Assembly (NCBI RefSeq): GCF_004010195.1
Contig: NC_057718.1
Coordinates: 49,912,791-49,956,573, forward strand
From: Chiloscyllium plagiosum
Lineage: Eukaryota
DNA length: 43,783 nt
Reading direction: 5' to 3'
Below the pieces are notes generated by a model that was not told the origin of the DNA, searched no databases, and was given only the letters and a program-made list of their open reading frames with translations. Position numbers and translations under genes: made by a program. How positions within the stretch are numbered: the stretch's first letter is position 1; every line of letters begins with the position of its first letter. Of this stretch, positions 1 through 43,783 are shown one piece after another.

Positions 1-199
1 TTCAGGCCATCGTGACAGGTTATGATCAGTGGGTTCATCGGGACAGGGTAAGATCCTGGGGGTGCCACACGATTTATTCCTTTCAGAAAGGAAAGTTGGG
101 GGGGAGTGTCCCTAATCTTCACTGCTCTCGGCATACATAAAGTCTTGTTCTTCCATTTCATAAAATCCTGGAATCCCTCCAATGCAAATTGTGTCTGTA

Positions 200-491
200 C
201 CAACCCACCAAAGAGCTTGCCATTGAGACCCAACCTTATCCCTGTAACCCTACATTCCCCATGGCTAATCCACCGAGCTTGCACACCCCTGGATACTACT
301 GGGCAATTTACCATGGCCAATACGTCTAACCTGCACATCTTTGGACCATTGGATGGAACTGGAATACTCAGTGGAAATCCATCAGACATGATGAGAATAT
401 GCAAACACCATGCAGTTGCCTGAGGGTGGAATCAAACCCTGGTCCCTGGTGCTATAAGGAAGCAAACCTAACCTCTGAGCCACCATGCCAC
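200..491 (-). mobile_element. HE1-type V-SINE (tRNA-derived), diverged
   Basis: Minus strand starts GTGGCATGGTGGCTCAGAGGTTAG (A-box-like) ... GGTTTGATTCC (B box), then V-domain-like GTCCAAAGATGTGCAGGTTAG..TTGGCCATGGTAAATTGCCC; homologous to copies at 17787, 27090, 40939. Confidence 0.85.
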
Positions 492-896
492 AGGGTACTA
501 TGCATACTGTAAAAACAACTTTGATATTTGGTAAGACTGAGAAAATAGCAGGGCTAAATTTACAGTGCACTATCATTGTGGGTCATAATACTTAACTCCA
601 GGGCAGAGGATATTCCATTCCCTCCCCATTGAGTCTTGGTCCTCTCAGCGTTGCTGTGGGTCAATAAGACAAGGAGGGTTGTGAATAATGAACTTGGATA
701 GAAGAGCAATTAATGGGGATGCAGGAGTTGGAGTGGTGTTGAGTTAGCAGGAAGTGTTTGTAGTCTTGAAGGGTGAGGTAGATGAGAGCATAATAGGGAG
801 AGTTATTGTCTGTGAGCTTTGATGAGATGCTTGTGTATAGCAGAGTTAGAGTGATTGAACAGTGAATGTGAGGCAGCAGTGGGAAAATGCATAATT

Positions 897-1080
897 TACC
901 CTTGTGGAGGGTGGAAGATCATTGAGCCTCTTCCTGCATTGCTCAGGACACAAGCTTGAGCAAGGCTGCTATCTTCAGTCCAAGCTGACTGTGTCTGGTG
1001 GTATGGCATGCTTCAACATTCTTCCAGAAAAAGAATGGCCATCCTCTCCATTACCCTGTCTATATGCACCTCCAAGACCA
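897..1080 (-). mobile_element. PIF/Harbinger Myb/SANT-like ORF remnant (element probably ~550-1400)
   Basis: Frameshifted minus translation LEVHIDRVMERMAILF...QTQSAWTE(I)AA...EQCRKRLNDLPPSTR followed by donor GTAAAT; matches the Myb/SANT-like (trihelix) signature of the Harbinger second ORF. Confidence 0.65.
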
Positions 1081-2320
1081 TGTGTGCAAATCAAGGAGAT
1101 AACTTGCTTCATGGGCCAGTTACTTGAGGAAAATGGTGCAGGGTCACACTTTGAGGGCTAGTTCCTGGCTTGCAGCATCTGGAGTGGTGCACAACTAGGC
1201 TTCAAATATGGTGCCAGTCGCATGAAAACCAGAAGATCCCAGCATTGCCCTCCCATCTTTTCATGATTCCAATTGAAGGGTGTGAAAGAACCCAGTTGCT
1301 CAATTAAAGACTTGAAAAGCAGAAGGCCAAAGTCACTTTGGATCATACAGTGGACTCACCACCATGAATTTCACTTTGACTGTAAATGGGAATTTACACT
1401 CCATACATTTTGAATACTCATGAGCATATTTAACAAATACCGTTTTTCTTTCAGGAAACACACACAACTAGCAGAAATAATTTGCTTTCAATTGAGAGGT
1501 TGCTCCAACTTGAACAGTTGTCTTCAAGATTAGATAAATGGTACTGTAAGCCTAACCTATAATTGTTCATGATTTTATACATGTGCTGAAGTGAAGAAAT
1601 GTTAAAAGGGAAACCAGTGAAAATTACCACGCAGTACTTCATAAGATTTATAATATACTGTTATTTGGATTAGATGAGGTAATTAAATAATTTTGATAAC
1701 ATTTCAGAGTGGAGTATTTTGAGTAATATGCAGATAGCAATAGCTGAATAATTTCCTTTGCTTTGGGATTTATTTTCCCTTTTATACAGTGTTACAAAGC
1801 TCAGACTGACTTGAACTACCACTGCAGGTACAATGCTTCATTTTTGCACTTGTGTTCTTTGGGAAACACTCGTTTTTATGATTCAGCAGTCCAACTGTCA
1901 ATGAAATTGGACAATGCAGCACACAGAGGTATTGTTTAAACTGATTCAGAGATATATATTAGAAGCCAAATATTGCAAATCCAAAAGAAAGTTCTGTTTG
2001 TCTTTCAGACTGCCTTCAAAGACACAACTCCTTAACTAATCTGAGTGTTTTGTTATTATCTCTTGGGTTGTTTTGTAAGCCTCTTCCTCTGGTTGACGAC
2101 ATTTCTCTTTGCAGTTCTCATTTCCTACTTGCACTTAACTCTTTGGCTGCTCATTACAAAATGTACCTCAACTTTCTGGAATACCTGGAGACTATAAATT
2201 GATCTTGTATGAATTTCCAATGCTGAATGTTGCAACAAACTAAAATGAGATTGGAAAATTGCAAATTTGCGTTATCTGAAAGTGTTCTTCATTTTCCAAA
2301 ATCTTAGTCTTTGATATTTT

Positions 2321-2364
2321 ATGTGTGTGTCTGAGTGTGTGCATGCATGTGCATGTGTGCACAC
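2321..2364. repeat. Imperfect (TG)n/(TGCA) microsatellite
   Basis: atgtgtgtgtctgagtgtgtgcatgcatgtgcatgtgtgcacac. Confidence 0.8.
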
Positions 2365-2677
2365 ATTATACCGTCACAGCTCTTCACAGACTTCTTACTT
2401 TAATTATGTGGAATTAAGGATTTTCAATAGCCATGGCACAAGTCAGATTATTTGCAATATCTTATCCCGTTTTGAAGAAGAGGTTGAATTAATTGTACTT
2501 TTGAAAAAAAATAGAGCACATGGATGTTGAATGAGTAAGCAATATTAGTTGAAAAGAGAGCAGAGTTTATACAGGTGCAAAATCACAATATTTGTGAGTT
2601 TTTCAAACTTGCTGCTGAACACAGAGCCAGGCAGCATGTGACCATAGTATTAATACAAATGGTGCACAGATAGAGTT

Positions 2678-2964
2678 GGTCTCAGAATAAGGGGTTGTAC
2701 ATATAAGACAGCATTGAGGAGATTTTTCTTCTTTTAGAGGTGTATGAATCTGTGAAATTATTTACTAAATGGGGCAGTGGAGTCAGGGTTATTAGGTTTA
2801 TTCAAGGTTGAGATAAACAGATTTATAATCATTAAGGGAATCAAGTGTTTCAGGGAAAAGGCCAGAAAATGAAGTTCAGGATTCCGAGATCAGCCATGAT
2901 CTCATTGAACAGCAGGGCAAACTCAATGGACTGAATGGCCCACTTCTGCTCCTATGTCTTATGG
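2678..2964 (+). mobile_element. CR1 LINE 3' end fragment
   Basis: Decayed ORF2 C-terminus plus tail agatcagccatgatctcattgaa...ctgaatggcc..cttctgctcctatgtcttatg, shared with 28690-29000 and 31955-32070. Confidence 0.8.
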
Positions 2965-3225
2965 ATGTTTTTAACAAAGACCTGAATTCTGATCCTGGGC
3001 TGAACATTACAGTGGGGGTGGACTGCTCTCCCTCCAGACAGAAACTGTCTCATCTGTTGCAAGCCTCCCCCACTGATGTAACACACCAAAGGAAAGCCAA
3101 ATGGCCTCATTACAAGATTTATGCTCCTCCTTGGGGAAGCGGTTCTGCCTTTGAGAGCTGCCAGCCAATCAGTTCACCCTCCAGCATCACGCATTCAGTA
3201 ATAGGTGCTGCCATACTGTAGTATA

Positions 3226-3347
3226 TGATGTGAAGATGCCAGTGCTGGACTAGGGTGGATAAGGTCAACAGTCAAAAGACACCAGGTTATAGTCCAACAG
3301 GTTTCTTTGCAATTGCAAGCTTTTGGACGGATGGTTCTTCATCAGGA
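3226..3347 (-). mobile_element. PLE pLTR fragment, family B, degenerate HHR
   Basis: acaccaggttatagtccaacaggttt...aagctttt...cttcatcagg homologous to 19440, 32856 and 33762 copies. Confidence 0.8.
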
Positions 3348-3879
3348 ATGGTGTGATAGGGAGGTATAAGACACAGTATTTATAAGCAAGCATGCCTGAT
3401 GGATGCCATGTACGTCTGGCAGGTTGCACAGGCATTGACAAGGTATTGAATGTCGTGATTCATCCCAGCCACTGCAGTATAATGACTTATGTGCTAGCCA
3501 TCTTGTGTGTTCAAGACCTGTGTGGCGCTAGTGTAGTATGGACATGTTATCACATAATGCTTTTGTTATTAGGGGTGGTTTACATTTGAAAATGCCTTTT
3601 GTTATCCACCAAGTTTATCTTTTGTGGTCAAACTGAATCTTCTCATGTACCTCATCAATATTGTCAGACCATCCCTGAACAATATTGCTCTTTTGTAGCT
3701 GTTGTTTTTGCTTAACTTCAGCAGTAGTTGATTGCAACTGTTCACACTGGATCTGGTCAAAGTGTAACAGATCACCTGTAAGAAACATAAGCACAAAATT
3801 GAGTAGCTCGATCTTTATATGAATTGGATAATCCAATCAGTGCATCAGATGTAATGATCTTGGTACCCTAAATCTAAAG

Positions 3880-4930
3880 AACAGACAAGAATGATTAAAA
3901 GGTTAAACAGCAGCAAGACATTTGAGCTTGAGAGGAAGCTATCTAGAAATGATACAAAATGGACAGCAAACATTTCTACAGGCACCTCATGGGAGGAGTG
4001 AGTAAAGTGAATGCAAATGAACAGTTAATAGTAGACAAAAAAGAAATGGCCGGGAGAATTAACAAATATTTTTCTTCTGTATTTGCTGTAGAGAATATTA
4101 AAATATTCAGTAAGTCAGAAATCAGGAAGTAGAAAGGAGGCACCTGGTGAAATTGCTATCACCAATGAAGTAGTACTGAGAAAACTAATGGTCCTACAGG
4201 CTGATAAGTCCCCGGATTTGATAGACTTTATACTATGGTCTTAAATAAAACTGACTAATATGATAGTAGGTATGTAGACATTAATTTTTCAAGACTAAAT
4301 TTTTGAAAGGTTCAGTGGAACTGGAAAGTAGCAAATATAACTCTTCTATTCAAGAAAGGAGAACAGCAGGAAATTGAAAACTATAGGTCAGTTAGCATGG
4401 TGTCCTTCAAGGGGAAAGTGTTTGAATCAATCATTAAAGAGGTTACAGCTGGGCACTTAGAAAAATTCTAGGCAATCAGGAAGAGTCAGCATGGCTTTGT
4501 GCAAAGAAAATCATGTTTAGCCAATGTATTGGATTTTTTTGAAGAAGGAACATGCACTGTGAACAAGGGGCAGCCCATTGACATACTGTACATGGATTGT
4601 CAGAAGGCATTTGACAAAGTGCCGCATAAAGGTTATTGTGTAAAATAGAAGTACATAATACAATAGAATGATATAGAGGATAACATACTAGTCTGGATAG
4701 AAGATTAGCTGCATGCAAGTAAACAGAGTTTACATAAATGGGACTTTTTATGATTGGCAGGATGTGATGAATGCAGTACAGCAAGAGTCTATGTTGGATA
4801 TTCAACATTTTACAACTTATATCTTTGACTTGGATGAGGGGGAATAAAGGCATGTTAGCTAAATTTGCAGATGACACAAAGATAGGAAGCATTTTGTGAA
4901 GACAACATAAGGAGGTTACAGACCATTAAT
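3880..4930 (+). mobile_element. CR1 LINE ORF2 (RT) fragment, decayed
   Basis: Motifs WKVANITLLFKKG, NYRSVS, SQHGF, KAFDKVPH, KFADDTK with stops and frameshifts. Confidence 0.85.
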
Positions 4931-5063
4931 AGAGATGCAAATAGTTTCCACATAATTACTGAGGCTGCCATCTCCAGTGGCACATACCTTGGCATCCTTA
5001 CCATATGTAGGGTGACAAAGAGGAGCTAGCCACAACTTCCAAGAATGCACTGATCTAAAACCA

Positions 5064-5200
5064 ACAGAGTTTTGGTGATGAGTCAAATTTGTCTCAAAAC
5101 TTTGAATCTGTTTCTCTCTCCACATTTGACCCAGACCTGTTGAGTTTCTTCAACATGCTCTGTGTCTATTTCAGATTTCCAACAGTACTTTGCTTTTATT
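5064..5200 (+). mobile_element. PLE pLTR fragment, family C-like, very degenerate HHR
   Basis: tttctctctccaca...agacctgttgagtttcttcaaca is the reverse complement of the family C pLTR at 20897 and 36981. Confidence 0.6.
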
Positions 5201-6717
5201 AATAGTAATGAACTGATCCAAGCAGATTTGCAAATTACAATTACTCCTCCCCTCAATGGGTTGAGTTTACAATCTTACTGCCTGGTGGAAACAGGGCAGT
5301 AGATGATTGCTGACATTTTAAGGGTAGTACTGCCATTTTTGCCACATTTTGAGAGATTGCATATCATGATTGATTTGATTTAGTGTGTTCTTCAAAGTCA
5401 GGACACGTTCACCTCACCAGACTCATCAAGATTGTTTTCTTTTGCATGACTCCATAGCCGTTGTGCAATTATGGAGATGGCAATGACCATTTCTTGCTGT
5501 TATTCCAGTTTGAAGTATCTCCTACTTCCTCACTAGTGAACCTTGGGGCTTTGCTTTGTTCTTACAAACTATCAGATAATCTTATACCAAAAATCACACT
5601 GCAAAAGTTTTTTTGAACTATGACATCTTAAAGTTGTTGCAGCTGTTTAGGTCTCACAGTAGTTTGCAACTGTCTGCCTCTGCATTGGTGGTTTCTCAAT
5701 GTTCTTGGCACTGGAAGCTTGTTTGCATTATTCTGGAGATCCCATTGGTTTCAGGTCACTTCTCATTGCATTGGCATGACTCATGCTCAACCTAGAAATT
5801 CAGGATAAACATAATCTTCAGGTGTGTTTTATAACATAACAAACTGTCAAGCTTTTGAGATACAATTCTGACATGTTAATATCTCTCCTGTAGCCATATT
5901 TTTCCTTCATCCTGACTCTATTTCTGCTTCAATACAAATTAAACTGTTCCCAATTCAATACTATGTACAAATCCTATTCGTGGGCAGGAAAGTTGATAAT
6001 GTCAGTAAGCCTTGCCAAATCAGGTTTCTTAATCCCTAGTTATTAAACTGCACTGCTCCAATTGTACACAGCCAAGCATACATCAAGATTGCACATTCAA
6101 ATGTTATTAAAACTATTACTTACAAAAAGCAATAAGGAATTTTCCTCTTTAAGTCCCTGATTTGAAAATATCCAATCATCATGAAAATGGATAAAGAGCT
6201 CAAGTCATCAGTTCACAGCTCCTTATGCATTGCCCTGGAATTTTCCAGGGGAGGGGTCAGAATCGAGTCTGTGACTAACTGCAATTGGTATGATTCAATT
6301 GCTGACATTTTAATGAGATACAAAGGGATATCCATGGAGTCCAACCTTAATTTCCCATTGCTCCAATCATGCAATGTTTCAATTCGTGCACGAGGAATAG
6401 GGAAACCCCAGGTATAAATTCTGAGGGTCTCATTAAATTAAAGCAGATTTTTTGGCTTCAGGGTTTACATAGAGAGCTGCTTCCAGCAGATCCAAAAACC
6501 AATAGCCGTGCCTGCCACTGTATTCGATTTTAAGCCTATGGTTTGATCCTACATGTAGATAGGCCTATGGTTCACCTCCACTTTGACAGCCCAGAGCAAT
6601 AAACTCAATCACCGCTCAGTTACATGAATCATAACATGTGTACTAGTTCAAATCCAGACTGGTGCTGTTGGGAACTGTGTTCCTATACCGCTTTTGGCTG
6701 CCTGTTAGTTGTTCATT

Positions 6718-6805
6718 AGAGACAAAAAAACTGCAGATGCTGGAATCCAATGTAGACAGCTAGAGGCTGGAAGAACACAGCAAGCCAGGCAGCATCAGGA
6801 GGTGG
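6718..6805 (-). mobile_element. 88-bp PLE pLTR 3' fragment with 15-bp TSD
   Basis: ctgcagatgctgga...gctggaagaacacagc..caggcagcatc; TSD tgttagttgttcatt at 6703-6717 and 6806-6820. Confidence 0.85.
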
Positions 6806-7494
6806 TGTTAGTTGTTCATTGGCAAGATGATAGGTTATCAATTCTGGACATACTGATGTTAATGAATTTGTTTCAGAGAATTTCTGTAAATAACAAACTT
6901 ATTTTGTAATGTAACTTTGATGTTAATGTTACCACAGAAGGTACTGAGTGTTTTTTTGTTAAAGCTATACTGCCAACAAATATTAATGCTGCTGTTGGAA
7001 GGTATGGCAGGAATCCTTCATAGGTTGAATGGCTTGGCCAGTTGACATAAGTAGACTTTATTCTTCAACTTATTGTAACACGCCTTTTGTGGCTAACAGT
7101 GAAAAAACAGATAAATGATGATTTTCATGCAATAGCTGTTTTTTGTGAAATGCACTCTTGTATAAACTGATGGTTTTCACAGTGGCAGTAACCTTTGCCC
7201 CTATCCTAAAGTGCCATATTAATCATTTATTATGTAGCTATTAATTGTGAACAGTGATCAATTTGGAAATATACATTTGGCATAGATCTTCCCTTGTACC
7301 ATGGGTACAGTGAAGTAATAAACTTATTCATCGAAGAAATCCAAGGAATAGATATAATGCAGAAGTGGTTTAGCTGCTCACTGTCTTACCCCTTCACACA
7401 TTTGTATCTCCTCCAGCAATTTATTAGATAGCTGATATAGATATCTGAAATATCTATATTTATCTAATCCTGGCTTCGAGAGCATCCTCAATCA

Positions 7495-7866
7495 GAGACT
7501 TTTGGAGATCTGAGGTGTACAAAGTTCGAGGGGCATGAACAGGGTAGATAGGGAGAAACATTTTCCCTTAATAAAAGTGTGAATAACCAAGGGGCACAGT
7601 TTCAAGGTAAGGAGCATGGGATTTAAAAGGGATTTCAGGACATAATTTTCCATCCAGAGAATTGTGCGACCTGGAGCTTACTGCCTGAAATGATGGTAGA
7701 GTTAGGAACCCTCAAACTTGAGAAGTATTTTGATGCGCACTTGAAATGCCATGGTATCCAAGGCTATGGGCCATGTGGAGGAAAATGAGAATAGAATAGA
7801 TGACAGGTGCAGACACAATGTACCGAAGGGTTTTTCTCTGTACGGTAAAAGCTCAATGACTCTATG
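7495..7866 (+). mobile_element. CR1 LINE 3' end
   Basis: ORF2 C-terminus (TKGHSFKVR..FKRDFRT..F) and tail ending atgactctatg. Confidence 0.85.
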
Positions 7867-8476
7867 TCCCATGATTTTAATTGCTCCACCATTGGTGGCC
7901 ATGTCATAGAGTCACAGATGTACAGTATGGAAACAGACGCTTCAGTCCAATTAATCCGTGCTGACCAGATATTCTAAATTAATCTAGTCCCATTTGCCAG
8001 CATTTGGCCCATTTTCCTCTAAACCCTTCCTATTCACAAACCCATCTAGATGCCTTTTAAATGTTGTAATTGTTCCAGCCTCCACCACTTCCTCTGGCAG
8101 CTTGTTCTATACACACACCACCTTCTGCAAGAAAAGGTTACTCCTTAGGTCCCTTTTAAATTTGTCCCCTCTCACCTGAAACCTACGCCCTCTAGTTTTG
8201 GACTTCACTATCCTGGGGAAAAGACTTTGTCTATTCACCCTATCTATGCACCTCATGATTTTATGAACTCCTACAAGATCACCATCAGCCTCTGATGCTC
8301 CAGGGAAAATAGCCCCAGACTATTCAGCCCCTCCCTATAGCTCAAACCCTCCAACCCTGGCAAAATCTTTGTAAATCTTTTCTGAAACCTTTCAATTTTC
8401 ACAACATCCTTCCTATACCAGGGAAACTAGAACTGAATGCAGGATTCCAAATGTGACCTAACCAATGTTCTGTACA

Positions 8477-10197
8477 CAATGTTCGGGAACCCCGCACTTC
8501 CCAAATCTACCTCGTACCCAAGATCAACAAGACTGACCACCCCGGCCAACCCATCATCCCAGCCTGCTCCTGCCCCACCAAATTCATCTCCACCTACCTT
8601 GATACTGTCCTATACCCCCAGTCCAGGATCTCCTCACATATATTTGGGACACCACCCACGTACTCCGCCTCCTCCAAGACTTCTGTTTCCTTAGCCATCA
8701 ACACCCCTCATCTTCACCATAGACATCCAGTCCCTCTACACTTCCATCCGCCAAAACCAGGGCCTCCAAGCTCTCTGTTTCTTCCTCTCCCGACGTCCCC
8801 ATCAGTACCCTTCCACTGACACTCTTATCCATTTGGCTGAACTGGTCCTCACCCACAACAATTTTTCCTTTGAATCCTCGCCCTTCCTCCAGAGCAAAGG
8901 GGTAGCCATGGACACCCACATGGGCCCCAGCTATGCCTGTCTCTTTGTCGGCTACGTAGAACAGTCTATCTTGTGGAGTTACACTGGTACCACTCCCCAC
9001 CTTTTCCTCCACTACATTGATGACTGCATCAGCGCCACCTTGTGCTCCCATGAGGAGGTTGAACAGTTCATCAACTTCACCAACACATTCTACCCAGACC
9101 TTAAATCCACCTGAACCATCTCTGACACATCTCTCCCCTTCCTGGAACTCTCCATCTCCATCAACAATGACTGACTCAACATGGACATTTTCTACAAATC
9201 CACGGACTCCCACTGTTACCTGGATTACACCACCTCCCACTCTGCCTCCTGCAAAAATGCTATCCCCTATTCCTAACTCCTCTGTCTCCACCACATCTGC
9301 TCCCAGAACAGACCCGATGGCCTCCTTCTTTAAAGACTGCAATTTCCCCTTCCAAGTGGTTGAAGATGTCCTCCAATGCATCTCATCCACGTCCCATACC
9401 TCTGCACTTGAACTGTACCCCTCCAGCTGCAACAAGGACAGAATCCCGCTGGTCCTCACCTACCACCCCACAAACCTCCGTATGCATCGCATCATCCTCC
9501 GCCATTTATGCCACCTACAAACGGACCCACACCAGAGATATATTTCCCACCCCACCCTAATCCATTTTCCATAAAGACTGTTCCCTCCACGACTACCTGG
9601 TCAGGTCCATTCCCCCTAACAGCCCAACCTTCCCCCCTGGCACCCTCTCCTGCCACTGCAGGAATTGCAAAACCTGCGCCCACACATCCTCCCTCACCTC
9701 CATCCAAGGTCCCAAAGGAGCCTTCCACATCCATCAAATCTTCACTTGCACCTCCACACATTTACTGCATTTGTTGCTCCCGATGCGGTCTCCTCTACAC
9801 TGGGGAGACTGTATGCCTACTCGCAGAACGCTTCAGAGAATATCTCCAGGACACCTGCACCAATCAACCCCACCACCCTGTGACCGAACATTTCAATTCC
9901 CCCTCCCACTCTGCCGAGGACATGCAGGTCCTGGGCCTCCTCCGTCACCATTTTCTTACCACCCGACGCCTGGAGGAAAAAACCCCTATCCTCTTCTGAA
10001 CTCTTCAACCCCAGGGCATCAATGTGGACTTCACCAGTTTCCTCATTTCCCCTCCCCCCAGTTCCAACCTTTGATGAAGGGCTTTTGCCCGAAATGTTTA
10101 TCTTCCTGCTTCTCAGATGCTGCCTGACCTGATGTGAATTTCCAGCACTACTCTAATCTTGACTCTAATCTCCAGCATCTGCAGTACCCACTTTTGC
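8477..10197 (+). mobile_element. Penelope-like retroelement (Neptune-like), 5'-truncated, decayed RT + GIY-YIG + pLTR
   Basis: GVAMDTHMGPSYACLF and YIDD (RT); Cys linker SCHCRNCKTC; IYCICCSRCGLLYTGET..RFRE (GIY-YIG); pLTR 10071-10197; TSD ccaatgttctgtaca at 8462-8476 and 10198-10212. Confidence 0.93.
10071..10098 (+). ncRNA. Hammerhead ribozyme remnant in family A pLTR
   Basis: TTGATGA-A-GGGC-TTTT-GCCC-GAAA-TGTT; C3 and stem I lost. Confidence 0.65.
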
Positions 10198-11127
10198 CCA
10201 ATGTTCTGTACAGCCTCAACGTGACTTCCCAACTCCTTCACTGACCAATAAAGCAAAGTATACCAAACACCTTCTTTATTGTCCTCTCTTCCTGTGACTC
10301 CACTTTCAAGGAAGTATGAACCTGCACTCCAAGGTCTCTTTATTCAGCGACACTCCCAAAGACCTCATTAAGTGGATAAGTCCTGCCTTGATTTGCCTTT
10401 CCAAAATACCACTTTTATCAAGATCTCACATTTATCAAGATTAAACTTGGCTTTCAAAGCCTTAAGCTCTGTAATTAATTCCTGAACTTCTCCAGGTCAT
10501 TTTCTGATATGCAGATTCTCCTTAAAATACTTTATTGCCTGCGTTTTCGGTGATTTGCCCAAATATCTCCTGTTGTGGTTCAATGCCATCATTTACTTTA
10601 TAAAGCTCCTGAAAAGCACCTTGAGAAGTTTTATTATATTAAATCTGATAAATCAAGATGTTGATGTCAAGTCTGCTCAAGTGGTAAATAATATTCTATT
10701 ACATTCATGATGAATTAGAAGCAATTTTTTTGCCTCTGCCCTAAACTATTGCAAGCAATGAACTGCCATAATGTACGAAATGTTCACAGAAAATAAAATT
10801 TGTCAGTAAACCAATTTAAGTCATAACAATGATATAATGTTCAAATTATGCAAAGCAGCACAGAAGCTCTCAAATGTCTTTACCATATTGTGATTAACAA
10901 ATGAATTGATCCCATGTGTTCAGAAGTAGTACGCTCACATTAGACTTACTCAGAAACTGCGTATCATTGTTCATTATAAGAATTTTTGGAGATAACACTG
11001 ATCATTTTCCTCTAAAGTCATTGTTGTTTATTATCTGCTATTTTTGACCTGTGAAACTTACCTGCACAGAAGACAGCACCTATTTGTTGCCTTTTTTTGC
11101 CCTTTGACAATATGTTTCCAACACATT

Positions 11128-12090
11128 CTTGAACGAAGTGACCAGGAAGGCTGACGAGGGCAGGACAGTAGACATAGTCTATCTGGATTTCAGTAAGGCC
11201 TTTGATAAGGTTCCACAAAGTAGGATGCTCTGAAGGTTAGATCACCTGGAATCCAGGGGGAGCTGGAAAATTGGATATGAAACTGGCTTGATGGTTGAAA
11301 GCAGAGGGTAATAGTGGAAAGATGCTTGTTGGGTGGAGGCCTGTGACTAGTAGAGTGCCTCATGGGTCAGTGCTGTGCCCATTGCCATTTGTTATCTATA
11401 TTAATGATGTGGGTGAAAGTGTGCAAGGCATGATTAGTAAGTTTGCTGATGACATGAAAATAGGCAGTATTGTGGATAGTGAGGAAGGTTATCAGAAATT
11501 GCAGCAGGACCTTGATCAGCTGGGAAGTGGGTTGAGAAATGGCAAATGAAGTTTAATATAGTTAAGTGTGAGGTCTTGCATTTTGGAAAGTCAAATCAAG
11601 ATATGAATTTCATAGTGAATGGTAGGGCCTTCAGGAGTGTAGTGGAACATAGGGATCTTGGAGTTTAGATTCACAGTTCTCTGCAAGTGGAGTCACAGGT
11701 AGACAGGGCAGTGAGGAAGGCTTTTGGCACATTGGCATTCATCAGTCAGGGCACTGAGTATAGAAGTTGGGAAGCTATGTTGCAGTTATACAGATCGTTG
11801 GTGAGGCTGCACTTGGAGTATTAGGTTCAGTTTTGGTAAACTTGTTATAGGAAGATGTTATTAAACTAGAAAGAGTGCAGAAGAAATTTATAAGGATTTT
11901 CCCTGGACTCAATGGTGTGAGTTATAGGGAGAGGTTGGACAAGCTGGGACTTTTTTTGTTAGAGTGTGGGAGACTAAAGGGGGACCTTATAGAGGTGTAT
12001 AAAATCATGAGACGCATGGATAGGCTGAATGTACTCAGTCTTTTTCCCAGGGTTGGGGAATCAGGGACTAGAGGGCATCAGTTTAAGGTG
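11128..12090 (+). mobile_element. CR1 LINE ORF2 fragment
   Basis: DFSKAFDKVP, VPHGSVLCPL, KFADDMK, LKGDLIEVYKIM, TRGHQFKV. Confidence 0.92.
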
Positions 12091-12091
12091 G

Positions 12092-12205
12092 ATGTGGGTG
12101 CTGCAGATGCTGGAGATTATGGTCAAGATTAGAGTGGTGCTAGAAAAGCACAGCAGGTCAGGCAGCATCCAAGGAGCAGGAAAATCGACATTCCAGGCAA
12201 AAGTT
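12092..12205 (-). mobile_element. PLE pLTR fragment, family A
   Basis: gctgcagatgctggagatt..agagtggtgctagaaaagcacagcaggtcaggcagcatcc is the reverse complement of 10085-10195. Confidence 0.85.
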
Positions 12206-12368
12206 CTACAATGCCTGCCTTAAAAAGGGGACAGTTCAGGTACATATTAAATACATTCACATGAAAAGAAATGGTAACCTAACAAAACCTGGACCTCTAT
12301 GGATGATGGAAAATATATGAGGTAAGGTAAAGCAGAGAAAGTGTTTATGACAGACATCTGGTTAATAA

Positions 12369-12573
12369 GGTAAAAACAGTGACTACCGATGCTGGAAACC
12401 AGATTCTGGATTAGTGGTGCTGGAAGAGCCCAGCAGTTCAGGCAGCATCCGATGAGCAGTAAAATCGATGTTTCGGGCAAAAGCCCTTCATCAGGAATAC
12501 AGGATTTGATTTTACTGCTCCTCGGATGCTGCCTGAACTGCTGGGCTCTTCCAGCACCACTAATCCAGAATTA
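12369..12573. mobile_element. Palindromic PLE pLTR insertion, family A
   Basis: Inverted arms 12403-12466 and 12508-12571 (1 mismatch); TSD ggttaataa at 12360-12368 and 12574-12582. Confidence 0.9.
12461..12500 (-). ncRNA. Minimal type I hammerhead ribozyme motif, family A
   Basis: GUAUUC-CUGAUGA-A-GGGC-UUUU-GCCC-GAAA-CAUC-GAUU; core intact, stem III palindrome decayed from ACGU to ACAU. Confidence 0.75.
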
Positions 12574-13059
12574 GGTTAATAATACAAGCTGAATATAGAA
12601 AGTTCAAAGGAGATTTAAAAAAAGGAAATAATCAAGACAAAGAAAATGCATGAGTAGAGATTGGCAACTAACATAAAAATGAATCAAAATGCTTTATATG
12701 TTAAATAGTAAAATGATAGTAAGATAGATCTTGGGGCTCATCAGGTTCAAAGAACAGGATTTATACATGGAGACAGAGGGCATAGCTGAAATCCTAACAA
12801 AGTACCTTGTAACTGTTAAAATGGAAAAATGCAGCTAAAATCATAGTGAGACACTTGTTAATTGAGATTTTGAAATAGACTAAACATGAATAAAGAGATT
12901 TTACAAAGGAATTTTACACTGAAAGCTTATAAGTTACCAGGGACAGATTGAATGTAATAGAGTATGGTAAGGGAAGTCCAGTAGAGAATTGTGGAGACAC
13001 TGGCTATGATTTTTTCAATCTTCCTTAGGTATGAGGGTGATACCAGAGTATTGAAGAAT

Positions 13060-13457
13060 CATAGATCATGCCTGATTATCTTTTTACTCAACATATTCTC
13101 CCATGTTATCCCCATATCCCTTGATGTTGTTGGTAACTAGCAATCTATCCCTTTCTGATCAAATTTATTTAGTAATTGGACTTCCACTGCTCTCTATGAC
13201 AGAAAATTCCAAAGATGTACCACACTCTGAGTGAAGATATTCCTCCTCAACTCAGTCCCAAATATTTATTCTGAGACTGTATCCCATGTTCTCGATACAG
13301 TAGTTAATGGGAAATACTTTTGCTGCATCCATTCTGTCTATTCCTTGAAGAATTTTCTTTAATTTTCTGTGAGATTGCAATGCATTCTTCTGAACTTCAG
13401 GGGATATGGGCCCAGTATCCTCATTAGACTAACCCAGGAGTCAGTCTGGTGAATCTT
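13060..13457 (-). mobile_element. CR1 LINE 3' fragment, old
   Basis: ccccatatcccttgat..gaaaattccaaagat..ctctgagtgaaga..tcctcctca..cagtctggtgaatct, homologous to 24085-24560. Confidence 0.75.
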
Positions 13458-14307
13458 TGCTGTTGTCCTCAGATACAGAAGCAGTCCATGTTCAAATACA
13501 ACAAGATCTGGACAATATCCAGGATTGGATTGACAAGTGGCATGTAATATTCACACAACACAAACACCAGGCTATGACCATCACCAATAAAAGGCAATCT
13601 AACCACCATCCTTTGACATTCAATGGTGTTACCATCATTGGATGCCCCACTACCAAAATCATTGACCAGAAACTCAACTGGACTCACCACATAAACACAA
13701 TGGTTACAACAGTAGGTCAGAGGTTAGGAATACTGTAGTCAGTAAGTCATCTCTTGACTCCCCAGAGCATGTCCACCATTTCCAAGGCAAAGGTCAGGAG
13801 TGTGATGGAATATTCCCCACTTGCCTGGATGAGTGCAGCTCCAACAATACTCAAGAAATTTCACACCATCCACCACAAGGTAGCCCAATTAATTGGCACC
13901 ACATCTACAAGTATCCACTCCATCCACTATCGATGCTCAGTAGCAGCTGTGTGGACTATCTACAAGATGCCCCGCTGCAGGAATTCAGCAAAGATGCTTA
14001 TACAGTACCTTCAAACCCCACAACTACTTCCATTTAGAAGGATAAGGGCAAAAGATATATGGGAACAACACCTTCTTCAAGTTCCCCTCCAAGCCATTCA
14101 CTATCTTGGCAGTATATCACCATCCCTGCACTGTCGGTGTGTCAAAATCCTGGCATTCTTCTCTCCCTAATGGCATTGTGGATCAACCCACAGCAGGTGG
14201 ACTGCAGCAGTTCAAGAAGGCAGCTCACTTCCACCTTCTCAAGGGCAACGAGGGACTGGCAATGAATGCTGGCCAGGCAGTGACACCCACATCCCACAAA
14301 TGAATAA
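13458..14307 (+). mobile_element. CR1-Zenon-like LINE 3' portion
   Basis: QQDLDNIQDWIDKW, KLNWTHHI, KAKVRSVMEYSPLAW; tail ccaccttctcaagggcaa..aatgctggcc..cccacatcccacaaatgaataa. Confidence 0.8.
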
Positions 14308-15289
14308 CTATTTTAAAGAAATCCTTCCAATTTACTTGCTTACACCTTTATTCAAAAAGTTGTTAGAATAAACCCAGTAACTGCAAGCTAATCAACTTAA
14401 CTTGAGTATTGGGAAAGCTTTTAGAAAGAATAACCAAGATTAAATTGACAGAACTTAGACAAAGGGGAATCCATTAATCAAAAAAAGCAAAGATGCTTAA
14501 AGGCAAATCATATTTAGCAAACCATGATTGAGTTTTTGATTTGGTGATGGAGAATTTTGTTAAGGGTAATGTGGCTGATACGGTGTTTTTGACTTCCAAA
14601 AGGTATTTGATAAGACGATGTGTTTTAAATTCACCATCAATGATAAAGCCCCATGGAATAAGAGGAACAAGGAAATATAGATTCATAATTGATTAAGTGA
14701 TATGAAACTGACGGTACTGGTGTAAGTTGTTTCTTGGAATGAAGGAAGGTTTACAGTGGGTTTCCTCAGAGACTAGTATTTGGAACACTGCTTTTTCTAT
14801 CTTTATTAATGATTCAGACATGGGCTTATACTCAAAATTAGCAGGTGTCACAAACATTGGGAAGATAGTGACATACTTAAAGAGGACATGTGGCTGATTA
14901 ATTTCTTGGAGAGACATGTAAAGTGGCACTTTTTGAGAGGACGAATGCAAGGAGTCAATATTAAATAAGGGATACAATTCTAAAGGAGTTACAGGAGCAG
15001 ACCCAACTGTATATGGGTACAAGTTGTTGAAAATGGCAGAACTTTGGAACCTGTCTGCCTCAGAAGGCAATGGAGATGAGGTCATTGAATATTTTTTAAG
15101 ATGAAGGTAGATAGATTTTTGTTAGGCCAGGGAATCACAGGTTAACAGTGGTAGATGGGAAAGTAGAAATTGAAACATAAATGAATCAGACATGATCTTA
15201 TTAAATTGTAGAACCAGCTTTGAGGAGCTAAATAATTCACTTCTACTCCAATTTTTTAGTTTGTGTGACTGATCAAGAGAGTAGTTAAT

Positions 15290-15638
15290 ATGGTATTGTC
15301 AGCTTTATAAACCGAGGCGTAGACTACAAAAACAAACATGTTATGTAGAATATTTATAAAACACTGATTCACCTTTAATTAATACTGTGTCTAATTCTAG
15401 ATGCTACACCTTGGGAAGTTGTGAAGGGTTTGAAATTGAAGAAAATATTTGCAAAATAATTCCATGCTTGAGCAGCTAATATAGCGAGGATGGATTTTAA
15501 AATCATAAGATAAAATTGAGAGGAGGCTTAATAGATTTGTTCAAAATCATGAGGGATTTAAACAGGTTGGAGTGAGAGTAAATTAATTGAAAGAAGGGTG
15601 GAGAATCAAAGGACACAGATTTAAGATGATAGGCAAAT
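15290..15638 (+). mobile_element. Old CR1 fragment
   Basis: Decayed FINRGVDYKNK, IYKTLI, FKIMRD, KGHRFKM. Confidence 0.65.
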
Positions 15639-16293
15639 GCATTGGTGCCAGATTTGTGGTGAAGACTCAAAGCATCAACACCAACACAATCTGCTCCAGA
15701 GGGTTAGTATCGAAGGCTTTCTACTTTCAGCTAAACAGTGCCATCAGAGTCATTTGCTGACATTCCAAAAAGAGCTATCAAACAGCTGACAGAGCTATGC
15801 TGCAAGACCCCTCTGATAGGGACTGTGCCTATCAAGGGTGGCCACCTGGAGCTCAAAGTATTTGAATAACATTACCCAACTCCCTCAGGCATGCAGAGAA
15901 TTGCTGCACTGAAGTGTAGACCAAAACTGCAAACCAGCCATTCATGGCCCTGTTGCACTCATGGGAAAGAGGTAGAAGATGAATATTGTGCCTTACTCCC
16001 AGCAGACACAGAGCAAATCATGGTCTCATACTCAAACATTGTGGGGCATGAATTGCAAACCCATTGTGTTACTTTCATATGATGTTGGGTTAAGTAATCA
16101 TTGAAGTACACCTGTCTGGTTGATATAACAGTGTATTACCCTTAAAATAGTGGGAAATGACTTATTAACTTGTTTCTGTGAACATTTTCCTGAGTGAATC
16201 TTCCTTAGTGCATATGATTAGGTGACCAGAGTCACCAAGTTAAATGTTACTCATCCAAAGTTAAATTAGAGATTTTGTAGTTCATTTCAGATA

Positions 16294-16953
16294 AGAGTCA
16301 AAGAGTCATACAGCATAGGAACAGACCCTTTGGTATAACTGGTCCACGCCAACCAAGTTTCCTAAACTAAACTAGTCCCACTTCCCTGCAGTGGGCCCAT
16401 ATCCCTCTAAACCTTTCCTGCTTGTGCACCTATCAAAATGTTATTTAAATTTTGTAACTCTACCTGCATTTACCACTTTCTCTGGCAGTTCATTCCACAT
16501 ACTACTTACCCTGTGTGAAAAAGTTTCCCATTAGGTCCTTTTTAAATCTTTCTCCTCTCACCTTAAAATATGCTCTCTCGCTTTGAATTCCTCAACCCTA
16601 TGGAAAAGACCTTTGCTATTCACCTTATTTATGCTCTCATGATTTTATAAACCTATATAAGGTCAGCTCTCAACCTTCTATGCTCCAGTGAAAATAGTCC
16701 CAGCCTATCCAGTCCATCCTTATAACTCCAACTCTCCAGTCCTGACAATATCCTGGTAAATCTTTTCTGAACCCTCTTCAATTTAATAATACACTTCCTA
16801 GAGCCGGACAACCACAGTACTTCAATGTCCTGTACAACATGATGTCTCAACTCTTGTATGCATTGGTCTGAGTGATGAATGCAAGCTAAATGCCTTTGTA
16901 ACCACCCTGTTTAGCTGTGACACAACGTTCAAAGAACTATGTACCTGAACCCA
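16294..16953 (-). mobile_element. CR1 (HER1-like) LINE 3' end
   Basis: RVQKRFTRILSGLE..LGLFSLEHRRLRADLI; tail agagtcatacagcataggaacagaccc. Confidence 0.9.
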
Positions 16954-17577
16954 ACTGTGTCAGGAATAAACACTTAAAGCAATCATGAGACATTTTGAAT
17001 TAAGTCGAGGAAAACTTGGAATTGATGTGCTGCAGTTAGAATTTGGTAAGATTCAGTTAGAAATTAAACAAATTAGAAGGGAAAGATAAGAAATATAAAG
17101 GATAGAGAATTGAGGAAAACTGCATCAGAAACTTAAGAAAAACAACTAGAAGGGGAAATAAAATTTTTAAAATGCTGAATTCTAAAAAGAGAAGGCCATC
17201 AGACAACATGACTTGATTAGAGATTGGCTGAGAATCTGGGAAGAATGAAGAGATAGCAACCCTTAGGATAATTCTGATTTCAACAAGAGATTGGATTAAA
17301 CTACAAATCTGTGTTTACTGTCTAAATGTACAGATGATGGGGTGGAAAAATATTTCACCATTATTTGAAAGGATAACTGTGAAGCTGAAGAGGCCAAAAG
17401 ATGCGTGGATCTGAACGTTACAGAGCATCCTTATAGATGCAACATGAATGTGCACACCAGATTCTTAGAAGAACAATTTGAAGACTATGAGCTTTTTAAA
17501 GGGTAATTCTCAATGTTTTAAGAGATTGTCCCAGAAGTCTATTAATTAAAAGGAAAAAAACAGACTAATTAGACTAA

Positions 17578-17786
17578 TTGGAAATATTAAATGAGTATTT
17601 TGCATCAGTGTTTACTGTGGAAAAGGACATGAATGATATAGAATGCAGGGAAATAGGTGATAACATCTTGAAAAATGTCCGTATTACAGAGGAGGAAGTG
17701 CTGGATGCCTGGAAATGCATAAAAGTGGATAAATCCCCAGGACCTGATCAAGTATACCCTAGAACTCTGTGGGAAGCTGGGGAGGT
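17578..17786 (+). mobile_element. CR1 ORF2 internal fragment
   Basis: EILNEYFASVFTVEKD..KSPGPDQVYPRTLWEA. Confidence 0.9.
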
Positions 17787-18100
17787 GATTAGATTAGATT
17801 AGATTAGATTACTTTACAGTGTGGAAACAGGCCCTTCGGCCCAACAAGTCCACACCGACACGCCGAAGCGCAACCCACCCATACCCCTCCATTTACCCCT
17901 TACCTAACACTACGGGCAATTTAGCATGGCCAGTTCACCTGACCTGCACATTTTTGGACTGTGGGAGGAAACCAGAGCACCCGGAGGAAACCCACACAGA
18001 CACGGGGAGAATGTGCAAACTCCACACAGACAGTAACCTGAGGCTTGAATCGAACCTGGGACCCTGGTGCTGTGAGGCAGCAGTGCTAACCACTGAGCCA
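17787..18100 (-). mobile_element. HE1-type V-SINE with (TAATC)n tail
   Basis: TGGCTCAGTGGTTAGCACTGCTGCCTCACAGC..GGTTCGATTC; V domain; tail gattagattagatt. Confidence 0.95.
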
Positions 18101-18102
18101 TT

Positions 18103-18379
18103 GAGAGGAGAAAGATATAAAAGAGACCTAAGGGGCATCTTTTTCCACACAGAGGGTGGTACATGTATGGAATGAGCTACCAGAGGAAGTGGTGGAGGCT
18201 GGTACAATTGCAACATTTAAAAGGCATTTGGATGGGTATATGAATAGGAAGGGTTTGGACTGATTTGGGCCGGGTACAGGCAAGTGGGACTAGATTGGGT
18301 TGGGATTTCTGGTTGACATGGGCGGGTTGGATCGAAGTGTCTGTTTCCATGCTGTACATCTCTATGACTCTATGACTCT
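18103..18379 (+). mobile_element. CR1 (HER1-like) 3' end
   Basis: RGERYKRDLRG..; ends ctatgactctatgactcta. Confidence 0.92.
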
Positions 18380-19439
18380 AATTACTGAAAATTTAATGGG
18401 AGACCTGTTGCAGTAGTAGGAATATCTAAGGATTTCTTCAAAAAGTATGTAGCATAAAAGGAATTCAGAAGTGTAGATCTTGTTCTTAGGAAGATAGAGA
18501 TGGCTCAAGATAGTTAAACAAATTATTTGATCACTTCTAAAGTGAATTGGATCACTGGGGTTCAAAGCATTTTATCTCAAAGGTAGAAGCATTTTCTTAT
18601 TTTTCTAATTAAGGAGGCAAATCAATTATTTAGAGACATTGCAGTAGTCAGTCATTGGTGCTGACTGGTGATGCAATTTGTCCTCTAGGTGGGCTAACAA
18701 AAAAATAACAATTGGCAGTGCACACCAAAGTTACAGACCAGTTCCCATTAAATAGATTTGGATTTAGATTGACTTAGTAATTGGAGAGGTATAGTTGGAA
18801 CAGTGCAACTAATCCCAACAAAATTTGCTCTTGCACTTGTGATGACTCATCATCAGGCATTAAAGTCAAATCTGTTATATCAGTTTGTTCACCAGATTGT
18901 TTTGGGGTCTGAACAGCTTCAGTTAGAGATTCTTCAATGAATTTAAGTAAGTTTATTGCTCAATCTTACTTCCAGTCTATGTTTCTTCTAATAAACATTG
19001 TTGCTTTTGTCTTCTGAATTTTAATGATCAGAATAAAACACATTACTACCACTCCAGTAGTAAAGCACCCTCACAGAGTTATTTCCTGTGAATAGTATGA
19101 AGTAATTCTTGAATGCCAATATAAGTATTGACAACAGATTCTTGATTCTTTTTGGGTCCAACATCCAATATAAATCCAACACAATTTAAGAAGCCCAAAA
19201 AAATCATCTACTAGTTATTCCCTGACCAGTTACTGGCCAACAGTTGCTCCTGAACCATTCGTTCTAGTTGAACATGTTAGGCACCTTCTGCTACTTCAAG
19301 GACGTTGTGGTCAAGACAAGCATGCAATCTCAAAAATGAGAAATGTTGTTTGTGAATTATGTGTGCACTGTCAATTCTTTTTATACCCTGTGTTGCAGTG
19401 TTACTTGTAACATTTCGATTATCTAACTTTGTCTCTGTA

Positions 19440-19531
19440 CAAAGTTAAAAATCACACAACACCAGGTTATAGTCCAACATGTTTAATTGGAAGCACACTA
19501 GCTTTCGGAGCGACGCTCCTTCATCAGGTGA
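19440..19531 (-). mobile_element. 92-bp PLE pLTR insertion, family B, with 11-bp TSD
   Basis: TSD ttgtctctgta at 19429-19439 and 19532-19542. Confidence 0.9.
19496..19530 (-). ncRNA. Intact minimal type I hammerhead ribozyme motif, family B
   Basis: CAC-CUGAUGA-A-GGAGC-GUC-GCUCC-GAAA-GC-UA^GUG; stem I CAC/GUG, 5-bp stem II, palindromic AGCU stem III. Confidence 0.85.
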
Positions 19532-20295
19532 TTGTCTCTGTAGGCTGTGATCTCTCTTTCTTCAGTCATGGTGTTTGGCCTGATAGGACACCTGCAAGTC
19601 TACTAACATAAAATGAATGAGATATCCATTGACATTTGCAGATTCTATCAAATTTGAGTCAATTGGATCAACAATTTCCAATAGGAATGCATTTGGCATT
19701 TTTTCTAATGTGGGTGGCTCTACTGCATTAAAAACTTTGCTCGAGTCAGTATTACTATGATTCAGGTAAAAATTGAGCCTTTTTTTAAACTTTTAATATC
19801 TGAACTTTAATAACTGGAACTTTTCATGGACTAAAATGCTTTTTTTTAAGTAAAGACTCTGACTGATCCTGTTTATGAAACTATCAATAAACAAGACAGT
19901 CTGCACTGAACTTAAAATGACATCAACATGCCTGAAATTAGTTCCTCCTGTTGATTTACACGTTTCTGAAAATTTCATGAATTGGGATGGAAAGCATAGC
20001 TGCAAATTATCCAGCTTGGAAATAAACAATGAAGCCAATTGTGGAGATAGACAAATTATCCTTATCTCAGACGACAACTTTTGAGCAGCGAAAAGTAAAT
20101 TTTTATCATAAAATTGATTCATAACTGGAAGATTTGCTCATTCGTCTTGTTTCTCTCAGATTCTTTAGAAATGGTACCCAGTAATAAAACAAATTAGAGA
20201 AACTACACTCACTAAGAACTCAAGGATATCTGCACATTTTTCGACCTCTGAGGTGACTGTACATCAAGTAAACAACTATAGTTTCTGTTTAAAAC

Positions 20296-20886
20296 CTTAT
20301 CCTTCAAATATTTTAGGGCTTATTTAACTCACTACTTCTATTTACACTGGACAATCTCCCCTTTTTGAATTTTATACCTCTGTTTGTGTGTGTGATTATT
20401 CTTGTTCTTGTGATATCACTTGTGGAGTAATGTTCCTTTAAGAGATTATTATGCAAATGAGTCAAACATGTGGAATGTTAAGGTAAAAACAATGACTGTA
20501 GATGCTGGAAACCAGAGTCGAGATTAGAGTGGTGCTGGAAAGGCACAGCAGTTCAGGCAGCATCATGATGAATGTTAACATAGGGCAACAGGCTACAGGC
20601 TCTCTGCACTGTAGCGTGTGAAGTACAGAACATGTCCAGTAATTTCCTTGTTGTAAATATTGTACAGCTATAAATAAATGCATAAAAAAAACTTCAATTA
20701 AATAAAATCACATATCTAATTTGTATCCCATGAAGATAACATAAGAATGTGTTTCATGATGGAAAGCTGGGATCTTTTTCTTTAAAAAAGGTAGAGTAAA
20801 GACAAAACCAGATTTAAAAAGGGGAGATTGTCCAGTATAAATAGAAATAGTGAGTTAAATAAGCTTTCACATTCTTGAAGTATAAG
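20296..20886. mobile_element. Foldback/MITE-like element with ~75-bp inverted arms
   Basis: 20296-20370 (..gcttatttaactcactacttctatttacactggacaatctcccctttt) pairs with 20812-20886. Confidence 0.65.
20482..20563 (-). mobile_element. PLE pLTR 3' fragment, family A variant
   Basis: Homologous to 12369-12450; TSD catgtggaatgttaa (20467-20481) / catgatgaatgttaa (20564-20578). Confidence 0.88.
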
Positions 20887-20895
20887 AAAAATAAG

Positions 20896-20995
20896 AAACG
20901 AAAACAGAAATTGCCAGAAAAACTCAGCATGTCTGATAGCATCTGTGGAGAAAATCAGAATTAACTTTTCGAGTCCAGTGATCTTTTTTCAGAAC
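20896..20995 (-). mobile_element. PLE pLTR fragment, family C, degenerate HHR
   Basis: Homologous to 36981-37078; minus GUU-CUGAAAA-A-AGAUC-ACUG-GACUC-GAAA-AGUU. Confidence 0.8.
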
Positions 20996-21949
20996 AATAC
21001 TCAAACTCCATTATTCTTGGAGTTTTTACAGAATCAAATCACTCAAAAGCCCCAATTTACCTGCCTGATGGACTCAGGTAATAGAAATCTCTTACCAGGT
21101 TTCTGTACTACTATTATGAATAAATCAATTCTAGCCACAGACAAATAAAAATGTGAACTATTATCATATAATTTTGCTAGCTGAAACTCAAAGCCACTCT
21201 TGTAGCTTTACACATACATGTAGACAGACGTTGAGAAACAAACTTAGATTCTGTATGTAAAGGAAAATACATTGGGGAAACAGAGGTCAATAACACCAAC
21301 TTTCAGGATTCAATGAAGGATCCCTTTGGCTTCTTGCAAGTTCTTCAAATCCTAAATCATCCTATCAAAATCCTTTTGGTTCTTTGCTAAAGGCACAACA
21401 TGTTGGCATATTAGTTGTTCAATTTCTCAGTCACTAGTTAGAAGCACTAGCTTCTAGAAGATGTTAGGAGACAATAGTTAGCCGAGCAATGGTATTGCTC
21501 ACCGTCTAAAGATCTTCCGCCTTTGTATTCAGACACAGTTGTTTGACTGTCCAAGAGTGAACTGATTTCATGCAATTTATTCCGAGTCTCCAACTCGTCT
21601 TGATTGCACAAACCAATCAGCAATCTGTCTCTGTGTTAAGTTCTCTCTGAACATGCAGTCCAGTAGCCTCTTAGATATCTTCCTACACTGCTTGAGCAAA
21701 GTACCAGTTATCCAGGGACTTGTCTTTAAAAGGGCAGCAATTCTTTCCATAGTTCTTGGGTCACCAAGCCTGAGAAGTCATTGAGAACATTGGGCTTTCA
21801 TGAAAGCTGCAGTTCATATGGGAATGAAACTCACACTGCTAGCATCACTCTGCATAAGCTGCCCAAGCAACTGAGCTGGATGCCCTCCAACTTATACCTT
21901 ATAAAGTGGATAGTTTCTGCTGCTCTCTTGTGATAAGCTTGTCCTTTTG

Positions 21950-22200
21950 CTTTCATGATTTGTTTGTGTTTCTTCCTGGTTTCTGTCTCCAAAACAATCT
22001 GAATAGCTTTTTCCAAAATCAAATCTTCTTCACACTTTAATAAGTTTGACAAAGACTCATTAGTATTTCTAACAATATTTCTATTTCATATGAATTCTGA
22101 TTTCAAATTTCATCATAATAGTTTTCCAATCATTTGTAGAAATCGTTATTGGCATTATTTATGGGTTCCCCTGGAAGCTCCGGTCTTCTTTTAATTCTTG
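21950..22200 (-). mobile_element. Gypsy-type LTR retrotransposon gag remnant
   Basis: Decayed LKSEFI..IV..NESLSNLLKCEEDLILEKAIQIV, resembling the Gypsy gag IRDRIVVG..LTLEKAI motif. Confidence 0.6.
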
Positions 22201-23158
22201 TTCCTTCAAGAATTTTCTTTGTTTTTAGATACCCTTTTCTGAGTTTGTCCCTTGGGATCAAGGGTGATTTTCTTCCACTCTGGTATTGTGGGTCTTGAGG
22301 GGACTAAATAGTTCATGACAGGATTCTCAAACCCTACTACAGGTGAGGCAGGTGGCATAGGCTGAAGTGAATCAATGCTCAGGTTTGTGCATAATCCTCC
22401 TGCTATTTGGCCTCCATCTGAGACTGTCAGAGATGCTCGAGACAGCTGGTGCTGTTGCAATGGAGGGATAGCAAGCCAAACAAGATCTACCACACGGGAT
22501 TTACAATACAGTGAACTTAAAGCAATCAATGACCCTTGAAATTACTCCTAACCAATGTTTACATATAACAGACCTTGTTTATAACCGAAACAAAAGTTAA
22601 CAATTTATTAATAAGAATGTAATTTTGGCAGATCATAAATGAATAACAAGGCAATCTAATTAATACTTACAATCCACATCCAATATTCTTTGAGCATAAA
22701 CCCCACTCACAGATCGACATTTAAGGGATAAATTAAAAAAGAAAATTTTAAAAAACATAATTTGCCAGTTTGAAAATTGTTTTGACGATGAATACCAGGC
22801 CTTCATGACATTTATTGATGATGGGTTGTGTTATAGGCACACAGGACTGTGTATCTTTCTGGTCAATGGTCAACGCAAATAGTTTCTACAGACCGCTAGA
22901 GACTTATTTATTTCTTAAAACTGGAATTCTCTTCTCAGAACTTTCAACATGTTGCTAACTGGAAAATAACAAAAGAGACCAAAACCAAAACCAACTTCCC
23001 AGTCCAACAGTTACTAAGGCCAAAGAGCTTCCTATCCAAAATTCCCAGTCAGCAGCAGTTCACTCTTTGCTTCTTTGTTTTTTAACACCCTCTATGGTTG
23101 GTTAGCCAGTTCTTCAGTTGATTAACCAATTCAAGTTCCAACTACTTAACAGTCCCAG

Positions 23159-23207
23159 AGAATAACAACACCTTGGTGCAGAATAGCAACACCTTGGTGC
23201 AGAATAA
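23159..23207. repeat. 21-bp tandem duplication (2.3 copies)
   Basis: agaataacaacaccttggtgc agaatagcaacaccttggtgc agaataa. Confidence 0.9.
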
Positions 23208-24067
23208 TATGCAATGTCCTTCGAACAGTAATTAACCTGCGTTTTCTTTCCAGCCTAGTTCCTGATAGCAAACATTAGTCTTTTGTTCCATCCTCAAGTT
23301 TTAAAAGAAAATGTTCTCATAGTTCAAAGTTCATATTTCAAATTCAACTCAAATTTCCAAACCAAACATGGGAAAAATAAGGGGTAAATAGTGATGATCT
23401 CAACAGTTCCTTCATGGATGCTTGTTTTCCAATCTGGGTACTCTGGAATGAAAGATTCCAATAAGTCAGTGGAAATATTGCATATTTTCAGGGAGCCTTT
23501 GAGGGAGGCTTTCTGAGAGGCTCTGCACCATTCATTTAAAGTATTTCCCCTAGCCCACAGAGTTTTTAAACTTTACACATGAAGTTCTGAAATTGTTGCT
23601 ACCCAGCTGAAGCTCAAATCAGGACTGTTCCTACACGTCCTTCTTGTCTAAAGACTCTGCAACTGTAAAGTGTATGTAGTTTTTTACTCTCTTAGTAACC
23701 ACGCTGCATCTCCTGTACTGCCTATCCCATCTCTGAGTTGAAGGTTTAAGCCCTGATTGTCCACCAGTTCTGTCATTCAATTTTCTGTTCAAGCACCTGC
23801 AGTTCCTAATTGACTTGGTAGTCAGAAAGTACCAACGTCCTTAAAATGGCAAATTGACCTGTCTTCTGATGTTTTATTTTCTCTTGCAGAACCAACTAGC
23901 TCTTTCTTATATTTGGGGTGGAGTGTTACTACAATCTTCCTTCCCACACTGTGTCAAATTATGTATTTCGTGAACAGTGGTAGAGATGGAGCCACCACGG
24001 AGTCTTAACAAGAAGAGGAAGTAGCCTTAATGACAAAATGTACTTTATTGCATGATAGCAATATATA

Positions 24068-25095
24068 CATAGAAACGGAAACACTGAAACATAGAAGATC
24101 AGAGCAGGAGGAGACCACTTAGCCCTGCAAGCCTGCTCTGCCATTTATCACAGTCATTGCTGATCATCCAACTCAATACCCTAATCCGCTTTGTCCCTAT
24201 AACCTTTGATCCCATTCACCCCAAGTGCTATATCTAGTCACCACATTCAATATTTTGGCATCAACTACTTCCTGTGGTAATGAATTCCACAGGCTCACCA
24301 TTCTTTGGGTGAAGAAATGTCTCCTCATCTCCATCTTAAATGGTCCATCCCAAATCCTCAAACTGTGACTCCTAGTTATGGACACAGCCACCATCAGGAG
24401 CATCTTCCCTGCAGGACCCTATCTAGTCCTGTTAGACCTTTATAAGTGTATGTGAGATCCTCTTCATTTATCTGAACTCCAGTGAAAACAATCTTAACCT
24501 AGTCAATCTCTTCCCCTACATCATTCCTGTCATCCCTGAAATCAGCCTCGTAAACCTTCGCTGCTCTCCCTCAAGAGCAAGAGTATCCTTCCTCAGAAAA
24601 AGACGCCAAAACTGCACACAGAATTCCAGGTGTGGCCTCACCAAGGCCTTGTATAACTGCAACAACACATCCTTGCTCTTGTACTCAAAATCACTCACAA
24701 TAAAGGCCAACATATCATTTGCTTTGTTTACTACCTGCTGCATCTGCAAACTTACCATCAACGACTGGTGCACAAGGACACCCAGGTCCCACTATACACT
24801 CCCCTCTCCAAATTTATAGCCGTTCAGGTAGCAATCTGCCTTCTTGCTTTTGCTTCCAAAATGTACAATCTCACATTTACCTAAATTAGATTGCATCTGC
24901 CATTGATTTGCCCACTCACCCAAACTGTCAGGTCATGCTGAAGGATGTCTGCATCCCTATTGCAGTCCACCCTCCCACCCAACATAGTACTGTCTGCAAA
25001 CTTTGTGATGCTGCATTTTGTTCCCTCATCCAACACAACAATATATATTGTGAATAGCTGGGGTCCCAGCATCGGTCCTTAATGTACCCCACTAT
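24068..25095 (-). mobile_element. CR1 LINE 3' ~1 kb
   Basis: LGPQLFTIYI, KFADSTML, LYKALVRPHLEFCVQFW, FFTQRMVSLWNSLP; tail ..ttctatgtttc. Confidence 0.92.
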
Positions 25096-27089
25096 TTACT
25101 CCAGACCAATTTGAGAAGTTGTATTGGCTAATTTGACAAAATTGTAAATATTATCAGAAGCCAGGCATAACATATCTGACCCTTTTAGGATCTGGAGACA
25201 GACTCCCCAGTACTCCAACCAAGAATGAATGACATCATCAGATTGGGTGCAGCCTAATGCAGTCTCTAACATTGGCCCTTTCAGAACCATTACCTTACAT
25301 AACGTGACCATCCTGTCAGATCATCTAACACTTCAAACTCAAACAGAGCTAAGAAAATTTAATCAGCAATTAATGAACTGATTATTGATGATGCATTTAA
25401 ATTGCATTGATAGAAGAATTCTTTCTGCATTTTTAACTATACAAGGTGAGAAGAGGGATTTGGAATGGAGTCAAAAATGTTAATGCTGCAATCTGACTAT
25501 TCGGTGGCTATGTGCCAACTCTGCAAACTCCTGTCACATACTCTTTAATGCCCTCATCATTCAATTGGTACAAAACTGAAAGTGAACGTGTACTTGTGCA
25601 AGTTTGGCAACAGAACAGCAGTCAGACCTAGAGGCAGAACAAAGCCCAACTGCGCAAGCTTTCTTTTTTGAAATAATCTGCTTCTTACTTTAGTTAATGA
25701 AGCCATAGTGGGTAATATATCAACAGCCAGTAGGTGGAACTATAGCTTTATAGATATTTTTGATTTACTTTATTGTTGCTTTAAGGGAGTGATGCAAATA
25801 TTTTTTAGTACTGTTGACAAAGGATAATATTGTTGAGTAAATTCCACACAAAATGTTGCATTTAGACACCATTTAAAAAATACATCGTGGTTACACTTTG
25901 TTTTCCTTTCATTACCGTGTGGTATAACCTCATAAATCAAAGATTTAGTATAGACAGCTTTTATTTCACTGAAGGAGTTCTAAATAAAGAGTGTTTGGGG
26001 AAGGATTTAACTGAAGCTCTTCTACAGTCTAAACTGAGAAATGATGCTGACACCCCAGTATAATTGTAGAATACAGATCCACAAGTGATCTCCTCCGGCG
26101 TGGTAATTAATACAACTCACGATCAGTGTATCCACTGATAAAGTATAGATTTATTCTTTTGAACCCCGTTGCTAGATGGGTGTAGACATGTGAGCAAATG
26201 TTTTAATTTTGCTTTAGAAGGAAACCCATCTAAAACAGGTCCAGAATGAAGATGAACAAATGTGATAAATGTCTGCCTTTAGGTTGCACTGATATATATA
26301 CACACTAGCACCATTATTAAATCTGTCCTAAATCAGAGAGAATATTAATCCCAACAGTATGTAAAGTGAATGATTCCCACAAAAAGATAATGATTGTGAG
26401 TGCACAATTGCAGCTAGGCCATGCTCAATACTGTCAGTATGAGAATACGTACCTAGACAAGAGCCTAAAATCAAACAATACCATCACAGCTGCATCACCC
26501 CTTTCTCCATTTCCATCACTACTGGCCTCCAACCTCCTACCTTATCTTCCCCTAAATTCCCTACTTCTGATACTTCCAACTTCCTGGTTCTCCTAGTCCT
26601 CTGACTAAAAGTTTTCTCATCAACACAGGTCACCAACATATCTCTCGGCTTCTGAACTCTGAACAGGCCTCTGACCTTTATCAACATAGATCTCTATCCA
26701 ATCTACTTCCAGACAACTAATTTTCTCCTACCCAAGTAGTGGAACTCCAGTCATTTCCTATCAAGGTTTCGAAACAATGGTTCTTAGATGCTTCACGGCT
26801 GGGCAGCAGCTCAAAATACTCTGCATTGGTTAAATGCAAGTCAGCCAATTACATAACTGCATGTACAGCCAAGCAAAAAATATTAAAGAGACGACACTCT
26901 TAAGTAAATCACCCAGCCTTCCAAATTAAATTTAGTATGTATTGCCTCCAACAAACTTTCCCCTGCAGTCCTTTGTTTTTTGTTTTGCCTTTGATCATTC
27001 CACTACTCTAGCACACTCTCCCACAGACACCTGTTCCCCTCTCCATTTGGCCTCAGATTCTCACAACCAACATTGAGGCCTCTGATCTT

Positions 27090-27413
27090 TTAGTTTAGGG
27101 TGTGGAAACAGGCCCTTCGGCCCAAACAAGTCCACACCAACCCGCCGAAGCGCAACCCACCCAGACCCATTCCCCTACATTTACCCCTTCACCTAATGCT
27201 ACGGGCAATTTACATGGCCAATTCACCTAACCTGCACATTGTTGGACTGTGGGAGAAAACCGGAGCACCCGGAGGAAACCCACGCAGACACGGGGAGAAT
27301 GTGAAAACTCCACACAATCAGTCACCTGAGGCAGGAATTGAACCCAGGTCTCTGGCGCTGTGAGGCAGCAGTGCTAACTACTGTGCCACCGTGCCACCCA
27401 CTGTGCCACCGTG
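27090..27413 (-). mobile_element. HE1-type V-SINE with duplicated 5' end
   Basis: A/B boxes and V domain; actgtgccaccgtg at 27380-27393 and 27400-27413. Confidence 0.95.
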
Positions 27414-28297
27414 ATCCCCTGCCTGTTCTTTGACAAATCTTTCTGCACACTAGTCAGATCCTGAAATAAGGTCTTAGAACTGAACCCAGCACTGGGATTA
27501 CCCCCACCAATTCAGGACCTCTTGATTTAACCCAGACAATGTTGACCAACCCCCACTCAATGTCCCGATATCGACACATACACACCCTCCACTGGGTAGG
27601 GACCTACAGCCAAACTTTGATCAATCAAAAGCGTCAGTTGGGATATATTTATCAATTTACCTATTTAACCAATGAAAAACAGTGCAATACTTGTAGCACT
27701 GCCTTTCAAAGAATATAGTACAAAATATAAGACGAGTATTCCTTTCACTTCGAATCTTCAACAGCGCCTTAAAACATAAATTAAATCAGAAAGCAATACA
27801 ATACACGGGTTCTCAAGAGAATCTAGCTCTCAATATTTCTTACATTATTCCTGAAAATGAAGAAGGCATAAGAGATTGGCCTTGAGTGTAAGCTCAGGAT
27901 ACTTTATTGAATAAATCCCTGATATCAGCTTGCTGATATACCTTCTGCTTTTTCTGCATGAGAGTAGAGTGTAGAATGTGCAATTGCATAACCTTTTGAG
28001 CAGAGCAACAAGTTTGCCTTTCAACAAATTTAATCAACGTATCAAGGGCTGAGGTAGCATTAGCCCAAGTTATTCTCTGCTATTTACTGAAATCTTCTTA
28101 TTTAGAGTCTGTCTCAGTCTCGTTTGGCTTTTGAAATTCACAGTGCTCAATAATTTCTACTTTGCTTACAGTATAACATCAATCTCTTTGCAGCTTAAAG
28201 CCAGTATTCTATCTCACTTCTGCAAAGTTTGCTGATTAGTTCGGTGGAAGGATTGCTATTTACCATTTCCATAATTATGGATATTATGTTCATTCCA

Positions 28298-28678
28298 GCT
28301 AAGAGGAGATTTGGTTGAAATATTCAGAATTGTGAGGGCTCTGGTCAGAATAGATAAGGAAAATTGTTCCCATTTGTGAAAACATTGAGAACAAGAGGGC
28401 ATAGATTTAAAGTAATTAGTTGAGGAAGCAGAAATGATATGAGTTTTCTTTTTACACAGTCAGTGGTTAGGATCTGGAATGTACCAGAATATGTAATGGG
28501 TGTAGTAAATTGATGTTTTTGAAAAGTAGTCAGGCAGTTCTCTGAAAAGGCAGAATATGTCAGGTTATAAGGAACAGGCAGGGGAATGACATTAGGTGAA
28601 TTGCTCAGCCAAATAGCTGGTGTAGACATTACGGGTCAAGTGGTTTCCACCCATACCATAAGAAGTCTATGATTCTGA
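28298..28678 (+). mobile_element. CR1 3' end, old
   Basis: LRGDLVEIFRI, TRGHRFKV, FFTQSVVRIWN; ends tctatgattct. Confidence 0.8.
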
Positions 28679-28699
28679 AGTTTCTTACCTGGTTGTGAA

Positions 28700-29000
28700 A
28701 TAGAGGGATAGTGTTGGATACAGACTTTAACCGACTAAAAAATGGTCAATCATTTAGGACAGCGATAAGGTGAATTTTATTCACTCCAACGGTTGTGACC
28801 CTTTGTAACAGTGTACTCTAGAGTATTATGAATGCTACATCATTGAGTATATTTAATGCTGAGACAGGCTGGTTTTAGGTCTCACAGGAAATCAAGAGCT
28901 ACAAGGAACAGACAGCAAAGTGGAGTCTAGGAATCAGATCAATCATAATTCTATTGAATGGTGGAGATGGGCCATATAGTTTATATTACTTATTATGCTC
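28700..29000 (+). mobile_element. CR1 3' end, very old
   Basis: cagatcaatcataattctattgaatggtggag tail homologous to 2887-2960. Confidence 0.6.
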
Positions 29001-29992
29001 TTTTGCTACAAAAGTCTTCTTGTCACAGTTTCAGCAGCTGCTAATATGAGACCACTTTCCCTTTAAAGAGCCTTGAGAAGTGCAGATTAATTCTGTGTCA
29101 GCCGCATAGGTTTCTCAAACCCCTGCTGAGCATACAGCCAGTTTCAGTGCATTTCATGCTAGGTAACACACTATAATAATGCTGATGAGCAAGCAGCATG
29201 ATGTTTGTGTCTTAGGTAATCATACATCAAGTTGCCCATGTCCAATGTTGAGTCTAATCTAATCTTTCCTCAGCAGTTTATGTCAAGTTATTAAACAGTC
29301 ATTACTTTGAAAAAGCAATTATTGGTCATATTTCACTTTGCTATTGATACTTCCTATTAAATTAAAATTGTGTTAAAAAGGTGTTGTTTTTCTATTTTAG
29401 CTGTTATATCACCACAGATCATAAGTGTAACACTGGAATGCAGGACAAATATGTTGGTTGAAACGGTAAATTATTTTCTGAGGAAACAATATTCCAACAG
29501 CTATATAATTTTTGATTAAGAACAGAAGAAACATTTGAAATGTAAAGTGGAAAGAAATGGTTGTATGGTCATAGGCCAGTGTTGCATAGCTGCTGCAGTT
29601 ATGATGAAGTGGAATATGTGAAGTAGCAGCAATGTGTGTAAGTGATATGTTCTAGTTGCCAGTAAATGTACTGTAACATTACCTTACACAAGATGATTTA
29701 ACAGTTCCTTTTTCCATCAATAGCTTTTCCAATTATTAAATATAGTGTATCAAAGGATAATAATTATATATTGTGATTAACTATCTTGAAATTCATTTCC
29801 AGAACAGGGGATTAAGCAAACTGTGCATGCAATCAATAGAACAAGCTTACTCAATTCATTTATTAACCAAATCAAACAAATATAGATTCTTTTATCATGC
29901 AATTTTAATACAATGAAACCACGATCTTTCCTTATTAAAAATGGATGCAAGTCACTTTGAATTATTTCTCTCTTTCCGTATTGCCCAATCTA

Positions 29993-30999
29993 GTCTGGAC
30001 CATATCTAAGTTTGGGCTGAAGTGTGGCAAGTAAAGATTGTACCACACAAATGCCTTGCAAGTATCATCTCCATAATAGCAAAATCTAATCACCATCCAA
30101 CCACTCAATGGTGTTGCATGGGTGGCAATGGCCTTGTGGTATTAACACTAAACTATTAATCCAATGACCCAGGAATGTTAGGGACACAGGTTTGATTCCT
30201 ACCATGGCAGATGGTGGAAATTGAACTCAAAAACAAAAACAATCTGAAATTAAGAGTCTAATGATGATCATTGCCAATTATTAGGGAAAAGCCCTGTTGG
30301 TTTGCTAAGGGAAGGAAACTGACATCCTTACATATGACTTCAGACACACAACAATATGGTTGACTTATTATGACTCTCTGGGCAATAAATACAATCCCCC
30401 ACTATCGATATCCTGGGGTTTAACATTGACCAGAAACTGATTTGGACCAGCCATATAAATACAGTGCTGACAAGACCAGGTTAGAGGTTTGGAATCCTAC
30501 AGAGAACAACTCACTTCCTGACTCCCCAAAGCCTGTCCACCATCTACTTTTTACATGCCTGGATAAATGCTACTCCAACAATACTCAAGAGGCTTATCAG
30601 CATGCAAGACAAAGCAGCCTTTTTGATTAGCATCACATCCATGCCCTCCACGAATGACCCTCAGTAGCAGCAGTGTCTACCATCTACAAGATACACTGAA
30701 GAAATTCACCAAGGCTCCTTAGACAGCAGCTTTCAAATGCACAATCACTTCCATCTAGATGATCAAGGGCATTAGATATATGGGAAAACCACCACCTATA
30801 AGTTCCCCTTCAAGTCACTTACCATATTGACTTGGAAATATATTACCATTCCTTCACTGTCACTGAGTCAAAGTCCTGGAATTCCCTCCGTAATGGCATT
30901 GGGGATTTATCCAAAAAACACAGGCTACAGCAGTTCAAGAGGGCAGCTCAACACTACCCTCCCCACCAGGGCGGGTCCACATCCTATGAATGAATAAAA
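29993..30999 (+). mobile_element. CR1-Zenon-like LINE 3' portion interrupted by a SINE-like element
   Basis: Colinear with 13505-14307; tail cacatcctatgaatgaataaaa. Confidence 0.82.
30121..30390 (+). mobile_element. tRNA-headed SINE-like element (Zenon head + tail derivative)
   Basis: A box TGGCCTTGTGG 30129-30139, B box GGTTTGATTCC 30189-30199; ends gggcaataaat like the Zenon tail; body homologous to 39806-40045 and 36940-36980 (minus). Confidence 0.78.
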
Positions 31000-31954
31000 T
31001 TCATCAAACATACATTTGATCAATTTATGAGGAGTCTCTAGAAAGCAGTGGTGCATTTTGTGGTCAACAATCAGTTGAAAATGTTACTGGCATATAATGA
31101 TTTTAATTCCTTCAGAAAAATAGAGATGCTTTAATAGTTATATTACTGACAGAATACAATACTCTTCAGTTTACCGATAATGAGTAGTGTTTCAATCATA
31201 AAGTAGGCTTACAAAAATTTGTAAAATTGTCCACTTGAAGTTCAATAGTAAAACATTCATGTAGAATTACATTAGTGGGAGTGAAGTACAAATGAAAATG
31301 GAATATTGACCTCCAGCTAAGAGTTGATGTTAGTTATTGGAAAGGAGTTGTTTTTCCACATCATGTGTATTTTAGGGTGCAGAGGAACAGGAGTGAGTAG
31401 CCTGGGCATTTAAAAAAGCAAGTTACCAGTGACAGTGGGAGTGGTCATGAGGGATGAACAGTGTTATGAAGCTAAGGATCAGCAAGGAAATCATGATTGA
31501 GGTGGCTGTGAAGATTATCAACACTGTTCATTAAAGACTCAACTGAAGCTCTAATTTATCACATCTCGATTTATGAACAATTTAGCATTAACGACCAGCA
31601 TTGATGGAGGTGCCTAAAATTTTATCTCCTAGATCACTTCCATGAGTTACAAAGCTGTAAGTCTAAAGCCACTCATATATCTGCCCTCAATCTTACAGCA
31701 AACCTCAATGAAAGGAACCAATTTAAAACAAAAATTAATTGTAAGTAAATGAGCTGATGAGATTTATTGGCTACTCAATTTACTTTTGAAATGGTATTTC
31801 AAAAAAATGCAAATGTTAAGTAGATTTTACCAGAAAGTTATGCTCTTAATATAAGCATTCTCAGAAAACATTTAACATTTTGAGGCAATCAACATGAAAA
31901 TGATCAAAGCACAGGTGACTTGTAACTTGGGATTTTGGAATCTGTAATCCAGTT

Positions 31955-32070
31955 GTGGAAAGTGGATGTGAGGAGTGTCAGATTAGCCATGATCTTATTG
32001 AATGGGAGAGCAAGCTCAAGGAATCAAACAGCCTCCTGTTCCTATTTCTTATCGTCTTCTCGTTTATGAT
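31955..32070 (+). mobile_element. CR1 3' tail fragment
   Basis: agattagccatgatcttattgaatgg..cctgttcctatttcttat. Confidence 0.78.
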
Positions 32071-32493
32071 ACAAATTTACAGTTCCCATATTGCATCAGA
32101 GAAGATACAAGAATCATGGAATCATATTTGGGGAGCTTCAACAATACCTCAGATCTTTCAGCCATGACAGACGGACATAGGAACTTTAGACCAAAAGGTG
32201 ATTGTGTCTTTGATGCAACATGCGTTAGAAGGCCAATAAAATGATACCTGTATGTTGCATGCTGCATATATTATGAGAAATGAATGCTTACATGTTTTAC
32301 TTGAAGAGATGTGAATCATATAATAGAAATGGCACAGTAGTCAAGAATACAGATTATTCACAGTCTCATTTCTTGATTTTTCTAGTGAGCTTCTCCACTA
32401 ATGATTGCTACTTTCTGTATGTTTATCCATGCAATCAATAAATTCTAATTGTTTTATCATATAGCTTTAACCTAGAATTGCATAGGGATCATT

Positions 32494-32667
32494 ATATGGT
32501 GCTGGAAAAGCACAGCAGGTCAGGGAGCATCTAAAGAGCAGGAGAGTTGACATTTCGGGCAAAAGTCATTCATCGACTCTCCTGCTCCTTAAATGCTGCC
32601 TGACTTGCTTTGCTTCTCCAGCACCACACTCTAATCTCCAGCATCTTCAGTCCTCACTTTCGCCCAA
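32494..32667. mobile_element. Palindromic PLE pLTR insertion, family A
   Basis: tggtgctggaaaagcacagcaggtcag.. inverted against ..ctgacttgctttgcttctccagcacca; TSD ggatcatt at 32486-32493 and 32668-32675. Confidence 0.85.
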
Positions 32668-32855
32668 GGATCATTTATCTCAATCTACAGATTTTGAATT
32701 TAGGCAGAGTTAGGCAAGCTGTGTTTAAAAGCCTGCTCCAGCCTGATTTCCACCAGTTTTGACCCATCTCTGAGATGGTGGCCATTGATACAGGTCTCTC
32801 CCAATATTATCATCTCCTCTGCCATACAACCACCCAACCAAAACAAGCAACTATA

Positions 32856-33067
32856 TGATTTGGAGGTGCCGGTTTTGGGCTGGGGTGTACAAAGTTAAAA
32901 ATCACACAACACCAGGTTATAGTCCAACAGCTTTAATTGGAAGCACTAGCTTTCAGACCACTGCTCCTTAATGGTCCACAACCACCTGATGAAGGAGCGG
33001 TGCTCTAAAAGTTAGTGCTTCCAATTAAACCTGTTGGACTATAACCTGGTGTTGTGTGATTTTTAAC
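32856..33067. mobile_element. Palindromic PLE pLTR insertion, family B, HHR with G12 mutated
   Basis: Arms ~32894-32969 and ~32992-33067; plus-strand CAC-CTGATGA-A-GGAGC-GGT-GCTCT-AAAA-GTTA-GTG; TSD-like aacaagcaactata / aacaaacaaccata. Confidence 0.9.
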
Positions 33068-33761
33068 AAACAACCATAATCGTTGATAGCATATCATTCC
33101 TTACATTTTCTGGAAAGTAAATGCATTTTAGAATTAACAAAATATTTCCAAAAAAAAGACAAGAGTGTGCAATCCTTTCTTTTCAGCCACTTCAGACACA
33201 ATGCTAGCTTTAACTAGCATTGATATTGATCCAAATTTTGCTCCCAATCTTACTTAAGTGTCAGAGTCATAGCAACTTCTGAATAGGGCAGATACAAAAT
33301 TAAACACAAACACAAAAGGTTGCATTTCAAGAGGCAGCAACTTAATATTAACTTCATGATAACATCATCCACTATCTGGCTTCCCATTCAAATGCATTGA
33401 GTGAGGTAATGTTTCTGTGTTTGTATTGGAGTAAACTCAACTTAATATGGTGTGCTGATGTTTAATGATTTGGCAAGTGTTAATTACTGTCAGTCATCCT
33501 CTCTAGCAATTAAAATTAATTATTAAGAACATATCGTGCTATTCCTTCAGGTTTTAATTTGTTGTTGGAGATTAGTTTTGAATTTAAATTTTTTTAAAGA
33601 AGTCTTTCCTTTTTTTCTGTCTGACATTATTTTTCTGGTTCTTAATTCAAACTGTCATTTTGTCACTTTATTTTACTTTCTGTACTTAATTTGACATGAA
33701 ATTCACTATACTGGTTTCTTTGTAAGCCTTCTGCTGATATTTTCACGATATTTTAATCTGA

Positions 33762-33912
33762 CTGAAAATCACATGACACCAGGTTATAGTCCAACAGGTT
33801 TGTTTGAAAATACAAGCTTTCAGCGCATGGCCCTTCATCAGGTAGCTAGCTGGTGTTGTGTGATTTTCAACTTTGTCCATCCCAATCCAACAGCAGCACC
33901 TCCACATCCTGG
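33762..33912. mobile_element. Partly inverted PLE pLTR insertion, family B variant
   Basis: TSD tttaatctga at 33752-33761 and 33913-33922; minus HHR UAC-CUGAUGA-A..GAAA-GC-UU-GUA at 33811-33844. Confidence 0.85.
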
Positions 33913-34279
33913 TTTAATCTGATCGGTTAAGGAGATTGACATTCCCAGTTTGTTTTCCTTTTTACTAAGAGCACAGATATTCTTGACAGGGAAGCCATTT
34001 TATTTCAATTTTCCCCATTCGCTCTTCCAGTAACTTACATTGGAAAAGACTGTCAGCCTTAAATGTAAAAAAGAGAAGCTTAATGAATATTGGGCAATTT
34101 TTATTGACCTGTTTCATGATAGGCCATGATAGTTCCTTAATATGTTGGTTGATTTCTTCCAGCAGTGACCATGCAGTGTACATGATACCCCAAAATTCTT
34201 ACTGGTAAGACTAGCAAACATTTGTTCCTGTGGTGCCTCACATGTTCCCTGCTGGAGATTTTATCACAAGTTTTAAACC

Positions 34280-34398
34280 TAGAAATATAGGAACATATGC
34301 GTTAGGAGCTGAAGTAAACTATTCAGTCCCTTGACCCTGCACTGCCACTCGACAAGATCATGTCTGATCTGTTTGCTTTGATTTCTATGTACCCATGT
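34280..34398 (-). mobile_element. CR1 3' tail fragment
   Basis: taggagctgaagta..attcagtcccttga..aagatcatgtctgatctg, reverse complement of the CR1 tail. Confidence 0.7.
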
Positions 34399-35557
34399 TT
34401 AAAAAAAAGGTTAATGGGATGAGGCTCTTGCTGGCTCTGCCAGCATTTATTGACCATTCTACATTTTATTGGAGAAGGTGGTGTTGAACTGCCTTCCTGA
34501 ACCATTATAGGGAAGGGCACATTACTGTTAGGGAGGGGTTTTCAGGATTTTAACCCAATAATTATGAAAGAGTGGTGATGTAGTTCCAAGTCAGGATGTT
34601 GCGTGGCTTGGAGGGGAACTTGCAGAAGGTGGCGTTATCATGAAACTACTGCTTTTGTCCTTCTACATGGTAGAGATCTTAAATTTGGAAGGTGCTGTCA
34701 GAGGTGACTTGGTAAGTTGCTATAGTGTGTCTTATGCACTGTTGACTCTGTATTTCATTGGGGTAGGGAGTGTATGTTGGAGATATATGGATATCAGTTA
34801 CATTGTGTCCTGAATGCCGTCAAGTTTCTTGAATGTTATTGGAGCTAAACTCATCCAGGTAAGACATTTACTCATGCCTTGTAGTTGGTGGACAATATTA
34901 GGGAGACAGGATATATTTTTCTTGCCATAGAGTTTCTAGCCTCTGAATTAGTTTTATGGACACAGTAATATGGCTGGTCTAGTTCAGATTCTAGTGTTCA
35001 ATGGAAACGCTTACAATGTAGTTCGCGGGAAATTTGGCACTGCTAATATCATTGAACATCACGAGGAGATGGTTAGATTCTCCCATTAGAGACGGCCATT
35101 GCCTGGCACTTAAATGGCAAGTAGCATTCAGGCCACACATCTGCCCTAGCCTAGATATTGTCCAGGTCTTGCTGCATTTAGATACAGACTGCTTCAGTGT
35201 CACAAATGGTGCTGAACATTGTGACCTTATGATGAAGGGAAGGTCATTGATGAAACAGCTGAAGATGGCTGGGGCTAAGACATTATTCTGAGAAACTCCT
35301 GCAAGGATACCTCCTGGCTGGAATGAGTGACCTTCAACAACCACAACAATCATCTTTTGACTTCAACCAATAGAGAGTTTGTGCCCGATTGCCATTAACT
35401 CCAGTTTTGCAAGGGCACATCAATGTTTTACACAATCAAATGGCTACCTTGATGTTGAGGGCAGTCACCCTCACCTCACCAAGATGGTTAATCCATACTT
35501 TACTTCTGCTTAAAGAAGGATGCGAATCCTTCAGCCTTGTCTTTTGTTTTGATGTGC

Positions 35558-35744
35558 TGCTCTCCCTCAATGTGTGTGGCACTGGAAAAGCACAGCAGGT
35601 CAGGCAGCATCCGAGGAGCAGGAGAGTCGATGTTTCAGGCATAAGTGCTTCATCAGGAATGTGGCCTGATGAAGGGCTTATGCTCGAAACATTGCTGCCT
35701 GACCTGCTGTGCTTTTCCAGTGCCACACACATTGAGGGAGAGCA
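35558..35744. mobile_element. Palindromic PLE pLTR insertion, family A, two opposed HHR cores
   Basis: Perfect 52-bp arms 35558-35609 and 35693-35744; CTGATGAAG..GAAACAT on both strands at 35630-35692. Confidence 0.9.
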
Positions 35745-36567
35745 AGTCATGCAAGTAGTCCTGTGCTGTAGCTTCATCAGGTTGAAACCTCAGTTTTTCT
35801 TTTGTCTGGTCTCCTTGTAGAATGTCCTCCAGCACTCTTCAGTGAATGAAAATTGATATCCTGGCTTCTTGGTAAAGGTAGCAAGGGGAAATGGTGTGCT
35901 ATGAAATCATAGAACGTGTTTGAAAAATTCTGTTTCTGCTGATGACCCACAGTGCCTCATCATTGCATAATCTTGAATTGCTAGACCTGTTCAAAGTCTG
36001 CCCCATCTAGCACAGTGGTAGTGTCACGTAATATGATGGAAGACATCCTCAGTATGAAAATGGGGTTTTGTCTCGACTGGTCTGCATGGTGGTCACTCCT
36101 GCCAATGGGATCATGATCAAGTGCGTCTGCGACAGCCAAATTGGTGATGAGGAGTCAAGTGGATTTTTCCCTCACCACTTGCCATAATCCAGCAACGTTG
36201 TCCTTGAGGACTTAGCCAACTTAGTCCAGTCACTACTCCTGGTGATAGAAATTGAAGTCTCATCCAGAGTACATTCTGTGCCTTTCCCACCCTCAATACT
36301 TCATCCAAGTGGTGTTCAACAGCAGCCCAAGGTACTGATACATCAGCCAAGAAAGGAGGGAAAGAAGAGATTTCCTTGCCCATGATTGACCTAATGCCAT
36401 GGAGTCTGGAGTCAGTGGTGAGGACTTCCAGGGCAATTCCTCCTTAACTGTATACCACTGTGCCTCCAACTCTGGTGGGACTGTGAGAAAGGACATGGCA
36501 GTGCTGGTGAAGTATGGAACACCACCTCTAAGGCATCATTACATGAATTTGACTAAACTGTAGTTCT

Positions 36568-36770
36568 GAAAATGTGTTGCTGGAAAAGCGCAGCAGGTCA
36601 GGCAGCATCCAAGGAGCAGGAGAATTGACGTTTCGGGCATGAGCCCTTCTTCGGGCTAATGCCCGAAACGTCGATTCTCCTGCTCCTTGGATGCTGCCTG
36701 ACCTGCTGCGCTTTTCCAGCAACACATTTTCAGCTCTGATCTCCAGCATCTGCAGTCCTCACTTTCTCCC
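36568..36770. mobile_element. Young palindromic PLE pLTR insertion with 15-bp TSD
   Basis: TSD ctaaactgtagttct at 36553-36567 and 36771-36785; GCCCGAAACGTC on both strands. Confidence 0.93.
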
Positions 36771-38009
36771 CTAAACTGTAGTTCTCGCAATTTTGGCTCG
36801 AAACTCCAGATGTTATTAAGAAAGACTTTACAGATTTGTCAGGGCTGTTTTTCCCATTGGCATTTCCAGCGATTGTTGTCTGTCTGGTTTTATTCCTTTA
36901 GACTTTTCAGCAGTTTGATAAAACTGAGTGATTTGCTTGGCCATTCGAGGAGGCATTTCAGAGTCAACCATATTCCTTTGGCAAAAACAGAAAATGCTGG
37001 AATAGCTCAGCAGGTCTACCAGATCTGTGAAGAGAAATTAGAGTTAATGTTTTGGATCCGGTGATCCTTCCTTAGAACTGATGGTAGTTTGGAAAATGTC
37101 TGTTTATATCCAGAAGGTAAGGTGAGGGGAGGGGGCTAAAGAGTAAATGATAGGTAGGAATAGAGCCTAAAGGAGTGGATAACAATCTGGCTGGGAGAGT
37201 GAATAGCTGTTAATGGAGACTATTAATGGCTAACAATAGGTAGTGTGTAATGGCAGACTATGTGATAAGGCCTGGTGCGTGTATTTGGGGACTAGGACAT
37301 GGGAGAATTCTGTCCCTAAAATTATTGAACTCGATATTGAGTCCAGAGGGCTGCAGGGCCCCCAAGTGGAAAATTAGATGTTGTTCTTTCAGCTTGTGCT
37401 GAGCTTTACTGGAGCACTGCAACAAGCCTGAGATAGAGACGTTGGCCAGGGAAGAGGGCAATGTGTTAAAGTGTCAGGCAACCGGAAGCTCAAGGGTTTA
37501 TTTGCAGGCACAACATAGATATTCTGCAAAGCAGTGACCCAGTCTACACTTTGTTTCCCCAATGTAGAGGAGACCATATTGTGAGTGGTGAATGCAGGAG
37601 GCGAGATTGTGAGAAGTGCTGCTTCACCTGGAAGGTATGTTTGGGCTCCTGGATATTGAGGAGGGAGGAGGAAAATGGGCAGGTGTTACCATTTTGGTGG
37701 TTGAAGTGGAAAGTGCCATGGGGCTGGGAGGCGTGTTCGGAGTGAAGGAGGAGTGGACCAAGATATTCCGGAGAGAACAGTCCCTATGGAAGGTGGACAA
37801 GGAAGGAGAGGGAAATATGTGTCGAGTGGTTGTATCTCAAGGGAGGTGCCAGAAATGGTAGTTGATGATTTTCTAGATTTGGATGCTGATGGGATGATAG
37901 GTAAGGACAAGGGAAACACTTTTACTGTTTTGGAAGGAAGAGAGGGAGTGAGGGCAGTAGTGTGGGAAATGTGTCGGACCCAGTTGAGGACCCCGTCGAC
38001 AATGGTGTG

Positions 38010-39094
38010 AGTCAAGCCAGGGAACGAAAGACCGGTGAGTCTGACCTCGATAGCAGGCAAATTGTTGGAGGGAATCCTGAGGGACAAGATGTACATATAT
38101 TTGGAAAGGCAAGGACTGATTCGGGAGAGTCAACATGGCTTTGTGCATGCGAAATCATGTCTCACAAACTTGATTGAGTTTTTTGAAGAAGTAACAAAGA
38201 AGATTGATGAGGGCAGAGCAGTAGATGTGATCTATATGGACTTCAGTCAAAGTTCCCCATGGGAGACTGATTAGCAAGGTTAGATCTCATGGAATACAGG
38301 GAGAACTAGCCACTTGGATACAGAATTGGCTCAAAGGTAGAAGACAGAGGGTGGTGGTGGAGGATTGTTTTTCAGACTGGAGGCCTGTGACCAGTGGAGT
38401 GCCACAAGGATCNNNNNNNNNNNNNNNNNNNNNNNNNNNNNNNNNNNNNNNNNNNNNNNNNNNNNNNNNNNNNNNNNNNNNNNNNNNNNNNNNNNNNNNN
38501 NNNNNNNNNNNNNNNNNNNNNGTCAGAGTATTGAATACAGGAGTTGGGAGGTCATGTTGTGGCTGTACAGGATATTGGTTAGGCCACTGCTTGCAATTCT
38601 GGTCTTTTTCCTATCGGAAAGATGTTGTGAAACTTGAAAGGGTTAAGAAAAGATGTTGCCAGGGTTGGAGGATCTGAGCTACAGGGAGTGGCTGAACAGG
38701 CTGGGGCTGTTTTCCCTGGAGCGTCGGAGGCCGAGGGGTGTCCTTATAGAGGTTTACAGAATCATGAGGGGCATAGATAGGATAAATAGACAAAGTCTTT
38801 TCCCTGTGGTCGGGGAGTCCAGAACTAGAGGGCATAGGTTTAAGGTGAGAGGGGAAAGATTTAAAAGAGACCTAAGGGGAAACTTTTTCATGCAGAGGGT
38901 GGTACAGGTATGGAATGAGCTGCCAGAGGATGTGGTGGAGGGTAGTACAATTGCAACATTTAAGAGACATTTGGATGGGTATATGAATAGGATGGGTTTG
39001 GAGGGATATGGGCCGGGTGCTGGCAGATGGGACTAGATTGGGTTGGGATATTTGGTCAGCATGGATGGGTTGTTGTACATCTCTATGATTCTAT
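38010..39094 (+). mobile_element. CR1 (HER1-like) LINE 3' part containing an assembly gap
   Basis: SQHGFVHAKSCLTNLIEFFE, VTSGVPQG, LGLFSLERRR..WNELP; tail ctctatgattctat. Confidence 0.93.
38413..38521. other. Assembly gap (109 N)
   Basis: N run. Confidence 1.
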
Positions 39095-40057
39095 GTTGAG
39101 GAAGAAGGTGAAAATTTTGGCAGCTCCTTTGTCAAAGTTGGCCTCATCGGAATGCGTGTGATGGAGATGGAGGAACTGAAAGAATGGAATGGAGTCTATA
39201 CAAGAAACAGAGTGCAAGGATGTATAGTCCAGGTAGCTGTGAGAGTCATGGATATTTATAATGGATATTAGTGGCCAGTCTATCCCCAGAAAGAGAAATA
39301 GAGATGTCGAGGAAAGGAAGGGAGGAGTCAAAGAAAAACCAGGTGAAAGTGAGCACAGGGTGGAAACTGGAAACAAAATCCATGAACTTTTCCAATGCTG
39401 GATGAGAGGTAGAAGCAGCACCAAAGATATTATCAATATATCGGAGACTGAGCTGTGGATGAGGCCAGAATAGGACTGGAACAAGGTATGTTCTACATAC
39501 ACCTCAAAGAGACAGGCATAACTGGAGCTTATGTGAGTATCCATGGCCACCCCCTGACCTGAAGAAAATGAGAGGAGTTGAAAGAGAAGCTGTTGAGGGT
39601 GAGGATGAGCTCGGCCAAGCGGAGGAGAGTAGTGCTGGATGGGGACGGTTCAGGCCATTGTTCCAGGAAGACACGGAGAGCCCTGAGACCATCCTGGTGG
39701 GGGATGGACATATAAAGGGATTGCACATCCATGGCAAAGAAGAGGCAGCGAGACCCTGCAAACTGGAAATTCCTAAACTGACGTAAAGCATCAGAGGAAT
39801 CACATATATTCCTATGAATGTGGAGCCACATGTCAGGCAGATCAGATAAGGATGGAAGATTTTTTTTCCTGAAGTGGATTTGCGATCCACATTTTTCATG
39901 TGACGATCAATATTGGTGACAACGTTACCAGCTAGCTAGCTTTTAATCCCATATTATTTAAAATTCGATTTTCACCATCTGTCAAGGTAGAATTCAAACA
40001 CATTTTCTCTGAATAGTCCTGTGACATTATCACTACACTACTAGCTCTGCTGAAGTT

Positions 40058-40300
40058 TCATAAAACATTGGTCACGCACAACTGGAGTTATATATAGATT
40101 TGAAAACCTCATTCTAGGAATGAAGCTACAGCCAATGAAAGGTTCCAGTTCCATAATTTATTATAATTATGCCAGGAATGAAACATTCTATTTATAAAGA
40201 AAAGCTCGAAACGGGCTCTTTTCAGTGGAACAGAGAAGGTTAGGTGGCGATCCAGTACATATTTTACAAATAACGAAAGGTTTCGAGAGAATAGAGAGAC
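40058..40300 (+). mobile_element. Ancient CR1 fragment
   Basis: HKTLVTHTTG (decayed YKTLVRPQLEY), LFSVEQRRLGGD. Confidence 0.6.
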
Positions 40301-40314
40301 TTTATATTTTCAAC

Positions 40315-40432
40315 ACTCTTCATGACCAAACCACATTGTAAAGTGCTTCATAGCCAATAAGAGCACAATTAAAGTTTGTGTGTATATATATAATATATAT
40401 AGGGGAATGCAGCAGTTAATCTGTGCACATAA
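40315..40432 (-). mobile_element. DeuSINE-like (SacSINE1/AmnSINE1 type) 3' remnant
   Basis: aaagtgcttcatagccaataagagcac..aatgcagcagttaatctgtgcaca resembles the reverse complement of the DeuSINE 3' region. Confidence 0.55.
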
Positions 40433-40938
40433 AAAAATGAATGAAAACATCATTGTTACATAGCTGTATGGGGTCATTTAGATGGCCAAAGCATTGGTGC
40501 TGGATTCTATGGATAATTTTATGAAATAATTCATTATTTTCATCTTCATGCATTACCTCACAACTTTGTTAGATCTTCTTTTTCTTTCCAGTTATTTCTA
40601 CATAATTAAGTGATAATTACATCACTATACATATTACCAATCTTAACGCTGTTGCTCTACATTGACCCCATCTTCACCCTCACCCCACCCCAAGTCCTTA
40701 TCCCCTAAATGAATGTCTCTCCCAATGTTTCAGACTTCAAGTCTATGGTGCTTTGATCATTCTTCTCCACTGAGTTGTAGTCTCAAACTGAGATCTGGGA
40801 TGTTCTGTACTCTTCACTCTTTCAGCATGAATGATCCTCTCCTGGATGGTTATAGAGCTTTCTTTCTTCTCTTCTGAAAACAGTAGTTTCATATTTCTAG
40901 TTCATTATCCCTTGTTCTGTTTCAACCCTATATCATCT

Positions 40939-41248
40939 CAGTTAGATTAGATTCCCTATAATATGGAAACAGATCATTTGGCCCAACAAGTCCACACCAA
41001 CTCTCTGAAGAGTCACCCATTGACCCATTCCCCTAACCTATATTTACCCCTGACTAATGCACCTAACACTATGGGCAATTTAGCATGGCCAATTCACCTG
41101 GCCTGCACATCTTTGGACTGTGGGAAGAAACCCACGCAACACGGGCAGAATGTACAAACCCCACATAGACAGTCGCTTGAGGCTGGAATCGAACCCAGGT
41201 CCCTGCCACTGTGAGGCAGCAATGCTAACCACTGAGCCACCATGCCAC
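40939..41248 (-). mobile_element. HE1-type V-SINE
   Basis: A/B boxes, V domain, agttagattagatt tail. Confidence 0.93.
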
Positions 41249-41479
41249 ATAGAAATGTTGCTGTAATGTTTCTATGATCAGTTCATCTGTTAATCCCTTA
41301 TCCACACTCTCTTCCTGGCCCGTAGGTCTGGTAATTTTTGTGATTTGTACCCTTTATTAAAATTTCGAGCCTGTTTTTTTTTCTTCATGCAGTTTCACTC
41401 TGTTATAATCATTCTCAGTGATATTTGTCTTTAACTTCTGATAGGTAGGAGACCAAGAACACAACTCCCATCATTATCA

Positions 41480-41600
41480 ATTATTCTAAGAATCTTCGCC
41501 AATAATTTACCTTCCACTTATGTAAGGCTCACTGGCCTATAATTCTTCTTTCTTCTTCTTTCTTCTTAAACATTGCCATGATTGTATCAACCATCTCAGT
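41480..41600 (-). mobile_element. Small CR1 RT fragment
   Basis: Minus NYRPVSLT.VEGKLLAKIL. Confidence 0.6.
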
Positions 41601-41689
41601 TTCCCCTTTTGCTTGAGGACAGTGGGGTGAACTTAAATGATTTTACAAATCTCTTGGACTGCTCATTTACAAACTACATGTCATCATCT

Positions 41690-42394
41690 GAGACTACATT
41701 GTTTGTAAGTCCATGTTTTGAGAGATTCCACCACTGTCTCTGTTTGGGTTTGGGTGGACCTTCATCCATCTTGAGTAGTAATGTATAATGATGGTCAAAA
41801 TTTTGCCTTCAAACTCAAACAAATCTATTCCAAATGCTCCCATGACCTTCAAGGAAAAGGATGGCAGTAATAGCGATTCCTTCTTCTCTTGGCTGTTCCC
41901 TTCACAGGAAATGCAATTATTAATAATTGCCCACATTGAGAATGTAATTCCTGGCAACCAGACTTACTGTTGTGCATTTGTAATACCCAAATGACTCTGA
42001 ATAGTTCATTGAAGAGGTTGAAGTCAAAGAGTTCTTGGTATTATAACATCTCATTGAACACTAGCAGGCAATGATAATAGTGAGATGTCACTCTGTTCAA
42101 AGTACTGGCATAATGTAAGCTTAAGAGAAGCATTTTTTGGCCTGGTTTCATGACAATAGTCCTTTAATTAGATACATTCTTTGAGAATTACTTGTGCTTC
42201 TCAGATTTCTTGCAGATTGTTTTCAACAGGCTGGCAATGTGTTGTGATTTCTAGGCTTCAATCTCTTCAGTGATGTTTTAATCTGGTTTCTCTGCTGCAC
42301 TCAGTGGTATCTTCAATGATGTGTCTGCTGTCATTTGTTATTCAAGTTGTTGAACCTTAACTTATTAGCATCAATTAGAACTGTTGAGTGCTGG
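41690..42394 (-). mobile_element. Gypsy-type pol remnant (integrase and adjacent region)
   Basis: HLGITNA, CISC, GIDLFEFEGK..IIIHYYSRW match the integrase HHCC and core start. Confidence 0.75.
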
Positions 42395-42894
42395 NNNNNN
42401 NNNNNNNNNNNNNNNNNNNNNNNNNNNNNNNNNNNNNNNNNNNNNNNNNNNNNNNNNNNNNNNNNNNNNNNNNNNNNNNNNNNNNNNNNNNNNNNNNNNN
42501 NNNNNNNNNNNNNNNNNNNNNNNNNNNNNNNNNNNNNNNNNNNNNNNNNNNNNNNNNNNNNNNNNNNNNNNNNNNNNNNNNNNNNNNNNNNNNNNNNNNN
42601 NNNNNNNNNNNNNNNNNNNNNNNNNNNNNNNNNNNNNNNNNNNNNNNNNNNNNNNNNNNNNNNNNNNNNNNNNNNNNNNNNNNNNNNNNNNNNNNNNNNN
42701 NNNNNNNNNNNNNNNNNNNNNNNNNNNNNNNNNNNNNNNNNNNNNNNNNNNNNNNNNNNNNNNNNNNNNNNNNNNNNNNNNNNNNNNNNNNNNNNNNNNN
42801 NNNNNNNNNNNNNNNNNNNNNNNNNNNNNNNNNNNNNNNNNNNNNNNNNNNNNNNNNNNNNNNNNNNNNNNNNNNNNNNNNNNNNNNNNNNNNN
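42395..42894. other. Assembly gap (500 N)
   Basis: N run. Confidence 1.
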
Positions 42895-43159
42895 AAAAAC
42901 TCAATCAAGTTTGTGAGGTACGATTTCCCACACAAAGCCATTCTGAATATCCATAATCAGTCCTTGCCTCTCCAAATGCATGTAAGTACTGTCTCTCAGA
43001 ATCCCCTCCCACAAATTACCCACTACTGACATTGGGCTCATTGGTCTAGTTCCCTGGCTTTGCCTTGCAGCTTTTCTTAAATAGAGGAACAACGTTAGCA
43101 ACCCTCCAGTCTTTCAACACCTCATCCGTGGATGTAAATTATACAAATATCTCTGCTAG
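42895..43159 (-). mobile_element. CR1 RT fragment
   Basis: DWRVANVVPLFKK, SVVGNLWEGILRD, LTNLIEF. Confidence 0.88.
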
Positions 43160-43270
43160 TGTTACAACATGGAGATCAAACCCCTCCGTTAATTAAATCA
43201 AACACTAGAAAAGCTTGCCTTGTTTCAAAATCTGTTAAAATGTGAGTGACAGAGAACTCCTAAATTCCAC
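43160..43270. mobile_element. Probable LTR fragment
   Basis: Starts abruptly with TGTTACAAC within CR1; recognition only, no partner LTR in the window. Confidence 0.45.
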
Positions 43271-43272
43271 AA

Positions 43273-43783
43273 CAGAGGAACCTCAATTATCTGAATATCA
43301 AATATCCGAATTTTGGATTATCCGAAGATCTCAAGGACTGGATCGAAACATTACATCAAAGAGGTGATTCAACACTGATCGCGACTTTTGTTTACAATGA
43401 TTAAAAATGAACTCGGCTTATTGAAATGCTGCCGAGAACAGTCCTGGACATCGATAGGAGCCCAGGCACTGTCTCCAAATGACTGACCCGCTCTGTCTCT
43501 CTCCACACACTTTCCAATGGAGTTCTACGCAGGGGTAATTTCTCCAACATTGTTCTGTACGGGGCAAAGGTGGAACCTGTCAAAAAGTTGCAGCAAAAAG
43601 GTGTGTGTGTGTGTGTGTATATGCGCACGTGGATGTATGTATGTGCTATTTTGAGACTTACCCGCCCCAAAGTCAGCAGCAGTTTTACTGTTTGTGTCCA
43701 GTCCACTGCCCCGGAGAGTTGGAGGGGGACATTGGACAGGGTTGGGATGGGGGCGGATGGGCCTTGGGGGTGCAGAGTTTGAC
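43273..43783. mobile_element. Tigger/pogo-like DNA transposon or MITE, left end
   Basis: CAGAGGAACCTCAATTATCTGAA followed by repeated (T)ATCCGAA subterminal motifs; runs off the window. Confidence 0.6.

What the first reader, a model, noticed from the sequence alone, without database searches (positions are those of the whole stretch)
19429..19542. Apparently intact minimal hammerhead ribozyme in a 92-bp mobile insert
Seen: the minus strand reads CAC-CUGAUGA-A-GGAGC-GUC-GCUCC-GAAA-GC-UA-GUG. All conserved core bases are present, with a 3-bp stem I, perfect 5-bp stem II and stem III reduced to the palindrome AGCU. It sits in a 92-bp insert with an 11-bp TSD whose 5' end falls just upstream of the motif. 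Known: PLE pLTRs carry minimal type I HHRs proposed to cleave as dimers via a palindromic stem III, and an extra A after A9 is tolerated in a viroid HHR. Inference: predicted cleavage after CUA (between 19499 and 19498), so minus-strand transcripts could be cut in concert with other copies.
Basis: partly seen in the sequence, partly recalled or inferred. Interest (0 to 1): 0.8.

Follow-up and report, generated by a model that had tools for sequence, protein, structure and literature searches.

The report
Dead Penelope retroelement stub with hammerhead
The 92-base insert is a young, cut-down copy of the front end of a Penelope-like jumping gene that carries that family's usual minimal hammerhead ribozyme motif, a kind described in 2014, and this lone copy is probably inert.

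Summary
The minus strand at 19530-19496 reads as a letter-perfect minimal type-I hammerhead. The 92-bp insert and its 11-bp target duplication are real: contigs of a related organism carry the empty site, lacking exactly 103 bp.

The insert is not an element of its own. It is a stub of a very abundant Penelope-like retroelement (PLE) of this shark-like genome. It runs from about 5 nt upstream of the hammerhead to the first of two alternative 3' ends (+90 and +126), the second lying at the element's likely start codon. Longer copies continue upstream into a reverse transcriptase plus GIY-YIG endonuclease frame.

The motif has every published trait of PLE minimal hammerheads: an extra base after A9, G10.1-C11.1, no loop 3, and a palindromic helix III. 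A second, unrelated PLE family nearby keeps the same core with different, co-varying stems.

Within the family the core decays no more slowly than its flanks. None of 129 copies starts at the predicted cut site. Poly(A) RNA reads of the family cross that site with no pile-up of ends there. The nearest intact same-strand partner found lies about 91 kb away.

The kind is known and the interest is low. This scan found the same thing before on other DNA of this genome. A side note: the arm carries an AUUAAA poly(A) signal that RNA reads suggest is used.

The parts
19440..19531 (-). 92-bp stub of a Penelope-like element (family 1). It covers the unit's 5'UTR/pLTR segment from about 5 nt upstream of the hammerhead to the first of two alternative 3' ends.
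   Evidence: 100% identical to other genomic copies. Matches reference offsets -5..+95 of the 5'UTR of a near full-length copy. Absent from organism B contigs.
19532..19542 (.). Target-site duplication, copy at the insert's 5' side (TTGTCTCTGTA on the + strand).
   Evidence: The empty site in organism B keeps one copy. The 4 bp next to the insert also match the element (microhomology).
19429..19439 (.). Target-site duplication, copy at the insert's 3' side.
19496..19530 (-). Minimal type-I hammerhead motif. Helix I 19530-19528 with 19498-19496. CUGAUGA 19527-19521. Extra A 19520. Helix II 19519-19515 with 19511-19507, loop 19514-19512. GAAA 19506-19503. G15.2-C16.2 19502-19501. U16.1-A17 19500-19499. 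Predicted cut between 19499 and 19498.
   Evidence: Sequence. Descriptor hit. Best match of the covariance model, 57.9 bits. Cleavage itself was not tested.
19482..19487 (-). AUUAAA poly(A) hexamer of the arm.
   Evidence: Sequence. 98 of 122 family copies have ATTAAA and 11 have AATAAA.
19467..19470 (-). Place where family RNAs of hammerhead sense end in a poly(A) run.
   Evidence: 265 and 232 first mates of run X21 carry a poly-T loose end just before 19467 and 19470. The reads come from other copies of the family, not from this locus.
19447..19464 (-). GU/U-rich stretch (UGGUGUUGUGUGAUUUUU) just downstream of the poly(A) site. It is a likely downstream element.
   Evidence: Sequence. Its role is inferred from the textbook layout of poly(A) signals.

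Best explanation
The insert is a recent, dead-on-arrival stub of a Penelope-like retrotransposon whose hammerhead motif is the family's ordinary minimal one and is probably inactive at this locus.

Shown: the 92 bp equal the start of the element's unit. In near full-length copies the order is 3'UTR, then hammerhead (offset 0), then AUUAAA (+43), then a first 3' end (about +90), then a 35-bp 'tail', then a second 3' end (about +126) at an ATG that is in frame with the RT/GIY-YIG frame in one copy. A related organism has the empty site.

Inferred: the element's reverse transcriptase likely started at the first internal start site, as shown for the anole element PAc. It likely copied about 92 nt up to the RNA's 5' end or a stop just 5' of the hammerhead. 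The cDNA was likely joined with 4-nt microhomologies at both junctions.

Inferred from the literature: within an active element the motif would cut after GCUA only when two copies in one tandem transcript pair through AGCU to build helix III.
For: Family membership: 53 matches at 97-100% identity, 429 first-look candidates.

Fold-back and long copies with one tailed and one tail-less arm. These are the PLE hallmarks quoted in PMC8557442 (passages read).

Coding link: in L062 the arm lies about 590 nt downstream of frames that hit RVT_1 (E 1.9e-8). The frames also align to the GIY-YIG region 692-784 of the RT+GIY-YIG protein P0010 (E 4e-22). The best homolog is 85% identical and carries a shark name.

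Near full-length copies: the arm runs on into ATGACTACT.... That ATG is in frame with the RT match in L075. Direct hammerheads there lie 3282 nt apart.

Ends of 129 copies: 61 at +80..+102, 60 at +115..+146, 5 run on into the coding frame, 3 other. This matches the two adjacent RT start sites, with the tail between them, of PMC11167929 (abstract and passages read).

Empty site in organism B. Duplications of 11-14 bp in 9 further copies.

Motif traits match PMC4209133. A second PLE family (a GIY-YIG frame followed by the motif in the window and in L042) keeps the core and the extra A with different stems. On 21 distinct matches, 94.0% of cells pair against 72.8% in shuffles (0 of 500 shuffles as high), and 7 of 8 pairs change on both sides.
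Against: 32 of 50 copies picked by the 92-bp query start within -13..+6 of the hammerhead. That is too sharp for random 5' truncation. My account of it (the 5' end of the unit RNA) is untested.

The RT start sites are inferred by analogy with one lizard element.

Pfam's GIY-YIG model does not itself hit the L062 frame.

The covariance-model alignment is fitted to the structure, and its rows are related to one another.

The duplication length is ambiguous, 3-11 bp.

No cleavage assay exists for this motif. The RNA library was poly(A)-primed single-cell, with about 2 in 100 of the run read, and it is poorly suited to seeing cut ends.
Confidence: 0.88

Rival explanations
1. One reading: the motif is a working ribozyme here, and minus-strand transcripts of this locus are cut after CUA in concert with other copies.
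For: The motif is letter-perfect. AGCU is self-complementary. The review PMC6765202 cites PLE hammerheads as cleaving as dimers (passages read). Family RNA of hammerhead sense exists.
Against: No intact same-family partner was found on the same strand within 243.8 kb, apart from one about 91 kb away. A 4-bp helix between separate RNA molecules is very weak. No sampled reads lie on the locus flanks. No pile-up of read ends at 19498/19499, with depth flat at about 750 across it. 0 of 129 genomic copies start at +32. Published in vitro activity is low even for dimers (PMC4209133). Hammerhead mutants insert normally in vitro (PMC11167929).
Confidence: 0.05
2. The 92-130-bp unit is a non-autonomous element in its own right (retrozyme- or SINE-like) that borrows the PLE machinery, rather than a truncated PLE copy.
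For: A sharp common 5' boundary in 32 of 50 copies and two sharp 3' ends. Very high numbers of short copies and head-to-head pairs. Animal retrozymes are reported as PLE derivatives (bioRxiv 10.64898/2026.07.22.740005, abstract and Results read).
Against: Its sequence is the 5'UTR of near full-length coding copies. 73 of 129 copies continue 40 nt or more into the 3'UTR. No head-to-tail tandem arrays were seen in the loci read. Short run-off cDNAs from an internal RT start site explain the same boundaries.
Confidence: 0.06
3. A chance hammerhead look-alike inside an unrelated repeat (MITE or SINE).
For: No Rfam match. The monomer fold is no better than shuffles (z -1.09 and -1.29). No excess conservation of the core within the family.
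Against: 0 of 100 and 0 of 20 simulations give a hit. Every published PLE trait is present. The same architecture, with co-varying stems, occurs in a second PLE family. There is a direct link to an RT/GIY-YIG frame.
Confidence: 0.01

Closest known systems
Minimal hammerheads (min-HHR) in the pLTRs of metazoan Penelope-like elements (Cervera & De la Pena 2014, PMC4209133; parts 1-2 read)
   Same: Type-I core. No loop 3 and a palindromic 15.2-16.2. An unpaired base between A9 and G10.1. A G10.1-C11.1 pair. A very short helix I. Mostly solo copies, or pairs on opposite strands 100-700 bp apart. Location next to an RT/GIY-YIG frame.
   Different: Helix II here is 5 bp (4 bp in family 2), against the 7-8 bp reported for Schistosoma. 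The host is a shark-like genome, which that paper does not name (it lists fishes, coelacanth, Xenopus and reptiles).
PAc, Poseidon element of Anolis carolinensis (Frangieh et al. 2024, PMC11167929; abstract and passages read)
   Same: Hammerhead near the start of the unit. Two adjacent internal RT start sites downstream of it, with the 30-40-bp 'tail' between them. Genomic copies end at those sites. No RNA-seq ends at the hammerhead cut site.
   Different: In PAc the ORF begins inside the hammerhead and the start sites lie 111-118 bp into the ORF. Here the likely ATG lies at +124, at the second 3' end. The start sites here are inferred from where copies end, not measured.
PLE insertion architecture (Craig et al. 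2021, PMC8557442; passages read)
   Same: Heavy 5' truncation, partial tandems, an adjacent inverted 5'-truncated copy, and a tail at one end only.
   Different: Nothing of note. The window copy is a solo arm without a partner or a tail.
Animal non-LTR retrozymes (Cervera & De la Pena 2020, PMC7229834, listing and abstract only; Li et al. 2026 preprint, abstract and Results read)
   Same: Short non-coding hammerhead-bearing sequences related to PLE pLTRs.
   Different: Retrozymes are head-to-tail tandem arrays with canonical type-I hammerheads and give circular RNAs. No such arrays or back-joined reads were seen here.
Extra A10 in the plus hammerhead of chrysanthemum chlorotic mottle viroid (De la Pena & Flores 2001; known to me only through its citation in PMC4209133 and from recall)
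   Same: One unpaired base between A9 and G10.1.
   Different: That is a type-III viroid hammerhead with full helices. It is unrelated in origin.

Membership tests
PLE minimal hammerhead (min-HHR) | Conserved core CUGANGA ... GAAA ... UH in type-I order | tested here: met
PLE minimal hammerhead (min-HHR) | [quoted passage not shown] | tested here: met
   A at 19520; G19519 pairs with C19507. The same holds in families F1b, F2a and F2b.
PLE minimal hammerhead (min-HHR) | No loop 3; positions 15.2-16.2 palindromic, so that two copies can build helix III | tested here: met
   AGCU in family 1, ACGU in family 2. Dimer formation itself was not shown: the co-fold was uninformative.
PLE minimal hammerhead (min-HHR) | Helices I and II supported by compensatory changes between families | tested here: met
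   7 of 8 pairs change on both sides, and 94.0% of cells pair against 72.8% in shuffles. The alignment is fitted to the model. Within family 1 there are only 3 double-change cells among 110 copies.
PLE minimal hammerhead (min-HHR) | Lies in the terminal repeat (pLTR) of an element that encodes RT plus GIY-YIG endonuclease | tested here: met
   L062, L075, L076, L067. The window copy itself is a coding-free stub.
PLE minimal hammerhead (min-HHR) | Self-cleavage after H17, as a dimer | not testable with these tools
   Only indirect data: no pile-up of read ends at the site, and 0 of 129 copies start there.
Rfam hammerhead families (type I, II, III, HH9, HH10; names recalled) | Score at or above the curated threshold of a hammerhead covariance model | tested here: not met
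   No match at gathering score in the window, nor at E<=10 in 19350-19650. I take this to reflect the missing helix III and the extra base.
Animal non-LTR retrozyme | Head-to-tail tandem repeats of a short hammerhead-bearing unit | tested here: not met
   The window copy is solo. The pairs seen are head-to-head. TRF finds no such array in the window.
Penelope-like element insertion | Variable 5' truncation, an adjacent inverted copy, a 30-40-bp tail at one end, and a target duplication | tested here: met

The most novel reading that the evidence does not exclude
The PLE arm is a compact processing module. The hammerhead cut site lies only about 30 nt upstream of a poly(A) site that is used in vivo (AUUAAA, then 13-15 nt, then a GU-rich stretch), and upstream of both RT start sites. 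Dimer cleavage would then remove the poly(A) tail. That would switch an RNA between a translated mRNA and a non-adenylated form. The swarm of 92-130-bp stubs would be run-off cDNAs made when the RT starts on the 5'UTR copy of its start site in ordinary unit-length mRNAs.
Probability: 0.1. Interest if true: 0.45.

Novelty: new member of a known kind. Interest (0 to 1): 0.15.

Why it matters
It matters little in itself. It is one more copy of a ribozyme class described in 2014, in a genome where this scan has already met it many times.

It is useful as a clean natural example. There is an empty site in a related organism and an exact 103-bp gain. The bimodal 3' ends reproduce, in a shark-like genome, the two-start-site 'tail' rule measured in vitro for a lizard element.

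The genomic copies and the RNA reads also agree with the published view that uncut RNA is the transposition template. The poly(A) signal inside the arm means every such stub can bring a polyadenylation site into a host gene.

Tried and rejected
Rfam: no match at gathering score in the window, nor at E<=10 around the motif.

Pfam GIY-YIG against the whole genome: only 1 weak match, with 150 of 14,403 candidates scored. This was useless for finding PLEs. I walked upstream from the repeat instead.

Folding: the monomer (42 nt) has z -1.09 and the 96-nt arm z -1.29. That gives no thermodynamic support.

Dimer co-fold: the predicted duplex ran through the self-complementary helix II. An AGCU-to-AGGU control gave the same gain (-12.1 kcal/mol). 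It therefore says nothing about an AGCU helix III.

Within-family conservation: the core (non-CpG) diverges 2.8% against 2.9% for the arm, and CpG sites 12.6%. I reject this as a test of function, because dead copies drift.

RNA: no RNA holder is listed for the locus. Run X22 laid 0 reads, which is no test. No cover of the flanks in X21.

Host gene: 136 window frames of 75 aa or more were scanned (60 proteins, of which some came from loci, and 76). They gave only RT and GIY-YIG fragments and no host-gene domain above cut-off.

MAFFT alignment of the two families mis-set the 3' half by one column. I used a covariance-model alignment instead.

Lunse, Weinberg & Breaker 2016 (dimer cleavage of PLE hammerheads) is not held. 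I saw it only as a citation in PMC6765202.

No supplementary files were consulted. The hammerhead alignments of PMC4209133 (its supplementary figures S2-S5) might already hold a cartilaginous-fish example.

Searches for a shark PLE hammerhead in print and for a pLTR poly(A) signal (passages) found none. One search was swamped by papers on hammerhead sharks.

Full report
OBSERVATION. The minus strand of the window reads CAC-CTGATGA-A-GGAGC-GTC-GCTCC-GAAA-GC-TA-GTG at 19530-19496. The 11-mer TACAGAGACAA (minus-strand reading) stands at 19542-19532 and at 19439-19429, around 92 bp (19531-19440). A strict descriptor was written: core CUGANGA/GAAA/UH, an optional bulge after A9, helix II of 4 bp or more, a Watson-Crick 15.2-16.2 pair without a loop, and helix I of 3 bp or more. 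It finds this site alone in the window, and nothing in 100 first-order Markov simulations of the window. Rfam finds nothing, even at E<=10. The 42-nt monomer folds no better than shuffles (z -1.09).

THE INSERT IS A PIECE OF A BIGGER REPEAT. The 92 bp recur at 97-100% identity across the 3.56-Gb genome. There are 53 listed matches and 429 first-look candidates, of which 40 were scored. Reading the flanks of 30 loci and their inverted repeats shows three forms. Many copies continue upstream. Many are head-to-head pairs whose two arms meet just 5' of the motif. In pairs and long fold-backs, one arm ends near ...TTTTTAAC(TTTGTACA), while the other runs about 35 bp further, to ...GGCATCTCCGAATCA.

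Walking upstream leads through about 590 nt of non-coding sequence and a CA-rich stretch into coding frames. In locus L062 one frame hits RVT_1 (E 1.9e-8, above cut-off). The last frame aligns to residues 692-784 of P0010 (E 4e-22). P0010 is a protein that Pfam reads as RVT_1 plus GIY-YIG, with the GIY-YIG domain at 695-760. Pfam's GIY-YIG model itself does not hit the L062 frame. The best database homolog is 85% identical and is named from a shark. Searched against the genome, it gives 78 listed matches among 103,424 first-look candidates, 69 of them scored.

In three near full-length copies the arm is the 5' end of the unit. After the 'tail' the sequence runs straight on into ATGACTACT.... 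That ATG is in frame with the RT match in L075, though a stop interrupts it after 127 codons. In the same copy two direct hammerheads lie 3282 nt apart.

ENDS. A reference was taken from L075 and compared with all loci and the window. This gave 129 alignments covering the arm.
- 3' ends are bimodal: 61 at +80..+102 and 60 at +115..+146 (offsets counted from the first base of helix I). Five run on into the coding frame and 3 fall elsewhere.
- 5' ends: 73 extend 40 nt or more into the 3'UTR, 44 fall at -13..+6, 12 fall elsewhere, and none falls at the predicted cut site (+32).
- In the subset chosen only by the 92-bp query (L002-L030; 50 alignments), 32 start at -13..+6, 17 are long and 1 is other. 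The 3' ends split 25 to 25.

This is the pattern described for Penelope-like elements: 5' truncation, an adjacent inverted copy, and a 30-40-bp tail at one end (PMC8557442, passages). It also fits the in vitro result that a PLE reverse transcriptase starts at two adjacent internal sites, with the tail lying between them (PMC11167929, abstract and passages).

Target duplications of 11-14 bp flank nine further copies. For the window copy, 4 bp at each junction (ACAA and TACA) match both target and element. The duplication is therefore 3-11 bp by sequence alone.

EMPTY SITE. Contigs from DNA runs of coded organism B join 19430/19431 directly to 19534/19535 (X18 record 17, 1710 nt; X20 record 24, 2040 nt). 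The flanks differ from the window at roughly 9-11 places per 300 bp. Contigs of organism A run from each flank into the insert. The insertion is therefore real, adds exactly 103 bp, and is younger than the split between the two organisms.

IS THE HAMMERHEAD MORE THAN A LOOK-ALIKE? The motif shows each trait that Cervera and De la Pena list as emerging beyond their own descriptor (PMC4209133): a base between 9 and 10.1, G10.1-C11.1, and a palindromic 15.2-16.2.

In 186.5 kb of loci the descriptor finds 61 motifs. Of these, 58 are family-1 variants and 3 belong to a second family, CTGATGA-A-GGGC-TTTT-GCCC-GAAA-CG-TC. In 243.8 kb around the window (19.9 kb of it N) it finds 12, against 0 in each of 20 simulations. 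One is family 1. One is a sub-family with helix I UAC/GUA. Ten belong to family 2, which has helix I AUUC/GAAU, helix II GGGC/GCCC, helix III ACGU and H17 = C.

Family 2 follows a GIY-YIG frame both in the window (frames at 8695-9111 and 9412-9996, decayed motif at 10071-10098) and in L042. Its endonuclease piece is about 41% identical to that of family 1.

A covariance model was built from three family-1 motifs. It found 23 matches in the 243.8 kb. On their alignment, 94.0% of cells pair against 72.8% in shuffles (0 of 500 as high) and at most 48.9% with slid partners. Seven of 8 pairs show changes on both sides. That alignment is fitted to the model and its rows are related, so these figures lean towards the structure.

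Inside family 1 there is no sign of selection. Of 110 copies covering the motif, 52 pass the strict test and 78 have an untouched core. Divergence is 2.8% for non-CpG core positions, 2.9% for the rest of the arm, and 12.6% at the three CpGs. That is what neutrally decaying dead copies should show.

RNA. One poly(A) single-cell RNA run of the same species label (X21, about 2 in 100 of it read) gave 1075 reads. All lie on the 92-bp repeat only, and none on the flanks. They therefore come from other copies. Three variant positions at 9-19% show that several sources contribute. First mates lie mostly on the + strand, so the RNA has hammerhead sense.

Depth is flat (about 730-760) from 19471 to 19521, across the predicted cut. 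The table of places where molecules begin or end is empty. 504 reads run on 5'-wards into the family's 3'UTR sequence. 497 first mates carry a poly-T run just before 19467 or 19470. The RNAs therefore end in poly(A) 13-15 nt after AUUAAA (19487-19482) and just before UGGUGUUGUGUGAUUUUU. About 100 reads continue towards the tail.

Among 122 genomic copies the hexamer is ATTAAA in 98 and AATAAA in 11. The other 13 carry twelve other variants, none seen more than twice. I read this as a working poly(A) signal in the arm. The role of the GU-rich stretch is inferred from textbook knowledge. The library cannot readily reveal cut ends, so the absence of ends at the cut site is weak evidence.

MECHANISM. 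The stub is best read as follows. The PLE reverse transcriptase started at the first internal site (about +90). It copied about 92 nt, to a point just 5' of the hammerhead. It was joined with microhomology at both ends. All three steps are inferred.

The hammerhead came along as a passenger. Its nearest intact same-strand relative is about 91 kb away. The other family-1 copies in the window are decayed.

For the active element I take the published model: weak self-cleavage of tandem transcripts by two motifs pairing through AGCU. I hold it with modest confidence, for two reasons. Neither the genomic copy ends nor the RNA reads here show any trace of cutting. And hammerhead mutants insert normally in vitro (PMC11167929).

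KNOWN OR NEW. The class is in print: PMC4209133, the review PMC6765202, and Lunse et al. 2016, which I saw only as a citation. Earlier agents of this scan reported the same class repeatedly in this genome. I used those notes as leads and re-tested the coding link and the unit start myself. My searches found no paper on a shark example and none on a pLTR poly(A) signal. No supplements were read.

Noticed in passing
window 19447-19487 (-), and family copies in loci L002-L077: The arm carries AUUAAA, a poly(A) addition site 13-15 nt later, and a GU/U-rich stretch. About 500 poly-T-bearing first mates of RNA run X21 end there. Across 122 copies, AATAAA (11) is the only alternative to ATTAAA seen more than twice. 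Family 2a arms carry AATAAA about 50 nt after their cut site. Each stub could therefore bring a polyadenylation site into a host gene.
   Followed up: partly
window 8695-10098 (+): A degraded Penelope-like element of a second family: a weak RVT_1 frame (8695-9111), a weak GIY-YIG frame (9412-9996), then a decayed family-2 hammerhead (10071-10098). This region also shows the window's strongest GC-skew anomaly (8-10 kb: GC 0.50, skew -0.47).
   Followed up: partly
window 35629-35693; also 36627-36654 (-), 32549-32576 (-), 12467-12494 (-): Decayed family-2 hammerhead arms. The pair at 35629-35656 (-) and 35666-35693 (+) is a head-to-head fold-back.
   Followed up: partly
window 32855-33067, 33765-33911, 3179-3389: Older family-1 copies. 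There is a head-to-head pair (88% and 93% identity to the reference), a second broken pair, and a 71% copy that runs on past the tail. All have damaged hammerhead cores.
   Followed up: partly
loci L002-L030 (offsets -13..+6 from helix I): 32 of 50 copies begin within a few bases 5' of the hammerhead. This is much too sharp for random truncation and is not the ribozyme cut site. It may mark the 5' end of the unit RNA.
   Followed up: partly
L067 (G000:C6:39617210-39622123), about 541-680 of the locus: The upstream arm of a near full-length family-1 copy starts inside the arm, at CCAATTAAAC. It is directly preceded by a family-2 arm with its hammerhead. This looks like a chimera of two PLE families, possibly a template switch.
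   Followed up: no
L062 4075-4715 (G000:C1:30374500-30381700): The CA-rich part of the element's 3'UTR is expanded here into a long array. It reads as a repeated 8-residue frame, a period of about 24 nt. This region also interrupts BLAST-based tracing of the element.
   Followed up: no
window 11292-11546 (+): A further reverse-transcriptase fragment (RVT_1, E 1.4e-5, below cut-off). Its element type was not determined.
   Followed up: no
window 19150-19850 versus organism B contigs: The flanks differ at about 9-11 places per 300 bp between the two coded organisms. That gives a rough upper age for the insertion.
   Followed up: no
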